Source of the DNA: a virus
DNA length: 64,000 bases
IMG/VR virus record: IMGVR_UViG_3300043137_000338
Reading direction: 5' to 3' (one strand)
Below the pieces are notes generated by a model. That model searched no databases and was not told the origin of the DNA. It saw only the letters and a program-made list of their open reading frames with translations. The position numbers were made by a program, and so were the translations under genes. Positions within the stretch are counted from its first letter, which is position 1, and every line of letters begins with the position of its first letter. Positions 1 to 64,000 of this stretch are shown here, in pieces.

Positions 1-88
1 AGGAACTTAAAGAATATACATATAAATTAAGAAACAATAAAATATCAAAAACTCGTAAAGAAAAAAGATATAATTACAATCAATATAC

Positions 89-1567
89 ATGATAAAAATA
101 GAAAAACTAGATGAAGTTTACGTTAGAGTTTTCTCTGACCCAAGCATAGAACAAGAACTATGCGACTTCTTTACATACGAATATCCTGGAGCCAAATTCA
201 CACCAAAGTTCAAAGCTAGGTTGTGGGATGGCAAAGTTCGCTTGTATGATGCGGTCAGAAAAACATTGTATGTAGGACTAACTTCATACGTCGAAGAATT
301 CGCGCAACGTAATGAGTACGAAGTGCGATACGAAACACCTATGGTTGTAGACAACGGCATCACAGAGAAGATGGTATCTGCTTATGCCAAATCCTTAGAT
401 CCACAGGGTCGCGGCAAACCTATCGAGATTAGAGACTATCAGATCGAAGCGGTGCAAACTGCACTCAATAAAGAACGCACGTTACTTCTTTCACCGACAG
501 CTTCTGGAAAGTCTTTCATCATCTATACCATTATGAGATGGCACACGCAAGCTGGGCGTAAGTGTATAATCATAGTGCCAACCACTTCTCTTGTTGAGCA
601 GTTGTATGCAGACTTTGAAGATTATTCATCAGCGAATCAATGGTCTGTGGCAAACAACTGCCAAAAACTTTACAGCGGATTCACTAAAGATTTCACGCGT
701 TCAGTTCTTATCACTACGTGGCAGTCCATTTATCTACAACCAAAAGCATGGTTCAAACAGTTCGATGTTATTTTCGGAGACGAAGCTCACCAGTTTAAAG
801 CCAAGTCGCTAATCGGCGTAATGGAAAAAATGGACAACATTCGGTATCGTGTTGGCACCACTGGCACCTTAGACAACAAGAAGATTCATCGTCTAGTTCT
901 TGAAGGTGTGTTCGGTAGAATGCATCGCGTCACTACCACCAAGGCACTGATGGACACCGGTAGATTGGTCCAGCTAAATATAACGTGTGTGATTCTTAAG
1001 TACAGCGAAGAAATTCGCAAAGCCAATAAAGCACTAACATACCAGGAAGAAATGGATTGGTTGGTCTCGAATCCAGAACGTAATAAATTTATACGCAATC
1101 TAGCTGTTAGCTCTAAAGGCAATACGCTAGTTCTATTCCAGTTTGTTGAGAAACATGGCAAAGTTCTGTATAAAGCTATACAGGATCGAGTTCATAAGAA
1201 CCGAAAAGTGTTCTTCGTACATGGTGGCACAGATACTGCGGACAGAGAAGCAATCAGACATATCACCGAAAGCGAAGAAGATGCTATCATTGTAGCTTCT
1301 TATGGAACTTTCTCAACAGGAATTAACATTCCATCTATACAAAATGTTATCTTTGCATCTCCAACCAAAAGTAAAATACGCAATCTGCAATCGATAGGGC
1401 GCGGTCTCCGTCTCAATAACGGTAAAACAACATGCAACCTATACGATCTTGCAGATAATCTTCAATGGAAGTCTCATAAAAATCACACACTAAATCACGC
1501 AGCAGAAAGATACAAGATCTATGCTGAAGAACAATTCGACATTAAGTTAGTGGAAGTAAATTTATGA
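89..1567 (+). CDS. uvsW: UvsW DNA/RNA helicase (SF2, DEAH box)
   Basis: Walker A SPTASGKS, DEAH motif FGDEAHQF; the C-terminus EEQFDIKLVEVNL parallels the T4 UvsW end KFNYVMKTVNL; length 492 aa against 503 aa in T4. Confidence 0.9.
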   Translation: MIKIEKLDEVYVRVFSDPSIEQELCDFFTYEYPGAKFTPKFKARLWDGKVRLYDAVRKTLYVGLTSYVEEFAQRNEYEVRYETPMVVDNGITEKMVSAYAKSLDPQGRGKPIEIRDYQIEAVQTALNKERTLLLSPTASGKSFIIYTIMRWHTQAGRKCIIIVPTTSLVEQLYADFEDYSSANQWSVANNCQKLYSGFTKDFTRSVLITTWQSIYLQPKAWFKQFDVIFGDEAHQFKAKSLIGVMEKMDNIRYRVGTTGTLDNKKIHRLVLEGVFGRMHRVTTTKALMDTGRLVQLNITCVILKYSEEIRKANKALTYQEEMDWLVSNPERNKFIRNLAVSSKGNTLVLFQFVEKHGKVLYKAIQDRVHKNRKVFFVHGGTDTADREAIRHITESEEDAIIVASYGTFSTGINIPSIQNVIFASPTKSKIRNLQSIGRGLRLNNGKTTCNLYDLADNLQWKSHKNHTLNHAAERYKIYAEEQFDIKLVEVNL

Positions 1568-2034
1568 TAGATGAAAACGATTTTTTCGTTGCTGTAAAAT
1601 TGATCTCTGGAGAGCACTTACTTGCAATTTTAGTAGACGAAGACGAGGATACCGTGCAATTAAAATATCCAGTCGTCGTTAAGATAACACACCAGATGAT
1701 AGACGATAAGGCAGTGGAGCAAATGACAGCTTCGCCATTATGTCCGTTCTCTGCAGATCCTAACTACTTCTTAGATAGGTATCACGTGATGTATGTGAAA
1801 GAGATGCATCAATTGATGGTCAGCAAGTACATCGCTCTAGTTAAGCCAGCAGAACGTGAAGCATCTGTTTACGAGAATGAAGACGGCGACCTAGAAGAAA
1901 ATCCTATGAGTCTTGAAGAGCTTAGGGATAAATTGAATCGTTTATCTGCTATGGTCGGACTTCCACCGTTAGATGAATTAGATAAAGAAGACTTAGACAA
2001 GTTCTTCATAGAGGGTAACAAAACACTTAATTGA
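1564..2034 (+). CDS. hypothetical protein, acidic C-terminus (uvsW.1-position ORF)
   Basis: ORF overlaps the uvsW stop by 4 nt (translational coupling); no recognisable motif. Confidence 0.5.
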   Translation: MIDENDFFVAVKLISGEHLLAILVDEDEDTVQLKYPVVVKITHQMIDDKAVEQMTASPLCPFSADPNYFLDRYHVMYVKEMHQLMVSKYIALVKPAEREASVYENEDGDLEENPMSLEELRDKLNRLSAMVGLPPLDELDKEDLDKFFIEGNKTLN

Positions 2035-2180
2035 TCACTCATCAAACCCAACATGGGTTATTTTACCCGGCAACCAAAAATAAAGCAAATAAATTTTCTT
2101 GCAACTCCAAGCAGAACATTATTTGCTTTATTTCATTGCATGAGGTATACTTACGTCTATGAACAATAAAAAGGGTTTAC

Positions 2181-2735
2181 ATGGCAGACTATGTTGATAA
2201 TGCTAAATTTTTAGCTGCAATTAAAGAACACAAAGAATTAATTAAGATCGCAGCTGAAACTGGGAAAGAACCTCCAATCATTAGCAATTATATTGGTGAG
2301 TGTATTCTAAAAATAGCCACGCATTTATCATATAAACCAAATTTTATTAATTACTCATATCGCGATGATATGATTCTTGATGGTGTAGAAAATTGCATAC
2401 AATATTTCAATAATTTTGACGCGGATAAGTATAGCAATCCATTTTCTTATTTCACGCAGATAATTTATTACGCCTTCTTGCGCAGGATTCAAAAAGAAAA
2501 GAAACATTCCTACATAAAGAATAAACTAATTCAAGAGATACCGTTTGATGTATTTGCACTACAAGATCAAGATGATATTGGTGATTATAAAAATATGTAT
2601 ATCGATTATATGCAAAGCAATACCTCATTCGATGATTCTTTCTTAACAAAGAAAAAGCCAGCCAAAGCTAAACCAAAAAATCCTTCTCTCAACGATTTTA
2701 TAGAGACTGATACTGATGAGTCAGAACAACAATGA
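2181..2735 (+). CDS. 55: late-transcription sigma factor gp55
   Basis: 184 aa; length and sequence pattern match T4 gp55 (185 aa), including ..NYIGECILKIA.. and ..YSNPFSYFTQIIYYAFLRRIQKEKK.. Confidence 0.8.
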   Translation: MADYVDNAKFLAAIKEHKELIKIAAETGKEPPIISNYIGECILKIATHLSYKPNFINYSYRDDMILDGVENCIQYFNNFDADKYSNPFSYFTQIIYYAFLRRIQKEKKHSYIKNKLIQEIPFDVFALQDQDDIGDYKNMYIDYMQSNTSFDDSFLTKKKPAKAKPKNPSLNDFIETDTDESEQQ

Positions 2736-3900
2736 ATGGGACCCAGTTAATTGGGTGAATCACGTGAATAATAAAAAACAAACCCGTTACGGTTCAAAAA
2801 AGCGAAAAGGTAAACCATCTAAAAAAACTGTAAAGAAATTTACATGGGATGCTCAAGACAATCAATTAAACCTACCACATATTATGCAAACTGAAAATAA
2901 AATCTTTCTTGGTGTTTCGGACTTTGATGATCTGATCACAACTCAAATTCTACAGCGTCGAGTATCTGCAGGTAAGCAGACTGTTCATCGTGAGACTACA
3001 GTTCTGTGTAACCGCGCACGCTGGTCTGAATGGTCTGAGAAACAATTTCAATCTTTCTTTTTTGTACAAGGCAGCGCATCTTCTGGATTCATCATCGAGG
3101 AAGACACTGATAACTATATCACGTACAGTGTGAATAACAACACGACGAGTGTTCGTTGTTTCGGTGATTTGGATTTCGCTGAGTGCATCTTGGATAAGGT
3201 TGAAAATTCTTTTGACATCGTCACCTCGCACATTGAGTGGATCTATTCCGCTGACGGCAACTCGGTCAACGTTCCGTTGAACCGCGAGCGTCTACCTGTT
3301 GCCGAAATGTATCCTTTCCTTAAGGGTGAGTCGCTGGAATCATATTACGAACGTTATATGGCTTCTTCTGCCAACATCCTTCTTTTGATTGGACCTCCTG
3401 GTACTGGCAAGACCACATTCATTCGTGGATTGCTTTCCCACACAGATTCCTCTGCAATGGTTACCTACGACGCAGCTATCCTCGAGAAGGACTATCTGTT
3501 TGCCCGGTTTATTGAAGATGACTGCGCTGTTATGGTTCTCGAAGACAGCGATGCTTTCTTGAAGTCTCGAAGCGATGGCAACACTATGATGCACCGTTTC
3601 CTGAACGTTGGTGATGGTCTGGTTACCACTAAAGGTAAGAAGCTGGTTTTCTCGACTAACCTTCCAAGTATTAATGACATCGACTCTGCTCTAGTTCGCC
3701 CAGGACGCTGCTTCGATGTTATCTCTTTTGACACACTGAACGTTCAAGAAGCTCAAGCCCTGGCAGACAAGTTGAACGTTAAGCTGCCAGTTCGCCCAAG
3801 AGGTAGTGAAACTAAAAATTATTCTATCGCTGAAGTGTTCAATGAACAGACTGTTAATGCAAATAATGCAGCATCTAGAAGGAAGGTTGGGTTCGTTTAA
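2716..3900 (+). CDS. AAA+ ATPase with basic N-terminal tail (function unassigned)
   Basis: Walker A LLIGPPGTGKTT, Walker B VMVLEDSD, arginine finger region VRPGRCFD; occupies the T4 a-gt position between 55 and 47. Confidence 0.6.
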   Translation: MSQNNNEWDPVNWVNHVNNKKQTRYGSKKRKGKPSKKTVKKFTWDAQDNQLNLPHIMQTENKIFLGVSDFDDLITTQILQRRVSAGKQTVHRETTVLCNRARWSEWSEKQFQSFFFVQGSASSGFIIEEDTDNYITYSVNNNTTSVRCFGDLDFAECILDKVENSFDIVTSHIEWIYSADGNSVNVPLNRERLPVAEMYPFLKGESLESYYERYMASSANILLLIGPPGTGKTTFIRGLLSHTDSSAMVTYDAAILEKDYLFARFIEDDCAVMVLEDSDAFLKSRSDGNTMMHRFLNVGDGLVTTKGKKLVFSTNLPSINDIDSALVRPGRCFDVISFDTLNVQEAQALADKLNVKLPVRPRGSETKNYSIAEVFNEQTVNANNAASRRKVGFV

Positions 3901-3965
3901 TTATTATAACCTCGACACTTATTTGAAAAACTAAATTCCCTAAATAAGTGTAGGAGGATATTAAA

Positions 3966-4658
3966 ATGCACATACTTTACATGATTACTTATTTACCACA
4001 CATCGGAACGAGTTACCCGAAATATTATATAGGTTCAAAATATGACTATAAGGGTAACTACTACGGTTCTGTAGACTCTAAACAAATATATGAATACACC
4101 TGCGGTAAATCTTTAAGAGACTGGTGGAAAGAACAAAAACGAAATCCAGAAAATTTTAAATTTGAAATTTTAGCTGAATATAAAGATTTAACTGCTATAC
4201 AGTTGGTTGAGCATGAGCGAGACTTACACATAAAAATGGATGTTCTTTCTGATCAATATTTTAATCATAGTATAGCAACTAAAGGATTTTGTTCAAGGAA
4301 GCGTAGTTTAGAAACTAAAAAAATTGTTTCTAATAAAACCAAACAATATTGGAATTCAGAAGATGGTCTATTAAAGAAAAAGAGATTGTCTGAAAGAAAT
4401 AAAAATTTTCAATCAAATTGGATGTTAGAAAAATGGAAAAATCCTTCAGACGCTATGCTCAATAGATTAGTTCATGGAAGACCCAAAGGATCTAAAGACT
4501 TATCACAGAGAACACCCAGAACTAATATAAAAAAAGTTAAATGTGGTGACGTTTTATATAATGACGCATTTGAAGCTAGTTGCGCTGTAGGAGTACATCC
4601 AGTTTCTATCAGACGTTGGTGTAAAAATAAAATAAATGATTGGAGTTATGTTGAATAA
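3966..4658 (+). CDS. GIY-YIG homing endonuclease (Seg-like)
   Basis: N-terminal YMITYL..KYYIGSK GIY-YIG motif; C-terminal basic/HTH-like tail; inserted between the AAA ATPase and gene 47. Confidence 0.7.
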   Translation: MHILYMITYLPHIGTSYPKYYIGSKYDYKGNYYGSVDSKQIYEYTCGKSLRDWWKEQKRNPENFKFEILAEYKDLTAIQLVEHERDLHIKMDVLSDQYFNHSIATKGFCSRKRSLETKKIVSNKTKQYWNSEDGLLKKKRLSERNKNFQSNWMLEKWKNPSDAMLNRLVHGRPKGSKDLSQRTPRTNIKKVKCGDVLYNDAFEASCAVGVHPVSIRRWCKNKINDWSYVE

Positions 4659-5709
4659 AGTAGCTATAATAACTGATACACACTGGGGCGCCCGCAATGA
4701 CAGCCTAGTTTTTATTGATTTTTTTGATAAATTTTATACTAATATTTTTATACCATTATTAGATGAGCATGAAATAAATACAGTATTAATGTTAGGTGAT
4801 ACATTCGATAGAAGAAAATATACTAATCATATATCTCTACATCATGCAAAAAGAATCTTTTTTGATCCATTGGAAGAACGTGGAATTAATATCCATATGA
4901 TTGTTGGTAATCATGATACCACATACAAGAATACCAATGAAGTTAACTCTCCTGACTTGTTACTACAAGAGTACGGAAACATTAACGTCATATCTAATCC
5001 GGAAACCATCTACATTGATGGCATTCCTATTTGTATGGTTCCTTGGATATGCTCTGACAACTATCAAACAAGTATTGATGTTATGCGAGACACCAAAGCC
5101 GAATTGTGTATGGGGCATTTTGAAATCGCAGGATTTTCTATGTATAGAGGTATGGAATCACATGGTGGACTTTCTAAAGAAATTTTTGATAAATTCGACC
5201 TGGTTTTCTCTGGGCATTATCATCACCGCAACAATAACGGGCATATTCACTATCTCGGGAATCCTTACGAACTCACGTGGCAGGACTATAATGATCCCCG
5301 AGGATTCCACTTGTTTGACCTCGATACAAGAGAGCTCCAGTTTATACAGAATTATTATACAATGTTCCAAAGAATCGAGTATGACGACAAAGATACCGAG
5401 CCAGTCGATCTAGATGCTCTCGATCTAAAGGGTATGTACATTCGCCTCATTGTCGCGAACAAGACAGACTATTATAAATTTGATAAGTTCGTTCAGAAAC
5501 TGTATAATAAGGGATGTAACGAAATAAAGATCATTGAAGATCTTTCTGAATTCGTAGAAGGTGATGTTGGTGAAGAGATTGATCTAGAAGATACTCTATC
5601 TGTTTTGTCGAACTTCATTGATTCTATTGAAACTGATTCTGATAAAGAAGAAATCAAAACTTTTATGAAATCTCTTTACACGGAAGCTATTAATGCGGAG
5701 GTAGTTTGA
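4636..5709 (+). CDS. 47: recombination endonuclease subunit gp47 (Mre11/SbcD-like)
   Basis: Phosphoesterase motifs DTHWG, GDTFD, GNHD and GHYHH; followed by gene 46 as in T4. Confidence 0.88.
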   Translation: MIGVMLNKVAIITDTHWGARNDSLVFIDFFDKFYTNIFIPLLDEHEINTVLMLGDTFDRRKYTNHISLHHAKRIFFDPLEERGINIHMIVGNHDTTYKNTNEVNSPDLLLQEYGNINVISNPETIYIDGIPICMVPWICSDNYQTSIDVMRDTKAELCMGHFEIAGFSMYRGMESHGGLSKEIFDKFDLVFSGHYHHRNNNGHIHYLGNPYELTWQDYNDPRGFHLFDLDTRELQFIQNYYTMFQRIEYDDKDTEPVDLDALDLKGMYIRLIVANKTDYYKFDKFVQKLYNKGCNEIKIIEDLSEFVEGDVGEEIDLEDTLSVLSNFIDSIETDSDKEEIKTFMKSLYTEAINAEVV

Positions 5710-7424
5710 TCACGTTTAAATGTATAGAGTGGATGAATTTTTTATCCACAGGCAACTCTCCCAACAAAGTTTTACTTGACCGTTCTACCACTACTCTTAT
5801 CATCGGTAAGAATGGTGAGGGAAAGAGCACGATTTTAGATGCTCTCTGTTTTGCCTTGTTCGGTAAACCTTTCCGTAACATCAATAAAGGGCAGCTGGTA
5901 AATTCTATCAATGGTAAAAAGTGTCTCGTTACCATTGACTTTGAGATCAACGGTAAAGAATACCAAGTGATCCGCGGCATCAAACCAAATATCTTTGAAA
6001 TCAAAATTGATGGTGTCGTCTTGAACCAGGAAGCTGCTTCTCGTGACTATCAAAAAGTTCTTGAGCAACAAATTCTTCGTTTGAACTATAAGACGTTCAC
6101 TCAAGTCGTTATCTTGGGTAGCGCATCGTTCGTTCCCTTCATGCAATTATCTTCACATCAACGTCGTGAAGTGATTGAGGATATTTTAGATATCCGTATT
6201 TTTTCTGTCATGAATCAGCTTTTAAAGGAAAAATCAATTGAAACGAAATCTGAAATTGAGAGGACCGCACAAGAGATTGACGTCGCGAAGACTAAAGTTG
6301 ATGGACAGAATATTCTCATTAAAACTATTGCAGCTGCCAAGTCAGAAGTTATTGAATCTTTATTATCTAAAATCAAAGATAATAACGAACAAATACTCTC
6401 CAGCGAAAGTGCGGTGGCTGCAACACTTGCTGAGATTACCACACTCCAATCACAGACTCAGGTCAAGAGTAAAATTGATAGTGAACTTAAAAAAGCGACT
6501 GGGATTAAATCTAAAGTCTCTTCCCAACTCGAGCAGTTCGAAGATCAAACTCAATTCTTCAATGAGAATTCAGTATGCCCGTCCTGCACGCAAGGCATTC
6601 CACACACTCATAAAGAAACCATTATCAGTGAGTTGACTACTAAGGTTGCTGTCGAGAACAAACGATTAGCTGATCTTGAAGAAATCCTGAACAAGTTAAA
6701 CGCTGATTTATTGAATGTCAATGAGTTGTTAAAGCAAATAACAGATAAAAATATTACCGTTTCTACATATAATGCCAACATTTCTATGTTGAATAAGATG
6801 AACAAATCTCTTCAAGATGAACTGAATCTCCACAAAGAAGATACTACAAATATTGACGAAGAGAAGCGTAAGTTAAAAGAACTGGCTGCTGATGCCATGT
6901 CTAAAATAAAGTATAAATCTATATTGGCTGAGAAGCGAGATCTAGAAGAAGTTGCTTCTGTTCTCTTAAAGGATAATGGTATTAAGACTGCTATCATTAG
7001 AGAGTATCTTCCTGTTATGAATAAGTTGATCAACAAGTATTTAAACGCGATGGATACTTATATTCACTTTGAATTAGACGAATCTTTTAACGAAAGTATT
7101 AAGTCCAGATTCCGTGATGATTTTACTTATGCTTCCTTTTCGGAAGGTGAGAAAATGAGAATTGATTTAGCAATTCTATTTACTTGGCGTCAAATTGCTA
7201 AGATGAAGAACTCGGTTAATACTAATCTGTTGTTGCTTGATGAGATTTTTGATTCTTCTTTAGACACGGCAGGCACTGATTACTTTGTTAATCTTATGGA
7301 TCAATTTGGTGATAAAACTAATATCTTTGTTATTAGCCATAAAGGTGACCAGTTATTTGATAAGTTTAGATCAACTATTCGATTCGAAAAGCGCAACGAT
7401 TTTTCTGTGATCGCTTCCCCATGA
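5706..7424 (+). CDS. 46: recombination endonuclease subunit gp46 (Rad50/SbcC-like ATPase)
   Basis: Walker A GKNGEGKST, long coiled-coil, central CPSC zinc hook, ABC signature FSEGEKMRIDLA, D-loop LLLDE. Confidence 0.88.
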   Translation: MITFKCIEWMNFLSTGNSPNKVLLDRSTTTLIIGKNGEGKSTILDALCFALFGKPFRNINKGQLVNSINGKKCLVTIDFEINGKEYQVIRGIKPNIFEIKIDGVVLNQEAASRDYQKVLEQQILRLNYKTFTQVVILGSASFVPFMQLSSHQRREVIEDILDIRIFSVMNQLLKEKSIETKSEIERTAQEIDVAKTKVDGQNILIKTIAAAKSEVIESLLSKIKDNNEQILSSESAVAATLAEITTLQSQTQVKSKIDSELKKATGIKSKVSSQLEQFEDQTQFFNENSVCPSCTQGIPHTHKETIISELTTKVAVENKRLADLEEILNKLNADLLNVNELLKQITDKNITVSTYNANISMLNKMNKSLQDELNLHKEDTTNIDEEKRKLKELAADAMSKIKYKSILAEKRDLEEVASVLLKDNGIKTAIIREYLPVMNKLINKYLNAMDTYIHFELDESFNESIKSRFRDDFTYASFSEGEKMRIDLAILFTWRQIAKMKNSVNTNLLLLDEIFDSSLDTAGTDYFVNLMDQFGDKTNIFVISHKGDQLFDKFRSTIRFEKRNDFSVIASP

Positions 7425-7443
7425 CCCTACAGACCGTAGGGTC
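7425..7443 (+). terminator. conserved hairpin GACCCTACAGACCGTAGGGTC followed by a T-run (cassette copy 1)
   Basis: Perfect inverted repeat CCCTAC/GTAGGG followed by TTTTTG; the same hairpin family recurs at least 8 times in the window. Confidence 0.6.
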
Positions 7444-7455
7444 TTTTTGTTCTTA

Positions 7456-7486
7456 GCTTTACTTTTATTCACATCTACAGTATAAT
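7456..7486 (+). promoter_or_regulatory. early sigma70-type promoter (GCTTTACTTTTATTCA..N..TATAAT)
   Basis: -35 TTTACT 7458-7463 and -10 TATAAT 7481-7486, 17-nt spacer; member of the conserved promoter family. Confidence 0.6.
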
Positions 7487-7513
7487 AACTGTATGAACTT
7501 AGGAAAGCTAAAC

Positions 7514-7687
7514 ATGTGGAACGACTTCTCTGACTTTGAGCTCGCTGAACTGGCAGTCTCATACAACTTGCACGACTACGTGAATTTTGGGTCAGACCGT
7601 AGGATCACCAACCGTGTCTACCTCGAGACTCTCATCGAAGAGCACGAGTATTGTCTTGCCTTTAATTCAGACCTGGAGTATACTTGA
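7514..7687 (+). CDS. small hypothetical protein
   Basis: ATG at 7514 preceded by AGGAAAG; an alternative ATG at 7493 would sit at the predicted transcription start (leaderless). Confidence 0.4.
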   Translation: MWNDFSDFELAELAVSYNLHDYVNFGSDRRITNRVYLETLIEEHEYCLAFNSDLEYT

Positions 7688-7690
7688 GCC

Positions 7691-9787
7691 ATGAAACAAA
7701 ACACCTTTGATCTGTCAGCCAAGCTGCTGGCTACCGAGAACATCTCCGTTGTTCGTGCGCCAACTTCCACCGCGTCCTTCGACATTAAGAATCGGACGTT
7801 GACGCTTCCTAATTGGAAAGACACCACGCCGGAGATTGAGTCGATGTTGATCGGACATGAGGTCGGTCACGCTCTGTTCACTGATGTCTCCTACATCAAA
7901 CCCATTAAAGAAAATCCTGCGCTTATGTCGTACATGAACATCCTAGAAGATGTTCGTGTAGAAAAACTGATCAAGCGACTCTATCCGGGTATTCGTAAAA
8001 CGATGACTGAGGGATATCGCCAACTGAATCAGCGAGATTTCTTTGGAATTAAATCTGCGAAGAATCTGAATACCCTGCTTCTGATTGACAAACTCAATCT
8101 TTACTTTAAGGTTGGTTTTGATTGCGGAGTCACGTTCACACCTAAAGAAAAGCAATTCGTTAACCGAGCAGAAAACACCGAGACCATCGACGATATCATC
8201 TCCTTGGCTAACGAGATTAGGGAGTACTCTAAGCATAAGAATGATGCAGATAAACGGGAATTCGATGACGAATTCAGTGGTGATGATTCAGACTACTTCG
8301 ATGATGAAGACGAAGATGATACCGATGAAGAATTCGGTAGCTCTTCTTCCTATGATGATGACGAAGATGATGAAGACGAGTACGATGATGATTCTGATCG
8401 GAAGTCGTCAAGGTCTATTCGCAAACCGAAAATTGAGGAAGAAGATCTGGAAGCCAAGACTGCAGATGCTTTCGATAAAAAACTGGCTTCCTTGGCAGAT
8501 TCTTCTGTTCGGTATACGTATTATGAGTTGGAGTCTCAATATAAAGAAGACCCGATCGTTGGATACAAAACCATCCTGAATGAGACTAAGGAAGTTGATG
8601 AGTATGTGGATTCGATGTATATCTCACAGTTTAAGCAGGAGACTGATCGAGTTGTGAGTTATCTCGTGAAAGAATTCGAGATGCGTAAATCTGCCACGTT
8701 GTACAAACGAGCTCAGACTTCGAAGTCTGGTTCTTTGGATATGGGCAAGGTTTGGTCGTATAAGTTGAACGACGATTTGTTCAAACGTGTCACCACTATT
8801 CCTGCTGGCAAGAACCATGGTATGGTTTTCCTTCTGGATTGGTCTGGTTCTATGATTGATGTTATTCAAGACACTATCAAACAGGTGATTAATCTGGCGA
8901 TGTTTTGCCAGCGTGCCAACATTCCGTATCAGGTGTTTGCATTCACTAGCTATTATAAAGGAGATAATATCTATAAGCCATATTCTCCTGATTCGCTAGC
9001 AGACAAACAAGTGATTTGCAATAATTCTGGCACTTTCAATCTGCTAGAGTTGTTCTCTGATAAAATGTCCTCTGCTGATTTCAATACTATGATTCGTCGG
9101 ACGTTGACTACCTATTCCTTTTTCCGTCAGAAACAGGGCGGATATAGTTTGGGAGGAACTCCTTTGAATGAGGCATTGGTCTATATGTATAATTATATCG
9201 ACAAATTTATCAAGAATCGAAACATCGAGAAAATGACTCTGATCACTCTGACTGATGGAGAGGGTGGAGAGTTGTATTCTAATAAAGGTCGCCTCCAACC
9301 TAACGGATGGGAGCAGGATTCTTTTGGTAGGCATGTTTATTTCAAGAATAAACATTTCGTTCGTGATATTTACACGAAAAAGAATTATGAATTTTCATCT
9401 AACGAAACTGTGCAAACCTGCTCTATTTTGAATATGATTAAGGACCGATACCGAATTAATGTTGTGGGTTTTTACATCTGCAACAATAATTCGGGTGTGA
9501 TTCGAAACGCCATCAACAATAATATTCCAGAGTTTCGTGCTGATATGACGCAAACTATTGTTGACATTCGTAAAGAATTCAAAGAGTTTGGTTATGCATC
9601 TTTGACAAATGCTGGTCGTGACGAATTGTTTTTGGTTCCTGCGAGCTCGACTAAAATTAATGACGGTGAAATTAAAGCTGCTTCTGATATGTCTGCCGCT
9701 GCAATCGCTAGGAATTTCTCGAAATTTATGGGAAATAAAAAGACTTCTCGTGTGCTGCTGAACAAGTTCATCGGGTACGTCGCCTGA
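7691..9787 (+). CDS. von Willebrand factor A domain protein with acidic linker (CobT-like partner of the following AAA ATPase)
   Basis: MIDAS-like DWSGSM, zinc-metallopeptidase-like HEVGHALF near the N-terminus, extreme D/E-rich segment near 8290-8400; immediately followed by a MoxR/CobS-type AAA ATPase. Confidence 0.6.
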   Translation: MKQNTFDLSAKLLATENISVVRAPTSTASFDIKNRTLTLPNWKDTTPEIESMLIGHEVGHALFTDVSYIKPIKENPALMSYMNILEDVRVEKLIKRLYPGIRKTMTEGYRQLNQRDFFGIKSAKNLNTLLLIDKLNLYFKVGFDCGVTFTPKEKQFVNRAENTETIDDIISLANEIREYSKHKNDADKREFDDEFSGDDSDYFDDEDEDDTDEEFGSSSSYDDDEDDEDEYDDDSDRKSSRSIRKPKIEEEDLEAKTADAFDKKLASLADSSVRYTYYELESQYKEDPIVGYKTILNETKEVDEYVDSMYISQFKQETDRVVSYLVKEFEMRKSATLYKRAQTSKSGSLDMGKVWSYKLNDDLFKRVTTIPAGKNHGMVFLLDWSGSMIDVIQDTIKQVINLAMFCQRANIPYQVFAFTSYYKGDNIYKPYSPDSLADKQVICNNSGTFNLLELFSDKMSSADFNTMIRRTLTTYSFFRQKQGGYSLGGTPLNEALVYMYNYIDKFIKNRNIEKMTLITLTDGEGGELYSNKGRLQPNGWEQDSFGRHVYFKNKHFVRDIYTKKNYEFSSNETVQTCSILNMIKDRYRINVVGFYICNNNSGVIRNAINNNIPEFRADMTQTIVDIRKEFKEFGYASLTNAGRDELFLVPASSTKINDGEIKAASDMSAAAIARNFSKFMGNKKTSRVLLNKFIGYVA

Positions 9788-9791
9788 GCGA

Positions 9792-9817
9792 GAAGACCCT
9801 ACAAGGTGTAGGGCTTC
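9792..9817 (+). terminator. hairpin GAAGACCCTACAAGGTGTAGGGCTTC (cassette copy 2)
   Basis: Inverted repeat immediately downstream of the vWA ORF stop. Confidence 0.55.
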
Positions 9818-9826
9818 TTGCATTGC

Positions 9827-9855
9827 TTGACTTTAATTCAGTGTCGCGGTATAAT
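9827..9855 (+). promoter_or_regulatory. early promoter TTGACTTTAATTCA..N..TATAAT
   Basis: -35 TTGACT 9827-9832, -10 TATAAT 9850-9855, 17-nt spacer. Confidence 0.65.
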
Positions 9856-9880
9856 AAGTTTTTACAAGATGGAGTGTGTG

Positions 9881-11056
9881 ATGAGTAAAATTGATAGCGT
9901 GTTTGCGGCTGCGTTCGAGGCTAAACTCTTTGAGTTGTTCCCCGACATCAAGACCAGTGGAACTGTCAAGAGTAAAGAAATCGTTGAAACGATGACTGCA
10001 CTGAATACCAAAAAGAGCCCGCATTGGCTGATGGTTAATCGGTTGTCGCGAGGCATCTATGCGATGCCTGACTCTTCTCCGGATACTACTCAAGAAGTAG
10101 TGGTTCGCATTAAGCCAGAACCACGCAAACCCGAAGTGCGCATTGAGTCGTTTGAAGTTGATTATTCGAATATCGAATCGCTCATTCCTCAGAGGGATCC
10201 GAATTTTGTTCCCTTTGGTAACTACGCAGACCTCGAGAACATTGTCAAGTCTGGTATTTTCTATCCTTGCTACATCAGCGGTCCGACCGGTAACGGTAAG
10301 TCCACCATGATCGAGCAAATTTGCGCCAAGCACAAGCGTCCTCTGATTCGAGTTAACTTGAATATGATGACCGATGAGGAACAACTCATCGGCTCCAAGA
10401 CTCTCGTCGACGGCAACGTGCAGATCGTCGAAGGTCCGGTGCTTATTGCAATGCGCAATGGTACTGCTCTCTTGCTGGATGAAATTGATGCTGGTGCAGC
10501 AAACACTACGCTTTGCCTGCAATCTATCTTGGAAGGTAAGCCATACTACTTCAAGCTGAAGAACGAGATGATCGTTCCTACTCCTGGCTTCAATATCTTT
10601 GCAACTGCAAATACCAAGGGTAAGGGTTCTGACGATGGTCGTTATATCGGTACTAACGTTCTGAACGAAGCATTCTTGGAGCGTTTCGCTGTTACCTTCG
10701 AGCAGGAATATCCCTCTGCTCGGGTAGAAATCAAAATCATTAAGAACCTTATGCAATCTTTCGGATGTGTTGACGATGAGTTCGCAGAGACGCTCGTTAA
10801 GTGGGCTGACGCAATTCGCCGCACTTTCGAGGACGGTGGTGTTGATGAGACGATCACAACTCGCCGTATGATTCATATTGTTCGCGCATATGCGATCTTC
10901 AAGAATCGTGCTAAGGCAATCGAACTGTGCTGCAATCGGTTTGATGCTGCGACTAAGATCGCGTTTAAAGATCTGTTCGAGAAGGTTTCCACACCAGATG
11001 AAACCGATCCTGTGCAAAATCCGATGGAAGCGTCGACCGACGAGGTTCCGTTCTGA
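9881..11056 (+). CDS. MoxR/CobS-like AAA+ ATPase
   Basis: Walker A SGPTGNGKST, Walker B LLLDEID, sensor region; ATG at 9881 with GGAG spacing chosen over the track's 9818 start, which lies upstream of the promoter -10. Confidence 0.7.
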   Translation: MSKIDSVFAAAFEAKLFELFPDIKTSGTVKSKEIVETMTALNTKKSPHWLMVNRLSRGIYAMPDSSPDTTQEVVVRIKPEPRKPEVRIESFEVDYSNIESLIPQRDPNFVPFGNYADLENIVKSGIFYPCYISGPTGNGKSTMIEQICAKHKRPLIRVNLNMMTDEEQLIGSKTLVDGNVQIVEGPVLIAMRNGTALLLDEIDAGAANTTLCLQSILEGKPYYFKLKNEMIVPTPGFNIFATANTKGKGSDDGRYIGTNVLNEAFLERFAVTFEQEYPSARVEIKIIKNLMQSFGCVDDEFAETLVKWADAIRRTFEDGGVDETITTRRMIHIVRAYAIFKNRAKAIELCCNRFDAATKIAFKDLFEKVSTPDETDPVQNPMEASTDEVPF

Positions 11057-11058
11057 TA

Positions 11059-11077
11059 ACCCTACAGACCGTAGGGT
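11059..11077 (+). terminator. hairpin ACCCTACAGACCGTAGGGT (cassette copy 3)
   Basis: Same hairpin as 7425, followed by CTTTACG. Confidence 0.55.
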
Positions 11078-11091
11078 CTTTACGATATCGC

Positions 11092-11120
11092 TTGACTTTA
11101 ATTCACTAATGCGGTATAAT
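11092..11120 (+). promoter_or_regulatory. early promoter TTGACTTTAATTCA..N..TATAAT
   Basis: -35 11092-11097, -10 TATAAT 11115-11120. Confidence 0.65.
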
Positions 11121-11149
11121 TATTTACAAACTTGAAAAGGAAATATATT

Positions 11150-11668
11150 ATGTTGAATTTCGCTGACCTGACCATGGCTCAAAAGAAGCTGATCGTTGCT
11201 TACATCGAGCACACTCCCTCTATTAAGACCAATCCCGAAGTGACGCTCAAACTGGTCCATGCCATCTTTATGGACCTGGCTGAAAAGCGTGAATCTGGGG
11301 GCGTCAAAGTTGGTTACCCGAACTGGCTGTTCCCGACGAATAAGATTTCCCGTGGCTTGTATCAGCTGCCAGTTCCCACTGATGCCGAGCTGTCTCAGTA
11401 CGCTCAGGATTGTGCCGGCAAGTCTGTTAAGGCTCCGAAGGCAGTGGTCGTGAAGGTACCCAAGGCTCCGAAGGTCGTAGTCGCCAAGACTCCCAAGGCA
11501 CCGAAAGCACCTAAGGCACCGAAGGTTGTGCCTGCTACGGAATCTGAGGATGCTCCCGTCGTTAAGAACAAGAATCGTCTCATCGACGCTATCGGTGAGT
11601 CGGCTGCCTACGACGAAGATCTTGAAGACTTCAACGCTATTCTTCGCACTCACGGTATTGAACTTTAA
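11150..11668 (+). CDS. basic protein with (K)APK tandem repeats (histone H1/AlgP-like tail)
   Basis: ATG 11150 preceded by AAAAGGA; repeats VKAPKAVVVKVPKAPKVVVAKTPKAPKAPKAPKVVPA. Confidence 0.55.
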   Translation: MLNFADLTMAQKKLIVAYIEHTPSIKTNPEVTLKLVHAIFMDLAEKRESGGVKVGYPNWLFPTNKISRGLYQLPVPTDAELSQYAQDCAGKSVKAPKAVVVKVPKAPKVVVAKTPKAPKAPKAPKVVPATESEDAPVVKNKNRLIDAIGESAAYDEDLEDFNAILRTHGIEL

Positions 11669-11732
11669 TTATGCGTATGCAGGGGATCCATCTCTCCTGC
11701 ATATTTTATCACTTGATGGACAAGGAAACTAT

Positions 11733-11978
11733 ATGAACTCAAAGCAAGAACTTTTTAGCTATCTAAACACCGGCTCTAGCATCACTGCCAGCCAAATTTC
11801 ACTTTTCTTTGGACTGAAGAACCCTCATGGCGCAATCCATCAATTGCGCGGCGAGGGTCATTGCATTTACAGCAATAAAACTTCTCAGGGTACTGTTAAG
11901 TATCGCATTGGAAAGCCCAGTAAGCGTATGGTCCGCGTGGTCCATGCTGGTCTTGGTACTTATCTTTTCACTGCCTGA
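11733..11978 (+). CDS. small putative DNA-binding protein
   Basis: ATG 11733 preceded by AAGGAAAC; an upstream hairpin GCAGGGGATCCATCTCTCCTGC then ATATTTTAT acts as a terminator for the previous gene; the track ORF 11526..11978 is an out-of-frame extension. Confidence 0.4.
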   Translation: MNSKQELFSYLNTGSSITASQISLFFGLKNPHGAIHQLRGEGHCIYSNKTSQGTVKYRIGKPSKRMVRVVHAGLGTYLFTA

Positions 11979-11983
11979 TAATT

Positions 11984-12328
11984 ATGGCTACTGTAGATGA
12001 CATTAAAGCATCTCAGCTAGCCACTAGCGGTGGGCGAAAGTTTGACGGCGGTAAACTCCGTTATGGTTTGATCCCACCGCTAGCCATGGCAGAGATGGTT
12101 AAGGTTCTCACATTTGGTGCTGAGAAATATGAACCAGACAATTGGAAAGTTGTGCCGGATTCTTTGACTCGATATTTCGATGCAATGGAACGTCATATCT
12201 GGGCGTGGAAAATGGGCGAGGATCTAGATCCAGAATCTGGAATCCATCACCTGGCTCATGCTATGTGTTGTTTGGCTTTCTTGTATGAACATGACGTTTT
12301 ATACTCAAAGGAACCTACTTGTGATTAA
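11984..12328 (+). CDS. MazG-like / DUF550-type nucleotide pyrophosphohydrolase
   Basis: Motifs FDGGKLRYGLIPP and FGAEKYEPDNW typical of phage dNTP pyrophosphohydrolase N-domains (remembered family, not searched). Confidence 0.45.
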   Translation: MATVDDIKASQLATSGGRKFDGGKLRYGLIPPLAMAEMVKVLTFGAEKYEPDNWKVVPDSLTRYFDAMERHIWAWKMGEDLDPESGIHHLAHAMCCLAFLYEHDVLYSKEPTCD

Positions 12329-12329
12329 A

Positions 12330-12497
12330 ATGCTAGTTACATTCATTTGTCTCTGTATTATTTTCTATACTGGGATTGACCTATTTCGTAAATTTTCTAA
12401 CAAAGAACGTTGGAATATCATGAAAACTGCTGCGTATAGTTCGGGTATTGCTGTTCTTGTTGTTTGCTTTTTGTCTATTATTGTTATTTTGTTCTGA
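12330..12497 (+). CDS. small membrane protein
   Basis: 55 aa, two hydrophobic helices; ATG 12330. Confidence 0.4.
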   Translation: MLVTFICLCIIFYTGIDLFRKFSNKERWNIMKTAAYSSGIAVLVVCFLSIIVILF

Positions 12498-12506
12498 AAG
12501 ATTATT

Positions 12507-13304
12507 ATGAATACTTATTTTAAAATTACTGCTGTCGTTGCTGCCCTGGCTCTTGTCACTGGCTGCACCCGTATCGAAACTGGTGAAGTTGGAGTCCGAG
12601 TTGGCTTTGACAAGCAGGTCCAGAGTGGCGAACTGTTGCCTGGATCATTTAATCAGGTGCTGATTGGTGATGTGCTAACGTTTCCTGTCAAGGATGTTAA
12701 TGTCCAGTTGAGCGATATGATGCCGGTTACTTCTGACAATTCTACTATGAAGGACTTTGATGCAGTGGTTGTTTACAACATCAATCCACAAAAAGTGGCT
12801 GAACTGTATTCGACTAAGAACAAAGCATTTCACTCAGAGTTCAAAGGTGACATCTATGTGATGTATAACTACATTGTTCAAAATGCACGTAATGCTATCT
12901 ACAAGGCAGCACGAAAGTACGAAGCACTGGAAATGGCAGACAAGCGTAATGAAATGGAAAGGTTTATTCAAGACGAGATTGTGCGTAACCTGACTGAAGA
13001 AAAGTTGGACGGTTCTATCACTATCAGCCAAGTTTTGATCCGTAACGTAGTTCCCGCAGATTCGGTTGTAGCAAGCTCAAATGAATTGGTCAAGGCTAAG
13101 AACGAACTGAAGCGAAAGGAAGTTGAAGTCAAGACGGCTGAAGCTGAAAGCCGTCGTATGGCAGCACTGGCTAACAACAGCGGTAGTTCTATTGCATTCA
13201 TGCAAGCGCAAGCTATGTTGAACATCTCTGAGGGTATCAAAGCTGGTAAGGTTCAAACTATTGTCGTTCCTAGCAACTTCAATGCACTAATGATGAATAA
13301 GTAA
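12507..13304 (+). CDS. SPFH/band-7 (stomatin/prohibitin-like) lipoprotein
   Basis: Signal peptide with lipobox LVTGC, then an SPFH-like fold with C-terminal coiled coil KAKNELKRKEVEVKTAEAE. Confidence 0.55.
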   Translation: MNTYFKITAVVAALALVTGCTRIETGEVGVRVGFDKQVQSGELLPGSFNQVLIGDVLTFPVKDVNVQLSDMMPVTSDNSTMKDFDAVVVYNINPQKVAELYSTKNKAFHSEFKGDIYVMYNYIVQNARNAIYKAARKYEALEMADKRNEMERFIQDEIVRNLTEEKLDGSITISQVLIRNVVPADSVVASSNELVKAKNELKRKEVEVKTAEAESRRMAALANNSGSSIAFMQAQAMLNISEGIKAGKVQTIVVPSNFNALMMNK

Positions 13305-13317
13305 GAAAGGTAAAATT

Positions 13318-13668
13318 ATGGATTCAGTAAAAATTGATGTGAAGCAACTACTCTCACATCTCATCACAAATCGTGCTAAGCACGTCGTAGACTTCGAAGA
13401 AGCTATGGTTGGATACCGCAAGGCACTGATTGATGCTCTAAATGCAAAATTGAAAGCTGCTAAGAAAGAAGAAGACGTTGAGCATGCTATTCGTGTCGTT
13501 CGCCCAGTATCTTACCTTGAGCACTATGACGAAGCTATCTCTATGCTAGAGTGGACTACTCAGTCTGAAGTGGAACTCGACCGTCTAGAATTCAAGCAGT
13601 ATGTTCTAGACGAGTGGTCTTGGAAACGATCATTCGCAGAAATTTCTGCATCTTACAAATCTAACTAA
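13318..13668 (+). CDS. hypothetical protein
   Basis: ORF with RBS; no motif. Confidence 0.4.
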   Translation: MDSVKIDVKQLLSHLITNRAKHVVDFEEAMVGYRKALIDALNAKLKAAKKEEDVEHAIRVVRPVSYLEHYDEAISMLEWTTQSEVELDRLEFKQYVLDEWSWKRSFAEISASYKSN

Positions 13669-13733
13669 AATAAATTTGCCCCATACTCAGTTCTGGGGTA
13701 TAATTCATCTATCTTTCATTATTAAGGAAACCT

Positions 13734-14396
13734 ATGAAACTATCTAAAGACACCCTAGCCATTTTTAAGAACTTCGCTTCCATCAACAGCAATATCCTGT
13801 TGAAGCCAGGAACGAAGTTGTCAACCATTTCAGCAATGAAGAACGTCATGTCCGATGTTACCATTGCTGAAACTATCCCATCTGAAATTGGTATCTACGA
13901 CCTGAATGAATTCTTGGGTGCAATGTCACTGTTCAGTGACCCTGAACTCGATTTTGCAGAGAAGTATATCAACATCAAAGAGGGTGATGCCAATATCAAG
14001 TTCTATGGTGCGGATGCTTCTGTCTTGACTGTTCCTAGCAAGAGCATCACTTTCCCTGCCAGCGACGTTGACTTTACCTTGACCGCAGCTATGCTAGATA
14101 TGATCCGCCGCACTGCATCTGTTCTTCGCGCTGAAGATTTGTCCATCGTTGGTGACAGTGCTCGCTTGATGCTTCAAGTCGGAGACAAGAAGAATGCAAC
14201 TGGTAACAACTACAACAAGTTGGTTGGAACTACCGATAAATCTTTCCATGTAAACTTGAAGGTTGAAAACCTGAAGATGTTGGCAGGTGACTACGCAGTT
14301 AGCATCTCTAGCAAGAAAATCTCTAGGTTCAAAAGCGTCTCCACTGATTTGGTTTACTACGTAGCTGTTGAGGCAGATTCAACGTTTGACGCTTAA
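13734..14396 (+). CDS. 45: sliding clamp gp45
   Basis: N-terminus MKLSKDT..FKNFASINSNILLKPG nearly identical to T4 gp45 MKLSKDTTALLKNFATINSGIMLKSG; 220 aa. Confidence 0.9.
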   Translation: MKLSKDTLAIFKNFASINSNILLKPGTKLSTISAMKNVMSDVTIAETIPSEIGIYDLNEFLGAMSLFSDPELDFAEKYINIKEGDANIKFYGADASVLTVPSKSITFPASDVDFTLTAAMLDMIRRTASVLRAEDLSIVGDSARLMLQVGDKKNATGNNYNKLVGTTDKSFHVNLKVENLKMLAGDYAVSISSKKISRFKSVSTDLVYYVAVEADSTFDA

Positions 14397-14415
14397 TAAT
14401 TTTTAGACCATTTAT

Positions 14416-14448
14416 GGAGGTTCAATATTGAACCTCCAATTTTTATTA
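14416..14448 (+). terminator. intrinsic terminator GGAGGTTCAATATTGAACCTCC + AATTTTTATTAT
   Basis: 10-bp perfect stem followed by a T-rich tract, between genes 45 and 44. Confidence 0.6.
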
Positions 14449-14462
14449 TGATAGGGTAAGTT

Positions 14463-15413
14463 ATGGAAAATCGTGAAGACCAATTCTTGTGGTGTGAGAA
14501 ATATCGCCCACAGAAGATTAATGACTGTGTTCTGCCGGAATCTCTGAAGAAGACCTTCCGCGAATATGTAGAATCTGGGAACATCCCAAACTTTCTATTC
14601 ACTGGCGGAGCAGGTGTTGGTAAAACCACTGTAGCTAAAGCACTATGTAATGAGATTGGTGCTGAGTACCTGCTCATCAACGGCTCTGATGAAGGTCGTC
14701 ACATTGAAACTGTTCGTCTGAAGATTAAACAGTTTGCCTCCACTGTTTCTCTGACTGATGCTAAGAAAGTTATCATCATGGACGAGGCAGATTATATGAA
14801 TGCCGAAAGCGTTCAACCTGCTTTGCGTGCATTTATTGAAGAGTTTAGCAACAATTGCCGGTTCATCTTTACTTGTAACTTCAAGAACAAGATCATTGCG
14901 CCATTGCATTCTCGTTGTTCTGTCATCGACTTTAAGATTGACGCTGCCGACAAACCTAAGATTGCTTCTAACTTCTATCGTCGCATTGTAGAAATTCTAA
15001 ACAACGAGAACGTCACCTTTGATCAGAAGGTTGTCGCTGAACTTGTCACGAAACACTTCCCAGACTTCCGCCGTATTCTGAACGAGCTTCAGAGGTACTC
15101 GGTTTCTGGTACGATTGATACTGGTATCCTTATCAATCTCGGTGAAGAATCCTTCAAGGAACTGCTCAAGTATATGAAGGAAAAGAACTTCACTGAAGTG
15201 CGCAAGTGGGTTGCCAAGAATAGTGAAGGAGATTCTGCTGCATTGTTCCGTGAGTTTTATGATAAAGCGTTGACTATCATTGAGCCAGCGGGTATTCCTA
15301 CTCTGGTAGTTACCCTTGGTGAATACCAATACAAGGCAGCATTCGTGGCAGACCAAGAAATCAATATCATGGCAGCTATGACTGAGATCATGGCAACTTG
15401 TAAGTTCAAATAA
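14463..15413 (+). CDS. 44: clamp loader large subunit gp44
   Basis: EKYRPQKINDCVLPE and Walker A TGGAGVGKTT, SRC motif HSRCSVIDF; 316 aa against 319 aa in T4. Confidence 0.9.
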   Translation: MENREDQFLWCEKYRPQKINDCVLPESLKKTFREYVESGNIPNFLFTGGAGVGKTTVAKALCNEIGAEYLLINGSDEGRHIETVRLKIKQFASTVSLTDAKKVIIMDEADYMNAESVQPALRAFIEEFSNNCRFIFTCNFKNKIIAPLHSRCSVIDFKIDAADKPKIASNFYRRIVEILNNENVTFDQKVVAELVTKHFPDFRRILNELQRYSVSGTIDTGILINLGEESFKELLKYMKEKNFTEVRKWVAKNSEGDSAALFREFYDKALTIIEPAGIPTLVVTLGEYQYKAAFVADQEINIMAAMTEIMATCKFK

Positions 15414-15417
15414 GTAT

Positions 15418-15738
15418 ATGGAAATCATTCTAGCTTCCATTGTTGCATTTGGCGTTGGCTGGCTTCTTCGTGAGGCATACGCTGTTTATAGAATAAACTC
15501 TCTTATAAATAAGCTAGAATCAGTTGAAGAAAATGAAGAAGCTATACCTCAAGAAGTTTTTCGTATAATTATAGAAAAGCATAATGATATTTTCTTCTGT
15601 TATAGCGCAGAAGATGGCGCGTTTATGGCTCAAGGTAATACTCGAGAAGAATTAGAGGAACACCTTAGAGAGCTTTATCCACATGTAATTATGTTTGGAG
15701 CATCCAATGATAACTTAGAGAATGTGGGATTTAAATGA
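15418..15738 (+). CDS. hypothetical small membrane-anchored protein (inserted between 44 and 62)
   Basis: N-terminal TM helix; not present at this position in T4. Confidence 0.4.
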   Translation: MEIILASIVAFGVGWLLREAYAVYRINSLINKLESVEENEEAIPQEVFRIIIEKHNDIFFCYSAEDGAFMAQGNTREELEEHLRELYPHVIMFGASNDNLENVGFK

Positions 15739-16118
15739 AACCCTTTGACTTTATTAATGCCATAAATACGTCCAAGAAGGATTTGTTTCTAGAGGATCCC
15801 CTTGTCGCTAAGAAAGCATATAGCCCTTGGGTAGTTAATCTCGGATTGTCGTTTTACCATGATACGATCTTTCATGTCAATGAAATGAATAGATTACATC
15901 ACCTTGATAAAGAAAATCAATTTCAATATTTACTAAATAGTATACCTAAAGGGAAACGTTGGAGTGCTTGGCATAAAAAAGACAAGAACTCTGATGATTT
16001 AAACTTGGTTATGGAATATTATGGTTATTCCATCGAAAAGGCGAAAGGTGCTTTAAAAGTTCTTTCGAGTGATCAACTAAAAGTAATAAAAGAAAAACTA
16101 TATAAAGGTGGAAAATGA
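15735..16118 (+). CDS. 62: clamp loader small subunit gp62 (shortened)
   Basis: NSIPKGKRWSAWHK aligns with T4 gp62 AAVPRGKRYGKWAK; 127 aa against 187 aa in T4. Confidence 0.6.
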   Translation: MKPFDFINAINTSKKDLFLEDPLVAKKAYSPWVVNLGLSFYHDTIFHVNEMNRLHHLDKENQFQYLLNSIPKGKRWSAWHKKDKNSDDLNLVMEYYGYSIEKAKGALKVLSSDQLKVIKEKLYKGGK

Positions 16119-16555
16119 CTATCGAAATGATCTACTACGACTGGAAACAAGATTCCATGTTAGAGATTATTCTTCCCGAACCTGACAACTTTTTGAAGGT
16201 TCGTGAAACTCTAACTAGAATCGGAATTGCTTCCAGAAAAGAAAATACATTATACCAATCTTGTCATATCTTACATAAACAAGGTAGGTATTTCATTGTA
16301 CACTTTAAAGAATTGTTTGCTTTAGACGGCAAAGAATCGAACATTTCTTTAGAGGATATCGAGCGTAGAAATGCCATTGCAACTCTGCTTCAGGACTGGG
16401 ATCTTCTAAAGATCGTAGTTGCTGCCAAGGCAGAACCAAAAGCATCTATGTCTCAAATTAAGGTCGTCTCCTATAAAGAGAAGGCAAATTGGCAACTAGT
16501 GCCTAAATATAACATAGGTTCTAAGAAAACTAAATTAGAGGTGAAAAATGATTAA
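16115..16555 (+). CDS. regA: translational repressor RegA
   Basis: PDNFLKVRETLTRIGIASRKENTLYQSCHILHKQGRYFIVHFKE nearly identical to T4 RegA; ..QLVPKYNIG.. conserved. Confidence 0.9.
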   Translation: MTIEMIYYDWKQDSMLEIILPEPDNFLKVRETLTRIGIASRKENTLYQSCHILHKQGRYFIVHFKELFALDGKESNISLEDIERRNAIATLLQDWDLLKIVVAAKAEPKASMSQIKVVSYKEKANWQLVPKYNIGSKKTKLEVKND

Positions 16556-16736
16556 TTTGAATTTGAGTATTGATGAGTGTAATGTTATTCTTCGCTCATT
16601 GGGTAAGGGTTCTTTTGAAGAAGTCGCAGGGCTAATCAATAAGATCAAATCTCAGGGAGAAGCCCAGATTGCAGAAATGGAACAGAAAGCTATGGCAGCT
16701 GATCCAAACGTCATCACAGACGTTCCTACTGAATAA
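16548..16736 (+). CDS. small hypothetical protein
   Basis: 62 aa ORF coupled to regA. Confidence 0.35.
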   Translation: MINLNLSIDECNVILRSLGKGSFEEVAGLINKIKSQGEAQIAEMEQKAMAADPNVITDVPTE

Positions 16737-16966
16737 AATTTCCTCGGGATGGGAAGCTAGGCTGACATCCTAGTAAATATCTGTCAAGATCCACCTTAGG
16801 ACCGTTCGGCGTCAACGGTCAAAGATTTATAGAGGTTTCTATATTTCTTAGGCGCTCGAGCAATTGAACTGCCTCTCGTCAGTAGGCGCTGGATAAAGTA
16901 ACCAGCATTTCACTAACCGCTATGCCTTCGGGATAGCAAATTTAACTCGCTAAATAGGAGAAAACT

Positions 16967-17476
16967 ATGACTGATTTCAACATCGGTAAAATCGCATTTG
17001 GTCCAGCATTCAAGGACTTCGACAGATTCTTCGTAGGGTTTGACGATCAAGTGCATCGCATGCAGAAAATTCATGACGATATCACTAAAAATATCCCCAA
17101 CTATCCTCCATATAACATTCGCAAGAATGGGGAGAACTCTTACACCATTGAAATTGCTGTTGCTGGTTTCGCACAAAACGAGATCGACATCGAGATCGAC
17201 GGAGGTAAGTTGATTGTTAAGGGTAACGTTGCATCGACAGACCCAGAAGATAACTTCTTATTCAAAGGTATTGCTACTCGTGCGTTCACACGTGCGTTTG
17301 CTATCGATGATCAAATCGAAGTTAAAAATGCAGAGCTATTCAATGGTATGCTGAAAATCGCTCTGGAGAGATTTATTCCAGAAGAAAAGAAACCAAAGAA
17401 AATCCCTGTGACTTCTAAAGGTCAAAAACGATTTTTAACTGAGGATGAAAAAGATGAACTGGCTGGCAGACTTTAA
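16967..17476 (+). CDS. small heat-shock protein (Hsp20/alpha-crystallin, IbpA-like)
   Basis: PPYNI..YTIEIAVAGFAQNEIDIE..LIVKG..FLFKGIATRAFTRAFAI..VKNAELFNGMLKIALERFIPEEKKP closely parallels E. coli IbpA (PPYNV..[60 protein letters not shown]). Confidence 0.85.
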   Translation: MTDFNIGKIAFGPAFKDFDRFFVGFDDQVHRMQKIHDDITKNIPNYPPYNIRKNGENSYTIEIAVAGFAQNEIDIEIDGGKLIVKGNVASTDPEDNFLFKGIATRAFTRAFAIDDQIEVKNAELFNGMLKIALERFIPEEKKPKKIPVTSKGQKRFLTEDEKDELAGRL

Positions 17477-17570
17477 TCGTTGGCTTTCTGCTTTTAGGAA
17501 GTATAAAAAAGGGAAAGTTAAATGATTAGGTAATCATAAACATGGGGTCTTCGGACCCCTAAATAATTTT

Positions 17571-17777
17571 ATGATGAAACCTAAATCCCACCAAAACCTA
17601 GTCTCCTTCGTTCCAGTTAGGAGGAATAATTGGGTCATTAAGGTTTCTGTTTTTAAGAATAAAAATGTTTTGGTAGTATCCAGACATTATTTTGATCTAG
17701 ATAAGGTTGAGGTTTATTTCTTTCCCGATCAAGATCTAGCTGCTGATTATATTGAACAACTTGCTGAAAGAGAATAA
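17571..17777 (+). CDS. hypothetical protein
   Basis: ORF only. Confidence 0.3.
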   Translation: MMKPKSHQNLVSFVPVRRNNWVIKVSVFKNKNVLVVSRHYFDLDKVEVYFFPDQDLAADYIEQLAERE

Positions 17778-18071
17778 ATGATTAGAATTTTTAAATTGAT
17801 TACTGGCGAAGAAATTATTAGTAAAGTTACTAGTGGGTCAGAGATTGGATACCATTTAGATAATCCTGCTTCTGTTTTAGTTAAACAAACTAATTCCGGA
17901 ATGGGTATTGCCTTAGCCCCATTCTTACCATATACTAAAGAAGATTTGTATTTATTTAAACATTCAATTGCATTGGAAGGTACTGCCGACGATCAATTAG
18001 CCAATGAATATAATCGTATCTTCGGATCTGGTATCGTTGTAGCTCCTGCGTCTGCCCTGTATACGGGCTAA
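17778..18071 (+). CDS. hypothetical protein
   Basis: ORF only. Confidence 0.3.
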   Translation: MIRIFKLITGEEIISKVTSGSEIGYHLDNPASVLVKQTNSGMGIALAPFLPYTKEDLYLFKHSIALEGTADDQLANEYNRIFGSGIVVAPASALYTG

Positions 18072-18101
18072 CTATGTAGGCTCTCCATACAAGACTACAA
18101 G

Positions 18102-18125
18102 ACCCTACTGAGTGTAGGGTTTTTG
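18102..18125 (+). terminator. hairpin ACCCTACTGAGTGTAGGGT + TTTTT (cassette copy 4)
   Basis: Inverted repeat plus T-run. Confidence 0.6.
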
Positions 18126-18135
18126 CATTTGCGCG

Positions 18136-18164
18136 TTGACTTTAATTCACATCCGCGGTATAAT
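18136..18164 (+). promoter_or_regulatory. early promoter TTGACTTTAATTCA..N..TATAAT
   Basis: -35 18136-18141, -10 18159-18164. Confidence 0.65.
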
Positions 18165-18193
18165 AGCTGTATGATGAGTAAAAAGGAAACGAA

Positions 18194-18430
18194 ATGCAAG
18201 TTGGTAACGTGATCAAGTCCTACGATTTCAACGGTGTTGACAGCTGCTACATGATTGGCAAGATCGTCTCGATCTCTGAGATGGACCGCACGGTTCGCTG
18301 CGAATTCATGGCTCGCGTTTTTGATGATGAAGAAGTCAAGAAAAAGAATCCTGACTTCTTCGTCGCTCCTCTCAACGGCGAAATGTTCAACGATAAACCC
18401 GAGTTCCCGCGTCTCGTCGTGATCGCTTGA
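18194..18430 (+). CDS. hypothetical protein
   Basis: ORF with AAAAGGAAAC RBS. Confidence 0.4.
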   Translation: MQVGNVIKSYDFNGVDSCYMIGKIVSISEMDRTVRCEFMARVFDDEEVKKKNPDFFVAPLNGEMFNDKPEFPRLVVIA

Positions 18431-18431
18431 T

Positions 18432-18614
18432 ATGAAAGCATTTCAAGAAACTACCAAAGACTGGCGAGTTCCAGTCCCGAATCATATCTATTACTTGACT
18501 GACGATAAGAAACGACTGATTGCTTTCTATAACGTCGTCACTAAAACCGTGAAGAAGTTCTCTAAGCCTATGCATTTTGATACTAAGTATCGTACTTTCA
18601 AGGAACTGAAATGA
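18432..18614 (+). CDS. hypothetical protein
   Basis: ORF only. Confidence 0.3.
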   Translation: MKAFQETTKDWRVPVPNHIYYLTDDKKRLIAFYNVVTKTVKKFSKPMHFDTKYRTFKELK

Positions 18615-19918
18615 ATATTAATGATTTTCTAGAATCTCTCGCTGCCAACGCATCTCGCAATTTCAAAATCGAGCAGCTAGAAGCTAACCGTGATAACGAA
18701 ACCCTTCGCGAAGTTATCCGTCTGGCATACTGTCCGTTCACACAATTCTATATCCGTAAGATTCCAAAGTATGATACTCAACATACTATTGGTTGCACTC
18801 TAAATTGGGCACTGGATCGATTGTATGAACTTTCCTCGCGTGAGCGCACAGGAAACGTCGGTATCGAATTTCTTCGATTCATCTTGTCCAGCCTAACTGC
18901 AGATGATGCCAAGGTTATCGAGAAAGTTATCGGGAAAGATCTTCGCGCAGGGTTCTCCGCTAGCACTGCAAACAAAGTTTGGATGGGTCTGGTGCATGAA
19001 TACCCGGTGATGCTTTGCTCTCCCTTTGAGCAGAAGCTAGTCGACAAGATCAAGTTCCCTGCCTATGTTCAGCTAAAGATGGACGGTATGCGTTTCAATG
19101 CCATCGTGCGTAACGGTGCAGTGGAATTCCGTAGCCGAAACGGCAAAGAGATTCAACTTCTGGGTAACTTGGAGCAAGAATTCTTGGCACTTGCTGGCGA
19201 TAGTGATTGTGTGTTCGACGGTGAGCTTATGGTCATGCATCCGGAAGACTTCCAGTTTATGGATCGTCAGACTGGCAATGGAATTCTCAATAAAGCTAAC
19301 AAAGGAACTATCTCTGCTAAAGAAGCAGCCATGGTCCATGCCACGGTTTGGGATATGATTCCTTACATTCTATTTGCAGATGGCTACTGCGCCACTCCCT
19401 ACGCTAAACGATTTTCTGCGTTGTCTGATCTGTTGAACAACACTGATGACCGCAAGAAAAAGATCTGGTTGGTCTCTAACGATCTCGTTGAGAATCAAGA
19501 ACAAGCTAATGCTAAGTTCGAAGAATATCTTGCGAATGGTCTTGAGGGTATTATCCTCAAGGATGGTTCCGGTGTTTGGGAAGATAAACGTGCCAAGCAC
19601 CAGATCAAATTTAAGGGTGAGTTGGAATGTGACCTGAAGATCGTTGGCGTTGAAGAAGGTACTGGTAAGTATGTTGGAATGCTTGGTGCGATTCTTTGCG
19701 AATCCGCGGACGGTGTTGTAAAGACTCGTGTTGGTTCAGGTTTCAACGACGATCAACGCAAGGCACTATTCAAAGAAAACTTACTTGACAAAATCGCTGC
19801 GGTCAAGTATAATTGTCGTATCAAGAACAGGTTGGGTGAAGAATCTTTGTTCCTCCCGATCTTTGTTGAAATTCGCAGCGACAAAGATGTTGCAGACTCT
19901 GATGGAGATATTAAATGA
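18611..19918 (+). CDS. 30: ATP-dependent DNA ligase (gp30-like)
   Basis: Nucleotidyltransferase motif I KMDGMR, motif III FDGEL, motif IV EGIILK, motif V KFK. Confidence 0.8.
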   Translation: MNINDFLESLAANASRNFKIEQLEANRDNETLREVIRLAYCPFTQFYIRKIPKYDTQHTIGCTLNWALDRLYELSSRERTGNVGIEFLRFILSSLTADDAKVIEKVIGKDLRAGFSASTANKVWMGLVHEYPVMLCSPFEQKLVDKIKFPAYVQLKMDGMRFNAIVRNGAVEFRSRNGKEIQLLGNLEQEFLALAGDSDCVFDGELMVMHPEDFQFMDRQTGNGILNKANKGTISAKEAAMVHATVWDMIPYILFADGYCATPYAKRFSALSDLLNNTDDRKKKIWLVSNDLVENQEQANAKFEEYLANGLEGIILKDGSGVWEDKRAKHQIKFKGELECDLKIVGVEEGTGKYVGMLGAILCESADGVVKTRVGSGFNDDQRKALFKENLLDKIAAVKYNCRIKNRLGEESLFLPIFVEIRSDKDVADSDGDIK

Positions 19919-20352
19919 GCTACGATGAGGTTAAGTATGATGAATTCGCTAAGGAAATGGAAACTGAGTATCCTAAAATGTTCGCTGATCCCTATGGTGG
20001 TTTTTCTGTAGGTGCGGGTTGGTGGCAGATTATTAAAAGTCTTTGTATGCGTATTCAGTACTACACAGACTGGAAGAATTCACAATTTGAAAATCACGGT
20101 AGAGGTGCTCCAGTTAAACAGGTTACTGTTCAACAGATCAAAGAGAAGTTTGGTGGGCTTCGCTTCTACTACTCTGGTGGAGATGATGTTGTAGATGGTA
20201 TGATTAGAGTGGCAGAATCTTGGGCAGCAAATACTTGCGAAAATTGCGGCAAGCCAGGTGAGAGTAGAAGCGGTGGGTGGATTCGCACCTTGTGTGACGA
20301 GCATGAAGCTGAGCGTCAAAAATCAATGAAAGAAAGGTTTCCAAATGAATAA
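19915..20352 (+). CDS. hypothetical Cys-rich protein
   Basis: CENCGK..C..H zinc-binding-like cluster. Confidence 0.35.
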   Translation: MSYDEVKYDEFAKEMETEYPKMFADPYGGFSVGAGWWQIIKSLCMRIQYYTDWKNSQFENHGRGAPVKQVTVQQIKEKFGGLRFYYSGGDDVVDGMIRVAESWAANTCENCGKPGESRSGGWIRTLCDEHEAERQKSMKERFPNE

Positions 20353-20617
20353 GTCTTGGGTATTAGTCGAAGCAGTTTCTATGTTTCGTATGCGTTATAT
20401 GGTAGAAGTTCCTGCCGATCATCCAGAGTATGCTTTGGATACTGTAGTTATGCAGGAAGCCAAGGAATTCTCTCAAGAGCATCTTGATGAAACTATCGTT
20501 TCTCACCGCGTTGTTTCTGAAGCTGAAGCTCTGGCTCTTTGTGATGTAGATAATGACTACACTAAAGACTGGTCTCAGGAACAGAAGATGAAAACCTTCT
20601 TCACCCGCGACAAATAG
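20345..20617 (+). CDS. hypothetical protein
   Basis: ORF only. Confidence 0.3.
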   Translation: MNKSWVLVEAVSMFRMRYMVEVPADHPEYALDTVVMQEAKEFSQEHLDETIVSHRVVSEAEALALCDVDNDYTKDWSQEQKMKTFFTRDK

Positions 20618-20627
20618 GAGAATCAAA

Positions 20628-21200
20628 ATTTTTATTTTCGATGTAGAAACCCTTGGCGTTGAATCTAATTCTGTTGTTCTTTCTGCAGCATTGATTTATT
20701 TTGACCCTGAAGAAAAGCCTGACTATCAGAAACTCTTGGATGATGCTATCTTTGTTAAGCTGAATGCCAAAGATCAGATCCAAAGACTCAAACGTAGCGT
20801 TGATGTTGACACGCTTGAGTGGTGGAAGAATCAGCATGAATTTGTTCGTGCTCTTTCATTCGATCCGAAACCCGATGATATGCCAGCTGAAGATGCAATC
20901 ACTGCACTGCACAACTATATGAACAAGTATCCGAATGCAAACAAACATACCATGTGGGCACGAGGTTCTCTTGATCAGTTGGCTATTGATAGCTTGGCAA
21001 GGAAAGTTGACATGCAGCCTATAACGGGGTATAATATGTGGAGAGATATGAGAACAGCAGTTGACCTGCTTAGTGGTTCCAGCAATGGATACTGCGATAT
21101 CGAACACCCAACTTTTAAGAGACACGAAGTCATCAAACACCATCCGGTGCATGACTGTGCTCTCGACGCGATGATGCTGCTATACGGAAAGAGTGCTTAA
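20628..21200 (+). CDS. dexA: exonuclease A DexA (DEDD 3'-5' exonuclease)
   Basis: IFIFDVETLG (exo I), LEWWKNQ and HHPVHDCALDAMMLLYGK match T4 DexA FDFIIDFETMG / TIEWWKNQ / AHDSIHDCAKDILMMKYA; the N-terminal motif lies upstream of the first ATG, so an ATT (20628) or ATC (20622) start after AGGAG is inferred. Confidence 0.65.
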   Translation: MFIFDVETLGVESNSVVLSAALIYFDPEEKPDYQKLLDDAIFVKLNAKDQIQRLKRSVDVDTLEWWKNQHEFVRALSFDPKPDDMPAEDAITALHNYMNKYPNANKHTMWARGSLDQLAIDSLARKVDMQPITGYNMWRDMRTAVDLLSGSSNGYCDIEHPTFKRHEVIKHHPVHDCALDAMMLLYGKSA

Positions 21201-23686
21201 TGAAGTTTTATACAAATGTATATCCACTTGGTAATAGGTTAGCAGTAAGGGGTTATGAAGACGGAATTCCCTTCAACGAAAAGCGCGAATTCTTTCCAAC
21301 CCTCTATGTTCCATCCAAGAAGCCCGACAGTGAATGGCGGACTCTGGATGGAACAGTCGTTGATGAAGTCCATCCTGGAAGTATCCGTGACACGCGTGAG
21401 TTCGTTAAGACTTACGAAGGTGTTGAGGGATTCCAGATCTATGGTAACACCAACTACACTTACCAGTATTTAAGCGATAACTACCAGTCAGATATCCTAT
21501 GGGATATGGATCTGATTCGTGTATTCACATTCGACATTGAAACCAAAACAGAAAACGGTTTCCCAGATATCAAGAATGCCAATGAAGAAGTTATCCTAAT
21601 TACAATCACAGACTCTAAACTCAAAGAGACTATTACGTTTGGTACTAAACCTTACGTGAACAAACACGAAAACGTCCGCTTCATCATGTGTGATAGCGAG
21701 ATCATGTTGTTCCGTGAATTCTTAAACTATTGGTCTAAGAACTACCCTGATGTTATCACTGGATGGAACACTAACCTATTCGACATTCCGTATCTTGTTC
21801 GTCGCATTGAACGAGAACTTGGCGAGAACAGTTCTAACAAACTGTCACCACATGGTATCGTCAATGAGCGTAAGATCTTCATCAAGGGTAATGAAGAGTT
21901 GTCCTATGACATCCAAGGTATTGCACACTTAGATTATCTTGATCTGTATAAGAAGTTTACCTACACGAAGCAAGAGTCTTATCGTCTTGATTATATTGCA
22001 GAGGTTGAACTTGGCGATAACAAGAAAGAGAATCCTGGCGAGGACTTCAAAGACTTCTATACAAACTACTGGCAACAGTTCGTTGATTATAACATTCAAG
22101 ACGTTGCACTGGTTGTTCGTCTAGAAGATAAGATGCGTCTAATTGAACTGTGTTTAACCATGGCATATCAAGCCAAGATCAACTACGAGGACGTCTTCAG
22201 TCCAGTTCGTATGTGGGATGCCATCATCTATAATCACCTGCGTGATGAAGGTATCGTTATTCCCCAGAAGGAATACTCAGGTAAAGATGCTCAGTTCGAA
22301 GGTGCGTTCGTTAAAGATCCACTGATTGGTTTGCATAAGTGGGTTGCTTCCTTTGACTTGAACTCTTTGTACCCTCACTTGATCATGCAGTATAACATGT
22401 CTCCGGAGACTTTGAGCCACGAGAAGATTAGCTGTACAGTGGATAAGCTGCTTAATAAAGAAGTTGATACTTCCTATGCCAAGGAAAAGAACTTAGCATT
22501 GACTGCGAACGGCTGGTGTTATCGTAAAGACGTCAAGGGGTTCTTACCCAAGCTGATGGAAAAGATGTATACTGACCGAAGCAAGTTCAAGAAGCAGATG
22601 TTGAAGATTGAACAGCAGTATGAACACGACAAGAGTAACAACGACCTACGTAAAGAGATATCGCGTCTGAATAATCTGCAGATGGCTATGAAGATTGCAC
22701 TTAACTCAGCTTATGGTGCGCTTGGTAATTCGTACTTTCGTTACTTTGATCTACGGTTAGCTGAAGGTATCACGACTTCGGGTCAACTGTCTATTCGTTG
22801 GATGGCTAATGAATTCAACAAGTACATGGATCGCATCCTGAAGACCAAGGGTAAAGATTACATCATTGCGATTGACACTGACTCGATTTATCTTTCGCTT
22901 GAAGCTCTGGTCGAGCATACCTGTGTTGATAAAACTACTGAGCAAAAGATCAAGTACATGGATAAGATCTGTAATGAGATCTTCCAACCGTTCATCGATG
23001 ATACGTATCAAGAATTGGCTGATTATATGAATGCCTATGATCAGAAGATGCAGATGAAGCGAGAAGTTTTGGCAGACAAGGGTATCTGGACTGCCAAGAA
23101 GCGTTACATTCTGAACGTCCATAACTCTGAAGGTGTGCAGTACGCAAAGCCTAAGATTAAGGTCATGGGTTTGGAGATGGTCAAGTCCTCTACGCCTGCC
23201 GTTATTCGTAAAAAACTTAAAGATTCAATCAACGTTATTCTTGCCGGAGAACAAGAGGTTCTACATAAGTATATTGAGGACTTTAGAACAGAGTTTAATA
23301 AACTAAGTGTTGAACAGATAGCTTTCCCTCGTGGTGTGAATGGTATGAAGCAGTATGCCGGATCTCCTATCTACACAAAGGGTACTCCTATTCATGTTCG
23401 TGGATCGTTGCTGTTTAATCACTATGTGAAGAAGCTATCCCTGGGTAATAAATATCCTCTCATTAGAGACGGTGATAAGATTCGATTCATCTATGTGAAG
23501 AAACCAAATCCATTTCACGAGGATGTTATTTCCTTTAGTCAAGAACTACCCAAGGAATTTAACATACATAAGTATATCGACTATGAACTACAGTTCCAGA
23601 AAACCTTTCTTGATGCACTGTCAACTATTATTGAACCACTTGGTTGGAAAACCGAACAACAATCTTCATTGGAGGACTTCTTTTGA
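21200..23686 (+). CDS. 43: DNA polymerase gp43 (family B)
   Basis: Exo motifs FDIETK and YNIQDV, polymerase motifs DLNSLYP, KIALNSAYG and IDTDS; 828 aa. Confidence 0.9.
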   Translation: MKFYTNVYPLGNRLAVRGYEDGIPFNEKREFFPTLYVPSKKPDSEWRTLDGTVVDEVHPGSIRDTREFVKTYEGVEGFQIYGNTNYTYQYLSDNYQSDILWDMDLIRVFTFDIETKTENGFPDIKNANEEVILITITDSKLKETITFGTKPYVNKHENVRFIMCDSEIMLFREFLNYWSKNYPDVITGWNTNLFDIPYLVRRIERELGENSSNKLSPHGIVNERKIFIKGNEELSYDIQGIAHLDYLDLYKKFTYTKQESYRLDYIAEVELGDNKKENPGEDFKDFYTNYWQQFVDYNIQDVALVVRLEDKMRLIELCLTMAYQAKINYEDVFSPVRMWDAIIYNHLRDEGIVIPQKEYSGKDAQFEGAFVKDPLIGLHKWVASFDLNSLYPHLIMQYNMSPETLSHEKISCTVDKLLNKEVDTSYAKEKNLALTANGWCYRKDVKGFLPKLMEKMYTDRSKFKKQMLKIEQQYEHDKSNNDLRKEISRLNNLQMAMKIALNSAYGALGNSYFRYFDLRLAEGITTSGQLSIRWMANEFNKYMDRILKTKGKDYIIAIDTDSIYLSLEALVEHTCVDKTTEQKIKYMDKICNEIFQPFIDDTYQELADYMNAYDQKMQMKREVLADKGIWTAKKRYILNVHNSEGVQYAKPKIKVMGLEMVKSSTPAVIRKKLKDSINVILAGEQEVLHKYIEDFRTEFNKLSVEQIAFPRGVNGMKQYAGSPIYTKGTPIHVRGSLLFNHYVKKLSLGNKYPLIRDGDKIRFIYVKKPNPFHEDVISFSQELPKEFNIHKYIDYELQFQKTFLDALSTIIEPLGWKTEQQSSLEDFF

Positions 23687-24261
23687 AAAAGCTATCTGAT
23701 TACGTTATGATTCTTGACGACGTATTGAGCGATGAATTATGCAATGAGCTTATTGAAAAATTTGATGCTTCACTAAATGTTGAATCTACAGAAGCTACTT
23801 GGCATGGTTCTTATCAGAAAAGATTCGACGAGTTAAACTTAACTAAAGAAGAAGAATTTCAAGAAAACTGTATAGAGCTCTACACTTTAAGTAAAAATCT
23901 AGTTGAGTTCTATAAAGAAAAATGTGAGATCGAATTCTTCCCAACTAAAATTGGATATGAAGAACTTAGACTTAAGAAGTATAGTGTAAACGATACGGAT
24001 AAGTTTGACTGGCATAGTGACGTTGGAGATTATTCTTCTGCGCGCAGGTTCCTTTCGATGTTCTTTTATCTGAATGATGTTGAAGACGGCGGACAAACGG
24101 TTTTCAATGACTCAAGTTTTTATCCAGAAAAAGATTTGAGTATTAACCCAAGGCGAGGTAGAATAGTAGTATTCCCTCCAATGTGGATGTACCCACACAA
24201 GGCACTTCCACCTATCAGCAACTCAAAATACATACTATCAACGTATTGTCATTACACATAA
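23644..24261 (+). CDS. 2OG-Fe(II) oxygenase (prolyl-4-hydroxylase-like)
   Basis: HxD WHSD..H (PHKAL), jelly-roll pattern; true start may be the ATG at 23707. Confidence 0.6.
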   Translation: MENRTTIFIGGLLLKKLSDYVMILDDVLSDELCNELIEKFDASLNVESTEATWHGSYQKRFDELNLTKEEEFQENCIELYTLSKNLVEFYKEKCEIEFFPTKIGYEELRLKKYSVNDTDKFDWHSDVGDYSSARRFLSMFFYLNDVEDGGQTVFNDSSFYPEKDLSINPRRGRIVVFPPMWMYPHKALPPISNSKYILSTYCHYT

Positions 24262-24269
24262 GGAAACCT

Positions 24270-24518
24270 ATGAGAGTATTAAAATTTAAAGCAGAATGGT
24301 GCGCACCGTGCAAATCGATGACGCAAATTATTAAAAATGCCGGCGATAAAATCACAGTGCCCATTGAAGAAATTGATATTGACCATGACACTGCTGCAGC
24401 ACTGCACTATGGCATTCGTTCCGTGCCCACGATGATCATTGTCAATGAAAACAATGCGGAAGTTAAACGCAAGGTTGGCTCTATGTCAGAAGCCCAGTTG
24501 TTAGAATTTCTTGCATGA
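24270..24518 (+). CDS. thioredoxin
   Basis: WCAPC active site; ATG 24270 preceded by AAGGAAAC. Confidence 0.75.
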   Translation: MRVLKFKAEWCAPCKSMTQIIKNAGDKITVPIEEIDIDHDTAAALHYGIRSVPTMIIVNENNAEVKRKVGSMSEAQLLEFLA

Positions 24519-25066
24519 AAAACATCAGAGTTATTAAGACAGGAATCAATGTCTCTAAGATACTCAAACAGCTAGAACAGTATCCAGAAGATTGGGGTTC
24601 TCAAAAGAAACTCGAAAAAGTTGAGTCCCTTCTAGATCGTGGATACGATGATATTAATGCGGACGTGCTGCAGCTGGTTATTGGTGCAGTACGCGCCGCT
24701 AAAGATTTCGTTGGAGATAGTGAGCTTTCTGTAGCCACACCAGCATATCATCGACACACAGAAATCATTTCTTGGTTAAAGCGAAATAGACTTAACACTT
24801 TCAAACGGTGTGGTTTTTTGTCTCTACCTGTAGGTGGTCATGTTGGTTTACATATCGATGACGGTAGCTACTACCAAACAAAAGATAGATATCATCTATC
24901 AATTCAAGGAACCTATCGTTACCATGTAGGTGACGAATTTGTTGATGTTGAACCTGGTACTCTACTTTGGTTCAACAATAAATTATTACATGGAACAGAA
25001 AACACCGGTGACTGTGTTCGAATAACTTTTGTATTCGATGTTCCTCATTCACGATGGAACCCATAA
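24515..25066 (+). CDS. cupin / Asp-beta-hydroxylase-like protein
   Basis: GGHVGLHID..H..LLHGTEN beta-barrel His cluster. Confidence 0.4.
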   Translation: MKNIRVIKTGINVSKILKQLEQYPEDWGSQKKLEKVESLLDRGYDDINADVLQLVIGAVRAAKDFVGDSELSVATPAYHRHTEIISWLKRNRLNTFKRCGFLSLPVGGHVGLHIDDGSYYQTKDRYHLSIQGTYRYHVGDEFVDVEPGTLLWFNNKLLHGTENTGDCVRITFVFDVPHSRWNP

Positions 25067-25084
25067 ACTAAACTAAGGAATACT

Positions 25085-25993
25085 ATGAGCATACTAGATA
25101 AAATTAAGAAAAATACTACAATTAAAGAAACTGCGATTCTTGCACAATCAAAGTTCTTTCAGAAGAAGGATATGATTCCCACTTCTATTCCCGTAATCAA
25201 CGTCGCACTTTCAGGTCGACTTGACGGTGGATTCGTTCCTGGACTCACGATGTGGGCAGGTCCATCGAAACACTTTAAGACCGCATTCTCTTTGCTGATG
25301 GCAAAGTCATACATGGACAAGTATCCAGAATCAGCTTTGCTGTTCTATGATTCTGAGTTCGGCACTCCACAGTCTTACTTCGATTCGTTTGGTATTGATA
25401 CTTCGCGTGTTGTGCATACTCCAATCATGGACGTTGAACAGTTGAAGTTTGATATCATGCAGCAACTTTCTGTCATCGAGCGTAGTGATAAAATCATGAT
25501 CATCATTGACTCCATTGGTAATCTTGCTTCTAAGAAAGAAGTCGAGGATGCCTTGGACGGTAAGTCGGTTGCCGATATGAGCCGTGCCAAGCAAATGAAG
25601 TCGTTGTTCCGTATGGTAACTCCACACTTGACCATGAAGGATATTCCTATGGTTGTTGTGAACCATACGTATAAAGAAATCGGATTGTATCCAAAGGACA
25701 TCGTTGGTGGTGGTTGTTTGGTTGCAGGCACGAAAATAGAACTATCAGATGGAACATATAAATCTATTGAGGATTTCGTAGTTGGTGATTTAGTTAAAAC
25801 CCTTGATGGTAGCAAAGAAGTAACATATACCTGGAATCCAGAAACACTAGAAGATGGCGAGCCTGAGTGTTTTGAGGTGGAATTTGAAGATGGATATAAG
25901 GTTATTTGTTCAGATAAACACAAATTTTTAATTAATAATGAATGGGTAGAGGCTAAAAATTTGGCTGTTGGTATGGAATCAGCTGAATACTAA
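25085..25993 (+). CDS. uvsX: UvsX recombinase N-terminal extein (aa 1-210) fused to split-intein N-fragment (aa 211-302)
   Basis: FFQKKDMIPTSIPVINVALSGRLDGGFVPGLTMWAGPSKHFKT.. parallels T4 UvsX up to HTY..GGG, then CLVAGTKIELSDG (intein block A) from codon 25715; the ORF stops at 25993 inside the intein. Confidence 0.85.
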   Translation: MSILDKIKKNTTIKETAILAQSKFFQKKDMIPTSIPVINVALSGRLDGGFVPGLTMWAGPSKHFKTAFSLLMAKSYMDKYPESALLFYDSEFGTPQSYFDSFGIDTSRVVHTPIMDVEQLKFDIMQQLSVIERSDKIMIIIDSIGNLASKKEVEDALDGKSVADMSRAKQMKSLFRMVTPHLTMKDIPMVVVNHTYKEIGLYPKDIVGGGCLVAGTKIELSDGTYKSIEDFVVGDLVKTLDGSKEVTYTWNPETLEDGEPECFEVEFEDGYKVICSDKHKFLINNEWVEAKNLAVGMESAEY

Positions 25994-26004
25994 GATTCAA
26001 AATT

Positions 26005-26029
26005 TTATAAATAGTTGTAGGAGGAAACT
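26005..26029 (+). promoter_or_regulatory. T4-type late promoter TATAAATA + AGGAGGAAAC RBS cassette (endonuclease-gene cassette)
   Basis: TATAAATAGTTGTAGGAGGAAACTATG; near-identical cassettes at 58625, 60224 and 61731. Confidence 0.7.
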
Positions 26030-26734
26030 ATGAACTATTATAAAATTTACGAGAACTTAGTTTTAGATGCTAAAACTAATCCAAAACTAGATGACTATAA
26101 GGAATCTCATCATATAATACCTTGTTGTATGGGTGGTGATGACTCTAAAGAGAATCTAGTTCTACTAACTGCAAGACAGCACTATTTGGCGCATTGGTTG
26201 TTGTATAAAATGTATAAAACTAGTAGTCTGGTTCATGCATGGCATTCGATGAGTAGAATTGGGGTTGGTCAAAGCGCCAGATCTATAAATTCTCATTTAT
26301 TTGAATACTGTAAAAAAGAACGTTCAAAAATTCTATCGATACAGTATTCAGGTGAAGGTAACAATTTCTATGGTAAACACCATTCTGAAGAAACTAAACA
26401 GAAATTATCTAATATACATTCTGGAAAGAATTATAGAACTGAAAAACAGATATCTGATTGGGTTGAGATGGTCGCCAAAAAACCGAAATCTAATGAACAT
26501 AGAGAGAAGATCGGAAAGAAGGGTCTTAGAATGTTACAAAATGTGCATACTAAAGAAATAATTAGAGTATCAATTTCTGATGGTAGATTTAATTGTTCCG
26601 ATTGGGTTAACCCAAGAAAATTGAAACCCGAACAGAAATATAAATGTTCTCATTGTGATACTGTGACGACTGCCTCTAATATAAAAAGATGGCATAATGA
26701 TAAATGTAAAAGGAAACCGCAAAATGAAAATTAA
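26030..26734 (+). CDS. free-standing HNH homing endonuclease inside the uvsX intein
   Basis: HNH motif ESHHIIPCCMGGDDSKENLVLLTARQHYLAH, NUMOD-like NFYGKHHSEETKQKLS; own promoter and RBS. Confidence 0.8.
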   Translation: MNYYKIYENLVLDAKTNPKLDDYKESHHIIPCCMGGDDSKENLVLLTARQHYLAHWLLYKMYKTSSLVHAWHSMSRIGVGQSARSINSHLFEYCKKERSKILSIQYSGEGNNFYGKHHSEETKQKLSNIHSGKNYRTEKQISDWVEMVAKKPKSNEHREKIGKKGLRMLQNVHTKEIIRVSISDGRFNCSDWVNPRKLKPEQKYKCSHCDTVTTASNIKRWHNDKCKRKPQNEN

Positions 26735-27260
26735 ATCGATAACACCTGTTGGTAAAAAGAAGGTATATGACATTTCAGTAAAGGATGTTGAACATTATGT
26801 GTTAGAAAATGGAGTAGTTACTCATAACACTGGTTCTTACTACTCTGCTGACAATATCTTCATTCTTGGTCGTCAACAAGAAAAAGACGGAACTGAAATT
26901 GTTGGTTACAACTTTATCATCAACGTAGAAAAGAGTCGTTATGTTCGTGAGAAATCTAAAATACCTGTTAGCGTATCTTTTGACGGCGGCATTAGCCGTT
27001 GGTCTGGCTTACTTGACATTGCTCTAGAATCTGGACATGTCGTTAAACCAAGCAATGGATGGTACAGCAAAGTAGATCAAGATGGCGTTGTTGAAGATAA
27101 AAAGTATCGTCTGAAGGATACCGATAGCAAAGACTTCTGGCTTCCAATTATTCAGCAAAAGACTTTCTCTGAGTTTGTTAAAAATAAGTATCAAGTTTCG
27201 ACTTCAGAAATTATGAAGGGTGAAGACATTGATGCTGAACTTGCGTTGATTGGAGACTAA
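26724..27260 (+). CDS. uvsX: split-intein C-fragment (35 aa) fused to UvsX C-terminal extein
   Basis: KVYDISVKDVEHYVLENGVVTHN (intein blocks F/G) then TGSYYSADNIFILGRQQEKDGTEIVGYNFIINVEKSRYVREKSK.. which continues the T4 UvsX sequence TGPMYSADTVFIIGKRQIKDG..; ATG 26724 with AAAGGAAAC. Confidence 0.85.
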   Translation: MKIKSITPVGKKKVYDISVKDVEHYVLENGVVTHNTGSYYSADNIFILGRQQEKDGTEIVGYNFIINVEKSRYVREKSKIPVSVSFDGGISRWSGLLDIALESGHVVKPSNGWYSKVDQDGVVEDKKYRLKDTDSKDFWLPIIQQKTFSEFVKNKYQVSTSEIMKGEDIDAELALIGD

Positions 27261-27262
27261 TT

Positions 27263-27631
27263 ATGTATGAAGTTCCAGATGATTGGGAACTTCCGCCGCA
27301 TCAAGTTGTTAAACACAAAGATGCGGTTGGAGTTGATGCGATAAAGTTGCTCGCCGAGCCATATTCAGGTATAATAGTGTCTTACGGTAAGGTGTCTTTT
27401 GATACGATCCGAGGCGACGCTGACGAAGAGCATGTGACGATGAAGTTTGACTACACGATGCATGAATCTGCTGGGAAAGACTTCACAGCAAAACAGTTAA
27501 AAGACTTCGAAGTGTACTTGGGTGAATTTCTAAGAGATCTTATCATTTACGGTATCAAAGAAAATAATATAGCATATACAGGCGGTGTTGATGACTCTAG
27601 AGAAAACGATTCTTTCAAATCTCATCAATAA
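27263..27631 (+). CDS. hypothetical protein (gene 40 position between uvsX and 41)
   Basis: 122 aa; T4 gp40 is 120 aa at the same position; no sequence motif checked. Confidence 0.35.
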   Translation: MYEVPDDWELPPHQVVKHKDAVGVDAIKLLAEPYSGIIVSYGKVSFDTIRGDADEEHVTMKFDYTMHESAGKDFTAKQLKDFEVYLGEFLRDLIIYGIKENNIAYTGGVDDSRENDSFKSHQ

Positions 27632-28988
27632 TGAGGAGTATTGCAGAAAGGTAGTTCCACATCTTAAGAAAGAATACTTTGCGGATCGCAAAGATGCTAT
27701 GATCGCAAGTCTTGTTGTTTCCTTCTTCACGAAGTACAATAAGACAGCATCTACAGAAATTCTGGCTATTGAGATCGCCAACCTCAAGGGGTTGACTGAC
27801 AAAGAAGTCCCAGAATATACTGAATATCTTCAAAGTCTAAACACTCAAGAAAAGAACCAAGAATGGCTGCTTGAGCAAACAGAGCAATTCTGTAAAGACC
27901 GAGCAGTTTACAACGCCATTCTTGCTTCCATTAAAATCATTGAAGGAAAAGACCAAGTCCACAGTAAGGATGCGATCCCTTCATTGTTGTCTGAAGCACT
28001 TGGCACTTGCTTTGACAATCACATTGGTCATGATTACATTGAGAATGCTGAGGAACGATTTGACTTCTATAACAGAATAGAAGAAAAGATTCCGTTCGAT
28101 TTGGAGATGTTTAACCTTATCACTAAAGGTGGTCTGTCTCGTAAAACTCTAAACATTGCGCTTGCCGGCACTGGTGTTGGTAAGTCTTTGTTCATGTGTC
28201 ACGTGGCAGCTGGTGCACTAACCAAGGGTAGAAATGTCTTATACATAACTATGGAAATGGCTGAGGAGCGCATCGCAGAACGTATTGACGCGAATCTCTT
28301 GAACCTGACCATGGATGAATTGAAGGTTGTTGATAGAGAAGTCTTCAATACGCGTATTGGTAAAATCGCTAAAAAGACTCAAGGTAAGCTAATCGTCAAA
28401 GAGTATCCTACTGCATCAGCGCACGCTGGACATTTCCGTGCCTTGTTAGAAGAGCTAAAGCTAAAGCGAGAATTCATCCCTGACATTATCATGATCGACT
28501 ATTTAAACATCTGCGCTTCTCAACGTATGAAGCAGGGAGCGAATGTAAATTCTTATACATATGTAAAGGCAATCGCTGAAGAGCTTCGTGGTCTGGCAGT
28601 AGAGTACAACGTTCCGATTATTTCGGCAACTCAAACTACCAGAGGTGGTTTCACGAATAGCGATCCAGGATTGGAAGATACTTCAGAATCATTCGGCTTG
28701 CCTGCCACTGCTGACTTTATGTTTGCCTTGGTATCAAACGAAGAACTTGAGCAGTTGAATCAGATCATCGTTAAGCAATTGAAGAACCGTTACAATGATC
28801 TGAACTACTATAAGAGATTTGTTCTTGGTATTGATCGCTCGAAGATGAAACTCTATGATGTTGAGATTTCTGCTCAAGAAGGTTTGTCCGACGCAGGTAA
28901 ACGAAGCCATGATGACGGTCCGATGTTTGATAAGAGTGAATTCGGTAAACGGTTGAAGACAGATGGCTACGAAGGTTTTAAGTTCTAA
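27591..28988 (+). CDS. 41: replicative DNA helicase gp41 (DnaB-like)
   Basis: Walker A LAGTGVGKS, YITMEMAEERIAERIDANLL and the VKAIAEELRGLAVEYNVPIISATQ arginine-finger region parallel T4 gp41; intact, no intein. Confidence 0.88.
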   Translation: MTLEKTILSNLINNEEYCRKVVPHLKKEYFADRKDAMIASLVVSFFTKYNKTASTEILAIEIANLKGLTDKEVPEYTEYLQSLNTQEKNQEWLLEQTEQFCKDRAVYNAILASIKIIEGKDQVHSKDAIPSLLSEALGTCFDNHIGHDYIENAEERFDFYNRIEEKIPFDLEMFNLITKGGLSRKTLNIALAGTGVGKSLFMCHVAAGALTKGRNVLYITMEMAEERIAERIDANLLNLTMDELKVVDREVFNTRIGKIAKKTQGKLIVKEYPTASAHAGHFRALLEELKLKREFIPDIIMIDYLNICASQRMKQGANVNSYTYVKAIAEELRGLAVEYNVPIISATQTTRGGFTNSDPGLEDTSESFGLPATADFMFALVSNEELEQLNQIIVKQLKNRYNDLNYYKRFVLGIDRSKMKLYDVEISAQEGLSDAGKRSHDDGPMFDKSEFGKRLKTDGYEGFKF

Positions 28989-28998
28989 GGAGAATTAT

Positions 28999-30300
28999 AT
29001 GGTAAAGGTTATTGTCGCTGATAGAAAACATGATTGCACTCATTTGTTGGGTCAATTTCTAGACGAGTCTCACTACGATGTTCTGTTGGAAGAAGATTGT
29101 GATGTGTACGCTCCGCCAGAATATGGTGATTCGATTGAGAATAAGGACGAGCGTAGAATCATCATGAAGTTTCGCAAGAACTTCTTCACCAAAGAACAGC
29201 AGGATGCTGCCTATGCAGGTCTACGTGAAGCTGCCATCGAAACTCAGAACAGAGGTTTGGCTGCAGGTCCGCGTGCTGATAAGTTAGGCAATCGCGATTG
29301 GGTCACTGAGTATGAGTATGACATGGTTGACTATTTTCTCAAGCCAACTGGTAACCTGTTCGGCGAAGATCCAGTAGAAGAAATTCGTAAGAAGCATGCT
29401 TCTAAGAAAGGTGTCATCTCGAATCGTTCCAATGTATGGTCCATTGACCGTGTTCAGAAAGATAAGTTCAACTTTGAAGCATGGGTAGATGCCACTAAAA
29501 TTCTTTCCGAGGATGAGCAGATTGCTTCCGCCAAGTACGTGGCTGAGAAACTGATCTGCGCCACCACCTATGCTAACTCTGTTAACTCTGGTATTGCTGG
29601 TTGGTTCGATCGCTATCCACGCATCCCTTATGGTCGCGCCACTTCTTATACTCAGAAGAATCCTGAGAAGTTTGCCATGGCTTTTCCTTTCCTACAAACC
29701 CTTGCTGCTGGATTTAAAGATTTGCTCCCATGGCGTTATGGGAATCAAATGGAAGCTGCTTCGAAGATTGATAAGCAATTCCTGGTTCCTGGAACACCAT
29801 TCACCACTGTAACTGTTAACAAAACTTTCCGCACAGCTGCTCACTACGATGCCGGTGACTTGACTAGCGGGTTGTCTAACTTGTTGACTCTATCCAACGA
29901 TGGTCGTTACAGCGGTGCTTACCTTGTTGCACCTGAGTATCGTGTAGCTGTTAACGTTCGTCCCGGTGATTTGCTTCTGATCAACAACCATGAAGTTATG
30001 CACGGAAATACTCCTATCGTCTGTCAAGAAGGTTCTGAGCGTATTTCGCTTGTGGTTTACTTCCGTGAGAAGATGCTTGAGCTCGGTACTAAGGAATATG
30101 AAGACTGTCGATTTGACTTTGTTGAATCTCGTCGTCTAAATAAAGAACATCCAGAGTGGCGTCCACTCTGGAATGGTGTTGGTTCTGGTATGTGGGAAAG
30201 CCAAGACTGGTATGACTACCTAGAATCGAAGATGGGAACTACTGTTTTGCAGAAGTATCATCCAGACTCTGTTAAATCTTCGCTTGAAGACTTCTTTTAA
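28999..30300 (+). CDS. 2OG-Fe(II) dioxygenase-like protein (possible nucleic-acid base oxygenase)
   Basis: HxD AAHYDAGD and distal His NNHEVMHGNTPI; ATG 28999 with AAGGAG. Confidence 0.45.
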   Translation: MVKVIVADRKHDCTHLLGQFLDESHYDVLLEEDCDVYAPPEYGDSIENKDERRIIMKFRKNFFTKEQQDAAYAGLREAAIETQNRGLAAGPRADKLGNRDWVTEYEYDMVDYFLKPTGNLFGEDPVEEIRKKHASKKGVISNRSNVWSIDRVQKDKFNFEAWVDATKILSEDEQIASAKYVAEKLICATTYANSVNSGIAGWFDRYPRIPYGRATSYTQKNPEKFAMAFPFLQTLAAGFKDLLPWRYGNQMEAASKIDKQFLVPGTPFTTVTVNKTFRTAAHYDAGDLTSGLSNLLTLSNDGRYSGAYLVAPEYRVAVNVRPGDLLLINNHEVMHGNTPIVCQEGSERISLVVYFREKMLELGTKEYEDCRFDFVESRRLNKEHPEWRPLWNGVGSGMWESQDWYDYLESKMGTTVLQKYHPDSVKSSLEDFF

Positions 30301-30314
30301 ACTGAAAGATAATT

Positions 30315-31661
30315 ATGAAAATTTTAATGGTAATGCATACGTTCAATAACTTCGGTGGTATCATCAATCACTGTGAACATTTGATGGCTGGTTTAAAAGA
30401 GCTTGGTCACGAAGTTAACTTTGCATATTTGAAGGGTAATAAAACTGTTCGCCCAGTTCAGATTCCTGAAACGCTGGGTGAAGGATGGGAGATTGGTGTT
30501 GGCTCAGGTTATCCTGTCCACCAGGGTGATGGTTGGATGGCACCTTACTACTCTTACAAAGTTAAAGAGTCTATCAATAAATTCGTTGAGGATGCTAACA
30601 AACATGACATCGTAATCTGGCAATCTATCTTTGGATTTAAGAACAAAGACACTGAGAAAGATGTCAACTGGCTGCCGATGATCGAGAAGGTTAAAGCGAA
30701 ACAAGTTGCCATTATTCATGACGGTAATCTGAAGAAGTTGTATACTTGGATTCAATTGTTCGAACAACATTTTGCAGGTCTGGCATGTGTGCATCCTGCA
30801 GCGTATGATTCAGCTGACTTCATGAACGTTCCGCGTGCAATGATTCTGAACCCACAAGACATCGCTGGTATTCCTGAGACTCCAAGATATGCTGGTCGTG
30901 AGAACAAGATCCTTTCTATTCAAACATTCAAGCGTTGGAAGCGTGTTGATGACTTAGTTCGTGCAGTTCCACACATGCCAATGGTTAAAACTCTGGTAGG
31001 TGGTTATGGTATGGAAGCTGCATACATGATGTCCAAGGAAAAGTGTAAGGAAGAATACTACTGTACGAAGGAGTATGATCCAGATGCAACTGACAAAATG
31101 TTGGGTAAGCGTATCTGGGAAAATGCTGAAAACTCTGGCACCTTCGACTACCTTGGCTTTATCTCTGGCGGTAAGCGTGATGAGATCCTAACTACATCTA
31201 AATTTCTTGTAGATCCAAGCTGGTCAAATACCTATGGCGAGCATTTCAACCGTGTGGTGATTGATGCCATGCGTATTGGTACTGTTCCCATTGCAATTAA
31301 CTACGGTGTTTCCAACAACGAAGAAGGTAATGGAGTTGTTCTAAAGGCAGGTATCAATTATTGTATGTTGAAGCGTTCTTATACACCAAGACAATACGCT
31401 GAAAAAATCACAGAGTACTGCGATATGAGCCCAGAAGCATACAAACAGATTCAGTTGAACAACTATGAACTGATTAAACAGTTTGATCGTAAGGTGATCG
31501 CTCAGCACTATGTCGATCTCGCAATGGGTAAGCAAACTGGTTATCTAAATGAATTGAAGACCAAATCTAATCACGACCCTAAGCTGCCAAAGCTGGCTCG
31601 TAAAATGTTTGATGAACACTTTGAAGATAACACTGTAGATCTAGAATCTTTCTTTGGTTGA
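30315..31661 (+). CDS. GT-B fold glycosyltransferase (GT4-like)
   Basis: N-terminal MKILMVMHTFNNFGG..HEV motif and C-terminal E..E nucleotide-sugar motif NTYGEHFNRVVIDAMRIGTVPIA. Confidence 0.65.
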   Translation: MKILMVMHTFNNFGGIINHCEHLMAGLKELGHEVNFAYLKGNKTVRPVQIPETLGEGWEIGVGSGYPVHQGDGWMAPYYSYKVKESINKFVEDANKHDIVIWQSIFGFKNKDTEKDVNWLPMIEKVKAKQVAIIHDGNLKKLYTWIQLFEQHFAGLACVHPAAYDSADFMNVPRAMILNPQDIAGIPETPRYAGRENKILSIQTFKRWKRVDDLVRAVPHMPMVKTLVGGYGMEAAYMMSKEKCKEEYYCTKEYDPDATDKMLGKRIWENAENSGTFDYLGFISGGKRDEILTTSKFLVDPSWSNTYGEHFNRVVIDAMRIGTVPIAINYGVSNNEEGNGVVLKAGINYCMLKRSYTPRQYAEKITEYCDMSPEAYKQIQLNNYELIKQFDRKVIAQHYVDLAMGKQTGYLNELKTKSNHDPKLPKLARKMFDEHFEDNTVDLESFFG

Positions 31662-31703
31662 AATGTGACCTAAATACATGATGCAGACATATGGATTGGA
31701 ATC

Positions 31704-32618
31704 ATGGCAACAGCAAATACAATACTATCAGATATCAATGAAATCTACACTGGCTACGTTCTAAACGGAAACGAATGGTACGACAACGCTGCTAAACAGC
31801 AATTTAACGAGAGATGCAAACAAGCAAATGCTGATGAAGTAGCTGATGCTATTGGTAAATCTGCAGTGATGGCAGAAGAATTCATTAAGTGGGCGAAACA
31901 AAATGGATATAAGACTCCAATAGTAGGGGTCTGGTGGACTGCTCGTCCAGGTTCTATGGCTGATGCCTTTGGAGAACCAGTCGATCAGAAGAAAAATCCT
32001 ACAGACATCTTAGTTAAATTTAACTCTGGTCCATCTAAAGGATTCCTCGGTCTGTCAGCTAAAGCTACTCAAGGCAAAGGTGATATCGGATTTAAGAATC
32101 CAGGTGTTGGAACTGTTGATAGAAACCTTGGACTTAAACTTGGTGAAGAATATAAGAATCAGTTGGCGCAAACAATTAAAAAGTTTAATCTTCCTCCATC
32201 TGACACTCTGAGAAAACCATATATTCGAGAAAATCCTGGAATTAAAAAACAGACTGAAGAGATCGGTGTAAAGGTTTTAGCAGCTATGCGTGATGTTATG
32301 ATGCTGCGTTTACAGAAAATGAAACAACCCGAGCTAAAGAAATATCTGCTATCAGATTGGATGGATGCTGAAGTTATATCTCCTCCCTATATTAAAGTTA
32401 CTGGTCAAGGGAACAAAGCACCATATAAAGCAATGGTTATGGATCCAATTAATAATCCAAAACTAGATGCTCTTAGTAAATACGATATCAAGTTAGAGAT
32501 CGTTGGTAATGAATCAATCGGTGTATCTGCTGGTAGTAAAAAGATAATGAAGATTCGATTTAAATTTGAATCTGAAAAGATGGCATCATCAGTAAAGTTG
32601 TCCGGAGACCCCTGGTAA
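31704..32618 (+). CDS. hypothetical protein
   Basis: ORF only. Confidence 0.35.
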   Translation: MATANTILSDINEIYTGYVLNGNEWYDNAAKQQFNERCKQANADEVADAIGKSAVMAEEFIKWAKQNGYKTPIVGVWWTARPGSMADAFGEPVDQKKNPTDILVKFNSGPSKGFLGLSAKATQGKGDIGFKNPGVGTVDRNLGLKLGEEYKNQLAQTIKKFNLPPSDTLRKPYIRENPGIKKQTEEIGVKVLAAMRDVMMLRLQKMKQPELKKYLLSDWMDAEVISPPYIKVTGQGNKAPYKAMVMDPINNPKLDALSKYDIKLEIVGNESIGVSAGSKKIMKIRFKFESEKMASSVKLSGDPW

Positions 32619-32638
32619 ACCCTACTGAGAGTAGGGTT
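32618..32638 (+). terminator. hairpin AACCCTACTGAGAGTAGGGTT (cassette copy 5)
   Basis: Inverted repeat directly after the stop codon. Confidence 0.55.
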
Positions 32639-32643
32639 ATCGC

Positions 32644-32672
32644 TTGACTTTAATGCAACAAAGAGGTAAAAT
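32644..32672 (+). promoter_or_regulatory. early promoter TTGACTTTAATGCA..N..TAAAAT (leaderless start for the next gene)
   Basis: -35 32644-32649, -10 TAAAAT 32667-32672; the ATG at 32679 sits at the predicted +1. Confidence 0.55.
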
Positions 32673-32678
32673 AACGGT

Positions 32679-33914
32679 ATGAAGTTGAAAAGTTTAAAGA
32701 CCTACATAGTCGAGGAAAAGAACACCCACATGGAACACCTCGAGGACCTAGTCTTCAACGAAGGTGTAGCTGGCACTCGCAAGGCGATCAACTTCCTACG
32801 TGACCTCCGTGACATGCTTGCAGGCAACTCTGCTTCCAAAGTAACTGCCACTGTGAAGTGGGACGGCGCACCAGCTATCTTTGCTGGTATTGATCCAAGA
32901 GACGGAAAGTTCTTCGTAGCTAAGAAGGGTATCTTCAATAAAGAGCCTAAAGTTTATAAGACTTCAGCCGAGATTGATGCTGAGTTGTCTGGAGATCTAG
33001 CCGATAAATTCAAGATCGCTCTCTCTGAATTCTCAAAGCTAGGCATCAAGTCTGGTGTTTATCAAGGTGACCTTATGTTCACTGACGATAAAAAGATCGA
33101 GATCATCGACGATGAGAAGTATGTTACCTTTCATCCAAACACTATCGTTTATGCCATTCCTTACTCTAGCGAGTTAGGTGCTAAGATTCGTTCTGCCAAG
33201 ATCGGTATCGTTTGGCATACTACCTACGAAGGTAAGTCTTTTGAGACTATGTCTGCTTCCTTTGGTAAAGGTATCGTTGAGAAGTTCAAGGATGTTTCTA
33301 GCATCTGGATGGACGACGCTAACTATAAAGACTACTCTGGTACTGCTACTTTCACTAAGTCAGAGACTGCTGCAGTAACTAAAATGCTTTCCGATGTTGG
33401 TTCTATGTTTCAAGCTACGAACCCTCTAACTCTCAATGCAATATCTAGAGACGAAGATCTATTGATGCAGGTTAAAACCTACAACAACTCCAAGATCAAA
33501 GCCAATACTCCTATCACTGATATCAATGCGCATGTCACTGGGCTTTTCGACTACATTCATGATAAGTTCCAGAAGGAAATCGAGTCCAAGAAAACTCAAA
33601 AGGGTAAAGACGTTCAAGAAGAAAAGCGTAAGAAGATTCTAGCTTTCTTCGCTAATCATGATAAACGTGAGATCGTTAAGATCTTTGAGATAGCTGAGAA
33701 GCTAACCACTATCAAAGAAATGATCATCAACAAGATGAACGAAGCTGGACATATCTCCACGTTCATCAAGACTTCTTCTGGATTCAAAGTTACTGGAGTA
33801 GAAGGTTTTGTTGCCATTGATCACCTATCCGGCGGCGCTGTTAAGATCGTCAATCGTATGGAATTTAGCAAGGCTAACTTCTCTTCTGAAGTAATTAAAG
33901 GGTGGCAAAGATGA
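32679..33914 (+). CDS. putative covalent nucleotidyltransferase (RNA/DNA ligase-like, KxDG)
   Basis: VKWDGAPAIF motif-I-like lysine and downstream DG/K motifs; weak. Confidence 0.35.
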   Translation: MKLKSLKTYIVEEKNTHMEHLEDLVFNEGVAGTRKAINFLRDLRDMLAGNSASKVTATVKWDGAPAIFAGIDPRDGKFFVAKKGIFNKEPKVYKTSAEIDAELSGDLADKFKIALSEFSKLGIKSGVYQGDLMFTDDKKIEIIDDEKYVTFHPNTIVYAIPYSSELGAKIRSAKIGIVWHTTYEGKSFETMSASFGKGIVEKFKDVSSIWMDDANYKDYSGTATFTKSETAAVTKMLSDVGSMFQATNPLTLNAISRDEDLLMQVKTYNNSKIKANTPITDINAHVTGLFDYIHDKFQKEIESKKTQKGKDVQEEKRKKILAFFANHDKREIVKIFEIAEKLTTIKEMIINKMNEAGHISTFIKTSSGFKVTGVEGFVAIDHLSGGAVKIVNRMEFSKANFSSEVIKGWQR

Positions 33915-36241
33915 AAAAATTTACAGAATATAAAGAGAAACAAAACATTATTCCTGAGGAAGTTAAAACTCCAAAACCACAAAACATTGAGCTACTAGAA
34001 TCTTTTTCTAATAACTACAAAAAATTCAGTGATGCTATCGAAAAAGCTGAACTACTAGAGTCTTTCTTCAATGGCGGAGATAGTTCAGTAATAATGCAGC
34101 GTGATGAGATAGAACAATTATTTCTATCTCACTTATTGGTTGTCAATGAAAATATAGAATATCTTAAAAAAGATCTAACTAAAATTAACGAATCTGATAT
34201 GAATCTTCTATCAGATTTAATACAACATGTTGATAAAAAAACTAATAAAATTATTAGATATATTAATGAAGAAGTTCCAAAAAATAAAAAGAAAATTATT
34301 GAGACAGAATTCAACATTAATAAAGCACTTTCTTTAACTAAGAAACATGTAGATGAACTACAGGAATTTGTAGATTCAGAAACTGATATATTCAATAATT
34401 TAAATTCTAAGATTGATTATATTAATGAATTAGTAGAAAGTAATAAAAATAAGTTAATTGAAACAGAATTTAATACCAATAAAGCTCTTTCTTTAAATAC
34501 TGAAGCATTAAAGAATACCGAAACTAAACTAGAAAAACTAGAGTCAGTTGTAGAAGCAGAATCCCATAATCTAAATCTTCTTAGTGTTAAACTACAAGAA
34601 GCTAGTGAATTAACTGCAACAAATAAAGAAACTTTACTAACTGATATTAAATATCTATATTTCGATATAGAATCTGTTGGAACTAAAGTTAAGTCTTTGT
34701 CTGAAAAATATGATAATTCTATAACGCCATTTTTAGATAAAATTAATAAGTTTCAAGAAAAAATTGATACTATTAATAGCGTAAATGAAGAATATAACAA
34801 AACAATAGATAAAACTAAGAAAGAAATAGTTGAGACTATTAGAGAAGTAAATTCTATTTTTATCAATTCAAAGTACGATGAATTAGATACTAAGATAGAT
34901 AAAGTTAATAAGTTATATGAAGAATTAAATACAGTTAACGTTGTTAAGGCTAAGCTGAATGAGGTAACTCCTCCTGCAGCATCTCCAGTACAACCTTATA
35001 TCCAAAGTCAAGAGATAGTTGGATTAAACAATAAGATTAAATTCCTAGAAAGAGCCATTAGTAGAATTGCTGCTACTGGTCCAGGTTCAGGTGAAGTTAA
35101 TTTAAGATGGTTAGATGACGTTGATAGGGCAACAATTGGTGATGGTAAGTATCTAAACTATAACGCTACAACTAAGAAGTTTCAGTTCTCTACTGTTAGT
35201 GGTGGAACTGGTGGATCTTTCTCTGGTTCTTATAATGACTTAACTGATAAACCTACAATACCAGCTGCTCAAGTTAATAGTGACTGGAATGCAGTTAGTG
35301 GGTTAGCTCAGATTTTAAACAAACCAACTTTGTTTAGTGGTTCTTATACAGACTTAACTAACAAGCCAAGTATTCCTAGCTTGACTGGATATGCTACAGA
35401 AACATATGTTGGAACAGCAATTTCTAATTTAGTTAATACTGCTCCTGCTACACTCGATACACTAAATGAGCTTGCTGCCGCGCTGGGAAATGATGCTAAC
35501 TTTTCTACCACAATTGCAACTACCTTAGGAAATAAAGCAGATAAAACTGAACTATTTTCTCGTGCCTATGCTGACTTGACAGGTAAACCTACTCTATTCT
35601 CTGGTGCCTATGCTGACCTGACTGGTAAGCCAACTTTGGGAACTATCAGTTCTCAGAGCGATTCTAGCGTAAGTATTACTGGTGGCTCGATAAACGGAAC
35701 GACCGTAGGTGCTACAACTCCAGCCACAGGATCATTCACTACTCTGATTGGCGGCGCAGGGTCTGCAAATTATGTACAAGTAGTCGGCGCAGCAGCAGCA
35801 GGAATTCCTGTTATATCTGCTCAGGGTTCTGATACAAACATTAACTTAACCCTAACACCAAAAGGTACGGGTCGTGTGATTGTTACGACTGGTATTAAAG
35901 CGCGTGTTAATTCAATTGCCGTTGCTGCAGGCACAACTTCACAAAGTTGGACTAGTGATTCCTACGATCAGTACAATTTAACTTTGTCTAACACAGCAAC
36001 ATTGACGATTGGCTTAGATACTGGAGTTCCTACAGACGGACAGAAAATGATGTTCCGCATTAAAGATGATGGAACAGTTCGCAATATTGCTTGGACTACT
36101 AGCGGAACCAACTGTTTTAGAGTTGTTGGAACAACACTGCCTACATCAACGACTACTATTAACAAACTAACTTATGTTGGTTGTGTTTATAATGCCGCAG
36201 ACTCTCGCTGGGATGTAATTGCAGTTGGTCAGGAAGCGTAA
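33902..36241 (+). CDS. fibrous protein: coiled-coil N-half with internal duplications, C-half with phage tail-fibre repeats (YxDLTxKPT)
   Basis: Repeats SGSYNDLTDKPTIP, SGSYTDLTNKPSIP, RAYADLTGKPTLF and SGAYADLTGKPTLG; duplicated IETEFNxNKALSL blocks. Confidence 0.6.
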   Translation: MAKMKKFTEYKEKQNIIPEEVKTPKPQNIELLESFSNNYKKFSDAIEKAELLESFFNGGDSSVIMQRDEIEQLFLSHLLVVNENIEYLKKDLTKINESDMNLLSDLIQHVDKKTNKIIRYINEEVPKNKKKIIETEFNINKALSLTKKHVDELQEFVDSETDIFNNLNSKIDYINELVESNKNKLIETEFNTNKALSLNTEALKNTETKLEKLESVVEAESHNLNLLSVKLQEASELTATNKETLLTDIKYLYFDIESVGTKVKSLSEKYDNSITPFLDKINKFQEKIDTINSVNEEYNKTIDKTKKEIVETIREVNSIFINSKYDELDTKIDKVNKLYEELNTVNVVKAKLNEVTPPAASPVQPYIQSQEIVGLNNKIKFLERAISRIAATGPGSGEVNLRWLDDVDRATIGDGKYLNYNATTKKFQFSTVSGGTGGSFSGSYNDLTDKPTIPAAQVNSDWNAVSGLAQILNKPTLFSGSYTDLTNKPSIPSLTGYATETYVGTAISNLVNTAPATLDTLNELAAALGNDANFSTTIATTLGNKADKTELFSRAYADLTGKPTLFSGAYADLTGKPTLGTISSQSDSSVSITGGSINGTTVGATTPATGSFTTLIGGAGSANYVQVVGAAAAGIPVISAQGSDTNINLTLTPKGTGRVIVTTGIKARVNSIAVAAGTTSQSWTSDSYDQYNLTLSNTATLTIGLDTGVPTDGQKMMFRIKDDGTVRNIAWTTSGTNCFRVVGTTLPTSTTTINKLTYVGCVYNAADSRWDVIAVGQEA

Positions 36242-37224
36242 TGACGCAAACAGTAACTACCCTAGACAACGGTGATAAACAGATCATAATTACAGGCACA
36301 GAAACTTGGACATTCCCTCCAGACTGGAATGATTACGCGAATAAGATTGAAGCATATGGTGCTGGCGGTAATGGTGCTGCGGGGTTGTCAAGTCGCAGCG
36401 GTGGTGGTGGTGGTGGCGGAGCCTACACACGTATAAGCAATATTCCTATAAAATTATATTCTCAAACCCCTAATCCCATAGACGGTCAACCCACAGCAAT
36501 AATAAGTCCAATAAACACCACTAACAGCAGTGTTGGTGGGTTTAATTTTACATTTTTTACACTATTTACAACAGATGCTGATGGTACAGCTGTGTTGTAC
36601 TATAATGGGGTAGGATGTTATCCCGGAGCATCCGCAACTGGAACTAATGGTGGGTTTGGTGGTGGATCAACAGATAATACTCCCGTTGAAGTATACTATC
36701 AAAATAATCGTATATCTTATCCAAAACTTGTTTATAGTCAATCTAGCGGTGGAAATGGTCGTACAAGCACTACAGCAGCTGGCGGTGGCGGCGGCGGCGC
36801 TGCAGGTCCAAATGGTGCGGGTGGTGCAGGCGGCACAAATACCACTACTCTTGGAACCACAGGGCGTGGTGGTGGTGGTGGTAACGGGGGTACTGCAGGG
36901 TCAAGTACTGCAGCCACTGCTGGCACTGCTGGAACCGGTGCCGGTGCAGGGGGTACAGGAGGTGCTGCAAGTACCTCTGGAACTGCAGGCGGAGGGATAA
37001 CTGTTACAGCGACTACCACTGTATTTTCTGGTGGTGGTGGTGGAGGTGCCGGCGATGGCACTACCACTACTACAGGTGGTGCTGGCGGTTTATACGGTGG
37101 TGGCGGAGGCGGTGGAGCTTCTTCTACTATTTCTACTGGTGGTTTAGGATCGATTGGTGCTTTGATCATCACCTATACTCCCATTGTTGTATCTGCTTCT
37201 AATAAGTTTTTTCTAATGTTTTAA
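36241..37224 (+). CDS. glycine-rich fibre-associated protein
   Basis: Poly-Gly/Ala/Thr low-complexity runs; the alternative-frame ORFs 36647..37000(+) and 36738..37172(-) are low-complexity artefacts. Confidence 0.45.
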   Translation: MTQTVTTLDNGDKQIIITGTETWTFPPDWNDYANKIEAYGAGGNGAAGLSSRSGGGGGGGAYTRISNIPIKLYSQTPNPIDGQPTAIISPINTTNSSVGGFNFTFFTLFTTDADGTAVLYYNGVGCYPGASATGTNGGFGGGSTDNTPVEVYYQNNRISYPKLVYSQSSGGNGRTSTTAAGGGGGGAAGPNGAGGAGGTNTTTLGTTGRGGGGGNGGTAGSSTAATAGTAGTGAGAGGTGGAASTSGTAGGGITVTATTTVFSGGGGGGAGDGTTTTTGGAGGLYGGGGGGGASSTISTGGLGSIGALIITYTPIVVSASNKFFLMF

Positions 37225-37278
37225 TGCATCTTGAAAATTTAAAATGACTAAATAATAGTATTACAGTCATTTTTATAG

Positions 37279-39054
37279 ATGGATAACATGAAAAGATACA
37301 AACAGCTAATAAAAGAATTACCTTCAAAATCGGTAGTATTCGCCTTTGGACGATTCAATCCTCCAACAATTGGCCATGAGCTACTCGTCAAAGCCGTTAA
37401 AAAATTAGCATCCGCTCAGGGTGCTGATCATGCCATTTATGCATCTCGTTCGAATGATGCAAAGAAAAATCCTCTCCCTGTAGACAAAAAGGTTCACTAT
37501 CTGAACCTTATGTTCCCACACACGCATTTCATTGCTGCCGATGCCAATGTTCGTACTTTTATCGAGGCTGCTAAAGAGCTAAACAAGAAGTATAAGAACA
37601 TCACTATGGTCGCCGGCAGCGACCGTATATCTGAATACGTAAAAATTCTAAACAAATACAACGGTACAGAGTTTCACTTTGATACCGTTCAAGTCATTTC
37701 GGCAGGCGAAAGAGATCCAGATGCCGATGATGCTTCTGGAATGTCTGCATCTAAGATGCGCGCTCTGGCAGAGAAAGGTGACTACGCTACTTTCAAGAGT
37801 GGTCTGCCTTCTTCGCTTAGAGACATTGATGGTCGTCGTCTAATGAACGACATTAGAATCGGTATGGGTCACGCTCCAATTAAGGAACATGTTTCTCTGG
37901 TTAAAAATGAACTCCGCGAGAAGTATTTCCGTGAAGAGATCTTCAACATTGGAGACATCGTTGAGTCTGCAGGAGTTCATTACACTATTATTAAGCGTGG
38001 AACTAATCACCTACTGGTTAAAGAAGATTCTGGCAAACTTGTTTCCAAGTGGATACACGAAGTTACCTTAGTTGAAGAGTTGTCCACTAAGACTTTAAAA
38101 ACTTCTGATAAAATCAAAGTAGCTCGAATCATTGCTACCATGTTAGGGAACGAAGATGCTGAGTCGATGAGTTCTCCAGAGCAGTTAGTCAATAACGCTC
38201 TTCGTAAAATTAACAGCAAACCACTCAACGCTGAAGCTCTAAAGATCTTATCCAAGATGCTTGAGCTTGCCACTGAAGTTGGTATTTCTTACGACGCACA
38301 CTTAAAGCCACACGGTATTAAAGAAGCTGCTATCAAGTTTGATAAGAAAGCTCCCGAGATGGCTGATGATTCCAAGATGCTTGGTGTTCCTGATCAATCA
38401 AACAACGCATTCTCCAATGCAACAATAGCTGCCATGACCAAGAGCAAGCTAGTTGGTACTATCAAAGGTCCAAAGAAAGCTACCACGGTCAAGGAAGAAG
38501 CTGATGACATCGACATGAGTGCATACGACACTCATAACGACATTGATCATGCAGATATTTCTGAGGAAGATATTGACGCCATGATTGATACTCTATCTGA
38601 TGAAGACTTCTATGATGCATACGATGAAGATGAACTGTGTGTCATCGACGACGAAAGCGGAGAAGAATTGCCAGACGATGGTATGAACGAAGCTGCACTA
38701 ATGGAAGTTCTTTCTCGTGCAGAACGTATCCGCGCCAAAGTTCGCATGGCAAAGACAAAAGCTAAACGTGAACGCTCTGCTAGAATAGCATTGAAGCGTT
38801 ACTCAAACACTGCAACTATCAACAAACGTGCCCGCCGCATGGCTGTAAAGTTATTCAAGCAGCGTCTTGTTCGCGGGCGTGATGTCGCTAAATTGTCTGT
38901 TGGTGAGAAGGAAAGAATTGAAGCTACTCTGGCTAAGAGAAAAGACGTTCTAACCCGCATCGCAACTAAGATGGTGCCAAGAATCAAGAAGATGGAAAAG
39001 GCTAGACTTAGCCACAGCAAATATACTCAGAGCAGCACACCTGTCGCAATTTAA
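37279..39054 (+). CDS. nucleotidyltransferase (HxGH) domain protein with acidic and basic C-terminal extension
   Basis: FGRFNPPTIGHELLV cytidylyl/adenylyltransferase signature. Confidence 0.5.
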   Translation: MDNMKRYKQLIKELPSKSVVFAFGRFNPPTIGHELLVKAVKKLASAQGADHAIYASRSNDAKKNPLPVDKKVHYLNLMFPHTHFIAADANVRTFIEAAKELNKKYKNITMVAGSDRISEYVKILNKYNGTEFHFDTVQVISAGERDPDADDASGMSASKMRALAEKGDYATFKSGLPSSLRDIDGRRLMNDIRIGMGHAPIKEHVSLVKNELREKYFREEIFNIGDIVESAGVHYTIIKRGTNHLLVKEDSGKLVSKWIHEVTLVEELSTKTLKTSDKIKVARIIATMLGNEDAESMSSPEQLVNNALRKINSKPLNAEALKILSKMLELATEVGISYDAHLKPHGIKEAAIKFDKKAPEMADDSKMLGVPDQSNNAFSNATIAAMTKSKLVGTIKGPKKATTVKEEADDIDMSAYDTHNDIDHADISEEDIDAMIDTLSDEDFYDAYDEDELCVIDDESGEELPDDGMNEAALMEVLSRAERIRAKVRMAKTKAKRERSARIALKRYSNTATINKRARRMAVKLFKQRLVRGRDVAKLSVGEKERIEATLAKRKDVLTRIATKMVPRIKKMEKARLSHSKYTQSSTPVAI

Positions 39055-39063
39055 GGAGATAGT

Positions 39064-39510
39064 ATGAATGAACTAACAGCAGCAATGAAGATTTTACTGG
39101 CGAACAATTTCGTCATGTACTTCAAAGCTCAATCTTATCACTGGAACATCGAGGGAATTATGTTCTCCCAATACCACGATTTCTTTGGCGATTTATACAA
39201 CGACATTTACGGTGCCATTGATCCGACTGCTGAAGAGTTACGTGCTTTAGATGCATATGCTCCCATTAGCTTGATGGAGCTTTATGCGTATAAAACTCTA
39301 GAGGAAGATTCTGCTCGTCCAGTTCTGATCATTGATATGCTGTCTAATCTAATGACTGCAAACAATATTCTTATTGAAAGCCTAAATAAAGTATTCAGCC
39401 TCGGAACGGCAGCAAACAATCAAGGTCTTTGTAATTTTATTGCAGACAGACTAGACAAACATAAGAAACATGCATGGCAGCTACGTGCTTCCATGAAAAA
39501 CATAGGGTAA
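39064..39510 (+). CDS. hypothetical protein
   Basis: ORF with GGAG RBS. Confidence 0.35.
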   Translation: MNELTAAMKILLANNFVMYFKAQSYHWNIEGIMFSQYHDFFGDLYNDIYGAIDPTAEELRALDAYAPISLMELYAYKTLEEDSARPVLIIDMLSNLMTANNILIESLNKVFSLGTAANNQGLCNFIADRLDKHKKHAWQLRASMKNIG

Positions 39511-39514
39511 TACT

Positions 39515-42067
39515 ATGAAATCTTTTAGAGAACTAATGGAAAAAGAGGAGTTAACTCGCTCTGACTATAAGCTCACTCCCTCTGGTCGTAAGACACACAA
39601 GTACATCACTATGAATTCTGCTGTAGATGGTGAAGAGGAAAAAGAACAAGAGGAAAAAGACGAAGAGGAAAATCGTAAAATGAAATCTGTTAAAGAAGAA
39701 GTATCAGATGTTGCTACTATATATAAAAAGATTGCAGTAAAACATTTAAAAGACATGATGTCAAAAAATGTAACACAAGCACAAAAAATACATGCAAAGA
39801 AAATGCATGCACGTGCTTTAGAAGCATCCAAGATGAGTAATCATACAGATGCGTTGAATCACTATCGTGGTATGAAAGAACAAGCTCCAGTTGCTCCAAC
39901 TCTAGATAAAAAATATATCAAAGGTACGCCAGAGAATAAAGCATACAAGGCATCCAAGAAGCCAATCAATAGCGTTCCAACTAATAAGATGAAAGAAGAA
40001 ACTGAAGAACAAGCTGCTGATCGTAAGAAGCAGCTGAAGAAGTTCAAAGATCTTATGACTCCTGGTCAGAGCGAAGTTGTGACAGAAGCTCTAGACACCT
40101 ACGAGATGGCTACTGCGCATAAGGATAAAGCATCTAAAGCACTAGAGACTAGTGACATGTCTGCATTCCACCACCATATGTCTAACCACCACGAATCTAT
40201 GGGTCAGTGGCACGAATCTAAAGGTCGTCATTCTTCAGCAGATCGTGAGTATGCCAAGGCAGAAGATCATCACGAAAAGAGTCTTACAGCGAGTACTATG
40301 AAAAAAGAATCTGCTGCATGCCCACTTTGTAACGATGATCCTTGCGTATGTGATGACGCTCATGGGTTTGTTTCTGAGGGGATCACTTATCACCCTAACA
40401 AATCTAGTTATGGAAACAGAACTAGTGCTGGGCATACGTATGTTGGACATACAACCAACACAGATGGAACCAAACATTCTAACATCATGAAACATAAGAA
40501 TGGTAAGTATTTTGCTGCCGGTGGTAGTTCTACTCACCCAGTTAAAAGTACTACGTTCCATGACACACCAGAAGAAGCTGCTCAAGGAAAGAAGGCATCT
40601 ATGAAAGAAGAAGTTGAACTAGACGAAGCAATCAAAATTGGTTCTAAAGTAAAGATCCATGCTCCAGGTAAAGACTATCATGATCAACAAGGTTATGTTG
40701 GCGAGATTCGTCATGGTTTATATAAAGGCGCACCAAAGACTTATACTGTAGATTATGGTGATAGTAAGTCTATTCAACTTCGCAAGAACAATGTTAAACT
40801 CCATAAAGAAGAAGTTGAACTAAACGAAGTCAATCACCGCGAGTTTGCTCAAGCCAGCAAGATGCACCCAACCATGGCTAAGTTTATGACCAAGGGTAAA
40901 GAAATGGATTTCTATCACTCTAAGACCGGTGATAAAATCTCTGGAGTTGTAACTAAGAATGATGGTAAAGCTATTCACCTTCAAGCAAACAAAGGTGGTA
41001 AAATCGGTGGTGGAGAAACACACAAGTTTGCCGTAAGTAAAAATCTCGGCGGCGAAATGCATGAAGAAGCCGAACTAGACGAAGTGTTGGATCCATCTAT
41101 GGGTGCTGGTGAATACATCAATGACTTCCAAAAATCAAAAGCACCACAATTTAAAAACAAATCTAAGGAGAAACGACGTATGATGGGAATTGCTGCATAC
41201 TTACAGGCTAAACGCGCTGTTAAAGAAGAACTTCAAGGTAAACAACATAAACTTGATAAAAACAAGAATGGTAAACTAGATGCCGATGACTTTAAGAAAC
41301 TTCGTACAGAAGAAGAAATCATTGAAGAAATCATTGACGAAGGCGATGAATTAAATATCCGCCATCAAGTAGTTCTTAATAAGACACCTGCCGGAAAGGC
41401 ACGTGAGGTTAAACGCAATCGTGAGCACTTAAAGATGCAGATGAAAGCGACTAAGAGTATGGGTGGTCTCGCTGGTCCTAAAGGTAAATTGCCAGAAGAA
41501 GTTGAAGAGTTAGATGACTTCGAGTATACAGATACAGAAATTCTAGAAGGACGCATTACTGCTCGTAAGCATGGTGGTAATGATGATTATAGTTGGGCTG
41601 TATTCGTTGATGGTCATCCTGCAGTTACCGGGCTATCTAAAAGAGAAGTGCCATACCATAAGGAAAGAGCAGCTGCTGCATTAAAATCGCGATCTGACGA
41701 AAATAAGCCAAAGCCTAAGCCACCTGTGAAAGAAGGCAGAGAAATGCTGACCTACAGAGAATTCATGGAAGCTACTTGGCCAGATTACTCAAAGGACAAT
41801 AGCGATAAACGATTCACTGGTGCTGGCGCAAGACACGACATCAAAGATACAGGCAAGGGTGTTATTGCTACTCGTCGTTTCGATAAGAGCTCAGAAACTG
41901 CTGCTGAACCAACTAAGACTGCAGAGCCACCAGTAAAGCGTGGTCGCGGTCGTCCAGCTGGAACTACTGGCACTACATATAAAGCTCGTACTGCTGAAGT
42001 AGCAGCTGCGGCAAGAGCCAAAGCTGCTGCAACTAAAGCAGCAAATAAAAATAAAAAGGGAGAATAA
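39515..42067 (+). CDS. large lysine-rich repeat protein
   Basis: Recurrent KEEVELDEA and KEEVELNEV blocks, His-rich segments, C-terminal AT-hook-like KRGRGRPAG. Confidence 0.4.
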   Translation: MKSFRELMEKEELTRSDYKLTPSGRKTHKYITMNSAVDGEEEKEQEEKDEEENRKMKSVKEEVSDVATIYKKIAVKHLKDMMSKNVTQAQKIHAKKMHARALEASKMSNHTDALNHYRGMKEQAPVAPTLDKKYIKGTPENKAYKASKKPINSVPTNKMKEETEEQAADRKKQLKKFKDLMTPGQSEVVTEALDTYEMATAHKDKASKALETSDMSAFHHHMSNHHESMGQWHESKGRHSSADREYAKAEDHHEKSLTASTMKKESAACPLCNDDPCVCDDAHGFVSEGITYHPNKSSYGNRTSAGHTYVGHTTNTDGTKHSNIMKHKNGKYFAAGGSSTHPVKSTTFHDTPEEAAQGKKASMKEEVELDEAIKIGSKVKIHAPGKDYHDQQGYVGEIRHGLYKGAPKTYTVDYGDSKSIQLRKNNVKLHKEEVELNEVNHREFAQASKMHPTMAKFMTKGKEMDFYHSKTGDKISGVVTKNDGKAIHLQANKGGKIGGGETHKFAVSKNLGGEMHEEAELDEVLDPSMGAGEYINDFQKSKAPQFKNKSKEKRRMMGIAAYLQAKRAVKEELQGKQHKLDKNKNGKLDADDFKKLRTEEEIIEEIIDEGDELNIRHQVVLNKTPAGKAREVKRNREHLKMQMKATKSMGGLAGPKGKLPEEVEELDDFEYTDTEILEGRITARKHGGNDDYSWAVFVDGHPAVTGLSKREVPYHKERAAAALKSRSDENKPKPKPPVKEGREMLTYREFMEATWPDYSKDNSDKRFTGAGARHDIKDTGKGVIATRRFDKSSETAAEPTKTAEPPVKRGRGRPAGTTGTTYKARTAEVAAAARAKAAATKAANKNKKGE

Positions 42068-42069
42068 AA

Positions 42070-43335
42070 ATGTCACTTTGGGGAAATCAAGACTCTAAAA
42101 CAGCAAGCGGAACTATCGCTATCAACGGCACGACTGGTGCTGTTACTGGTTCTAGCACTACTTTCACTTCACAAGCTAAAGTCGGTAACTTCATTCGCGT
42201 TAGTGGTGAAGATTATCAAATCGTAGCAATCGCATCTGATACAGCAGCAACGGTTAGAGCAGGAACTGCTGGCGCAACAATGACTACTGTTAGCTCTGGA
42301 ACATCTTATACTCTATCTGAGAAACCAGCATTCATCAGCATCAACGGTAATGCAGGCACTTCGACATCTGTTTTTGGTGTTGATGCCACTGAAATTTCTG
42401 CCGGTGGAGACAACGTCACTGAAGTTGGCGTTGGTAATGCTGGAACAAGATATAAAACTGCTCCAGCTGTAACTTTCTCTGGCGGTGGCGGATCTTCTGC
42501 TGCAGCCACTGCTACTGTGACTGGCGGTGCCGTTACTGCAATCACTGTAACTAACGTTGGTTCTGCCTATACTTCAGTTCCTACAGTTACTGTTGCAAAA
42601 CCAACTCGTGTAATTCCTACTTCTGGCGTTGACACTTCTCTTGAACAGTACACTTATGCAACACACGGTTTAGTTGCTGGTGATGTTGTAAAGTATAACA
42701 ATGGCGGCAGCACTTCTATTACAGGATTGACTTCTGGCAATACATACTACGTTTCTGCTCTTGGTCTAGCAGCTAACACTTTCCGTGTTGCTCCTACTGC
42801 CGGTGATGCTGCTGCTCGCACAGCATTATCTACAGTTGCTATTTCTGGCACCGCTGGTCAATTCACTTGCGTCGGTGGAACTCTGGCTGTTGGTGATCAC
42901 GTTTCTGTTTCTGGTACTTTAACTGGCACTGGAACTATCACTGGTTACACTACTCCAAAGATCTATGAAGTTTCTGCAGTCACTGGCACTTCTCCAAGTG
43001 TGACTGGTTTCACTTTGACCAACGAAGATACTACTGCAATCGTTACTACTGCTGGAACAACTGTTGGTTTGACTTTCACTCCATACACACTCGTTATTAT
43101 CACTGCTACTGGTAACAATGCACAGTACTTTGAACTTCAAGCTACCGATGATCAAGCGACAGCTACTGCTGATCTTGGTTCTGGTCCCGGCGGAACTACT
43201 CTAACCCATGCTGGATGGGTTCGTCGTACTGTTGGTTATGGTGGTCGCGCTGGTCGTGTATTCACTGAAACTTTAGTTGCCATGGGATCTATCACTGGCG
43301 ACCAATCTGACGATATTCAATATCCGGATGCTTAA
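42070..43335 (+). CDS. Ser/Thr/Gly/Ala-rich beta-rich surface protein (Ig-like/fibre?)
   Basis: Low-complexity TGxT repeats; followed by a strong terminator. Confidence 0.35.
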   Translation: MSLWGNQDSKTASGTIAINGTTGAVTGSSTTFTSQAKVGNFIRVSGEDYQIVAIASDTAATVRAGTAGATMTTVSSGTSYTLSEKPAFISINGNAGTSTSVFGVDATEISAGGDNVTEVGVGNAGTRYKTAPAVTFSGGGGSSAAATATVTGGAVTAITVTNVGSAYTSVPTVTVAKPTRVIPTSGVDTSLEQYTYATHGLVAGDVVKYNNGGSTSITGLTSGNTYYVSALGLAANTFRVAPTAGDAAARTALSTVAISGTAGQFTCVGGTLAVGDHVSVSGTLTGTGTITGYTTPKIYEVSAVTGTSPSVTGFTLTNEDTTAIVTTAGTTVGLTFTPYTLVIITATGNNAQYFELQATDDQATATADLGSGPGGTTLTHAGWVRRTVGYGGRAGRVFTETLVAMGSITGDQSDDIQYPDA

Positions 43336-43340
43336 TAAAT

Positions 43341-43362
43341 GGGGATTCGTCCCCATTTTTAT
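43341..43362 (+). terminator. intrinsic terminator GGGGATTCGTCCCC + ATTTTTATTAT
   Basis: 5-bp GC stem with UUCG loop and T-run. Confidence 0.7.
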
Positions 43363-43367
43363 TATAC

Positions 43368-43751
43368 ATGATCAAACATCCCCTAAGTGAATCGACTTTT
43401 TTATTATGCGCAATGCATAATTACAGTAATGTTCAATGTTATACTTTAGATGAATTTGAAGAAGATTTAAAAAGATTTTTATACCTAAAGAAATTATTCA
43501 GTAGGTATAAAACATCAGGAGAGCTTAAAGAACGACTTATATTAAACCATATAATCGTTCTTTATAATTTATTTGATGATGTAGCAACTTCAATGTTATT
43601 CTATAAGATAGACAAGGAACATTGGAATTCTCTGATAACATTTCTTATCTTTTTAAATAGAATGCCAGAATCTATTCCAGAATATGGCATCGTGACATCT
43701 GATTATGCACTAGACGAAACTGTGATAGAAGTTTTAAGGAAAATTAAATGA
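43368..43751 (+). CDS. hypothetical protein
   Basis: ORF only. Confidence 0.3.
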   Translation: MIKHPLSESTFLLCAMHNYSNVQCYTLDEFEEDLKRFLYLKKLFSRYKTSGELKERLILNHIIVLYNLFDDVATSMLFYKIDKEHWNSLITFLIFLNRMPESIPEYGIVTSDYALDETVIEVLRKIK

Positions 43752-44269
43752 GCATATTAGTAGACAACTTAATAGCGTATCGTGTTCTTTCAATGCTTGT
43801 ACAGTCATTTGAAGATACTGCTGCATATAAACTAGGAATAATAGATGCAAAGGGTATGAACATTAAGAAGTCTAGCACGTTCAATTCTTCCGATGAACGT
43901 GATTCCTATACTTATCTGCATCGTTTAGTTTTCAACATGAAGAAGATTCTGAATAAACTTCCTGGTGGTGAATCGAAACTAAAGAGTTTAATTGCTGCAT
44001 TATTTCTTGTTAAAGAGTATTATAACAGTCAAGATAAGACAACTTCCTTAATGGAGTCTAGATATTTTGATATCTTAGAGCAAGTAGAATCTGGTATTAT
44101 TCTAGTCGAAGAAGAAATTGCAGTTAAAAAATTCTTTGATGAAGAAGGTGAAGGTGGTATCGCCAATGTTACTGGTGCTGCGGTCTCAACTAATGAGCCA
44201 AAGATTGATAAGAAAAATATCAAGAAATACCAGAAGATGAATCGTCGCTCTAAACCATTAGGAGTTTAA
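43748..44269 (+). CDS. hypothetical protein
   Basis: ORF only. Confidence 0.3.
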   Translation: MSILVDNLIAYRVLSMLVQSFEDTAAYKLGIIDAKGMNIKKSSTFNSSDERDSYTYLHRLVFNMKKILNKLPGGESKLKSLIAALFLVKEYYNSQDKTTSLMESRYFDILEQVESGIILVEEEIAVKKFFDEEGEGGIANVTGAAVSTNEPKIDKKNIKKYQKMNRRSKPLGV

Positions 44270-44272
44270 GCG

Positions 44273-44863
44273 ATGTGGCTACTTGAATGGTTACCAACTT
44301 GGGTATTTCACTTGGCAGTTTTATCAGGATTGCTAGGTTTAATCGTAGCTAAGTTCTTCAGCTATATCACATTCATTAGAACATACGCATTGCCAATAAA
44401 TTTATTGGCATTCTTTGTATTAGTCTTTGGTGTGTATATGGAAGGTAGTATTTCCAATCAAGAAGCATGGGAAGCTAAGATAGCTACTGCGAAACTAGAA
44501 GCAGAAAAGAAAGAAACTGCTGCTGCAGAAACCACTATCAAGGTAGTAACTAAATATATCAAACAAATAGAAGTTGTTAAGGAGAAAGGTAATGAGATCA
44601 TTAAGCAAGTTCCAACTTACATCACTAAAGCTGATGATGCCAGTTGTTCTGTGCCTAATGGTTTCGTCATGCTCCACGACAGTGCCAGTCGAAATGAAGT
44701 TCCCGACACCACCAGAGCTCCTGATGAAGGAGCCTCCAAAATTAAAATCTCTGGAGTTGCCGAAACAGTAATTGATAACTACACGACCTATTACCAAGTA
44801 AGTGAGCAATTAAAAGCTCTCCAACAATGGGTTAAAGAACAACAGAACAACTATAATAAGTGA
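44273..44863 (+). CDS. membrane protein with periplasmic coiled coil (spanin/Rz-like?)
   Basis: Two N-terminal TM helices, coiled coil, conserved ..ALQQWVKEQ.. end. Confidence 0.35.
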   Translation: MWLLEWLPTWVFHLAVLSGLLGLIVAKFFSYITFIRTYALPINLLAFFVLVFGVYMEGSISNQEAWEAKIATAKLEAEKKETAAAETTIKVVTKYIKQIEVVKEKGNEIIKQVPTYITKADDASCSVPNGFVMLHDSASRNEVPDTTRAPDEGASKIKISGVAETVIDNYTTYYQVSEQLKALQQWVKEQQNNYNK

Positions 44864-44873
44864 GCTTTATCCC

Positions 44874-45227
44874 ATGGAAACAGAAAGAATAGCTAAATTG
44901 GAAGCACAAGTCGAAGGTATCAAAGAAGACGTCAAAGACCTTAAAGCAGACGTCAAAGAGGTCCACTCTCGTATAACTACTGGCAATCGTGAAATTATCG
45001 ATAAGATCAGTGAGATGGATAATAGAATCGAAGCAAAGCTAAGCTCATCGGCAAAATCAGCAAAAGATCAACACGAAGAAATTCAAAAAGAAATTCAAAA
45101 AGATATCAGAGATATCTCTAGGCGCGTCAATGCTCTTGAAAAGTGGCGTTGGATGATTGTTGGTGGTGCCATCGTTGTGGGTTACTTAGTCGGACACTTA
45201 GAGTTCTTTGCAAACATTGTAAAATAA
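44874..45227 (+). CDS. coiled-coil protein with C-terminal TM anchor
   Basis: C-terminal WRWMIVGGAIVVGYLVGHL. Confidence 0.35.
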   Translation: METERIAKLEAQVEGIKEDVKDLKADVKEVHSRITTGNREIIDKISEMDNRIEAKLSSSAKSAKDQHEEIQKEIQKDIRDISRRVNALEKWRWMIVGGAIVVGYLVGHLEFFANIVK

Positions 45228-45280
45228 ATTTGCTTTTAACCTCACTTTAGGGTATAATCAATGCTCTAACGTGAGGTTGT

Positions 45281-46306
45281 ATGCTATACATTGATACAAA
45301 ATTTGCAGCGATCCTTGGTTCCCGTCTAAAGAACTTCAAGCAGAAAGCTGATTATCTATGGAACTACTCTTGTCCTGTTTGTGGCGATAGTTCTAAGAAT
45401 AAACTAAAGGCACGCGGATACATATTTCGTCGCAGCACAGAACTTCTGTGTAAGTGCCACAACTGCAGTTATTCTACTAATCTTGGTAATCTTATCAAGT
45501 ATGTTGATCCTAATCTATACAATGAATATGTGCTAGATCGTTACAAAGGTGGCGCTTCTAAGTACACTGATCACAAAAATGCAGGCGCAATTCTTCCTGC
45601 GCAAACTCCCACGAAAGATTTACTTGAGGATGACATCCTAAGTAGCATCACACGCATAGATTTGCTCTCTGAGAATCATCCTGCAGTTAAATTGGTTTTG
45701 AAGCGGAAAATTCCAAAGAACAAGTGGCATCTTCTTTACTTTGCACCGAAGTTTAAGAAGTATACCAATTCTGTAGTTCCAAAATTCAGAGAACCTTTCG
45801 TTGATGATCATCCAAGAATGATCATCCCATTGTTCACTTCTGCTGGCAAGTGTTTTGCTTTTCAGGGTAGAGCATATGGTCCAGAGGAACCTAAGTATTA
45901 CATCATTAAGGTTGATGAGACTCAAGAAAAGATTTTTGGTCTAGACCGCATTGATTACAGCAAACATATCTATGTGGTCGAAGGTCCGATCGATTCTCTA
46001 TTTCTACCAAACTGTATTGCAGTATCTGGTTCTAGCTTTGATACACCCACAGTTCGACAGATCATGACCAACTGCACCATTGTTATGGATAACGAACCGC
46101 GCAATAAGGATATCGTTAAGCAGATGAAGAAATATATAGATCTCGGTTATAGTGTTTGTATGTATCCAGATACTGTAGTTGAGAAGGACATAAATGATAT
46201 GGTCTTGTCTGGGCGCACTCAAGAACAGATTTTAGAGTTAATAAATACGAATACCTTCACAGGTATGGAAGCGCAATTGAAATTTACGAAATGGAGTAAA
46301 GTATGA
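45281..46306 (+). CDS. 61: DNA primase gp61
   Basis: N-terminal zinc ribbon CPVCGD..CKCHNC, TOPRIM-like ..VVEGPIDSLF..; 341 aa against 342 aa in T4. Confidence 0.8.
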   Translation: MLYIDTKFAAILGSRLKNFKQKADYLWNYSCPVCGDSSKNKLKARGYIFRRSTELLCKCHNCSYSTNLGNLIKYVDPNLYNEYVLDRYKGGASKYTDHKNAGAILPAQTPTKDLLEDDILSSITRIDLLSENHPAVKLVLKRKIPKNKWHLLYFAPKFKKYTNSVVPKFREPFVDDHPRMIIPLFTSAGKCFAFQGRAYGPEEPKYYIIKVDETQEKIFGLDRIDYSKHIYVVEGPIDSLFLPNCIAVSGSSFDTPTVRQIMTNCTIVMDNEPRNKDIVKQMKKYIDLGYSVCMYPDTVVEKDINDMVLSGRTQEQILELINTNTFTGMEAQLKFTKWSKV

Positions 46307-46986
46307 AAGTAAGAATTATTAGTTATAGTAAGCCTTCTCGTGAGATGTACGATGAAGGTTTAACTGATGTGCAGGAATTGATTGCGTTTTGTGCCAGAGT
46401 CAGTAACCCAAGCAACCAGTTTAACATGGAAACTTCTGAGAAACTGATCAAGTATCTGATCAAACATCAGCACTGGTCACCCCTAGAAATGGTGTCTGCA
46501 TGTTTAGAAATCGAAACCACTCGTGATATTGCTCGCCAGATTCTACGTCATCGCAGCTTTTCCTTTCAAGAATTCTCTCAACGTTATGCTGATCCAACCA
46601 AGGATCTTTCATTCGTTACGCGTGAAGCTCGACTGCAAGATACTAAGAATCGTCAAAACAGTATCGATCTGGATATGACATCCGAAGATGATCGGTTTCT
46701 CGTTGCAGATTGGAAGCGCCGACAACAAGAAGTTATTGAACTTGCTAAGGAGCATTATACTTGGGCAGTTGAAGCTGGTATCGCAAAAGAACAAGCGAGA
46801 GCAGTTCTACCAGAAGGTTTAACTGTATCGCGGATGTATATGAATGGCACGCTGCGTAGCTGGATTCACTATATGGAACTGCGCGCTGGTGTTGAGACAC
46901 AAAAAGAACATAGAGAAATCGCGCTTGAATGCGCAAAAATTATCGCTGAGGTATTTCCCTTGGCAAATGATATTGTACAAAAATAA
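46303..46986 (+). CDS. thyX: flavin-dependent thymidylate synthase ThyX
   Basis: ThyX signature RHRSFSFQEFSQRY. Confidence 0.85.
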   Translation: MKVRIISYSKPSREMYDEGLTDVQELIAFCARVSNPSNQFNMETSEKLIKYLIKHQHWSPLEMVSACLEIETTRDIARQILRHRSFSFQEFSQRYADPTKDLSFVTREARLQDTKNRQNSIDLDMTSEDDRFLVADWKRRQQEVIELAKEHYTWAVEAGIAKEQARAVLPEGLTVSRMYMNGTLRSWIHYMELRAGVETQKEHREIALECAKIIAEVFPLANDIVQK

Positions 46987-46999
46987 GAACGGAGAAACA

Positions 47000-48790
47000 A
47001 TGGAAGAAGTAATTCATGGAATTAAGGTAGACTATTCAAGGGATAGTCTATTTGATGAACTAGGCAAGACTCGACTTAAAGAATCTTACATGAAGGATGA
47101 TGAGGTTTCACCTCAAGAAAGGTTTGCTTATGTATCATCAAAATTCGGGAGCAATCCAGAGCACGCGCAGAGGCTATATGAATACTCCAGTCTTCATTGG
47201 CTCTCTTATTCTACTCCCATTCTTTCTTTTGGTCGTAGTAAGCGTGGTCTGCCTATTTCATGTTTTCTTAACTTCATTGAAGATACTGCAGAAGGTCTAG
47301 TTAACAATCTATCTGAAACTAACTGGCTATCGATGTTGGGGGGTGGTGTTGGTATTGGCTTCGGCATTCGCTCAGCTGATGATAAGTCTACTGGAGTTAT
47401 GCCTCACTTGAAGATGTATGATGCTTCCTCGTTGGCGTATCGTCAGGGGCGCACTCGTCGTGGTTCTTATGCTGCATACTTGGACATTTCTCATCCTGAT
47501 ATTATTCAGTTCTTGGATATGCGCAAGCCTACTGGCGACCAGAATATGCGCACGCTGAATCTGCATCATGGCATTAATATTCCTGACGCATTCATGCAGT
47601 TGATTGAGAATGCCATGTTGAATCCAGATGCTGATGATTCTTGGGACTTAATTGATCCAGCTTCTCATGAAGTTCGTGAGACAGTTTCTGCCAAGGAACT
47701 TTGGATGAAGATTCTTGAGATGCGTATGCAAACTGGAGAACCTTATCTGCACTTCATTGATGAGTCTAATCGTAAACTTCCTCAGTGGCTAAAGAATAAA
47801 GGTTTAAAGGTTCACCAGTCTAATCTGTGTTCAGAAATCATTCTTCCCACCGATAAAGATCGTACAGCTGTATGTTGTTTGTCGTCAGTGAATTTAGAAT
47901 ACTACGATGACTGGAAGAATCATCCTACCTTTCTCCGCGATATTGCTGAAATGCTTGATAATGTGTTGCAGTATTTCATTGATAACGCTCCTGATAGCAT
48001 TTCGCGTGCAAGGTATTCTGCCAGTCGCGAGCGCAGCATTGGTGTTGGTGCTTTAGGTTGGCACGCATATCTACAGAAGAACAACCTTCCATGGGAATCT
48101 GCAATCGCAGCTGGTAAAAATAAACAAATCTTTTCAAGTATCAGAAAGAAATTAGATGAAGCCAATAAAGCACTTGGAACTGAGAGAGGTGAGGCGCCTG
48201 ATGCTGAAGGCACTGGCAATCGTTTCAGCCATCTCATGGCAATTGCTCCCAATGCTAGTTCTTCCATTCTTATGGGCAATACCTCTCCTTCTATTGAACC
48301 TTATCGGGCTAACGCTTATCGGCAAGACACTTTGTCAGGCTCTTCATTAAATAAGAATAAGTTCCTCGATCAGCTACTCCGTAGCAAAGGTATTTCTGAC
48401 GATGAGCTTGCATCCATTTGGTCCAACATTATTGCCAGCGATGGTTCTGTTCAACAATTGGAAATTCTAACTGAATGGGAACGTGACGTATTCAAGACTT
48501 CCATGGAAATTGATCAGCGTTGGGTTATTCAACACGCTGCAGATCGTCAAGACTATATTGATCAAGCTCAGTCTCTAAACGTATTCTTCCGCCCTGACAG
48601 TAACATTAAATATATCCATGCTGTTCACTTTCAAGCATGGAAGCAAGGTTTGAAGACTATGTACTACTGCCGTAGTGATAAGATCGCCAAGGCAGATAAG
48701 GTCGCTAAGCGTATTGAACGTGAAGTTATTAAAGAAATCGACCTACAAGCACTTGCCGGCGGTGATGAATGTTTAGCCTGTCAAGGCTAA
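47000..48790 (+). CDS. nrdA: ribonucleotide reductase alpha subunit NrdA (no ATP cone)
   Basis: Catalytic motifs ..NLCSEI.. and ..PNASSSILMGNTSPSIEP.., C-terminal CLAC thiol pair; ATG 47000 with GGAGAAAC. Confidence 0.85.
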   Translation: MEEVIHGIKVDYSRDSLFDELGKTRLKESYMKDDEVSPQERFAYVSSKFGSNPEHAQRLYEYSSLHWLSYSTPILSFGRSKRGLPISCFLNFIEDTAEGLVNNLSETNWLSMLGGGVGIGFGIRSADDKSTGVMPHLKMYDASSLAYRQGRTRRGSYAAYLDISHPDIIQFLDMRKPTGDQNMRTLNLHHGINIPDAFMQLIENAMLNPDADDSWDLIDPASHEVRETVSAKELWMKILEMRMQTGEPYLHFIDESNRKLPQWLKNKGLKVHQSNLCSEIILPTDKDRTAVCCLSSVNLEYYDDWKNHPTFLRDIAEMLDNVLQYFIDNAPDSISRARYSASRERSIGVGALGWHAYLQKNNLPWESAIAAGKNKQIFSSIRKKLDEANKALGTERGEAPDAEGTGNRFSHLMAIAPNASSSILMGNTSPSIEPYRANAYRQDTLSGSSLNKNKFLDQLLRSKGISDDELASIWSNIIASDGSVQQLEILTEWERDVFKTSMEIDQRWVIQHAADRQDYIDQAQSLNVFFRPDSNIKYIHAVHFQAWKQGLKTMYYCRSDKIAKADKVAKRIEREVIKEIDLQALAGGDECLACQG

Positions 48791-48913
48791 TATGTGAGGG
48801 ATCAAAGGACATGGGGTTGTTTCCGTCGATACTAGCCCATGGCGTGCATTTGAACACGTTGAACGATTAGAACATATTTGCAAGATAGTGCTAGTATCAA
48901 ATAAAGGATAAAA

Positions 48914-49261
48914 ATGAAATTCTTATTTTTTAGAGCCTCGTGGTGTGGTCCATGCAATCGATCAGCACCAGCTGTTTATGAATTATTTGATGAAAATGCT
49001 GGTGTTCGAGAAAACTTTACACTTGAAATAATTGATATAGATGAACAACCAGAATTTGCTTCAAGAATGGGCATTCGTGGTCTTCCTAGTTTTGTTATCT
49101 TAGATGACAATGGAAAAGAGAGATCTCGTCGTGTTGGTGCTATGACTAAGTATAAATTAGCTGAATGGTTAGAGACCGACTTCAATTCAACTTTAACACT
49201 GGCATTAAAAGCTCCATTAGCAATGATACAATCATTAATGTCAGATAAATGTAAATTATAA
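48914..49261 (+). CDS. thioredoxin/glutaredoxin-like protein (NrdC-like)
   Basis: WCGPC active site. Confidence 0.7.
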   Translation: MKFLFFRASWCGPCNRSAPAVYELFDENAGVRENFTLEIIDIDEQPEFASRMGIRGLPSFVILDDNGKERSRRVGAMTKYKLAEWLETDFNSTLTLALKAPLAMIQSLMSDKCKL

Positions 49262-49304
49262 TTTTAAGGAAACCTATGTTAACAAATGAAAAGGAAATGG
49301 TATT

Positions 49305-49604
49305 ATGAGCGTAGATAACGAAATGCTTGGAAGTATTTGCACTTTTGCTGGAACTTATGCACCGACTGGGTATCAAGACTGCGATGGTAGATTAATGTCG
49401 ATCGCCAGTAACAATGCATTGTATGCTATTATTGGAACCATATATGGTGGCGATGGCAAGACAACATTCGCTTTGCCAGATCTAAGACCAATGGGTAAAG
49501 ATGGGCAACCAGATACTGGTCATAACCGTAGAGTTGATTGGGCTACTCTTGGTTTACCAAGACAAATTATTTGTGTAGCAGGCATCTGGCCAAGTCGTCC
49601 ATAA
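49305..49604 (+). CDS. phage tail-collar-domain protein
   Basis: ..TFALPDLRPMG.. tail collar signature. Confidence 0.5.
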   Translation: MSVDNEMLGSICTFAGTYAPTGYQDCDGRLMSIASNNALYAIIGTIYGGDGKTTFALPDLRPMGKDGQPDTGHNRRVDWATLGLPRQIICVAGIWPSRP

Positions 49605-49605
49605 T

Positions 49606-50592
49606 ATGATCGCAAAAATAAAAAGTAGATTAACAGACGAACGTACATCGTTCAAACCATTTAACTATCCATGGGCATATGATGCTTGGTTGAAGCACGA
49701 ACAATCCCACTGGCTTCATACAGAAGTTCCAATGGCTGAGGACGTTAAGCAGTGGAAGAAACAGTTGACTAAAGAGGAACAACAGTTCTTAACAAATATC
49801 TTCCGTTTCTTCACGCAAGGCGACATTGACGTTGCTGGCGGATACGTGACTAACTATCTTCCACATTTCCCTCAACCAGAAATCCGTATGATGCTTCTTG
49901 GGTTTGCTGCTCGTGAAGCATTGCATATCGCTGCTTACTCGCACTTGATTGAGACTCTTGGACTTCCTGAGTCAACTTATAATCAGTTTCTTGAGTATCA
50001 AGAGATGAGAGACAAGCACGATTATGTCACTGAGCTCAGTTCAAAAAACGGAACTCTTGAGTCTACTGCAACACATATTGCAGTATTCTCAGCGTTCACC
50101 GAAGGTATGCAACTGTTTAGTAGCTTTATTATGCTTTTGAACTTCCCTCGTCATGGATTGATGAAGGGTATGGGACAGATCGTTACTTGGTCCATTGTTG
50201 ATGAAACTCAACATGCTGAGAACATGATTCGTCTTTTCAAAGAATTCATCAAGGAAAATCCTGAGATCTGGAACGATAGTCTAAAGAGCAAAATCTATAC
50301 TATCGCTGAGAAGATGGTTGAGCTTGAAGATAAGTTCATTGACCTTTCATTCGCTGGATCAGACATGCGAGATTTAACTACAGAAGAAGTGAAGAAGTAC
50401 ATTCGTTACATTGCTGATCGTCGTCTTATTTCTCTTGGTATGAAGGGTATCTTCAAGGTTAAAAAGAATCCACTGCCATGGGTTGAGGAAATGATCAATG
50501 CACCTGTGCATGGAAATTTCTTTGAAAACAGAGTTACAGACTATGCAAAGGGTGCTCTGTCTGGTTCTTGGGATGATGTATGGGCTAAATAA
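49606..50592 (+). CDS. nrdB: ribonucleotide reductase beta subunit NrdB
   Basis: Di-iron ligands ..FAAREALH.. and ..DETQHAEN.., tyrosyl radical region. Confidence 0.85.
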   Translation: MIAKIKSRLTDERTSFKPFNYPWAYDAWLKHEQSHWLHTEVPMAEDVKQWKKQLTKEEQQFLTNIFRFFTQGDIDVAGGYVTNYLPHFPQPEIRMMLLGFAAREALHIAAYSHLIETLGLPESTYNQFLEYQEMRDKHDYVTELSSKNGTLESTATHIAVFSAFTEGMQLFSSFIMLLNFPRHGLMKGMGQIVTWSIVDETQHAENMIRLFKEFIKENPEIWNDSLKSKIYTIAEKMVELEDKFIDLSFAGSDMRDLTTEEVKKYIRYIADRRLISLGMKGIFKVKKNPLPWVEEMINAPVHGNFFENRVTDYAKGALSGSWDDVWAK

Positions 50593-50615
50593 GAAGATTT
50601 CAATAAAGGAACCAT

Positions 50616-50765
50616 ATGGTAACAAGACACTTCGAATGCGAGCAGTGCCAAGCTCGCGGTAAAATTACACTAAAGGGCGAGGATCTACAACAATCAGATG
50701 TTGTATATTGTCCAGTATGTTCAGCCGATATCTATGAGCCAGAGGAGCTTGACGAGGAAGAATAA
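50616..50765 (+). CDS. small zinc-ribbon protein (49 aa)
   Basis: CEQC..(19)..CPVC; not in the ORF track (<60 aa). Confidence 0.4.
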   Translation: MVTRHFECEQCQARGKITLKGEDLQQSDVVYCPVCSADIYEPEELDEEE

Positions 50766-50775
50766 ATAGTTCACT

Positions 50776-51201
50776 ATGTGGACTTATAATACTGAAACAA
50801 TTGAAACTCTTCCTGAAGACTGCGTCGGATTCGTATATATGATTACGAATCTGACGAATAGTCGCATGTATATAGGTAAAAAACTTTCCAAATTTTCAAA
50901 GACTACATATAAAACTGTAACTCTTAAGAATGGAACCAAGAAGAAAAAGAAGATCAAATCTAAGATAGATTCTGATTGGATGGAGTATTATGGGTCAAGT
51001 ATTGAACTAAATAAAGATGTAGAATCTTTTGGGAAGGAAAACTTCACCCGAGAGATTCTATTTTTCTGCAAATCAAAAGCGGAATGCTCATATGTCGAAG
51101 CCAGAGAGCAATTTTCCCGCAGAGTTCTTGAAAGTGATACATATTATAATGGGCAAATAAGTTGCAGAATTCATAAGTCTCATATAAAAGGAAAACTATA
51201 A
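50776..51201 (+). CDS. GIY-YIG homing endonuclease (short Seg-like)
   Basis: GFVYMITNLTNSRMYIGK GIY-YIG motif; preceded by AATAAATAG late-promoter-like sequence. Confidence 0.7.
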   Translation: MWTYNTETIETLPEDCVGFVYMITNLTNSRMYIGKKLSKFSKTTYKTVTLKNGTKKKKKIKSKIDSDWMEYYGSSIELNKDVESFGKENFTREILFFCKSKAECSYVEAREQFSRRVLESDTYYNGQISCRIHKSHIKGKL

Positions 51202-51980
51202 TGCTATCATTTTCACAATATCTTAAAGAAGAAAATGTTTCAGAAGGTGAACGCGGTCTCTGGGATAACATCCATGCCAAACGTAAACGAATCAAAGCTG
51301 GATCTGGTGAGCGTATGCGTAAACCTGGAAGCAAAGGTGCGCCAACTTCTGCAGCGATTAAAGCATCTCAAGAATCTTTTGAATACACATTCAACATGCT
51401 GGAAGAAGCTGCAAAAGCAATCGACCAAGGCGAGTATGACTACGAAGGTCAAATGGCTAGAACGCAGCTGCAAACTATCTGTCGCAATTCGAAAGATTTA
51501 ATTGACATGTTGTCTGATGATGACAATATGCCTGAGTGGGTTCAATCTAAAATCACGCTAGCGCAAGATTATATTAGTTCAGTCAGAGACTATTTAAAAT
51601 CTAGAGAAGAACTAGATGAGCAGTTCGATATTATTGAAGAATTTGTTGAAGAACTATCAATTAAATATGATATCCACTCTGACGAAATTTGGGAAGATTT
51701 TGACGACGAAGAACTTTATGAAGCTGCAGTAGATGCTAAAGGTTATAAGAGTTCTACTGGTGGCTTGACTCAAAAGGGTCGCGATCATTATAACAACCAA
51801 AGTGGTGGGAATTTAAAGGCACCTGTCACAACTCCACCATCAAAACTAAAAGCTGGAAGCAAAGCAGCCAATCGTCGCAAGTCTTTCTGTGCCAGAATGT
51901 CTGGTGTTGAAGGTCCGATGAAGAAGCCTAACGGAGAACCATCTCGAAAGGCACTTGCATTACGTAAATGGAATTGTTAA
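51201..51980 (+). CDS. hypothetical basic protein
   Basis: ORF only. Confidence 0.3.
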   Translation: MLSFSQYLKEENVSEGERGLWDNIHAKRKRIKAGSGERMRKPGSKGAPTSAAIKASQESFEYTFNMLEEAAKAIDQGEYDYEGQMARTQLQTICRNSKDLIDMLSDDDNMPEWVQSKITLAQDYISSVRDYLKSREELDEQFDIIEEFVEELSIKYDIHSDEIWEDFDDEELYEAAVDAKGYKSSTGGLTQKGRDHYNNQSGGNLKAPVTTPPSKLKAGSKAANRRKSFCARMSGVEGPMKKPNGEPSRKALALRKWNC

Positions 51981-52967
51981 ATGGTTTACTTGCTATTCGC
52001 AACAGCATTTGGATTGTCAGGTGTTGCTGCCTATTATTCGATAATGGGTCTTGTAGCTATTTTCGCAGCTGCACCGATTCCAATTTTAGTCATGGGCTCT
52101 CTATTAGAGGCATCTAAGTTAGTTGTAGCATCTTGGTTATATCGCTCTTGGAAAGAAATTCCAATTTTAATGAAGGCATACTTCACTACTGCCCTTGTAA
52201 TTTTGATGATGTTGACATCAATGGGAATTTTTGGATATCTCTCCAAGGCACACTTAGACCAAGCAGTTCCTTCGGGTGAAGTAGCAGCAAAGCTAGCTCT
52301 CTTAGATGAGAAGATTAAAACTGAAAAAGATAATGTAGACGTAGCTCGAAAACAAATCAAGCAACTTGATCTACAGGTTGACCAAACTATTGGGCGAAGC
52401 GACGACTCCAAGGGTGTCGAACGATCTTTACAGATTAGAAAGTCTCAACAGAAGGAAAGAGCCACAATTCTGGCTGATATTGGAACAGCGCAGGCTAAAA
52501 TCACCAAATTAAATGAAGAACGAGCACCCATTGCATCTGAAGTTCGCAAGGTCGAGGCTGAGGTTGGTCCAATTAAATACATTGCTGCGCTTATTTACAG
52601 TGATTCAACTGACACAAACACGCTTGAATCTGCAGTTCGTATTGTTATCTTATTAATCGTATGTGTATTTGACCCACTGGCAGTTTTACTTCTAATTGCA
52701 GCAAACTGGCAGCTTAACAGGGAATCTCTTGTTAAAGATGTAATAAATCCACAAATAACAGATGCTGTAACGCAAGTCGCACCACCGGCACCAGATAATG
52801 CAGCCGAGGTTCCACCAGAACCTGAAGAACATATTATAAGCACAGTTTCCACAGAAACAATAAATTCTCCGCAAGAAAATAATTATACTGAGGAATATCC
52901 TCCTTGGGACGATCGTCCCAAGAAACCTATAACTTATGACTCGGTTGGTAGAAGAATCACGCCTTAA
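51981..52967 (+). CDS. membrane protein with coiled-coil
   Basis: Multiple TM helices. Confidence 0.35.
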   Translation: MVYLLFATAFGLSGVAAYYSIMGLVAIFAAAPIPILVMGSLLEASKLVVASWLYRSWKEIPILMKAYFTTALVILMMLTSMGIFGYLSKAHLDQAVPSGEVAAKLALLDEKIKTEKDNVDVARKQIKQLDLQVDQTIGRSDDSKGVERSLQIRKSQQKERATILADIGTAQAKITKLNEERAPIASEVRKVEAEVGPIKYIAALIYSDSTDTNTLESAVRIVILLIVCVFDPLAVLLLIAANWQLNRESLVKDVINPQITDAVTQVAPPAPDNAAEVPPEPEEHIISTVSTETINSPQENNYTEEYPPWDDRPKKPITYDSVGRRITP

Positions 52968-53021
52968 ATTGTAAAAAACCTAAATAATTGTAAATCCTAT
53001 AACAATTATAAGGGGATACAA

Positions 53022-53477
53022 GTGTCAACACAAGAACAAGATATTGATAAATTATCAAAAGAAGTAGACAAACTTAAAGAATCATATAGTGCTTCGAGTA
53101 GTAAAGGATCTTTAGTTGAAAAGATAACCTTTGCTGGTATACCAATCATGTTTTCATGCATAGTATATCTAATGTCTGCTCTTAGTAACACTAGTCATGA
53201 TCTTACGATTTTGCAGGGTAAAATCAATGTAGTCGTGAATTCAGAAAATAAAGCAATTCCACCACAAGGTACTACCATTGAGATGGAAAGAATCAGAGAA
53301 GAATCTGCATTGGCGAGAGCATCTATGACTTTAGAACGTACTAAAGATATGGCAGCTTTAAGGGAAGAAGCCGCTTTAGGTAGGGCAAAAGTTCGTGAAG
53401 ATTCAGCACTGGCACGTGCAGATTTAGATAGTCGCATCGATTTACTAGAATACAAAGTATTCGGTAAAGTTAGATAA
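53022..53477 (+). CDS. membrane protein
   Basis: TM helix; ..ALARA.. repeats. Confidence 0.3.
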   Translation: MSTQEQDIDKLSKEVDKLKESYSASSSKGSLVEKITFAGIPIMFSCIVYLMSALSNTSHDLTILQGKINVVVNSENKAIPPQGTTIEMERIREESALARASMTLERTKDMAALREEAALGRAKVREDSALARADLDSRIDLLEYKVFGKVR

Positions 53478-53500
53478 ACACACTCTAAGCTCACACTCAA

Positions 53501-53525
53501 GACCCTACTGTCAGTAGGGTCTTTT
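53501..53525 (+). terminator. hairpin GACCCTACTGTCAGTAGGGTC + TTTT (cassette copy 6)
   Basis: Inverted repeat plus T-run. Confidence 0.6.
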
Positions 53526-53534
53526 CACATTTAG

Positions 53535-53563
53535 TTGACTTTAAAGCGCAGTCGGTGTAAAAT
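53535..53563 (+). promoter_or_regulatory. early promoter TTGACTTTAAAGCG..N..TAAAAT
   Basis: -35 53535-53540, -10 TAAAAT 53558-53563. Confidence 0.55.
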
Positions 53564-53592
53564 AACGGTGTTGGGTTTGATTAGGAACACTT

Positions 53593-53757
53593 ATGAAAAC
53601 AGATAAATTTGATCTAAAGGTAAAGGTTGAGTATAATAAACCTCGTGACCTTGTTGCTAAGGACTTGCATACGCCTAAGTATCGTATGCGTGTAGTTGAT
53701 AGCAAAGTCTCATTTCAACGTAAATCTAAACACAAGAAGGATCTATATGAGTATTAA
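53593..53757 (+). CDS. small basic protein (54 aa)
   Basis: ATG 53593; overlaps the start of the next ORF (ATGA coupling). Confidence 0.35.
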   Translation: MKTDKFDLKVKVEYNKPRDLVAKDLHTPKYRMRVVDSKVSFQRKSKHKKDLYEY

Positions 53758-53992
53758 TTTTGAACGTACACATGTTGCTAATGATGTTGCAACTACACTA
53801 TCTCTGAAAGCTCTACCTTATGATACGGTTGAGTTTAAACTCTCACGTAAAGTATTGGATAGTGATGGTTGCATTATTCAAGAAACTGAAACTAAGATGT
53901 ATCCTTCTCCTGAGGCATTGAAAGAAATGATGCTGCCATTTATTAACCATTTGAAAGAATTTTACAATGAAGACCAATCTGGAACGATTTAA
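53748..53992 (+). CDS. hypothetical protein
   Basis: ATG 53748. Confidence 0.35.
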
Positions 53993-54254
53993 TGAACTAC
54001 AACCCTGGGCAATCGAAAATTTGCGTTCTCTTGCAGAAGGATGCACTGTCGTTTTTACCAAGCAAGACGGAACAGAACGAAAAATGCGATGCACACTCAA
54101 CCCAGCTAGCATCCCACAAGAAAGCCAGCCAAAAACCGATGGCGAAGAAGCTACCAGCACTCCTGGACCGACGATTCGGGTCTTTGACTTAGACAAGCAA
54201 CAGTGGCGCTCGTTCCGCTGGGAATCTGTCAAGCAGTTCACTCCATGCATGTAA
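53967..54254 (+). CDS. hypothetical protein
   Basis: ORF only. Confidence 0.3.
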   Translation: MKTNLERFNELQPWAIENLRSLAEGCTVVFTKQDGTERKMRCTLNPASIPQESQPKTDGEEATSTPGPTIRVFDLDKQQWRSFRWESVKQFTPCM

Positions 54255-54279
54255 AAGCCCTACGAAGTGAAGGGGCTTT
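54254..54279 (+). terminator. hairpin AAGCCCTACGAAGTGAAGGGGCTT (cassette copy 7)
   Basis: Imperfect inverted repeat of the same family. Confidence 0.5.
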
Positions 54280-54305
54280 ACTTTAATTCATCTTCAGAGT
54301 AAAAT
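54277..54305 (+). promoter_or_regulatory. early promoter TTTACTTTAATTCA..N..TAAAAT
   Basis: -35 54277-54282, -10 54300-54305. Confidence 0.55.
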
Positions 54306-54330
54306 AGTCTTTAACTTGATGAGGTCACCT

Positions 54331-55428
54331 ATGCAAAACACTGCTAAACGTCGCGAAAAAGCTCACCGTATCTTCGCTAAGAAGGATATCGAGCCCACGC
54401 TGGCTCTGGATTCTTATAACAAAGATCTGGTGTTGGCACTGAATTGGTACAATGCTAATTCTACCGATAAGGATCGCCGTAAGTGGGTGTTGCAGTATCT
54501 GGTCACGCACAACCTGAAGACTGCAGTTATTCCTCTGAATTCTGCCACGGACTTTGAACTGCGCTCGTTGGCATTTCTGTGTCGTCTTTCTATGCGTGAT
54601 CAAGTCCTTCGCGAAAACGAGGATAATCACATCACTCGGATCATCAAGGAGCTCTCTGTCAAGTACAAGAAAACCAAGGCAGTTGCCAAGGTAGTTGTTG
54701 CGGAAACTCCAAAGGTTTCTATTCAAGATCGTATGGCAGAGAGTGCTTCCAAGCATGCCGCGGAGATTGATGCAGCCATTGATGATTTTGTCAAGGAAAA
54801 GAAAGAATTCTCTGCCAAGCAATACCTGAAGTCTTACCATATTTCTTCTCCGGTGGCAAAGCGCATCGGCGAGAAGTATACGCGTCTGGTTGCTGAGTTG
54901 CAGGAAGCTGTCGCTGGTACTGACGCTCAGTTGGTTGAGGGTTACAAGCATCTCCCAAAGCGTGATTTGAAGAAGTTCCTGGCTTTCGTTGTGTCAATCG
55001 TTGAAGACTGCACGCAACAAGTCCAGTCTGCCAAGGCTGTTCGCGCTCCTCGTGTGCGTAAACCGCAGCCTGCTTCAAAGATCACTGCCAACGTTAAGTA
55101 CATGAAGGAATTCACTGAGTTGGGGTTGAAGTCGGTTAAGCCTGAGACTATGGTTGGAACTGATGAAGTTTGGGTGTACAACACCAAGTACCGTCGTGTC
55201 ACTGTCTACAAGGCAGAGTCGGGAACTTTGTCTGTTCGCGGTACGACTATCCTTGGATTTGATATCAAGGAATCCAAGGTGATGACCGTGCGTAAGCCTG
55301 AAGAATTCTTCAAGGGTTTGGTTATGGGTAAACGTGCGCTGGGTGCTGCTTTGAAGAAGTTGACTTCTAAGCCTGCTGTGCCCAATGGTCGTATTAATGA
55401 AGAAACTATTATTCTGGGAGCGTTTTGA
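54331..55428 (+). CDS. hypothetical protein upstream of rnh
   Basis: ATG 54331 with GAGG RBS. Confidence 0.4.
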   Translation: MQNTAKRREKAHRIFAKKDIEPTLALDSYNKDLVLALNWYNANSTDKDRRKWVLQYLVTHNLKTAVIPLNSATDFELRSLAFLCRLSMRDQVLRENEDNHITRIIKELSVKYKKTKAVAKVVVAETPKVSIQDRMAESASKHAAEIDAAIDDFVKEKKEFSAKQYLKSYHISSPVAKRIGEKYTRLVAELQEAVAGTDAQLVEGYKHLPKRDLKKFLAFVVSIVEDCTQQVQSAKAVRAPRVRKPQPASKITANVKYMKEFTELGLKSVKPETMVGTDEVWVYNTKYRRVTVYKAESGTLSVRGTTILGFDIKESKVMTVRKPEEFFKGLVMGKRALGAALKKLTSKPAVPNGRINEETIILGAF

Positions 55429-56318
55429 TGATTTTGGTTGATTATAGTCAGGTATCTCTGGCAGCTATTCTTACCTTTCAACGAGAATTGAAAGGTAATG
55501 AAGCTGAGGTTATTAATCTTATTCGTCACGTTACACTTTCTACCATCAAGTCCTTCAAGAAGAAGTATGGTAAAGAGTATGGTGAAGTTGTAATCTGTTG
55601 TGATGGTCGTAAGTACTGGCGCCGAGATTTCTTTGAATACTACAAAGCTGGACGTAAGAAGGCACGCGAGAATTCAGATCTGGATTGGACGCTGATCTTT
55701 GACACACTTTCTGATATGCGTGCTGATTTGATTGAGCACTTCCCTTATCGTGTTATTCACGTTGAACGTGCAGAAGCAGATGACATTATTGCTGTCATGG
55801 CTAAGTGGACACAAACCAATGCGTTGGTTCAGCAGGGTTTGATGGAAGATCCGCAGAAGGTTCTTATTCTTTCTTCAGATGGAGATTTCTTCCAACTGCA
55901 AAAATTTGATAACGTGAGCCAGTGGTCACCGATGCAGAAAAAGTACATCAAGGTTACTAAGAAAGAACTGCACGAGAAAATTATCACCCATATCGTTAAA
56001 GCTAGTGACGATGGTATTCCAAACATCCTAAGTAAAGATGATGTCTTTGTTAAAGGTGAGCGTCAGAAATCTGTTTCTCAGAAACGACTTGACGAATTCC
56101 TTGAGATTGGTTTCGCTGCATGTAAGAACGATGAAGAACGTCGTAATTGGCATCGGAATCAGACTCTGGTTGATTTTGAATTCATTCCCGAAGATCTTTC
56201 AAAAGAAATCACCACTGCATATCTAAATAACAAACCAAAGGGTGATCGCATGTCGGTCATGAACTATCTAATTAACAAAAAGTGTCGACTGCTTTTGAAC
56301 GATATTGAGGATTTCTGA
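55425..56318 (+). CDS. rnh: RNase H / 5'-3' exonuclease (FEN family)
   Basis: ..ICCDGRKYWRRDFFEYYKAGRKKARE.. and ..ERAEADDIIAV.. parallel T4 RNase H ..LCIDNAKSGYWRRDFAYYYKKNRGKAREE..KYEADDHIAV.. Confidence 0.85.
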   Translation: MMILVDYSQVSLAAILTFQRELKGNEAEVINLIRHVTLSTIKSFKKKYGKEYGEVVICCDGRKYWRRDFFEYYKAGRKKARENSDLDWTLIFDTLSDMRADLIEHFPYRVIHVERAEADDIIAVMAKWTQTNALVQQGLMEDPQKVLILSSDGDFFQLQKFDNVSQWSPMQKKYIKVTKKELHEKIITHIVKASDDGIPNILSKDDVFVKGERQKSVSQKRLDEFLEIGFAACKNDEERRNWHRNQTLVDFEFIPEDLSKEITTAYLNNKPKGDRMSVMNYLINKKCRLLLNDIEDF

Positions 56319-56797
56319 TGACAAAATATATTACTGAAATGCTAACCGAGATTAATAACAACCCAAAGATTGCTTCTAAGTATAAAGAGAATGCATCTTT
56401 GCAATTCGTTTTCGAGTTTGCATTTAATCCAGCTAGAAAGTTTCTCCTTCCGGAAGGTGATCCTCCATTTAAGAAAGACGCTGCTCCAATTGGTATGAGC
56501 CCAGCTAATTTACATATGGAAGTTAAGAAATTCTATATCTTTACTAGAAAAGATTTAACTCAAGTTCGCAGAGAATCTCTTTTTATTAATCTTCTAGAAA
56601 GCGTGCACCCTACCGAGGCAGCGTTGCTCATGGCAGTCAAAGACCAGGACCTTCCAAGGCTCTACCCGAACCTGACGCACAGAACCCTGTACGACGCTGG
56701 CTTCGTGCAATCGACGCCTCCAGCGACCCCTACAGCCCCTGCAAAGAAGGCTGCCAAGGTAAAAAACGAGGTGACACTGCCTGGAGCCCAAGTCTAG
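56318..56797 (+). CDS. hypothetical protein
   Basis: ORF only. Confidence 0.3.
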   Translation: MTKYITEMLTEINNNPKIASKYKENASLQFVFEFAFNPARKFLLPEGDPPFKKDAAPIGMSPANLHMEVKKFYIFTRKDLTQVRRESLFINLLESVHPTEAALLMAVKDQDLPRLYPNLTHRTLYDAGFVQSTPPATPTAPAKKAAKVKNEVTLPGAQV

Positions 56798-56838
56798 TGG
56801 GAAATAACCCTCCGGAGCGAGGGGTTATTTGGAAGGTG

Positions 56839-56868
56839 TTGACTTTAATTCGCTCCTGGAGTATAATA
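56839..56868 (+). promoter_or_regulatory. early promoter TTGACTTTAATTCG..N..TATAAT
   Basis: -35 56839-56844, -10 56863-56868; preceded by hairpin AAATAACCC..GGGGTTATTT 56802-56830. Confidence 0.6.
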
Positions 56869-56897
56869 GCTGTAAGAAAGTTAAAAAGGAACCCGAA

Positions 56898-57218
56898 GTG
56901 AAGAAAGTCTTTTTGATCGCCGCTGTTGCTGTCGCCTCTGTTGGTATTTTGGCATCGGCACCTGCTTGTGCTCAAAATCATAGGCACCAGCACCATAACG
57001 GAACTCGTGATATTATTATCGGTACCGTTATCGGTGGTGTTGTGACCGGAGTTATTATGAACTCGCAGCGCGGTCAAGTTATCGTACAACCGCAAGTTGT
57101 ATATCAGCCTGAGCCGATGCCTGTTTATCAACCTGCACCAAAACAGTACTGTGAAGTAAAATTCATTCAAGATCAATTTGGTCAGGTTCGCGAATTTACT
57201 GCTTGCTACTATCGCTAA
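56898..57218 (+). CDS. small secreted His-rich protein
   Basis: GTG 56898 after AAAGGA; signal peptide KKVFLIAAVAVASVGILASAPACAQ; HRHQHH. Confidence 0.45.
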   Translation: MKKVFLIAAVAVASVGILASAPACAQNHRHQHHNGTRDIIIGTVIGGVVTGVIMNSQRGQVIVQPQVVYQPEPMPVYQPAPKQYCEVKFIQDQFGQVREFTACYYR

Positions 57219-57219
57219 T

Positions 57220-57657
57220 ATGAAACAGAAATGGATTGATGCATTCATGGATACTGCTGAGCGTTTTGCTCAGCTGAGTTCTGCCACCAGGTTGAAGGTG
57301 GGTGCAGTGGTAGTCCAAGAAAACCGTATAATCTCCATCGGCTATAATGGAATGCCAGCTGGCTGGAGTAATGAGTGTGAAGAAGAAATTGTTGTCGATG
57401 TCGACGACAAGTGGTTGGTAACATTGAAAACAAAAGATGAGGTTATTCATGCAGAAGCTAATGCAATTCTCAAGTTGGCACGCGATGGTGAACGAGGCAC
57501 TGGCGCCAGCATATTCATCACTCATGCTCCTTGCATCAACTGTGCTAAGTTGGTCTACGGCGCTGGAATCAAGAACGTTTACTACCGTAACAGCTACCGT
57601 GACACCGCTGGTGAAGACTTTCTGGTGAAGTGCGAAATAAATGTTGAAAAAACTTGA
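57220..57657 (+). CDS. cd: dCMP deaminase
   Basis: Zinc-binding HAEANAI..HAPCINCAKL; ATG 57220. Confidence 0.85.
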   Translation: MKQKWIDAFMDTAERFAQLSSATRLKVGAVVVQENRIISIGYNGMPAGWSNECEEEIVVDVDDKWLVTLKTKDEVIHAEANAILKLARDGERGTGASIFITHAPCINCAKLVYGAGIKNVYYRNSYRDTAGEDFLVKCEINVEKT

Positions 57658-57682
57658 CTTTAAACGAAAATCGCTGTATAAT
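57654..57682 (+). promoter_or_regulatory. early promoter TTGACTTTAAACGA..N..TATAAT driving a non-coding transcript
   Basis: -35 57654-57659, -10 57677-57682. Confidence 0.6.
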
Positions 57683-57688
57683 AACGCT

Positions 57689-57919
57689 AAATAGATGATA
57701 AGGCATAGTCTTATCAAACCAAGGAATCAATTGCAAATGTCGTGTCTCTTATCCAGAAAACATCTACCTCTATCAAATAGAGTCTGGACAGGCGCACGCC
57801 CACAATCAGGAAATGTATTTGCGATTGAGTATGATGTTGAGGGTTTTGGTAAGAAGACGTAACGGTCTTACTTAATTTTACCAAAACCCTCGGAGATGAA
57901 AGTCTCTCGAGGGTTTTTT
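57689..57919 (+). ncRNA. candidate ~230-nt structured small RNA ending in an intrinsic terminator
   Basis: No ORF; long hairpin 57839-57890 (GAGGGTTTTGGTAAG..CTTACTTAATTTTACCAAAACCCTC) overlapping the terminator hairpin 57887-57913 + TTTTTTGTTTT. Confidence 0.45.
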
Positions 57920-57954
57920 GTTTTACCCCTACAGACTGTAGGGTCTTATGAAGT

Positions 57955-58011
57955 GCTTTACTTTAATTCACTTCTGAAGTAAAATAGGTGCTTAGGTTGA
58001 GTGAAGAGGTT
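57955..58011 (+). repeat. 57-nt promoter repeat unit copy A (GCTTTACTTTAATTCACTTCTGAAGTAAAATAGGTGCTTAGGTTGAGTGAAGAGGTTG)
   Basis: Near-identical units at 58042, 62806 and 62889; each holds a -35/-10 promoter and a conserved leader. Confidence 0.7.
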
Positions 58012-58041
58012 GTTCTGTTCTTCGCTTAGCTTGAAAGAAGT

Positions 58042-58098
58042 GCTTGACTTTAATTCAGGTTTGAAGTAAAATAGGTGCTTACGTTGAATGGCAACGGC
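58042..58098 (+). repeat. 57-nt promoter repeat unit copy B
   Basis: -35 TTGACT 58044-58049, -10 TAAAAT 58067-58072. Confidence 0.7.
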
Positions 58099-58170
58099 TG
58101 TTTGACTAAAGATCTTTAACAATTTGCGTACCAATTTATGAGACTGACTGCTTCGGTAGTCAGTCTATGT

Positions 58171-58243
58171 ACCCTCTTAGCCAAGCTGGTAAGGCATCGG
58201 ATTTTGATTCCGACATGCGGTGGTTCGAATCCATCAGGGGGTG
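58171..58243 (+). tRNA. tRNA-Gln (UUG)
   Basis: Cloverleaf by hand: acceptor ACCCTCT/AGGGGGT, anticodon loop TTTTGAT, T-loop TTCGAAT, CCA encoded. Confidence 0.75.
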
Positions 58244-58337
58244 CCATATTAAAACATATTATCTGAGTACAAGGCTCAGTGCTACGAAGCAAAATGTCTA
58301 GCAAGCCTCAAGAGGAAGCTATAGTGTGTTTTAATAT

Positions 58338-58398
58338 GGGAGTATGGCGCAGCGGACTTTTAATCCGTTGGTCGAGGGTTCGAATCCCTCTGCTCCTA
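58338..58398 (+). ncRNA. 61-nt tRNA-like element lacking a D-arm (anticodon-loop-like CTTTTAA)
   Basis: Acceptor GGGAGTA/TGCTCCT, anticodon-like arm, T-arm GAGGG TTCGAAT CCCTC and ACCA, but only 7 nt where the D-arm should be. Confidence 0.4.
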
Positions 58399-58416
58399 CC
58401 AAACGAGTTCTTAGGT

Positions 58417-58487
58417 GTGACTATGATGTAGCGGTAGCATCAGAGATTGTGATTCTCTTTGTATGGGTTCAACTCCCATTAGTCACC
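58417..58487 (+). tRNA. tRNA-His (GUG)
   Basis: Acceptor GTGACTA/TAGTCAC, anticodon loop TTGTGAT. Confidence 0.65.
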
Positions 58488-58501
58488 CCTAAGAATTTTA
58501 T

Positions 58502-58574
58502 GCAACTTTAGCTGATGTGGTCATAGCGGTGGTTTGAAGAGCCATTGAAGCAGGTTCGATCCCTGCAGGTTGCA
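58502..58574 (+). tRNA. tRNA-Phe (GAA)
   Basis: Acceptor GCAACTT/AGGTTGC, anticodon loop TTGAAGA, T-loop TTCGATC, CCA encoded. Confidence 0.7.
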
Positions 58575-58582
58575 CCAATAAT

Positions 58583-58620
58583 TCCCGGTTAGCTCAAAGG
58601 TAGAGCATACGACTGATTTA
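58583..58620 (+). pseudogene. truncated tRNA 5' half (acceptor + D-arm + 5' anticodon stem, anticodon-loop start CTGAT), interrupted by the endonuclease cassette
   Basis: TCCCGGT TA GCTC AAAGGTA GAGC A TACGA CTGAT.. runs straight into TTTTATAAATAG; no matching 3' half found downstream. Confidence 0.5.
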
Positions 58621-58624
58621 TTTT

Positions 58625-58651
58625 TATAAATAGATATAGGAGGAAACAACT
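58625..58651 (+). promoter_or_regulatory. late promoter TATAAATA + AGGAGGAAAC cassette
   Basis: TTTTTATAAATAGATATAGGAGGAAACAACTATG. Confidence 0.7.
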
Positions 58652-59254
58652 ATGTTTATTTGTAAATACTGTAGTAAAGATTGCAACAAAAGGTCACATA
58701 AAAATCATGAATTAAGGTGTCCTAAAAATGCAAACAGGGAATATAAAAATGGAATGTTAGGTAAGAAGGGTAGTAATCAATACACAAAATCAAAATCATT
58801 GTGTATTGAGCCGCCAGTATATGACAGATCTAACTGGAAAAGAGGTGGGGCAGCAGCTTGGTCTACCGAAGAAAGATCAGAAAATGCTAAAAAGCAAGGG
58901 TTCGGTGGTTATAGAGAAAACGCTGGTAACTCGAAGAAGTTTCGAGTTATTGACTCGTTTGGAAAAGAAACTACACTTCAAAGTTCTTATGAATTTAGGT
59001 GTAGTGAGATTTTAAATGAACTTGGTATAAAATGGATTAGACCTAAAGCGTTGAAATATGATAATAGGAATTACTTTGCAGATTTTTATCTTCCAGATTT
59101 AGATATCTGGCTTGACCCAAAGAATAGCTATAAAGCAAAACATGACGAAGAAAAGATAAGAAAGGTCATTGAGCAAAACTCTGTTAGATTGTTTGTTCTT
59201 CTGGAACACCAGCTATCTAAAGAATATATTGGGAGATTAGCTGAGACGGATTAG
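58652..59254 (+). CDS. putative homing endonuclease (Cys-rich N-terminus, PD-(D/E)XK/Vsr-like C-terminus)
   Basis: CKYCSKDC..H..C zinc motif; ..FADFYLPDLDIWLDPK.. nuclease-like core; uses the shared endonuclease-gene cassette. Confidence 0.45.
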   Translation: MFICKYCSKDCNKRSHKNHELRCPKNANREYKNGMLGKKGSNQYTKSKSLCIEPPVYDRSNWKRGGAAAWSTEERSENAKKQGFGGYRENAGNSKKFRVIDSFGKETTLQSSYEFRCSEILNELGIKWIRPKALKYDNRNYFADFYLPDLDIWLDPKNSYKAKHDEEKIRKVIEQNSVRLFVLLEHQLSKEYIGRLAETD

Positions 59255-59355
59255 CAGTGTCTTGATAAGGCACAGAGGTTGGATCGTTACCAACATCTTC
59301 TACCAGTAGATTAGTAAGACAGAGGATCGTTACCTCTACTGGGAACCAGATTTAT

Positions 59356-59426
59356 GCGGGATTAGTTTAGTGGTAAAACGTCATCCTTCCAAGTTGAAGT
59401 TGCGAGTTCGATTCTCGCATCCCGCT
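59356..59426 (+). tRNA. tRNA-Gly (UCC)
   Basis: Acceptor GCGGGAT/ATCCCGC, anticodon loop CTTCCAA, CCA encoded. Confidence 0.75.
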
Positions 59427-59635
59427 CCAGTTTTAGGATCATTTCAGCAAACTTAAAAACTTTCTTTTATCCAGAAACTAAAAAGTTGATCCTGTTATTT
59501 TCAATTCCGCAGAACCCGAGCATGGTGCATGGGCTTGACTGTTAATCAATGTTTAGCTGGGATCGTTACCCAGATGCGGAGCCAAATATCGCCTTGACTG
59601 ATGGCGTACAATGAGATAAGTAATCAGTCACCTAT

Positions 59636-59707
59636 GCCTCGTTAACTCAGCGGTAGAGTGTCTCCCTTACAAGGAGAAGGTCGGCGGTTCGAACCCGTCA
59701 CGAGGTA
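59636..59707 (+). tRNA. tRNA-Val (UAC)
   Basis: Acceptor GCCTCGT/ACGAGGT, anticodon loop CTTACAA, T-loop TTCGAAC, CCA encoded. Confidence 0.7.
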
Positions 59708-59716
59708 CCAAATTTC

Positions 59717-59790
59717 GCGTCTTTAGCACAACTGGATAGTGCACTGGGCTACGAACTCAGAGGTTGGGGATTCGAATTCCTCAGGACGCA
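59717..59790 (+). tRNA. tRNA-Arg (ACG)
   Basis: Acceptor GCGTCTT/AGGACGC, anticodon loop CTACGAA, CCA encoded. Confidence 0.7.
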
Positions 59791-59800
59791 CCAAACAAAT

Positions 59801-59889
59801 GGAAAGTAATGCAGCGGGGTTGGTCCTGCGACCAGCCTTGAAAACTGGGTTCTCAGAAATGGGATGGGGTTCGACTCCTCTGCTTTCCG
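59801..59889 (+). tRNA. tRNA-Ser (UGA), type II
   Basis: Acceptor GGAAAGT/GCTTTCC, anticodon arm CCAGC CTTGAAA ACTGG, long variable arm, CCA encoded. Confidence 0.7.
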
Positions 59890-59898
59890 CCAAATTAT

Positions 59899-59981
59899 GG
59901 AGTGAATGGAACAATGGTGTTCTAGCTGGCTGTAACCCAGTGGCACTTCGGTGCAGGTAGGTTCGATCCCTACTCACTTCA
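59899..59981 (+). tRNA. tRNA-Tyr (GUA), type II
   Basis: Anticodon arm GCTGG CTGTAAC CCAGT, variable hairpin GCAC TTCG GTGC, CCA encoded. Confidence 0.65.
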
Positions 59982-59990
59982 CCAAGTTTT

Positions 59991-60098
59991 AGGATACTTA
60001 CAGCAAAACTAACTCAAACGTTAGGTAACTGGTTCGACTCCAGTTTCACGCAATAGCGCGAATAGCTCATTCGGTAGAGCAGACGAAGAAAGTATCCT
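59991..60098 (+). ncRNA. circularly permuted tRNA-like element closed by a 9-bp inverted repeat
   Basis: Order is anticodon-like hairpin, T-arm ACTGG TTCGACT CCAGT, 3' acceptor TTCACGC-A, 3-nt spacer, 5' acceptor GCGCGAA, D-arm TA GCTC ATTCGGTA GAGC; flanked by AGGATACTT (59991-59999) and AAGTATCCT (60090-60098). Confidence 0.4.
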
Positions 60099-60108
60099 GT
60101 TATTCAAT

Positions 60109-60193
60109 GGAAGCGTGGCAGAGTGGTCTATTGTATCTGTCTAGAAAGCAGCCGACTCGAAAGGGTCCGTGAGTTCGAATCTCACCGCTTCCT
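60109..60193 (+). tRNA. type II tRNA (Ser-like), anticodon loop CUAGAAA (nominal anticodon AGA; identity uncertain)
   Basis: Acceptor GGAAGCG/CGCTTCC, D-loop GAGTGGTCTAT, variable hairpin GACTC GAAA GGGTC, T-loop TTCGAAT. Confidence 0.5.
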
Positions 60194-60223
60194 CCCTTGA
60201 GTTGATGTCAAGACTCGAACTTT

Positions 60224-60249
60224 TATAAATAGTTACATAGGAGGAAACT
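60224..60249 (+). promoter_or_regulatory. late promoter TATAAATA + AGGAGGAAAC cassette
   Basis: CTTTTATAAATAGTTACATAGGAGGAAACTATG. Confidence 0.7.
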
Positions 60250-60876
60250 ATGTACTATACTGTTTATAAAATAACGAATCGAATCAATGGTAAGATCTAT
60301 ATTGGATCACATAAAACCAAAGATTTGAATGACAATTATATGGGTTCTGGAAAGTATCTTAAATACTCTCAAGAGAAGCATGGTATAGAAAATTTTACCA
60401 AAGAAATTCTTTTTGTTTTTGATACTCCAGAACTTATGTACGCAAAAGAAGCTGAGATTGTTAATGATGAATTCCTTGCTGAAGAAAATACATACAATCT
60501 AAAGCTAGGTGGATATGGTGGGTTTGATTATCTAAATGCTTGGAAGGAAAATCCGACACATTCTGCTGACCATTACTTAAAGATGTCTTTGCGATTGAAA
60601 GAAAAATATCCAAATAGTCCTATGTACGGACGTAAACATTCTGAAGATTCTAAAAGTAAAAACAGTCAATCTAATCTTGGTAATCAAAGGTTTCTTGGGC
60701 GTAAACATTCTGACGAAACTAAACAAAAAATGCGCTATAGCGCATTGGAAAAACATAGTAAAGATAAAAATTCGCAGTTCGGAACTATGTGGATAACCGA
60801 TGGTTTGGAAAACAAAAAGATCAATAAACTACACGAAATTCCTGATGGTTGGCGTCGTGGTAGAGTGATAAATTAA
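60250..60876 (+). CDS. GIY-YIG homing endonuclease (SegB-like, in tRNA cluster)
   Basis: YKITNRINGKIYIGSHK GIY-YIG motif, repeated NUMOD3-like GRKHSEDSK / GRKHSDETK. Confidence 0.8.
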   Translation: MYYTVYKITNRINGKIYIGSHKTKDLNDNYMGSGKYLKYSQEKHGIENFTKEILFVFDTPELMYAKEAEIVNDEFLAEENTYNLKLGGYGGFDYLNAWKENPTHSADHYLKMSLRLKEKYPNSPMYGRKHSEDSKSKNSQSNLGNQRFLGRKHSDETKQKMRYSALEKHSKDKNSQFGTMWITDGLENKKINKLHEIPDGWRRGRVIN

Positions 60877-60902
60877 GTATCTTCGCATACTTCAGATGGG
60901 TC

Positions 60903-60931
60903 TTGACTTTTGATGAATTGTGTAGTAGAAT
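60903..60931 (+). promoter_or_regulatory. sigma70-type promoter TTGACT..N18..TAGAAT
   Basis: Preceded by hairpin AAGTATCTTCGCATACTT 60876-60893. Confidence 0.45.
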
Positions 60932-61038
60932 AGAAACATATGAATATGAATGGGAAGAACAAGAACTTGTTCTTTCGTTGATTAACAAATGGAGAAACGG
61001 TGATCGATTCTCTGCTAATGATTATAGGAGGAAGTCAC

Positions 61039-61618
61039 ATGCCAGCAGTATTTTTAGTATCTGACACACACTTTCGGGCATAGTGGAGTATGCAGATTCA
61101 CTGAGGCAGACGGAGTGACTAAGATTCGACCGTGGACTGATCCAGAAGAAATGGATGAGGAAATGGTCAAGCGATGGAACGAAACCGTCAAGCCAAACGA
61201 CAAGGTTTATCACTTAGGTGACGTTGTCATTAACCGCAAGTCGTTAAGTATTATGAGCCGGTTAAATGGTGACAAGGTTCTGATCAAGGGTAACCATGAC
61301 ATCTTCAAGTTAGAGGAATATACTCAATACTTCAGAGACATTCGTGGTAGTCATGTGATGAACGGTATGATTTTAACTCATATCCCTCTGCATCCAAGAC
61401 AATTATATCGTTTCGGTACTAACATTCATGGTCACTTACATACCAATCGTGTTATGTTTGACGACAAGGAAATGGGTGAGATTATCGATCCGCGTTACTT
61501 CTGTGTTTGCGTTGAACAAACAGATTTTCGCCCTATCTTATTTGAAGACGTAATTAAGCGTATCAAAGAACAGGGTGGTACCGTGGGTTTCAAGAACGGT
61601 AATGGTCCAGTGATGTAA
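61039..61618 (+). pseudogene. calcineurin-like metallophosphoesterase interrupted by a +1 frameshift at UUU CGG G (61072-61078)
   Basis: Frame 1 gives MPAVFLVSDTHF then R A stop; frame +1 continues GHSGV.. and carries GNHD and GHLH motifs; removing C61075 restores DTHFGH. Confidence 0.6.
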
Positions 61619-61730
61619 GAATTGGAAGATGATCTCGGTGCTTCCGTTCTCCCGAGTTAGAATAACTGATATCGTTTCAGTAAGACGGAGCCAAATTTAG
61701 GAGGATTACGGTTTCGTAAACTGTTATTTT

Positions 61731-61767
61731 TATAAATAGATGTATACTAATTATAAGGAGAAACAGT
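61731..61767 (+). promoter_or_regulatory. late promoter TATAAATA + AAGGAGAAAC cassette
   Basis: TTTTTATAAATAGATGTATACTAATTATAAGGAGAAACAGTATG. Confidence 0.65.
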
Positions 61768-62181
61768 ATGAATACTAACGAAAAGGGTGTCCGTGGTTTA
61801 ATTAAAGTAATTGACGATCTACAGAGCAATGGTTATTATGTATTTAATGCATTCGATGATCATTCTCCTGTGGATGTTATAGCGATGGATAAAACTGGAA
61901 AAACATTCAGGATTCAGATAAAGTATCGTCAAGCCACTGTAAAAAAGAACAAAGGCAACACATACAATCTTGGAGCGTTTTCCATAGTTAATTCTAAAAA
62001 AATTGAAATAGATCGTAGTTTAATCGATGGATGGGCAGTATATATGGCAGACGATAATAAAGTTGTGTATATTCCTGTTAAATCTATGGAAGGTAAAAAA
62101 GAAACTACGTTATATGGTAGTGAAGTTTATGGAGAGTTGACAGAGTGGCAATGTGCTGGTTTGCTAAACCAAGACCACTGA
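61768..62181 (+). CDS. putative PD-(D/E)XK-like nuclease (mobile endonuclease candidate); its last 51 nt are the 5' part of tRNA-Ser
   Basis: ..DVIAMDK..FRIQIK.. D..(D/E)xK-like core; the C-terminal residues ..YGELTEWQCAGLLNQDH are encoded by the tRNA-Ser(GCU) acceptor, D and anticodon arms. Confidence 0.45.
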   Translation: MNTNEKGVRGLIKVIDDLQSNGYYVFNAFDDHSPVDVIAMDKTGKTFRIQIKYRQATVKKNKGNTYNLGAFSIVNSKKIEIDRSLIDGWAVYMADDNKVVYIPVKSMEGKKETTLYGSEVYGELTEWQCAGLLNQDH

Positions 62182-62217
62182 GTAATCGGTGCAAGCGTTC
62201 GATCCGCTTACTCTCCG
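62131..62217 (+). tRNA. tRNA-Ser (GCU), type II
   Basis: Acceptor GGAGAGT/ACTCTCC, anticodon arm CTGGT TTGCTAA ACCAA, T-arm AAGCG TTCGATC CGCTT, CCA encoded. Confidence 0.7.
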
Positions 62218-62228
62218 CCAAGAAGTAT

Positions 62229-62317
62229 ACCTCGATAGTTTAACGGTAAAACGGCGGATTTATATCCCGTAAGCAACAGATAATTGGTTCATCCGAGTTC
62301 GATTCTCGGTCGAGGTA
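62229..62317 (+). tRNA. 89-nt tRNA-like gene, anticodon loop TTTATAT (UAU, Ile/AUA) with 22-nt variable region
   Basis: Acceptor ACCTCGA/TCGAGGT, D-arm GTTT AACGGTA AAAC, T-arm CCGAG TTCGATT CTCGG, CCA encoded; extra length unexplained. Confidence 0.45.
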
Positions 62318-62325
62318 CCATATAT

Positions 62326-62399
62326 GCCCTGGTGACGGAATTGGTATACGTGCTTGACTCAAAATCAAGATTTTGTGGGTTCGAGTCCCACCTGGGGCA
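62326..62399 (+). tRNA. tRNA with anticodon CAA (nominally Leu) but a short type I variable loop
   Basis: Acceptor GCCCTGG/CTGGGGC, anticodon arm CTTGA CTCAAAA TCAAG, T-loop TTCGAGT, CCA encoded. Confidence 0.5.
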
Positions 62400-62411
62400 C
62401 CAAAGATGTGC

Positions 62412-62440
62412 TTGACTTTAAATCAAGTCTCATGTATAAT
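62412..62440 (+). promoter_or_regulatory. early promoter TTGACTTTAAATCA..N..TATAAT inside the tRNA cluster
   Basis: -35 62412-62417, -10 62435-62440. Confidence 0.6.
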
Positions 62441-62452
62441 AGCTGTATGAAA

Positions 62453-62533
62453 GCGAGAGTGGTGTAATGGCAGCCACAGGAGACTTAAAATCTCCCGCCG
62501 AAAGGCATGCGGGTTCGAGTCCCGCCTCTCGCA
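62453..62533 (+). tRNA. tRNA-Leu (UAA), type II
   Basis: Acceptor GCGAGAG/CTCTCGC, anticodon arm GGAGA CTTAAAA TCTCC, variable arm CGCCGAAAGGCATG, CCA encoded. Confidence 0.8.
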
Positions 62534-62545
62534 CCAAAGAATTTT

Positions 62546-62618
62546 CTGGCGTTCGTATAATGGATTAATACAGTGCTCTTCTAAAGCACGAATAGGGGTT
62601 CGATTCCCTTACGCCGGA
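62546..62618 (+). tRNA. tRNA-Arg (UCU)
   Basis: Anticodon arm GTGCT CTTCTAA AGCAC, T-loop TTCGATT, CCA encoded. Confidence 0.7.
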
Positions 62619-62628
62619 CCAGATTGAT

Positions 62629-62702
62629 GGGCTTCTAGCTCATGTTGGTTAGAGCAGCGAACTCATAATTCGTTGGTGCCGAGTTCGACTCTCGGGGAGC
62701 CC
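62629..62702 (+). tRNA. tRNA-Met/Ile2 (CAU)
   Basis: Acceptor GGGCTTC/GGAGCCC, D-arm TA GCTC ATGTTGGTTA GAGC, anticodon loop CTCATAA, CCA encoded. Confidence 0.75.
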
Positions 62703-62717
62703 ACCATAGAAATGTAT

Positions 62718-62792
62718 GTACGAGTGGCAGAGTGGTCAAATGCAACGGATTGCAAATCCGTAAAGTCGTGAGTTCGAATCTCACCTTGTACT
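62718..62792 (+). tRNA. tRNA-Cys (GCA)
   Basis: Anticodon arm ACGGA TTGCAAA TCCGT, T-loop TTCGAAT, CCA encoded. Confidence 0.65.
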
Positions 62793-62805
62793 CCAAAAAT
62801 TAGTG

Positions 62806-62862
62806 CTTGACTTTAATTCGCTTCTGTAGTAAAATAGGTGCTTAGGTTGAGTGAAGAAGTTG
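62806..62862 (+). repeat. 57-nt promoter repeat unit copy C
   Basis: GCTTGACTTTAATTCGCTTCTGTAGTAAAATAGGTGCTTAGGTTGAGTGAAGAAGTTG. Confidence 0.7.
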
Positions 62863-62888
62863 ATGTTGTTGGTTAGTTGCTACGAAGT

Positions 62889-62940
62889 GCTTGACTTTAA
62901 TTCGCTTCTGTAGTAAAATAGGTGCTTAGGTTGATTAGGA
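62889..62940 (+). repeat. 57-nt promoter repeat unit copy D (leader runs into the RBS of the next ORF)
   Basis: Identical to copy C through AGGTGCTTAGGTTGA, then TTAGGAGC. Confidence 0.7.
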
Positions 62941-62946
62941 GCTTAT

Positions 62947-63177
62947 ATGGGAATGATGAAAAACCTGGTTATTGACATCCAAGAATCTATTGAGCTTGGC
63001 GATGATTTTGACGAGATCGCTGATCGCTTTAATGTTAGCTTGGCTGATGTTGAAGCAATTGCTGATGCGATGGATTCTAGCTATGATGAATCAATGGACG
63101 GTGATCATGATTCTGCAATGGCTTCTGCTGGTTTTGGAACCGATGAAGATTACGGTTACGCTGGCGAAGATTTCTGA
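62947..63177 (+). CDS. small highly acidic protein
   Basis: 76 aa, D/E-rich; TAGGAG RBS. Confidence 0.45.
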   Translation: MGMMKNLVIDIQESIELGDDFDEIADRFNVSLADVEAIADAMDSSYDESMDGDHDSAMASAGFGTDEDYGYAGEDF

Positions 63178-63264
63178 AGCCCTCTCTGAGTCTTTACGTA
63201 AAGTCGGAAGCCTGAGGCACTAAGAAGGTTTGGATGTTTTTCCTCACACAAAAACATCCGTTAT

Positions 63265-63337
63265 GCTCTGTTCGTCTAACGGTTAGGACGCTGCCCTTTC
63301 AAGGCGGAAACGAGGGGTTCGATTCCCCCACGGAGTA
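63265..63337 (+). tRNA. tRNA-Glu (UUC)
   Basis: D-arm GTCT AACGGTTA GGAC, anticodon arm CTGCC CTTTCAA GGCGG, CCA encoded; preceded by hairpin GGATGTTTTT..AAAACATCC 63231-63259. Confidence 0.65.
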
Positions 63338-63347
63338 CCAGAATTTT

Positions 63348-63419
63348 GGGCTGATAGTGATAATGGGAGCACAGGGGCTTTGCAAGCCTTTAGTCGGGGT
63401 TCGATCCCCCGTCGGTCCA
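63348..63419 (+). tRNA. tRNA-Ala (UGC)
   Basis: Anticodon arm GGGGC TTTGCAA GCCTT, T-loop TTCGATC, CCA encoded. Confidence 0.65.
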
Positions 63420-63427
63420 CCAAATAT

Positions 63428-63499
63428 GCGTTGTAAACTTTGATGATGAAGTCCCGGCTCTTAACCGGCGAGAAGAAAGTTTGACTCTTTCACGACGCA
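63428..63499 (+). tRNA. tRNA-Lys (CUU), atypical T-loop TTTGACT
   Basis: Acceptor GCGTTGT/ACGACGC, anticodon arm CCGG CTCTTAA CCGG, CCA encoded. Confidence 0.5.
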
Positions 63500-63512
63500 C
63501 CAAGTTTTCAAT

Positions 63513-63586
63513 CCGAGTGTAGCGCAGTCTGGTAGCGCATCTGCTTTGGGAGCAGGAGGTCGTAGGTTCGAATCCTACTACTCGGA
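63513..63586 (+). tRNA. tRNA-Pro (UGG)
   Basis: D-arm TA GCGC AGTCTGGTA GCGC, anticodon arm TCTGC TTTGGGA GCAGG, CCA encoded. Confidence 0.75.
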
Positions 63587-63674
63587 CCACAGTTTTTAGG
63601 ATAGTTTCTGCAAATTATACAGACTACTCAAATTGGATTGTCTTAGTCGACAACACTATCCTGTTGTATTTAAT

Positions 63675-63756
63675 GGAGATGAAGCATCAATGGTGATGCA
63701 GTGGACTGTAAATCCGCCGCCCTCGGGCACGACTGGTTCGATCCCAGTAATCTCCA
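63675..63756 (+). tRNA. second tRNA-Tyr-like (GUA), type II
   Basis: Acceptor GGAGATG/AATCTCC (one mismatch), anticodon arm GTGGA CTGTAAA TCCGC, variable hairpin GCCC TC GGGC, CCA encoded. Confidence 0.55.
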
Positions 63757-63766
63757 CCAAGTTTAT

Positions 63767-63838
63767 GGCTCGTTCGTATAAAGGTTATTACTTCGGATTG
63801 TCTATCCGATTATGGGAGTTCGATTCTCCCACGAGTCG
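63767..63838 (+). tRNA. tRNA-Asp (GUC)
   Basis: Anticodon arm TCGGA TTGTCTA TCCGA, T-loop TTCGATT, CCA encoded. Confidence 0.7.
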
Positions 63839-64000
63839 CCAAGTTTTGTAAGTGTAGATGTTGAGAAAGCATAGCCTCGAAAACTATGTGAGTTTACGGT
63901 TCGAGTCCGACAACACGGTAACAAACATGTATCAACTATTACTACGTACCTCTAACCCTAACGTATACAGGGCGAAATGGTAGCGAATGAGAGAGGCGCT

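What the first reader, a model, noticed from the sequence alone, without database searches (positions are those of the whole stretch)
59430..63675. Recurrent inter-tRNA spacer element with conserved ends and variable interior
Right after the CCA of three tRNAs the same ends recur around unrelated interiors of 50-110 nt. The copies are 59430 (ccaGTTTTAGGATCATTTCAGCAAA ... GTTGATCCTGTTATTTTCAATTCCG), 59985 (ccaaGTTTTAGGATACTTACAGCAAAA ... AAGTATCCTGTTATTCAATGGAAG) and 63590 (ccacAGTTTTTAGGATAGTTTCTGCAAA ... CACTATCCTGTTGTATTTAATGGAGATG). In each copy the AGGATNNT and ANNATCCT ends are mutually complementary, so each element can close into a stem. These look like a family of structured spacer RNAs, processing signals or small mobile cassettes. 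One copy carries the permuted tRNA pieces.
Basis: seen in the sequence. Interest (0 to 1): 0.6.

Follow-up and report, generated by a model that had tools for sequence, protein, structure and literature searches.

The report
Phage Y-RNA-like scaffolds displaying tRNA parts
The three repeated "spacers" in this phage's tRNA cluster belong to a large family of small structured RNAs, absent from Rfam 15 and from the papers I could search, that resemble Y RNAs, carry tRNA-like pieces on a constant stem, and are genetically tied in other phages to a Ro60-like RNA-binding protein.

Summary
Three copies of TTTAGGATNNTTNCNGCAAA lie in the window (0.09 expected by chance). Each starts 1-3 nt after a tRNA's CCA and closes with the complementary NNATCCTG.

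The copies belong to a large phage-specific RNA family. A covariance model finds 176 copies in 0.9 Mb of viral contigs. The 8-bp closing helix is 99% paired, with compensatory changes at 6 of 8 pairs. A C-N-G-C-A-A loop motif and a G-U-U tail are nearly invariant.

The interiors are swappable tRNA parts. There are three kinds:
- anticodon-arm-like hairpins;
- tRNA bodies;
- permuted T-arm/acceptor/D-arm modules, as in bacterial YrlA (copy 2 of the window).

Rfam 15 has no family for the scaffold.

Best reading: these are Y-RNA-like partners of a divergent Ro60-like protein, released from tRNA-cluster transcripts. Binding and function are inferred. The partner gene is not in this window, because the contig ends inside the tRNA cluster.

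The parts
59430..59505 (+). Copy 1 (short form): the whole spacer between tRNA-Gly and the next tRNA-like gene
   Evidence: Covariance model R1 hit at 59429-59501, 75.1 bits, E 3.5e-13. Sequence read.
59434..59441 (+). Copy 1, 5' strand of the closing helix (UAGGAUCA). It pairs with 59487-59494 (UGAUCCUG).
   Evidence: Minimum-free-energy fold. Family covariation.
59445..59450 (+). Copy 1, invariant loop motif CAGCAA
   Evidence: In alignment A4 the first C and the G-C-A are in 150 of 150 rows and the last A in 148; only the second base varies (A 135, C 8, U 7).
59461..59477 (+). Copy 1, distal hairpin: 5-bp stem UUUCU/AGAAA with the 7-nt loop UUUAUCC. It has anticodon-arm geometry, with a U at loop position 2 but no purine at position 6.
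   Evidence: Folds.
59985..60108 (+). Copy 2 (long form): the whole spacer between tRNA-Tyr and tRNA-Ser
   Evidence: R1 hit at 59985-60106, 43.7 bits, E 2.3e-06. Fold z-score -3.7.
59990..59997 (+). Copy 2, 5' strand of the closing helix (UAGGAUAC). It pairs with 60092-60099 (GUAUCCUG). The loop motif CAGCAA is at 60001-60006.
60019..60085 (+). Copy 2, permuted tRNA-like module. It consists of a stem CGUU/GACG (60019-22 with 60082-85), T arm 60028-60044, acceptor-like hairpin 60045-60062 and D arm 60065-60080.
   Evidence: Rfam YrlA (RF02553) matches 60020-60088 to model positions 23-89: 30.7 bits, below the gathering score of 69; E 0.0012 in the 6.5-kb scan and 3.3e-05 in the 181-nt scan.
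63590..63674 (+). Copy 3 (short form): the whole spacer between tRNA-Pro and the next tRNA
   Evidence: R1 hit at 63592-63670, 51 bits, E 6.1e-08.
63597..63604 (+). Copy 3, 5' strand of the closing helix (UAGGAUAG). It pairs with 63656-63663 (CUAUCCUG). The loop motif CUGCAA is at 63608-63613.
63622..63648 (+). Copy 3, interior hairpin (GACU(A)/(U)AGUC), followed by the conserved CGACAA
   Evidence: Eight-member subfamily alignment A5: two of its four pairs show compensatory changes.

Best explanation
The three elements are genes for small non-coding RNAs of a Y-RNA-like family.

**Anatomy (shown).** Each RNA has a constant scaffold:
- a 5' UUU tail;
- an 8-bp closing helix that starts with a U.G pair;
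- an asymmetric internal loop, with NUN-C-N-G-C-A-A on the 5' side and an A-rich run on the 3' side;
- a 3' G-U-U tail.

The scaffold carries an exchangeable distal module made of tRNA parts. Copies 1 and 3 carry hairpins. Copy 2 carries a permuted T-arm/acceptor/D-arm domain, as in bacterial YrlA.

**Production (inferred).** The RNAs are transcribed as part of the polycistronic tRNA precursor. They would be set free by the enzymes that trim the flanking tRNAs: RNase P at the downstream tRNA, and 3'-end processing of the upstream one.

**Partner (inferred from genetics).** The constant scaffold is the binding site for a phage-encoded Ro60-like protein of about 473 aa (Pfam DUF2828+DUF7788: a helical-repeat domain plus a vWA domain with a MIDAS motif). 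The CNGCAA loop would play the part of the GNCGAA/CGAA motif of canonical Y RNAs.

**Role (inferred by analogy).** The variable module decides what the RNP engages. Candidates are tRNA-handling or RNA-repair/decay enzymes, or host nucleases that attack tRNAs. Copies lying 20-34 nt before the protein's start codon probably also let the protein regulate its own mRNA.
For: **1. A real family.**
- 87 of 131 exact 5'-motif matches in viral contigs have the complementary NNATCCT 29-208 nt downstream.
- Model R1 finds 176 copies at E<=1e-3 in 907 kb of viral loci.

**2. A real structure.** Counted on 149 distinct copies:
- 99% of cells are paired, against 81% in shuffles.
- 6 of 8 pairs show double changes.
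- 198 cells are compensatory, against at most 24 in the slid-partner controls.
- Independent stem variants occur: AGAAU/AUUCU, AGGUU/AACCU, AGGAA/UUCCU, AGGCU/AGCCU, GGGAU/AUCCC.

**3. Y-RNA architecture.** The elements have a terminal stem, an internal loop with a conserved motif and a variable distal part. The tRNA-like interiors hit Rfam YrlA: the window at 30.7 bits, L045 at 36.7 bits, and Mycobacterium phage DirkDirk at 39.8 bits, right beside its 'RNA-binding protein' gene.

**4. The partner gene, starting from the RNA.** The commonest ORF family in the RNA-selected loci (25 of 72) is DUF2828+DUF7788.

**5. The partner gene, starting from the protein**.
- 63 of 79 protein-selected loci contain copies.
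- All 116 copies are on the gene's strand, and 113 are upstream of the gene.
- In 47 of 74 loci a copy ends 20-34 nt (94 nt in one) before the matched start.

**7. The same pairing in cultured phages.**
- Synechococcus phage BUCT-ZZ01: three tandem copies before the gene.
- Four Felix-O1-like phages: four copies each, three short and one with a permuted tRNA-like insert, right after the gene.
- Campylobacter phage CPX: two copies.
- Listeria phage LP-048: three copies, with RtcB and an RNA ligase nearby.

**8. Precedent in the literature.**
[quoted passage not shown] Each has a stem and a bulge with a CGAA motif (PMC12135203).
- Bas63 gp130 is Ro60-like, lies upstream of the tRNAs and counters the Ppl defence. 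The authors guessed that some of the 'tRNAs' are Y RNAs (PMC11482910).

**9. Co-transcription in the window.** No promoter-like site lies before any of the three copies and no terminator-like site lies after them.
Against: - The partner gene is not in the window: tblastn finds nothing and there are no TROVE or DUF2828 Pfam hits. The contig ends 92 nt past the window, inside a tRNA. Its presence in this genome therefore rests only on synteny with L122.
- No binding, expression or processing data exist for any member.
- The canonical Rsr motif GNCGAA is absent, and the outer stem does not match the YrlA model.
- All YrlA hits are below Rfam's gathering score.
- The protein model is only moderate (pLDDT 64). 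Sequence similarity to TROVE proteins is marginal (E 0.27).
- The protein-selected loci are 68-100% identical to the query, so they are not phylogenetically independent.
- Aeromonas phage phiAS5 has the gene but no copy within 6 kb.
Confidence: 0.7

Rival explanations
1. The elements are cis-acting spacers of the tRNA precursor. They would be folding insulators or recognition sites for a processing nuclease, helping to cut tRNAs apart, and would have no life of their own after processing.
For: - 130 of 174 distinct copies directly follow a CCA end.
- The U-rich flanks resemble endonuclease-sensitive trailers; this resemblance is my own reading.
- No promoter or terminator of their own lies next to the window copies.
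Against: - A quarter of copies do not follow a tRNA.
- Tandem copies sit before a protein gene at fixed spacing.
- Most inter-tRNA spacers in the same clusters, including this window, lack the element.
- The elements carry conserved, covarying interior modules.
- The tie to one protein family is reciprocal.
Confidence: 0.12
2. The scaffold is mainly a cis-regulatory leader of the DUF2828 gene, for translational autoregulation. The copies in tRNA clusters would be duplicates without that function.
For: - 47 of 74 genes have a copy ending 20-34 nt (94 nt in one) before the start codon.
- In several gene-proximal copies the 3' tail runs into a purine-rich, Shine-Dalgarno-like stretch just before the start codon, for example GTGAGG in L026, AAAGG in L094 and GAAAAGGAA in L122.
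Against: - There are several copies per locus, most of them far from the gene (about 1.8 hits per hit-bearing locus in the protein-selected set; 176 hits in the 100 RNA-selected loci).
- The three window copies have no such gene within 64 kb.
- The distal modules are diverse and tRNA-like, which a simple operator would not need.

This reading is compatible with the main explanation for the gene-proximal copy only.
Confidence: 0.1
3. The elements are miniature mobile cassettes, MITE-like or homing-associated, that insert after tRNA genes. The complementary ends would be terminal inverted repeats.
For: - The ends are inverted repeats.
- There are many copies per genome, with different 'cargo'.
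- Homing endonuclease genes sit in the same clusters: GIY-YIG at 60250-60876 and PD-(D/E)XK at 61768-62181.
Against: - The ends covary to keep pairing rather than keeping a sequence.
- The element is asymmetric and, where strand could be compared, strictly strand-specific: 116 of 116 copies are on the gene's strand.
- I saw no target-site duplication in the flanks (GTTT... on the left...GTTAT on the right).
- The aquatic variant is essentially absent from 185,579 cellular genomes: one hit, on a 600-bp MAG contig.
Confidence: 0.03
4. The elements are self-cleaving ribozymes placed 3' of tRNAs, like the HDV-like 'theta' ribozymes of gut phages, which release the tRNA 3' end.
For: Only the position, immediately after the CCA of phage tRNAs. 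The comparison with theta ribozymes comes from my own knowledge of that work.
Against: - No Rfam ribozyme family matches at E<=1.
- The only covarying scaffold element is one simple helix, with no support for further pairing.
- The interior is freely exchangeable, which a catalytic core would not tolerate.
Confidence: 0.02

Closest known systems
Bacterial Y RNAs of the YrlA/YrlB type (Rfam RF02553; Chen et al. 2014, PMC4201824), partners of Rsr/Ro60
   Same: - The 5' and 3' ends pair into a stem.
- An internal loop holds a short conserved purine-rich motif near the 5' end.
- One paralogue per genome carries a permuted tRNA-like domain (T arm, closed acceptor-like stem, D arm), and shorter paralogues lack it.
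- The RNAs are encoded next to, and on the strand of, a Ro60-type protein gene.
   Different: - The motif is C-N-G-C-A-A, not G-N-C-G-A-A.
- The closing helix has its own consensus: UAGGAU.. in aquatic phages, AGACC.. in Felix-O1-like phages.
- All Rfam scores are below the gathering score.
- The partner protein is DUF2828+DUF7788, not a Pfam TROVE protein.
- Most copies sit inside tRNA arrays.
- Many short copies carry anticodon-arm mimics, which as far as I know are not described for Y RNAs.
Yrl1/Yrl2 of Thermus phage phiLo with phage Ro60 (PMC12135203)
   Same: - Phage-encoded.
- Two Y-RNA-like genes in tandem, directly upstream of the Ro60 gene.
- Stem-bulge-stem shape.
   Different: - phiLo has a canonical TROVE protein and a CGAA motif.
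- It has no link to tRNA arrays.
- It has no tRNA-part modules.
- Binding is shown experimentally for phiLo but not here.
Bas63 gp130 (Felix-O1-like coliphage), a Ro60-like counter of the Ppl defence (PhageMaP preprint, PMC11482910)
   Same: In both, a Ro60-like gene lies directly upstream of the tRNA cluster, as in SUSP2, VpaE1, Sf13 and HP1, where I find four scaffold copies each. I did not verify that gp130 is a DUF2828 homologue.
   Different: The paper identifies no RNA partner. It only suggests that some annotated tRNAs may be Y RNAs. The scaffolds found here lie between the tRNAs, or under a mis-called small ORF.
T4 stable RNAs species 1 and 2 (rnaC, rnaD)
   Same: They are small stable RNAs of unknown function, encoded within a phage tRNA cluster and released by tRNA-processing enzymes.
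   Different: Neither carries the scaffold motif or the closing helix.

Membership tests
YrlA (Rfam RF02553) | Scores at or above the Rfam gathering score (69 bits) | tested here: not met
   Window copy 2 scores 30.7 bits, over model positions 23-89 only. Copies 1 and 3 give no hit at E<=1. Relatives score 36.7 and 39.8 bits.
YrlA (Rfam RF02553) | Permuted tRNA-like domain: T arm, closed acceptor-like stem, D arm | tested here: met
   Met for copy 2 only (60019-60085), aligned to the YrlA consensus with posterior probability mostly 0.9-1.0. Copies 1 and 3 lack it, as YrlB does.
YrlA/YrlB Y RNAs | GNCGAA(N)G motif near the 5' end, the proposed Rsr recognition site (Chen 2014) | tested here: not met
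   The corresponding invariant is CAGCAA or CUGCAA. It occupies the same position relative to the stem but has a different sequence.
Y RNAs in general | The 5' and 3' ends form a stem enclosing an internal loop; size about 60-130 nt | tested here: met
   An 8-bp covarying terminal helix. Hit lengths run from 59 to 147 nt, with a median of 74.
Y RNAs in general | Encoded next to a Ro60/TROVE gene | tested here: inconclusive
   No such gene is in the window. In relatives the neighbour is DUF2828+DUF7788. That protein is Ro60-like by fold but is not a Pfam TROVE member, and its sequence similarity to TROVE proteins is marginal.
Y RNAs in general | Physically bound by Ro60 | not testable with these tools
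   This needs RIP/CLIP or gel-shift experiments.
Miniature inverted-repeat mobile element | Sequence-conserved terminal inverted repeats, target-site duplication, both orientations | tested here: not met
   The repeats covary. All 116 copies have one orientation relative to the gene. I saw no duplication in the flanks.
HDV-like/theta or other self-cleaving ribozymes 3' of phage tRNAs | Match to a ribozyme family; a conserved nested pseudoknot core | tested here: not met
   No ribozyme family matches at E<=1. There is a single helix with an exchangeable interior.

The most novel reading that the evidence does not exclude
The scaffold is a display platform. A phage Ro60-like protein holds a panel of RNAs, each presenting a different piece of tRNA.

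**What is shown.** Among 126 short copies, 60 end in a hairpin with a 7-nt loop that has U at position 2 and a purine at position 6. In 49 of these 60 the stem is exactly 5 bp. Shuffled interiors give only 4 such loops. The 'anticodon' positions most often read UUU, UGU, GUA, UCU, UGA and GGA, and they differ between copies within one phage. Other copies present whole tRNA bodies or permuted tRNA domains.

**What is proposed.** The RNP would act as a decoy or sensor for host anticodon nucleases and other defence systems. Alternatively, it would recruit repair enzymes to cleaved tRNAs. Either way it would be an RNA-based anti-defence arsenal.

**Support, and its limits.** From my own knowledge, several of the mimicked anticodons (Lys-UUU, Tyr-GUA, Arg) are targets of known tRNA-cleaving defences. 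Bas63 gp130 is reported to counter a defence system. Nothing here tests the decoy idea directly.
Probability: 0.25. Interest if true: 0.9.

Novelty: new variant of a known kind. Interest (0 to 1): 0.78.

Why it matters
**A named protein without a known RNA.** Homologues of the DUF2828+DUF7788 protein occur in 702 of 50,697 GenBank phage records. More than 7,400 were found among metagenomic proteins. In GenBank phage records they are labelled 'hypothetical protein', 'RNA-binding protein' or 'Ro-like RNA binding protein'. I found no paper in the searched library that names an RNA ligand.

**Candidate ligands.** This scaffold supplies concrete candidates, with exact coordinates in cultivable model phages: Felix-O1-like coliphages, Listeria P100-like phages, Campylobacter phages, cluster-L mycobacteriophages and a Synechococcus phage. 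It also corrects annotation, because some copies lie under small 'hypothetical protein' calls.

**Wider interest.**
- It extends the Y-RNA concept to a second, divergent Ro60-like lineage.
- It shows an unusual modular design in which tRNA parts, including anticodon-arm mimics, are swapped on a constant protein-binding handle.
- One homologue-bearing phage needs its Ro60-like gene to overcome a defence system. The family therefore gives a directly testable route to what phage Ro60-type RNPs do.

Tried and rejected
- **T4 species 1/2 RNAs.** I fetched rnaC and rnaD. Neither has the motif or the helix, so they are a different thing.
- **BLAST of a common short form against GenBank phages.** There was no match. 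The cultured-phage copies were found only through the protein, then with the model and a structure-aware scan.
- **Partner gene in the window.**
  - Pfam on 30 ORFs gave no TROVE or DUF2828 hit.
  - tblastn with P0028 gave nothing.
  - The contig (JGI 3300036944, 139 kb) stops 92 nt past the window, inside a tRNA.
  - A 29-mer from near the window's end has no match in viral contigs.
  - The contig's last 29 nt match 8 metagenome loci, which belong to other phages and lack the gene.
- **A longer closing helix.** The UU after the stem does not pair with the A/G before the 3' strand more often than in shuffles.
- **An alternative CAGCA/UGUUG pairing.** The Rfam YrlA alignment suggested it. I rejected it because it would cross the covarying helix with a zero-length linker. 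Also, the G it needs after GUU is not conserved (column 201: G 52, A 49, U 48).
- **Sequence-only homology to Ro60.** A profile search of the PDB gives only E 0.27, at the MIDAS region. The Ro60 link rests on the fold search.
- **Cellular distribution.** One hit in 185,579 genomes.

Full report
**1. The observation**

The window's last 6 kb is a phage tRNA cluster. ARAGORN tRNAs, all on the + strand, and Rfam adds a few more. The rest of the window encodes T4-type replication functions, a Tet/JBP dioxygenase with a glycosyltransferase, and ribonucleotide reductase. No close relative exists among GenBank phages.

The 5' pattern TTTAGGATNNTTNCNGCAAA occurs three times and nowhere else, even with two mismatches allowed. 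Shuffled sequence gives 0.09 matches. Each copy ends with the reverse complement of its own NN followed by ATCCTGTT. The result is an 8-bp helix that begins with a U.G pair.

**2. It is a family, and the helix is real**

Distribution:
- Of the 131 matches in those loci, 87 had the exact complement NNATCCT 29-208 nt downstream. A given 7-mer would turn up there by chance in under 2% of cases.
- A covariance model built from 55 short copies found 176 copies at E<=1e-3 in 907 kb of those loci. In the window it found only the three known copies.
- Ninety-seven distinct hits do not match the pattern used to find the family. They show new, compensated stem variants: AGAAU/AUUCU, AGGUU/AACCU, AGGAA/UUCCU, AGGCU/AGCCU, GGGAU/AUCCC, AGGGU/ACCCU.

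Covariation, counted on 149 distinct sequences:
- 99% of cells are paired, against 81% in shuffles.
- Six of eight pairs have double changes.
- 198 cells are compensatory, against at most 24 when the 3' partner is slid by 1-3 columns.
- The alignment was fitted to the model, so these numbers lean towards the structure. The independent stem variants do not depend on that.

Invariant features:
- the U.G closing pair;
- the loop motif C-N-G-C-A-A;
- the G that follows the 3' strand (150 of 150 rows), then U-U;
- a U-rich 5' tail.

The helix does not extend beyond 8 bp.

**3. What the interiors are**

About three quarters of copies are short (median hit length 74 nt). The rest carry inserts of 50-110 nt, most of them with a T arm.

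Copy 2 of the window has a T arm, a closed acceptor-like stem and a D arm, in that order. Rfam's YrlA model aligns to this part at 30.7 bits, below its gathering score of 69. Other long copies carry a tRNA body in the normal order, for example L045.

Short copies carry a hairpin. Of 126 short copies:
- 76 have a 7-nt loop, against 10 for shuffled interiors.
- 60 have U at loop position 2 and a purine at position 6, against 4 for shuffles.
- In 49 of those 60 the stem is exactly 5 bp, which is the geometry of an anticodon arm.
- The loops typically read CU-NNN-AA, with NNN = UUU, UGU, GUA, UCU, UGA, GGA and others.
- NNN differs between copies within one phage.

For the window's own short copies:
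- Copy 1 has the 5-bp/7-nt geometry but not the full signature.
- Copy 3 belongs to a subfamily whose interior hairpin covaries at two of its four pairs and is followed by a conserved CGACAA.

**4. The protein partner**

I clustered all ORFs of the 72 RNA-bearing loci. The commonest family, present in 25 loci, is a ~473-aa protein. It matches Pfam DUF2828 and DUF7788 and has a DxSGS MIDAS motif. It often lies immediately downstream of a copy on the same strand.

The reciprocal test used 79 loci selected by the protein alone. The results:
- 63 loci contain copies.
- All 116 copies are on the gene's strand, and 113 lie upstream of the gene.
- In 47 of the 74 loci with enough upstream sequence, a copy ends 20-34 nt (94 nt in one) before the matched start.

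Evidence that the protein resembles Ro60:
- Sequence similarity to solved structures is marginal: TROVE proteins at E 0.27.
- The AlphaFold model is helical at the N terminus and alpha/beta at the C terminus, with pLDDT 64.
- Homologues occur in 702 GenBank phage records, annotated 'RNA-binding protein', 'Ro-like RNA binding protein' or 'DUF2828'.
- More than 7,400 homologues were found among metagenomic proteins.

**5. Cultured phages show the same pairing**

| Phage | Scaffold copies | Context |
|---|---|---|
| Synechococcus phage BUCT-ZZ01 | One after a tRNA; three in tandem before the gene | Gene starts at L125 7001 |
| Felix-O1-like SUSP2, VpaE1, Sf13, HP1 | Four each; the fourth carries a permuted tRNA-like insert | Gene sits directly upstream of the tRNA cluster; the local stem type is AGACCNN-(N)UA-CAGCAA...NNGGUCUGG |
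| Campylobacter phage CPX | Two in tandem | Between the last tRNA and the gene |
| Listeria phage LP-048 | Three in tandem before the gene | RtcB and an RNA ligase downstream |
| Mycobacterium phage DirkDirk | One long copy after the gene | Coincides with a YrlA hit of 39.8 bits |

The counter-examples are mixed. A tRNA cluster in Erwinia phage Coenus has no such gene in the 6.7-kb stretch read and has no copy. Aeromonas phage phiAS5 has the gene but no copy within 6 kb.

The aquatic stem type is practically absent from cellular genomes. It gave one hit, on a 600-bp MAG contig, in 185,579 genomes.

**6. Comparison with what is known**

- Chen et al. (2014) define bacterial Y RNAs by a stem, a GNCGAA motif near the 5' end and, in YrlA, a tRNA-like domain. 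These RNAs are encoded beside Rsr.
[quoted passage not shown] Each has a stem and a bulge with a CGAA motif.
- The PhageMaP preprint reports that Bas63 gp130 is structurally Ro60-like, lies upstream of the tRNA genes and counters the Ppl defence. It guesses that some 'tRNAs' may be Y RNAs, but identifies none.

The present family has the same architecture and genetic logic. It differs in four ways:
- the motif is CNGCAA;
- the helix consensus is different;
- the partner family is DUF2828+DUF7788, not Pfam TROVE;
- the copies are embedded in tRNA arrays and carry anticodon-arm-like modules.

Rfam 15 has no model for the scaffold. My literature searches found no description of it. That library is incomplete, so prior description cannot be excluded. 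T4's rnaC and rnaD are not members.

**7. Mechanism, with its status**

Shown:
- The family exists, the helix is under selection, and the interiors are modular.
- The RNA and the gene are linked in both directions.
- The protein's predicted fold resembles Ro60.

Inferred:
- The RNAs are cut out of tRNA-cluster transcripts. No promoter-like site precedes the window copies and no terminator-like site follows them.
- The scaffold is the protein's binding site.
- The gene-proximal copy may allow autoregulation.
- The module selects the RNP's target.

Speculative: the RNAs act as decoys or repair platforms against tRNA-directed defences.

**8. Limits**

- The window itself lacks the partner gene, and its contig ends inside the tRNA cluster.
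- All Rfam YrlA hits are below threshold.
- The protein model is of moderate confidence.
- There is no experimental evidence for expression or binding of any member.

**Verdict.** This is a genuine, widespread family of phage non-coding RNAs that I could not find described. It is best filed as a new variant of Y RNAs, working with a divergent Ro60-like protein.

Noticed in passing
window 59231-59305, about 59306-59352, about 59506-59594: Three adjacent tRNA or tRNA-like genes have an unusual T-loop, GGATCGTTACC instead of GGTTCGAATCC. Neither ARAGORN nor Rfam calls the last two. The third has an Asn-like anticodon loop (CTGTTAA) and ends in GCCA.
   Followed up: no
window 58338-58398, 63675-63756, 59801-59888: Rfam calls tRNAs at 58338-58398 and 63675-63756 that ARAGORN misses. 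At 59801-59888 there is a sub-threshold match to the tRNA-Sec model (33.9 bits against a gathering score of 47), possibly a long-arm tRNA.
   Followed up: no
window 62803-62850 and 62887-62934: A 48-nt direct repeat. Each copy carries a near-consensus TTGACT-17-TAAAAT promoter, just before the small acidic ORF at 62947-63177.
   Followed up: no
window 62229-62320: tRNA-Ile(TAT) is 92 nt long, so it has an insertion relative to a normal class I tRNA.
   Followed up: no
window 58652-59254, 60250-60876, 61768-62181: Three endonuclease-type ORFs are interspersed in the tRNA cluster. One is GIY-YIG/NUMOD3 (SegE-like), one is a PD-(D/E)XK endonuclease, and one is a 200-aa ORF with no Pfam match. The arrangement resembles homing endonucleases in the T4 tRNA region.
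   Followed up: partly
window 28963-31661: A Tet/JBP-family dioxygenase is followed by a group-1 glycosyltransferase. This suggests hypermodified (hydroxymethylated and glycosylated) DNA bases.
   Followed up: no
L129 4469-5020 (Listeria phage LP-048): A ROOL RNA match (90 bits, gathering score 99) lies inside the tRNA cluster, about 650 nt upstream of the three scaffold copies.
   Followed up: no
L125 2780-3076 (Synechococcus phage BUCT-ZZ01): A permuted tmRNA (112 bits) is encoded in the same tRNA region as the scaffold copies.
   Followed up: no
L126 6832-7002 (Escherichia phage SUSP2) and the counterpart in HP1: Small annotated 'hypothetical protein' ORFs overlap scaffold copies and a tRNA. 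They are probably mis-annotations.
   Followed up: partly

What the first reader, a model, noticed from the sequence alone, without database searches (positions are those of the whole stretch)
59991..60098. Circularly permuted tRNA-like unit enclosed by a perfect 9-bp inverted repeat
Between tRNA-Tyr and the next type II tRNA the sequence reads in this order. First an anticodon-like hairpin (CTAAC TCAAAC GTTAG). Then a textbook T-arm (ACTGG TTCGACT CCAGT) and a 3' acceptor strand TTCACGC plus discriminator A. After a 3-nt spacer comes a 5' acceptor strand GCGCGAA (6/7 complementary to TTCACGC). Then U8-A9 and a canonical D-arm (GCTC ATTCGGTA GAGC). The whole unit is bracketed by AGGATACTT (59991-59999) and its exact reverse complement AAGTATCCT (60090-60098). 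So the 3' half of a tRNA lies upstream of its 5' half, with the termini able to pair. That is the topology of the permuted tRNA genes of Cyanidioschyzon, and is unexpected in a phage. It could instead be a relic of tandem tRNA duplication and deletion mediated by the neighbouring endonuclease genes, or a structured small RNA.
Basis: seen in the sequence. Interest (0 to 1): 0.75.

Follow-up and report, generated by a model that had tools for sequence, protein, structure and literature searches.

The report
Phage Y-RNA-like permuted tRNA mimic
The flagged sequence is a real, conserved small structured RNA that looks like a tRNA with its two halves swapped and its ends sealed, and it belongs to a large, apparently undescribed family of phage RNAs that sit next to a hidden relative of the Ro60 RNA-binding protein.

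Summary
Window 59990-60099 folds into a 10-bp terminal stem enclosing a small hairpin, a T-arm, a 7-bp acceptor helix closed by a 4-nt loop, then UA and a D-arm.

It is not a relic. Seventeen orthologues from 17 uncultivated T4-like phage contigs keep every helix: 96.8% of cells pair, against 39-47% when partners are slid. Compensatory changes occur in 19 of 29 pairs.

It is not a Cyanidioschyzon-type permuted tRNA gene:
- there is no bulge-helix-bulge motif;
- its "anticodon" hairpin has a 6-nt loop throughout its subfamily;
- the acceptor end is sealed and has no CCA.

The best database match is the tRNA-like module of Rfam YrlA (bacterial Y RNA), at 30.7 bits, below the gathering score of 69.

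The terminal stem plus a CAGCAA motif is a conserved "frame". It occurs 3 times in the window and hundreds of times in relatives, almost always on the tRNA strand, with varied cargo.

Best reading: a Y-RNA-like partner of a phage Ro60-like protein. RNA-protein binding and the biological function are inferred, not shown.

The parts
59985..59989 (+). 5' single-stranded tail AGUUU, directly after the CCA of tRNA-Tyr (59899-59984)
   Evidence: The consensus '.tttTAG' is conserved in 647 distinct frames.
59990..59999 (+). 5' strand of the terminal clamp helix, UAGGAUACUU
   Evidence: It pairs with 60090-60099 in the MFE fold. Five of 9 pairs and 4 of 9 pairs show compensatory changes. More than 20 different complementary versions occur across frames.
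60000..60008 (+). Conserved single-stranded motif ACAGCAAAA (frame signature CAGCAA)
   Evidence: Each base of CAGCAA is present in 80-88% of 647 distinct frames, in a scan that required only the GCA. The motif is in 15 of the 17 class-C orthologues; L184 and L219 have GCAU.
60009..60024 (+). Hairpin 1: CUAAC UCAAAC GUUAG, a 5-bp stem with a 6-nt loop. It occupies the position of the 'V' stem-loop of YrlA or of an anticodon arm.
   Evidence: All 5 pairs co-vary. Several close orthologues (L223, L194, L174) also have a 6-nt loop.
60028..60044 (+). T-arm: ACUGG UUCGACU CCAGU
   Evidence: Three of 5 pairs show compensatory changes. The GGUUCRAnnCC core is in all 17 orthologues.
60045..60062 (+). 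Closed acceptor-like helix: UUCACGC / loop AAUA / GCGCGAA. Seven positions, with one A.C mismatch. No CCA.
   Evidence: All 6 scored pairs show compensatory changes. Most orthologues have a 7-bp acceptor helix closed by a loop of about 3-8 nt.
60063..60080 (+). U8-A9 linker and D-arm: GCUC AUUCGGUA GAGC. A14, G18, G19 and A21 are present.
   Evidence: UAGCUCA..GGUAGAGC is nearly invariant in the 17 orthologues. It matches the YrlA consensus GUAGCUCAauuuGGUAGAGC.
60081..60089 (+). 3' junction AGACGAAGA. It contains GACGAAG at 60082-60088.
   Evidence: The junction is A-rich in the family. CGAA is present in only 53 of 647 frames, so it is not a family feature.
60090..60099 (+). 3' strand of the terminal clamp helix, AAGUAUCCUG
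60100..60108 (+). 3' tail UUAUUCAAU, running up to the +1 position of tRNA-Ser(AGA) at 60109
   Evidence: The consensus 'GTt.t.tt' follows the helix.
59434..59494 (+). Second frame of the same family, between tRNA-Gly and an unusual tRNA-Asn-like gene. Its cargo is a small hairpin.
   Evidence: D15; 25.9 bits.
63597..63663 (+). Third frame of the same family, between tRNA-Pro and a Tyr-like tRNA found only by Rfam (63675-63756)
   Evidence: D15; 18.4 bits.

Best explanation
Window 59985-60108 encodes a roughly 110-120-nt non-coding RNA of the Y-RNA kind.

How it is probably made (inferred). It is transcribed within the polycistronic tRNA precursor from the strong promoters near 57654 and 58044. 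It is released when the flanking tRNAs are matured: 3' processing of tRNA-Tyr and RNase P cleavage at tRNA-Ser +1.

Its fold (shown by folding and covariation). It has two modules.
1. A terminal clamp made of the 10-bp helix UAGGAUACUU/AAGUAUCCUG plus the single-stranded CAGCAA motif. This clamp is shared by hundreds of paralogous "frames".
2. A complete but circularly permuted, non-chargeable tRNA mimic: hairpin, T-arm, sealed 7-bp acceptor helix, U8-A9 and D-arm. It keeps the nucleotides that build the tRNA elbow.

Proposed mechanism (inferred from synteny and from what is established for Ro60-Y RNA particles). The clamp is the handle bound by a phage-encoded, highly divergent Ro60-like ring protein (Pfam DUF2828 + DUF7788). 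The gene for this protein lies just downstream of such frames in relatives. The tRNA-like module acts as the effector end. It either tethers a tRNA-recognising partner, such as an exoribonuclease or a tRNA-processing or tRNA-targeting enzyme, or acts as an uncleavable or unchargeable tRNA decoy.
For: Structure
- MFE fold with z = -3.68.
- Twelve-sequence alignment A3: 97.2% of cells pair, against 42-44% when slid.
- Seventeen-sequence alignment A4: 96.8% pair, against 39-47% when slid. Nineteen of 29 pairs have changes on both sides. The acceptor helix scores 6 of 6, hairpin 1 scores 5 of 5, and the T stem 3 of 5.
- Near-identical orthologues differ by clean compensatory swaps. One example is the acceptor stem of L085 versus L087, CGCAGAG/UUCUGUG against CGCUGAG/UUCAGUG.

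Kind
- Rfam YrlA matches 60020-60088 to model positions 23-89, which cover the T-arm, the closed acceptor stem-loop, UA and the D-arm. Score 30.7 bits, E = 2e-5.
- YrlA RNAs have the order V, T, AS, D between paired 5' and 3' ends (Chen 2014, PMC4201824).

RNA-level and strand-specific
- 69 of 70 frames are on the tRNA strand, and internal G.U pairs outnumber A.C mismatches 10 to 1.
- 177 frames are on the gene strand and 2 on the opposite strand.

Family size
- 647 distinct frames are found in the loci held.

Protein partner
- A ~480-aa DUF2828 + DUF7788 ORF recurs next to frames.
- Of the loci fetched without reference to frames that hold this gene, 16 of 16 evaluable have a frame ending 20-199 nt upstream on the same strand.
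- In 80 loci fetched through the protein, 59 of 75 have a frame within 200 nt upstream and 67 of 75 within 400 nt. Only 2 of 80 have one within 200 nt downstream.
- The AF2 model has pLDDT 86 and pTM 0.86.
- The top 8 Foldseek PDB hits are all Ro60/TROVE proteins over the full length, with E from 2e-9 to 4e-7.
- The MIDAS motif DxSxS is invariant.

Precedent
- Phage Ro60 genes with Y-RNA-like genes just upstream are known (PMC4201824; PMC12135203).
Against: - No Ro60-like gene lies in the 64-kb window (tblastn; Pfam and PHROG scans). The window ends 3.9 kb downstream of the unit, still inside the tRNA cluster. The partner in this particular phage is therefore assumed from relatives, where orthologues of the unit lie 0.35-6 kb upstream of the gene.
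- The motif thought to contact Ro60 in YrlA (GNCGAAN0-1G near the 5' end) is absent from the 5' strand. CGAA is not enriched in the family: 53 of 647 frames.
- The YrlA covariance model scores well below its gathering score (30.7 against 69).
- The protein shows no sequence-level match to TROVE (profile E = 0.35).
- Binding, expression, the RNA ends and any effector are untested.
- Tight linkage of frames to the gene could instead reflect a cis-acting leader or operator.
- The alignments used for pair counts were fitted to the model. Two rows of A3 are partly misaligned.
Confidence: 0.58

Rival explanations
1. A stand-alone tRNA decoy or sponge with no dedicated protein partner. The sealed tRNA mimic, and the sister frames that display bare anticodon stem-loops, would soak up host tRNA-targeting nucleases or tRNA-binding enzymes. 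The clamp would only stabilise and insulate the fold inside the tRNA operon.
For: - Many frames carry perfect 7-nt anticodon loops of the form CU-NNN-AA. The counts are UGU x6, UCU x4, UUU x4, GGA x4 and GUA x4. From my own knowledge, several of these are anticodons known as targets of anticodon nucleases.
- The mimics cannot be charged, so they would not disturb decoding.
- The element sits in a phage tRNA cluster.
Against: - This does not explain why the clamp and the CAGCAA sequence are conserved across hundreds of frames whatever their cargo.
- It does not explain why frames sit directly upstream of the Ro60-like gene.
- The target's own hairpin loop is 6 nt, not anticodon-like.
- Twenty-six of 61 frames have no recognisable tRNA part.
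Confidence: 0.2
2. A cis-acting element rather than a trans-acting RNA. It could be a processing or insulation punctuation mark in the tRNA operon, or an operator through which the Ro60-like protein autoregulates the downstream message.
For: - Frames fill exactly the space between one tRNA's CCA and the next tRNA's +1 position.
- Several frames abut the ribosome-binding site of the phosphoesterase gene or of the Ro60-like gene.
- Gaps of about 22 nt to the Ro60-like start codon are very common.
Against: - A simple punctuation hairpin would not need a complete, co-varying tRNA-like module with elbow nucleotides.
- Most inter-tRNA spacers in the same clusters are under 15 nt and have no frame.
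- The target is followed by a tRNA, not by an ORF.
Confidence: 0.1
3. A genuine permuted tRNA gene that matures into a working tRNA. This could happen by circularisation and re-opening, as in Cyanidioschyzon. [quoted passage not shown]
For: - Un-permuted relatives are called as canonical tRNA-Arg(UCU), Tyr(GUA) and Ser(GGA) by ARAGORN.
- Three paralogues (L004 8081, L084 5699, L087 5800) keep A-CCA immediately after the 3' acceptor strand.
- The acceptor helix is 7 bp, which is the RNase P determinant (PMC4201824).
Against: - In the target and its close orthologues the acceptor is closed by a short loop (mostly 3-8 nt) with no CCA, and the "anticodon" loop is 6 nt in the closest ones.
- The clamp is an uninterrupted helix with no bulge-helix-bulge.
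- An extra 10-bp helix between positions 26 and 27 would break the D/anticodon stack needed on the ribosome. This point is inference.
- Sister frames with only an anticodon hairpin, or with no acceptor ends, cannot be tRNAs, yet they share the frame.
Confidence: 0.05
4. A non-functional relic: two tRNA fragments left by tandem duplication and deletion, perhaps driven by the neighbouring homing endonucleases.
For: - The acceptor strands are complementary, as expected if both halves came from one tRNA.
- Homing-endonuclease damage to tRNA genes is visible nearby. A tRNA-Ile(GAU) is split at 58582/59306 by an endonuclease cassette.
- A GIY-YIG gene lies at 60250-60876.
Against: - The same architecture is kept in at least 17 contigs with compensatory substitutions in every helix.
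- It occupies a conserved slot, after tRNA-Arg(ACG) and before tRNA-Ser(AGA) or the phosphoesterase gene, in phages that lack the endonuclease.
Confidence: 0.03
5. A DNA-level element: a miniature inverted-repeat transposable element, a recombination site or an endonuclease target whose inverted repeats act in DNA.
For: - The element has terminal inverted repeats flanked by similar short sequences, GTTTT and GTTAT.
- There are many copies per genome.
Against: - Strand bias is extreme: 69 to 1 and 177 to 2.
- G.U pairs outnumber A.C mismatches 10 to 1.
- The repeat sequence itself varies freely while complementarity is kept.
- The cargo is structured RNA-like.
Confidence: 0.03

Closest known systems
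YrlA / bacterial and phage Y RNAs (Rfam RF02553; Chen et al. 2014, PMC4201824)
   Same: - The 5' and 3' ends pair into a stem.
- Inside the stem, in the same 5'-to-3' order: a small 'V' hairpin, a T-arm, a closed acceptor-like stem-loop, UA and a D-arm GCUCA..GGUAGAGC.
- The RNA is not chargeable.
- The genes lie on the same strand as, and near, a Ro60-fold gene (shown here for the family in relatives).
- Examples are also known in phages.
   Different: - Only the tRNA-like module matches the model, at 30.7 bits against a gathering score of 69.
- The putative Ro60-contact motif GNCGAAN0-1G on the 5' strand is replaced by a different conserved clamp, UAGGAU...CAGCAA.
- The partner protein is not recognisable as TROVE by sequence (it is DUF2828/DUF7788).
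- The RNAs are multi-copy, at least 3-7 per tRNA cluster.
- They are embedded between tRNA genes.
- They carry interchangeable cargo, including bare anticodon hairpins.
Thermus phage phiLo Ro60 with Yrl1/Yrl2 (PMC12135203)
   Same: - Y-RNA-like genes immediately upstream.
- A stem / large internal loop / stem layout.
   Different: - The phiLo RNAs were picked by a CGAA motif, and that paper does not describe them as tRNA-like.
- The protein there is a recognisable TROVE protein.
- CGAA is not a feature of the frame family.
Circularly permuted tRNA genes of Cyanidioschyzon merolae (own knowledge)
   Same: - The 3' half of the tRNA is encoded upstream of the 5' half.
- The precursor ends can pair.
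- Un-permuting yields a cloverleaf.
   Different: - There is no bulge-helix-bulge motif.
- The break lies between positions 26 and 27, with a long continuous helix.
- The acceptor is sealed, with no CCA.
- The loop is 6 nt.
- The host is bacterial, which by my own knowledge lacks the splicing endonuclease.
- There is no evidence for a mature decoding tRNA.
Two-piece (circularly permuted) tmRNA genes (own knowledge)
   Same: A T-arm and 3' acceptor strand are encoded upstream of the 5' acceptor strand.
   Different: - There is no tag reading frame and there are no pseudoknots.
- ARAGORN finds no tmRNA.
- A canonical D-arm is present.
- The size is about 110 nt.
T4 stable RNAs species 1 and 2 (rnaC, rnaD) in the T4 tRNA cluster
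   Same: They are small stable RNAs of unknown function encoded among phage tRNA genes and cut out of the tRNA precursor. rnaC contains a T-arm.
   Different: There is no sequence similarity, no frame motif and no permuted arrangement.

Membership tests
YrlA / bacterial Y RNA (RF02553) | A tRNA-like module with the order V hairpin, T-arm, closed acceptor-like stem-loop, D-arm, enclosed by pairing of the RNA's two ends | tested here: met
   MFE fold. The cmscan alignment covers model positions 23-89. Covariation supports every helix.
YrlA / bacterial Y RNA (RF02553) | Reaches the Rfam gathering score of 69 bits over the whole model | tested here: not met
   30.7 bits. Model positions 1-22 and 90-114, the Ro60-binding part, are unmatched. 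No hit at gathering score.
YrlA / bacterial Y RNA (RF02553) | GNCGAAN0-1G motif near the 5' end (the putative Ro60 contact) | tested here: not met
   The 5' side reads UAGGAUACUUACAGCAAAA. A GACGAAG occurs only on the 3' side (60082-60088) and is not conserved in orthologues. CGAA is present in 53 of 647 frames.
YrlA / bacterial Y RNA (RF02553) | Encoded within about 4 kb of a Ro60 gene and on the same strand | tested here: inconclusive
   No such gene lies in the window, which ends 3.9 kb downstream. In relatives, frames of the family lie 9-400 nt upstream of a Ro60-fold gene. Orthologues of the target lie 0.35-6 kb upstream on the same strand.
YrlA / bacterial Y RNA (RF02553) | Bound by Ro60, carries tRNA-type modifications, and is in some species cut by RNase P | not testable with these tools
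   Needs immunoprecipitation, modification mapping and an RNase P assay.
Ro60 / TROVE protein (the presumed partner; tested on relative L004 13270-14712) | An alpha-helical HEAT-repeat ring followed by a vWA domain with a MIDAS motif | tested here: met
   [not shown]
Ro60 / TROVE protein (the presumed partner; tested on relative L004 13270-14712) | Sequence match to Pfam TROVE (PF05731) | tested here: not met
   Only DUF2828 and DUF7788 match, even at E up to 10. A profile against PDB gives TROVE chains at E = 0.35, in the MIDAS region only.
Permuted tRNA gene (Cyanidioschyzon type) | The 3' half lies upstream of the 5' half, and un-permuting gives a cloverleaf | tested here: met
Permuted tRNA gene (Cyanidioschyzon type) | The precursor termini form a bulge-helix-bulge motif for the splicing endonuclease | tested here: not met
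   The terminal helix is an uninterrupted 10 bp.
Permuted tRNA gene (Cyanidioschyzon type) | The product is a decoding tRNA with a 7-nt anticodon loop and a free NCCA 3' end after processing | tested here: not met
   ARAGORN on the un-permuted window copy reports a 6-nt loop and tRNA-???. The loop is also 6 nt in the closest orthologues L223, L194 and L174. In most orthologues the acceptor is closed by a 3-8 nt loop without CCA.
Ordinary tRNA gene, or head-to-tail tRNA dimer scored by mistake | A complete tRNA on each side, with acceptor strands that belong to different tRNAs | tested here: not met
   No tRNA is called in 59985-60108. The tRNA model matches only the 3' part, at 12.9 bits. The two acceptor strands pair with each other and co-vary.
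Two-piece tmRNA | A tag-peptide reading frame and pseudoknots, detectable by ARAGORN | tested here: not met
   ARAGORN reports no tmRNA in the window.

The most novel reading that the evidence does not exclude
DUF2828/DUF7788 proteins are a very large, sequence-cryptic branch of the Ro60 family; more than 7,500 homologues were scored in metagenomes. In uncultivated T4-like phages they work with a dedicated, multi-copy class of Y-like RNAs. These RNAs share one protein-binding clamp and have swappable effector modules made of tRNA parts: a bare anticodon arm, an end-less whole tRNA, or a circularly permuted tRNA such as the one in this window. The set would form a programmable tRNA-surveillance or anti-defence ribonucleoprotein system encoded inside the phage tRNA operon.
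Probability: 0.45. Interest if true: 0.85.

Novelty: new variant of a known kind. Interest (0 to 1): 0.72.

Why it matters
- Y RNAs and Ro60 are conserved from bacteria to humans, yet the role of the tRNA-like module of bacterial Y RNAs is still unknown.
- This system offers natural variants in which that module ranges from a lone anticodon arm to a full permuted tRNA, all on one conserved handle. It is a ready-made series for asking what the module binds.
- It gives a testable function to two domains of unknown function, DUF2828 and DUF7788. The papers that mention DUF2828 are largely on plants.
- It explains many long "spacers" in phage tRNA clusters that annotation pipelines leave blank.
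- It shows that tRNA finders and Rfam miss a whole class of tRNA-derived phage RNAs.
- If the RNAs act against tRNA-targeting host defences, they would be a new type of RNA-based counter-defence.

Tried and rejected
- **Close relatives among cultured phages.** None found. Megablast of 59800-60300 and of 18 kb of the window gave nothing useful. Blastn hit only tRNA parts.
- **Exact 25-mer of the T-arm and acceptor in IMG/VR.** No match.
- **Blastn of the unit against the first 82 loci.** Only a T-arm hit. Homologues appeared only with a structure-aware model.
- **My first two home-made permuted-tRNA scanners.** Far too permissive, giving 783 and 2,297 hits. I discarded them.
- **MAFFT alignment of four divergent members.** It misaligned the acceptor and D region, so I did not use it. 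I built a single-sequence covariance model instead.
- **T4 rnaC and rnaD.** No resemblance.
- **Ro60/TROVE, RNA ligase or kinase genes in the window.** None found among ORFs of 250 aa or more, or among ORFs within 4 kb.
- **A canonical Ro60-binding motif.** I considered that the GACGAAG at 60082-60088 might be one, and rejected it. It is on the wrong strand, is not conserved in orthologues, and CGAA is not enriched.
- **Levitt-pair (15:48) covariation.** By eye on the alignment, no consistent pattern, so I make no claim.
- **Sequence-level link of DUF2828 to TROVE.** Not significant. Only the fold comparison was decisive.
- **Literature.** Searches on permuted tRNAs in phages, tRNA decoys and DUF2828 found nothing describing these frames.
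Full report
**What is there.**
- 59990-59999 (UAGGAUACUU) pairs with 60090-60099 (AAGUAUCCUG).
- Inside this helix lie, in order:
  - ACAGCAAAA;
  - a 5-bp hairpin with a 6-nt loop (60009-60024);
  - GUA;
  - a canonical T-arm (60028-60044);
  - TTCACGC, loop AATA and GCGCGAA (60045-60062; six pairs and one A.C mismatch);
  - TA;
  - a canonical D-arm (60065-80);
  - AGACGAAGA.

RNAfold returns this five-helix architecture on its own (-32.9 kcal/mol, z = -3.68, 0 of 200 shuffles as good). The unit fills the whole gap between tRNA-Tyr (59899-59984) and tRNA-Ser(AGA) (60109-60195). No ORF of 40 aa or more overlaps it. ARAGORN and Rfam at gathering score call nothing there.

**Setting.** The window comes from an uncultivated T4-like phage.
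- Its gp43-type DNA polymerase is only about 55% identical to those of cyanophages.
- There is no nucleotide match in the phage collection.
- From about 58.1 kb onward it carries a large tRNA cluster interspersed with homing-endonuclease genes.
- Strong sigma-70-like promoters lie at 57654, 57957 and 58044. No credible terminator lies before the end of tRNA-Ser. The unit is therefore most likely co-transcribed with the tRNAs; this is inference.

**The unit is one copy of a repeated "frame".** The flanks recur three times in the window, at 59434-59494, 59990-60099 and 63597-63663. The pattern is AGUUUUAGGAU, then a stem, CAGCAAA, the cargo, the complementary stem strand and AUCCUGUUAUU. The variable part of the stem changes in a compensating way: GGAUCA/UGAUCC, GGAUACUU/AAGUAUCC and GGAUAGU/ACUAUCC.

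Related IMG/VR contigs were fetched through two neighbouring proteins. They have 3-7 such frames per tRNA cluster. A loose scan of all loci held gives 647 distinct frames with the consensus .tttTAGgaT...t.CaGCAA ... aaaaa...AtcCTGTt.

Three observations point to selection on an RNA made from the tRNA strand, and not to a DNA palindrome:
- Frames are almost exclusively on the tRNA strand: 69 of 70 and 177 against 2.
- More than 20 different, perfectly complementary stems occur.
- Internal G.U pairs outnumber A.C mismatches 10 to 1.

**Cargo classes.**
- (A) A lone hairpin with a perfect anticodon-type loop CU-NNN-AA. Examples are GUU, UUU, UGU, GGA and UGA.
- (B) A D-like hairpin, an anticodon arm and a T-arm in normal order, with only a 3-5-bp acceptor remnant that merges into the clamp.
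- (C) The permuted arrangement of the target: hairpin, T-arm, closed acceptor helix, D-arm.
- Of 61 distinct frames in the first census, 26 have other cargo.

**Class C is conserved.** I built a covariance model from the window sequence alone. It finds full-length matches in many contigs. The best scores are L223 (113 bits), L194 (96), L251 and L200 (91), L174 (89), L240 (81), L256 and L260 (73) and L117 (71).

Pair counts on the 17-sequence alignment A4:
- 96.8% of cells form standard pairs, against 39-47% when partners are slid by 1-3 columns.
- None of 500 column shuffles reaches the observed values.
- 19 of 29 pairs change on both sides: acceptor 6 of 6, hairpin 1 5 of 5, T stem 3 of 5, clamp 4 of 9.

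The earlier 12-sequence set gives the same picture.

Caveats:
- These alignments are fitted to the model.
- Two rows of A3 are partly misaligned.
- Some "covariation" between paralogues could be inherited from different parent tRNAs.

Against that last caveat, near-identical orthologues differ by single compensatory swaps. Examples are acceptor CGCAGAG/UUCUGUG against CGCUGAG/UUCAGUG, and clamp GGAUUC/GAAUCC against GGAUCC/GGAUCC.

The slot is conserved too. Class-C frames sit after tRNA-Arg(ACG) and before tRNA-Ser(AGA) or the phosphoesterase gene in L004, L084, L087 and L117. In the window a tRNA-Tyr, tRNA-Ser and a GIY-YIG endonuclease cassette have been added around it.

**Is it a permuted tRNA gene?** Topologically, yes. 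I joined the D-arm to the hairpin and opened the acceptor loop in silico. ARAGORN then calls L117 as tRNA-Arg(UCU), L085 as tRNA-Tyr(GUA) and L087 as tRNA-Ser(GGA). The window copy gives a cloverleaf with a 6-nt loop, "tRNA-???".

Functionally, the evidence points the other way.
- In the target's closest orthologues (L223, L194, L174) the hairpin loop is also 6 nt.
- In most orthologues the acceptor is sealed by a short loop (about 3-8 nt) with no CCA.
- The clamp has no bulge-helix-bulge.
- Classes A and B cannot be tRNAs, yet they share the frame.

A residual possibility is RNase P opening, as shown for M. smegmatis YrlA (PMC4201824). This is most plausible for three paralogues that retain A-CCA after the 3' strand, and less so for the window copy with its 4-nt loop.

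**Closest known kind.** With permissive thresholds, the only meaningful Rfam match is YrlA (RF02553), at 30.7 bits and E = 2e-5 on the 124-nt stretch. Window 60020-60088 aligns to model positions 23-89: T-arm, closed acceptor-like hairpin, UA and D-arm GCUCA..GGUAGAGC inside a stem.

Chen et al. 2014 describe YrlA in these terms:
- a Ro60-binding stem formed by the RNA ends;
- a tRNA-like module in the order V, T, AS, D;
- genes within about 4 kb of the Ro60 gene on the same strand;
- examples also in 22 phages.

The part of the model that carries the putative Ro60 contact (GNCGAAN0-1G) is not matched. That motif is not a feature of the frames.

**A hidden Ro60.** The window has no TROVE protein. 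I therefore looked at large ORFs near class-C frames in relatives. A ~475-480-aa protein with Pfam DUF2828 (N-terminal) and DUF7788 (C-terminal; faint VWA_2 match) recurs.

Linkage to frames:
- By tblastn, 66 of the 284 sequences then held contain this gene.
- In the 16 evaluable loci that had been fetched without reference to frames, all 16 have a frame ending 20-199 nt upstream on the same strand.
- In a protein-first test I fetched 80 IMG/VR loci through the protein. A frame ends within 200 nt upstream in 59 of 75 and within 400 nt in 67 of 75. Only 2 of 80 have one within 200 nt downstream.

The fold:
- The protein has no significant sequence match to TROVE or to any solved structure.
- An AlphaFold2 model from a 72-sequence alignment is confident (pLDDT 86, pTM 0.86).
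- The eight best Foldseek PDB hits are all Ro60 proteins aligned over the full length, with E from 2e-9 to 4e-7 and TM 0.36-0.65.
- The vWA MIDAS motif DxSxS is invariant.

The layout "Y-like RNA genes immediately upstream of a phage Ro60" matches what has been reported for phiLo (PMC12135203).

**How it most likely works.**

Shown:
- a conserved, strand-specific, co-varying fold;
- membership of a large frame family;
- tight genomic linkage of that family to a Ro60-fold gene in relatives.

Inferred:
- The RNA is cut out of the tRNA precursor.
- Its clamp and CAGCAA motif bind the Ro60-like ring protein.
- Its sealed tRNA mimic is the effector end. Established Ro60-Y RNA biology has Y RNAs gating the Ro60 cavity and tethering Ro60 to exoribonucleases such as PNPase (PMC4201824; PMC12135203). 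By analogy, this end recruits a tRNA-recognising factor or acts as a decoy.

I put 0.58 on the Y-RNA-like partner model. The precise effector is unknown.

Rivals:
- a protein-independent decoy (0.2);
- a cis-acting processing or operator element (0.1);
- a true permuted or two-piece tRNA (0.05);
- a relic (0.03);
- a DNA element (0.03).

**Limits.**
- The partner gene is not in the window, which ends 3.9 kb downstream of the unit, inside the tRNA cluster.
- Orthologues of the unit lie 0.35-6 kb upstream of the gene in relatives. This fits a gene lying just beyond the window, but that is an assumption.
- Expression, RNA ends, binding and phenotype are all untested.

**Novelty.** Y RNAs with tRNA-like modules, including in phages, are known. 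The following are new as far as the held literature and Rfam 15 show:
- a distinct conserved clamp;
- a multi-copy arrangement inside tRNA operons;
- interchangeable tRNA-part cargo, including fully permuted tRNAs;
- a partner that is a sequence-cryptic Ro60 homologue currently filed as DUF2828/DUF7788.

I rate this a new variant of a known kind.

Noticed in passing
window 59503-59587: An unusual tRNA-Asn(GUU)-like gene: anticodon loop CUGUUAA, odd D-arm, T-loop AUCGUUA, and CCA encoded. ARAGORN and Rfam at gathering score both miss it. It is about 92% identical over 85 nt to a sequence in Acinetobacter T4-like phages (AC4, KARL-1 and others), where the sequence is mostly unannotated or listed as a hypothetical protein. 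It is about 84% identical to a sequence in Synechococcus phage BUCT-ZZ01, which ARAGORN does call as tRNA-Asn.
   Followed up: partly
window 59801-59893 (also L004 7987-8081, L117 5611-5703, L036, L038): A tRNA with a tRNA-Sec-like fold. The Rfam tRNA-Sec model scores 33.9 bits, below the gathering score of 47. It has anticodon loop CUUGAAA (UGA, serine), a long variable arm and an encoded CCA. It is 99% identical in L036 and L038. ARAGORN misses it.
   Followed up: partly
window 58582-58617, 58652-59254, 59231-59305, 59306-59349: A tRNA-Ile(GAU)-like gene appears to be split in its anticodon loop. Its 5' half is TCCCGGT..TACGA CTGATT and its 3' half is AGAGG ATCGTTA CCTCT ACTGGGA ACCA. The insert has a late-promoter-like TATAAATA, a 200-aa ORF with a weak resolvase-like PHROG match, and a replacement tRNA-Ile(GAU). 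This looks like a homing cassette that brings its own tRNA copy.
   Followed up: no
window 59279-59290, 59321-59335, 59556-59570, 61663-61680: A set of T-arms has the loop AUCGUUA instead of UUCGAAU, so positions 54 and 58 look swapped. The same loop type occurs in tRNAs of Acinetobacter phage AC4 (L001 about 1870-1890).
   Followed up: no
window 61115-61618 and orthologues (e.g. L004 8216 onward, L117 5927 onward): A metallophosphoesterase gene (phrog_547; weak Pfam Metallophos_2 match) sits inside the tRNA cluster in all relatives. It usually follows a class-C frame or tRNA-Ser(AGA) directly. It may be an RNA end-healing enzyme; that is speculation.
   Followed up: no
L004 13093-13228, L095 448-583, L100 6894-7001 and many others: Several of the frames directly upstream of the Ro60-like gene are larger (about 96-242 nt). 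Three of them share a conserved hairpin, GUGAG UUUCGAnUU CUCAC, and a tail, AAAACAAAAAG(U/A)AGAAA.
   Followed up: partly
L002 692-848 (Synechococcus phage BUCT-ZZ01, ON615601): A 157-nt tRNA-like sequence has the acceptor ACACAAG/CTTGTGT plus ACCA. It embeds a second T-arm, a closed 7-bp hairpin (CGAAAGT/ACTTTCG), TA and a D-like hairpin. This is a permuted module nested inside a tRNA-like frame, in a cultured cyanophage.
   Followed up: no
L007 17334-17410, L085 3787-3861, L088 8371-8445: ARAGORN calls tRNAs with anticodon CUA (reported as 'Pyl') in related phages. These are possible amber-suppressor tRNAs.
   Followed up: no
window 57653-57684, 57956-57987, 58043-58074, 60902-60933, 62411-62442, 62806-62837, 62890-62921: A near-consensus promoter block is repeated: CTTGACTTTAAT, a spacer, then TAAAATAG. 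It lies within 61-nt direct repeats that flank sub-clusters of tRNA genes.
   Followed up: no
window 7691-9787 and 9818-11056: A 698-aa protein (phrog_459, no Pfam hit) lies next to a MoxR/CbbQ-type AAA+ ATPase. This is the pairing often annotated as CobT/CobS-like in T4-like cyanophages.
   Followed up: no

Follow-up and report, generated by a model that had tools for sequence, protein, structure and literature searches.

A homing endonuclease cassette with a one-base insertion in phosphoesterase genes of T4-like freshwater phages, and its possible compensation by +1 frameshifting

Gene 60 of phage T4 was for decades an isolated curiosity. The best current explanation is that its bypassed insert stops a mobile endonuclease cassette from cutting itself. 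In this system the mobA endonuclease goes together with a recoding insert by which self-cleavage (self-nicking) is prevented and which is bypassed in translation (bioRxiv 10.1101/2022.08.31.505936). The mobA products of T4-like phages are endonucleases of the HNH family of 269-279 aa, and 8-32 nt of the genes overlap, in another frame, the open reading frame downstream (bioRxiv 10.1101/2022.08.31.505936; PMC5009743; Bonocora et al., 2011, as cited there).

Sites of +1 frameshifting and tolerated one-base inserts are known from other systems. According to the summary in PMC5009743, UUU_Ynn has a particular tendency toward +1 shifts in bacteria, as in Escherichia coli argI (Fu and Parker, 1994), in the work of Schwartz and Curran (1997) and in Yersinia YopN-TyeA. 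The influenza A PA-X site is given there as UCC_UUU_CGU (Firth et al., 2012, as related in PMC5009743). Compensated one-base inserts in conserved genes are found in the mitochondria of glass sponges, of birds and turtles and of ants, and "savior indels" occur in herpesvirus TK; +1 frameshifting makes them tolerable in each case (PMC5009743).

The locus described here is in IMG/VR virus record IMGVR_UViG_3300043137_000338, of which a stretch of 64,000 nucleotides, termed the window, was analysed. The window is a fragment of a T4-like myovirus in which every gene is on the + strand. Methylophilales phage Melnitz and cyanomyoviruses share ∼70% identity with its helicase region. A phosphoesterase gene of this phage is broken by a single extra C. 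The indel is part of a mobile homing endonuclease cassette, the key fact that is absent from the first-pass annotation of this DNA. It is proposed, with somewhat better than an even chance of being right, that the endonuclease-plus-indel cassette is compensated by +1 ribosomal frameshifting and represents a one-base analogue of T4 mobA/gene 60. Among GenBank phages, DNA searches at close and at wide range gave nothing nearer than 68% identity, and for this reason deposited genomes are unable to settle the question.

The resemblance to T4 mobA/gene 60 extends to several features. Both systems have a free-standing endonuclease of ∼270-280 aa, the gene for which overlaps the downstream open reading frame at its 3′ end (by 26 nt here), and, some tens of nucleotides farther downstream, an insert that breaks the frame of the target gene where a conserved metal-binding region is encoded. 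This insert is found in every carrier of the endonuclease and is kept after loss or decay of the endonuclease, which is sometimes replaced by a GIY-YIG gene. Both are found in T4-like phages and display clean mosaic boundaries and multiple recent transfers. The inserts themselves differ: that of T4 gene 60 is 50 nt, with GGA take-off and landing codons and with nascent-peptide and hairpin signals, whereas the one here is 1 nt, with a proposed +1 slip. The target gene is split in two in the T4 gene 60 system, but the phosphoesterase gene is not split. Cleavage, protection and recoding have been shown in T4, whereas here the endonuclease activity, its target, protection by the indel, and the frameshift with its efficiency are deduced from sequence. 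As the insert is a single base, with neither a 50-nt gap nor matched GGA codons, the cassette is like the T4 cassette in logic and is not a member of that element family.

With influenza PA-X the proposed shift site shares a P-site UUU followed by C, which lets tRNA-Phe re-pair on UUC, a rare CGN arginine codon in the A site and the lack of an evident RNA stimulator. It differs in that PA-X is an additional trans-frame product of eukaryotic translation, made at very low efficiency, and in the E-site codon (UCC in PA-X, CAC here); the phosphoesterase gene has CGG in the A site, and its only useful product would be the shifted one. The bacterial UUU_Ynn sites have in common with it the tetranucleotide UUU_C, bacterial ribosomes and slow A-site decoding, but they represent errors or optional fusions, and none is tied to a mobile element or is the sole route to an enzyme. 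The local geometry is the same in glass-sponge mitochondria, where a C or T inserted 5′ of GGA gives a very rare CGG or UGG codon and is tolerated via +1 frameshifting. The mitochondrial inserts, however, are vertically inherited under relaxed selection, whereas the insert here is horizontally mobile and endonuclease-linked.

Table 1. Features of the phosphoesterase locus in the window, and contigs that represent the frameshifted alleles
Feature	Coordinates	Strand	Remarks
tRNA-Phe(GAA)	58502..58577	+	Normal 7-nt anticodon loop
tRNA-Arg(ACG)	59717..59793	+	Phage tRNA
Second homing endonuclease gene, GIY-YIG + NUMOD3, SegE-like	60250..60876	+	In the window, stands in place of the initial ∼230 codons of the HNH-like gene
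Remnant of Zn-finger/NUMOD3/HNH-like endonuclease gene, last 53 codons	60903..61064	+	Stop TGA 61062-61064; 26-nt overlap with phosphoesterase gene
Cassette-derived (co-converted) tract: endonuclease 3′ end, phosphoesterase 5′ end, extra C	60903..61087	+	3′ boundary between 61087 and 61203
AGGAGG ribosome-binding site (RBS) of phosphoesterase gene	61026..61031	+	Invariant in 10/10 aligned cassette alleles
Phosphoesterase ORF part 1, frame 0, 12 codons, MPAVFLVSDTHF	61039..61074	+	D9 and H11, which bind metal, belong to motif I (DxH)
Proposed +1 shift site UUU_CGG_G	61072..61078	+	Extra base = C61075
Frame-0 continuation CGG GCA TAG	61075..61083	+	Rare Arg codon in A site; stop two codons on
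Phosphoesterase ORF part 2, +1 frame, 180 codons, GHSGVC to TAA	61076..61618	+	GDxxxNR, GNHD and GHLH motifs
tRNA-Arg(UCU)	62546..62621	+	Reads AGA, AGG
Allele A			Window, L081, L085
Allele B			L082, L095
Allele C			L083
Allele D			L092-94
Allele E			L099
Allele F			L100, L101
Allele G			L102-105
Allele H			L110-112
Allele I			L109
Allele J			L113
L103, L111			Same cassettes as G and H, respectively, on different gene bodies

The coordinates of the locus are listed in Table 1. The ribosome-binding site is within the final codons (..Y R R K..) of the endonuclease open reading frame and is separated by 7 nt from the phosphoesterase ATG at 61039. From this start, frame 0 reads ATG CCA GCA GTA TTT TTA GTA TCT GAC ACA CAC TTT CGG GCA TAG and is translated as MPAVFLVSDTHFRA, with the stop codon at 61081-61083. 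The position of this stop varies between alleles; in allele D, frame 0 is open for 11 codons further. The +1 frame continues from 61076 with GHSGVCRF..., GDVVINR, GNHD and GHLH and ends with TAA at 61616-61618. The first-pass annotation had described this arrangement correctly, with the AGGAGG-preceded ATG, arginine, alanine and a stop in frame 0, and the GNHD and GHLH motifs in the +1 frame that opens with GHSGV. As DTH (61063-61071) is encoded in frame 0 and the remaining phosphoesterase motifs are in the +1 frame, one polypeptide can be formed only with a +1 shift.

Deletion of C61075, or of one T of TTT, gives a 192-aa protein with the DTHFGH motif restored, as had been claimed. The joined protein matches PHROG 547 "phosphoesterase" (E=1.4e-50) and PDB 1xm7, an Aquifex phosphoesterase that begins ..SDTHFYH (E=7e-7). 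The scores against Pfam are 22.1 bits for PF00149 (Metallophos), just over the cut-off of 21.5, and 23.8 bits for PF12850, under the cut-off of 27. By these profile matches the joined product would be a calcineurin-like metallophosphoesterase. The family is widespread (7,934 proteins at E<1e-40) and under strong purifying selection (omega 0.06-0.1). No second phosphoesterase paralogue that would make this copy dispensable is present within the window.

The extra base is found in independent assemblies. A Logan contig from SRR11805301, which is in two samples, is 100% identical over 60163-62265 with the extra base included, and ENA contig L085, 99.3% identical to the window, also has it. No split or broken genes were found elsewhere in the window, where long intact open reading frames are present throughout; the other overlapping pairs of open reading frames are distinct genes, and general indel errors are thus not indicated. 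Intact genes are nevertheless the rule among relatives. The closest IMG/VR homologues, the best 80 of 593 (73-85% aa identity), are all intact, with CAY TTY GGN CAY in one frame. The nearest relative of all, P0001/L084, is intact as well (97% aa and 93% nt identity, with 97% identity of the protein to ORF part 2) and reads GATACGCACTTTGGTCAT at the site.

A pattern scan with DTH-F-(any extra base)-GH-x-GVC detected the identical insertion in five IMG/VR contigs and one JGI contig, and further frameshifted alleles were reached via the upstream endonuclease gene in the protein database. There are at least 11 distinguishable frameshifted alleles from many metagenomes (JGI, ENA, Logan, IMG/VR), and the contigs that carry the cassette span a G + C content of 31 to 40%. 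All 11 have CAC TTT C GG in common. The +1 frame is open in each over the recovered stretch, and in alleles A-G the complete open reading frame with all motifs is present. Relatives that share the single-base disruption together with other inactivating mutations had been named beforehand as a finding that would refute the proposal. The reverse was observed: a second lesion (an extra stop or indel, or loss of a motif, the start or the RBS) was found in none of the 11 frameshifted alleles. The cassette is rare: five IMG/VR contigs have the insertion, compared with 593 stretches that encode a relative, the best 80 of them intact. This rarity suggests a cost.

Every frameshifted allele is linked to a gene for a free-standing endonuclease of 274-280 aa or to a remnant of it. 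The 3′ end of this gene overlaps the phosphoesterase start in the third reading frame, and its stop is 11 nt before the extra C. The full gene is at the same position in L082/L095, L085, L092-94, L099, L100 and L102-105, and in L109 and L110-112, too, its end coincides with this position and overlaps the start of the phosphoesterase gene. In L083 and L113 the endonuclease gene is truncated and the insertion is retained, as in the window; the insertion is present in all junction-bearing contigs, alleles with a degraded endonuclease gene included. L085 keeps the HNH-like gene upstream, at the place where the window has the GIY-YIG gene. A 79% identical copy of the GIY-YIG gene is found downstream of the phosphoesterase gene in L095.

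The endonuclease has a CxxC...C zinc finger at the N-terminus, and NUMOD3 is detected in 26 of the 38 members of its family (best E=6e-11). Its profile matches the I-TevI DNA-binding domain 1i3j (E=0.009). A Zn finger and NUMOD3 are the kinds of DNA-binding module that homing endonucleases of phages typically have. The C-terminal domain displays an invariant RDH...H..N...N..K; a Pfam search of the endonuclease gave no HNH assignment, and a fold search was weakly supportive. Pairwise dS in the lineage is 0.4 to >1.5, with omega 0.10-0.24; the lineage is old and under purifying selection. In a sister endonuclease lineage, 57-59% identical, the protein ends ..YRRD* and the ATG of an intact phosphoesterase gene follows directly. 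As the sister lineage is beside intact genes, the 8-codon extension into the phosphoesterase gene and the extra C are derived in one sub-lineage, which later diversified. A single-protein IMG/VR search for further endonuclease loci returned the query's own contig only.

The mosaic structure of the locus reveals its mobility. The window and intact L084 show 27 differences between -30 and +48 and are identical over +49 to +163, beyond which the divergence is 4.5%. L102 and L103 are identical over ∼900 nt upstream of the ATG and over the first 105 nt of the gene and are ∼10% diverged beyond +105. In the mosaic alignments the endonuclease gene and the extra C, together with the 48-105 nt that open the phosphoesterase gene, transfer jointly into differing gene bodies, and the breakpoints are directly 3′ of the insertion. 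Each frameshifted body has intact relatives that are closer to it than frameshifted ones, so that the bodies are polyphyletic, and the bodies are always diverged more than the endonuclease genes. These data show that an endonuclease-plus-indel cassette recombines into intact alleles of related T4-like freshwater phages. The endonuclease gene, with its presence/absence polymorphism and mosaic boundaries, is of the T4 mobA/gene 60 type in this respect.

The apparent conservation of the downstream open reading frame is largely due to recent recombination into intact alleles. Omega between gene bodies is 0.05-0.16, in bodies that are recombinant and polyphyletic, and the window differs from L085 by few changes. 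Pairwise dN/dS of the frameshifted alleles resembled strong purifying selection and was rejected as evidence of it, since the bodies are of this kind. No pair of alleles with vertical co-descent of cassette and body is in the sample. Given polyphyletic bodies and a number of very recent transfers, intact open reading frames and a low omega are not proof of selection after the frameshift. An argument that the endonuclease decays while the phosphoesterase does not was also considered weak: the window and L083, which have lost most of the endonuclease gene, are recent derivatives only slightly diverged from alleles that keep it, and three events give p about 0.2.

No sense codon of the window is rarer than CGG (22 of 18,498 codons, 1.19 per 1000 and 2.8% of arginine codons), which bears out its earlier description as a rare arginine codon, and in the carrier contigs it is among the seven rarest of the 61 sense codons (ranks 1-7). 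The phosphoesterase gene is inside an array of 20 tRNA genes at 58.1-63.9 kb that continues past the window end. The phage arginine tRNA genes are those for tRNA-Arg(ACG) and tRNA-Arg(UCU), and none for tRNA-Arg(CCG) was found in the window or related loci. By standard wobble rules tRNA-Arg(ACG), with I34, reads CGU, CGC and CGA, and not CGG. Judging from its anticodon, tRNA-Phe(GAA) would exchange a G:U pair on UUU for a G:C pair on the +1 codon UUC. Among the tRNAs that ARAGORN detected in the window and 13 related loci, none has an anticodon loop of 6 or 8 nt.

Only 3 of 2,292 single-base insertions in the gene (∼0.15%; about 0.18% averaged over 80 alleles) would create a slippery XXX_N with a rare or stop codon, and the context of the shift is therefore far from chance expectation. 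The observed insertion is the sole slippery-plus-hungry site in the 5′ region of the gene. The sequence CACTTTCGG is invariant across the 11 alleles, for which endonuclease-gene dS reaches >1.5. CAC TTT CGG is fixed in the cassette lineage, whereas the intact alleles have TTT in 54/80, TTC in 26/80 and CAT in 36/80. Neighbouring silent sites (D9, T10, G13, H14, G16, V17, C18 and F20) are variable in the cassette lineage. The base after CGG may be G, T, C or A; this gives all four glycine codons and is silent in the +1 frame, and it gives A, S, P or T in frame 0.

Across the cassette alleles the N-terminal peptide is MP[AS][VI][FY]L[VI][SA]DTHF. Codons 1-12 have 6 synonymous and 5 conservative changes, which are mostly replacements in the overlapping endonuclease tail. 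The silent bias is weak, with a rough binomial p of about 0.03 against an expected 25% silent, and selection for homology with target alleles could mimic it. No conserved or unusually stable RNA fold was found downstream of the site (z from -0.6 to +1.4, about 0), and no Shine-Dalgarno-like sequence was seen just 5′ of it. The site nevertheless appears to have the attributes of a +1 site, namely a P-site tRNA predicted to re-pair, a probably slow A-site codon, and conservation with both reading frames open. The recoding site put forward in the first-pass annotation thus gains from codon rarity, tRNA content, the improbable context and site conservation, and these stop short of proof of a frameshift.

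The proposed mechanism is as follows. The cassette, in which a free-standing homing endonuclease gene is joined to the one-base insertion and to the ∼50-100 nt at the start of the phosphoesterase gene, would home into intact phosphoesterase alleles. The insertion is in the conserved DNA that encodes DTHFGH and, from its position, would shield carriers from the endonuclease. Some ribosomes would pause while tRNA-Phe is paired with UUU and the A site is occupied by the very rare CGG; the tRNA-Phe would slip +1 onto UUC, and GGN (glycine; GGG in the window) would be read next. Because this next codon is for glycine, the product would match the family consensus exactly, ...SDTHF-GHSG..., with a predicted peptide across the site of ...VSDTHFGHSGVCR. 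As there is no evident RNA stimulator, the efficiency of the frameshift is probably low, perhaps a few per cent. It is suggested more tentatively, and at slightly less than an even chance, that the endonuclease lineage carries a one-nucleotide "immunity indel" at UUU_CGG_N, exactly at a place where a +1 slip of bacterial ribosomes is possible, by which the DNA target is broken within a conserved catalytic motif and the enzyme is still made.

A different interpretation is that the insertion is a self-protection or hitch-hiking mutation and that the invaded genes are dead, with the cassette persisting by jumping to intact alleles. This appears unlikely, though it deserves serious weight. It accounts for the polyphyly of the gene bodies and their greater divergence relative to the endonuclease genes, for identical cassettes on different bodies, for the rarity of the cassette among relatives and for the absence of a detected stimulatory RNA element. 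On this view the genes look intact since every observed invasion is recent, which fits with the slight divergence of the window and L083 from alleles that keep the endonuclease, which leaves little time for decay. Against it is the lack of a second lesion in any of the 11 alleles, although the endonuclease gene is degraded in three of these (the window, L083 and L113). The insertion is also at one of the 3 perfectly compensable positions among 2,292, and the slippery TTT, the start codon, the RBS and the N-terminal codons are retained across a lineage with dS above 1. In a family so constrained (omega 0.06-0.1) and widespread, loss of the gene should be costly, yet carriers are found in many samples; and the sister endonuclease lineage persists without breaking the gene. 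An isolated fresh pseudogene, which had been offered earlier as one possibility, is wrong, since the insertion is old and shared (dS of the linked endonuclease genes 0.4 to >1.5).

Ways of obtaining a product other than by a +1 slip of tRNA-Phe are much less probable. Translation might begin at an internal start such as GTG 61115, giving an N-truncated protein that functions alone or with a separate 14-aa peptide. Gene callers do annotate open reading frames of 158-180 aa in these contigs, and in the window GAGG is 8 nt upstream of this GTG; but the codon is not conserved (GTA in L082/L095, GTT in L099), the called starts vary by allele, and the product would be without strand 1 and the DxH metal ligands found in all relatives and in PDB 1xm7. 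The conservation of the N-terminal 12 codons and the RBS is a further argument against an internal start, which is considered quite improbable. Still less credence can be given to restoration of the frame by a quadruplet-reading tRNA (UUUC or CGGN), by a slip at CGG_G, or by transcriptional slippage or editing. The phage has a large tRNA array running beyond the window end, and PMC5009743 mentions expanded anticodon loops in phage tRNAs, but such loops are absent from the ARAGORN predictions for the window and 13 related loci. Polymerase slippage would need longer runs than TTT and GGG, and tRNA-Arg(CCG) would be unable to re-pair on GGN; the product of that route would be DTHFR.HSG and not the family sequence. 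A sequencing or assembly error, which had also been raised and might be suspected because the single added base is flanked by short homopolymers, TTT and GGG, can be practically dismissed. The same base is in the 100% identical Logan assembly (two samples), the 99.3% identical ENA contig and 10 further diverged alleles, and no other gene of the window is broken; independent assemblies and at least 11 diverged alleles exclude such an error.

If compensation of the mobile cassette by +1 frameshifting is correct, the locus would represent the second known natural coupling of homing endonuclease self-protection with translational recoding, after T4 gene 60, and the first such coupling via +1 frameshifting, with a stimulator-free, naturally conserved UUU_CGG +1 site in a phage. 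Recoding for endonuclease self-protection would then be a general evolutionary route, here with the simplest possible insert. The locus would also provide a naturally selected bacterial +1 site of ∼70 nt, apparently stimulator-free, for studies of hungry codons and phage tRNAs. Carrier alleles are reported by gene callers as truncated open reading frames of 158-180 aa, and many phage genomes may harbour mobile indels of this kind that go unnoticed.

The phosphoesterase locus is contested by two different families of predicted endonucleases. In the window, most of the HNH-like endonuclease gene has been overwritten by a GIY-YIG gene. Here the phosphoesterase gene is preceded by the GIY-YIG gene, while in the cassette carrier L095 it is followed by a copy of it, and the two families therefore compete for one locus.

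A sister lineage of the cassette endonuclease, with 57-59% amino acid identity to it, is present in five related contigs (L106-108, L114 and L116). Its open reading frames end in ..YRRD*, 0-2 nt 5′ of the phosphoesterase ATG, and the adjoining phosphoesterase genes are intact, displaying DTHFSH or DTHFGH. The frame break is confined to one sub-lineage of the endonuclease family. The phosphoesterase 5′ end seems to be a speciality of the entire family.

Base composition varies widely among the cassette carriers, with a GC content of 31% in L095 vs 40% in the window, L093 and L102; thus, the cassette has moved across phage lineages that are quite distinct from one another. A variant cassette in the carrier L113 has an additional A directly 5′ of the phosphoesterase ATG and encodes a diverged phosphoesterase N-terminus (MPSVFLIADTHF), but despite this divergence, its TTT C GGG insertion is identical to that of other cassette alleles.

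For frameshifted alleles in public collections (window 60903-61618), gene callers give open reading frames of 158-180 amino acids, whose called starts are non-conserved internal GTG or ATG codons. In public protein sets, the proteins of these alleles are probably wrongly annotated as N-terminally truncated.

Features of the window and of two cassette carriers, L095 and L113
Feature	Location	Remarks
tRNA-like 3′ half (..GGTTCGACTCC..CCGCCA)	window ~59834-59896	
tRNA-Ser, anticodon AGA	window 60109-60195	tRNA call
GIY-YIG/NUMOD3 SegE-like homing endonuclease gene	window 60250-60876	upstream of phosphoesterase gene
PD-(D/E)XK_5 (PF11645) ORF	window 61768-62181	3′ end overlaps tRNA-Ser(gct)
tRNA-Ile(tat)	window 62229-62320	called length 92 nt, unusually long
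GIY-YIG/NUMOD3 SegE-like gene copy	L095 (reverse-complemented) 11539-12231	79% identical to window's; downstream of phosphoesterase gene
Cassette variant	L113 1100-1323	endonuclease gene 5′-truncated

The PD-(D/E)XK_5 open reading frame, which shares ~50 nt with tRNA-Ser(gct) (62131-62220), may be a third mobile nuclease within the tRNA array. A PDDEXK_5 open reading frame is also found near the sister endonuclease locus.

The tRNA-like 3′ half received no ARAGORN call. It displays 92% identity to the stretch directly 5′ of the intact phosphoesterase gene in the close relative L084 and could represent an unusual tRNA or a degenerate one. An AGA anticodon in tRNA-Ser is uncommon among phages and bacteria; the carriers L092-94 again yield a Ser(aga) call.
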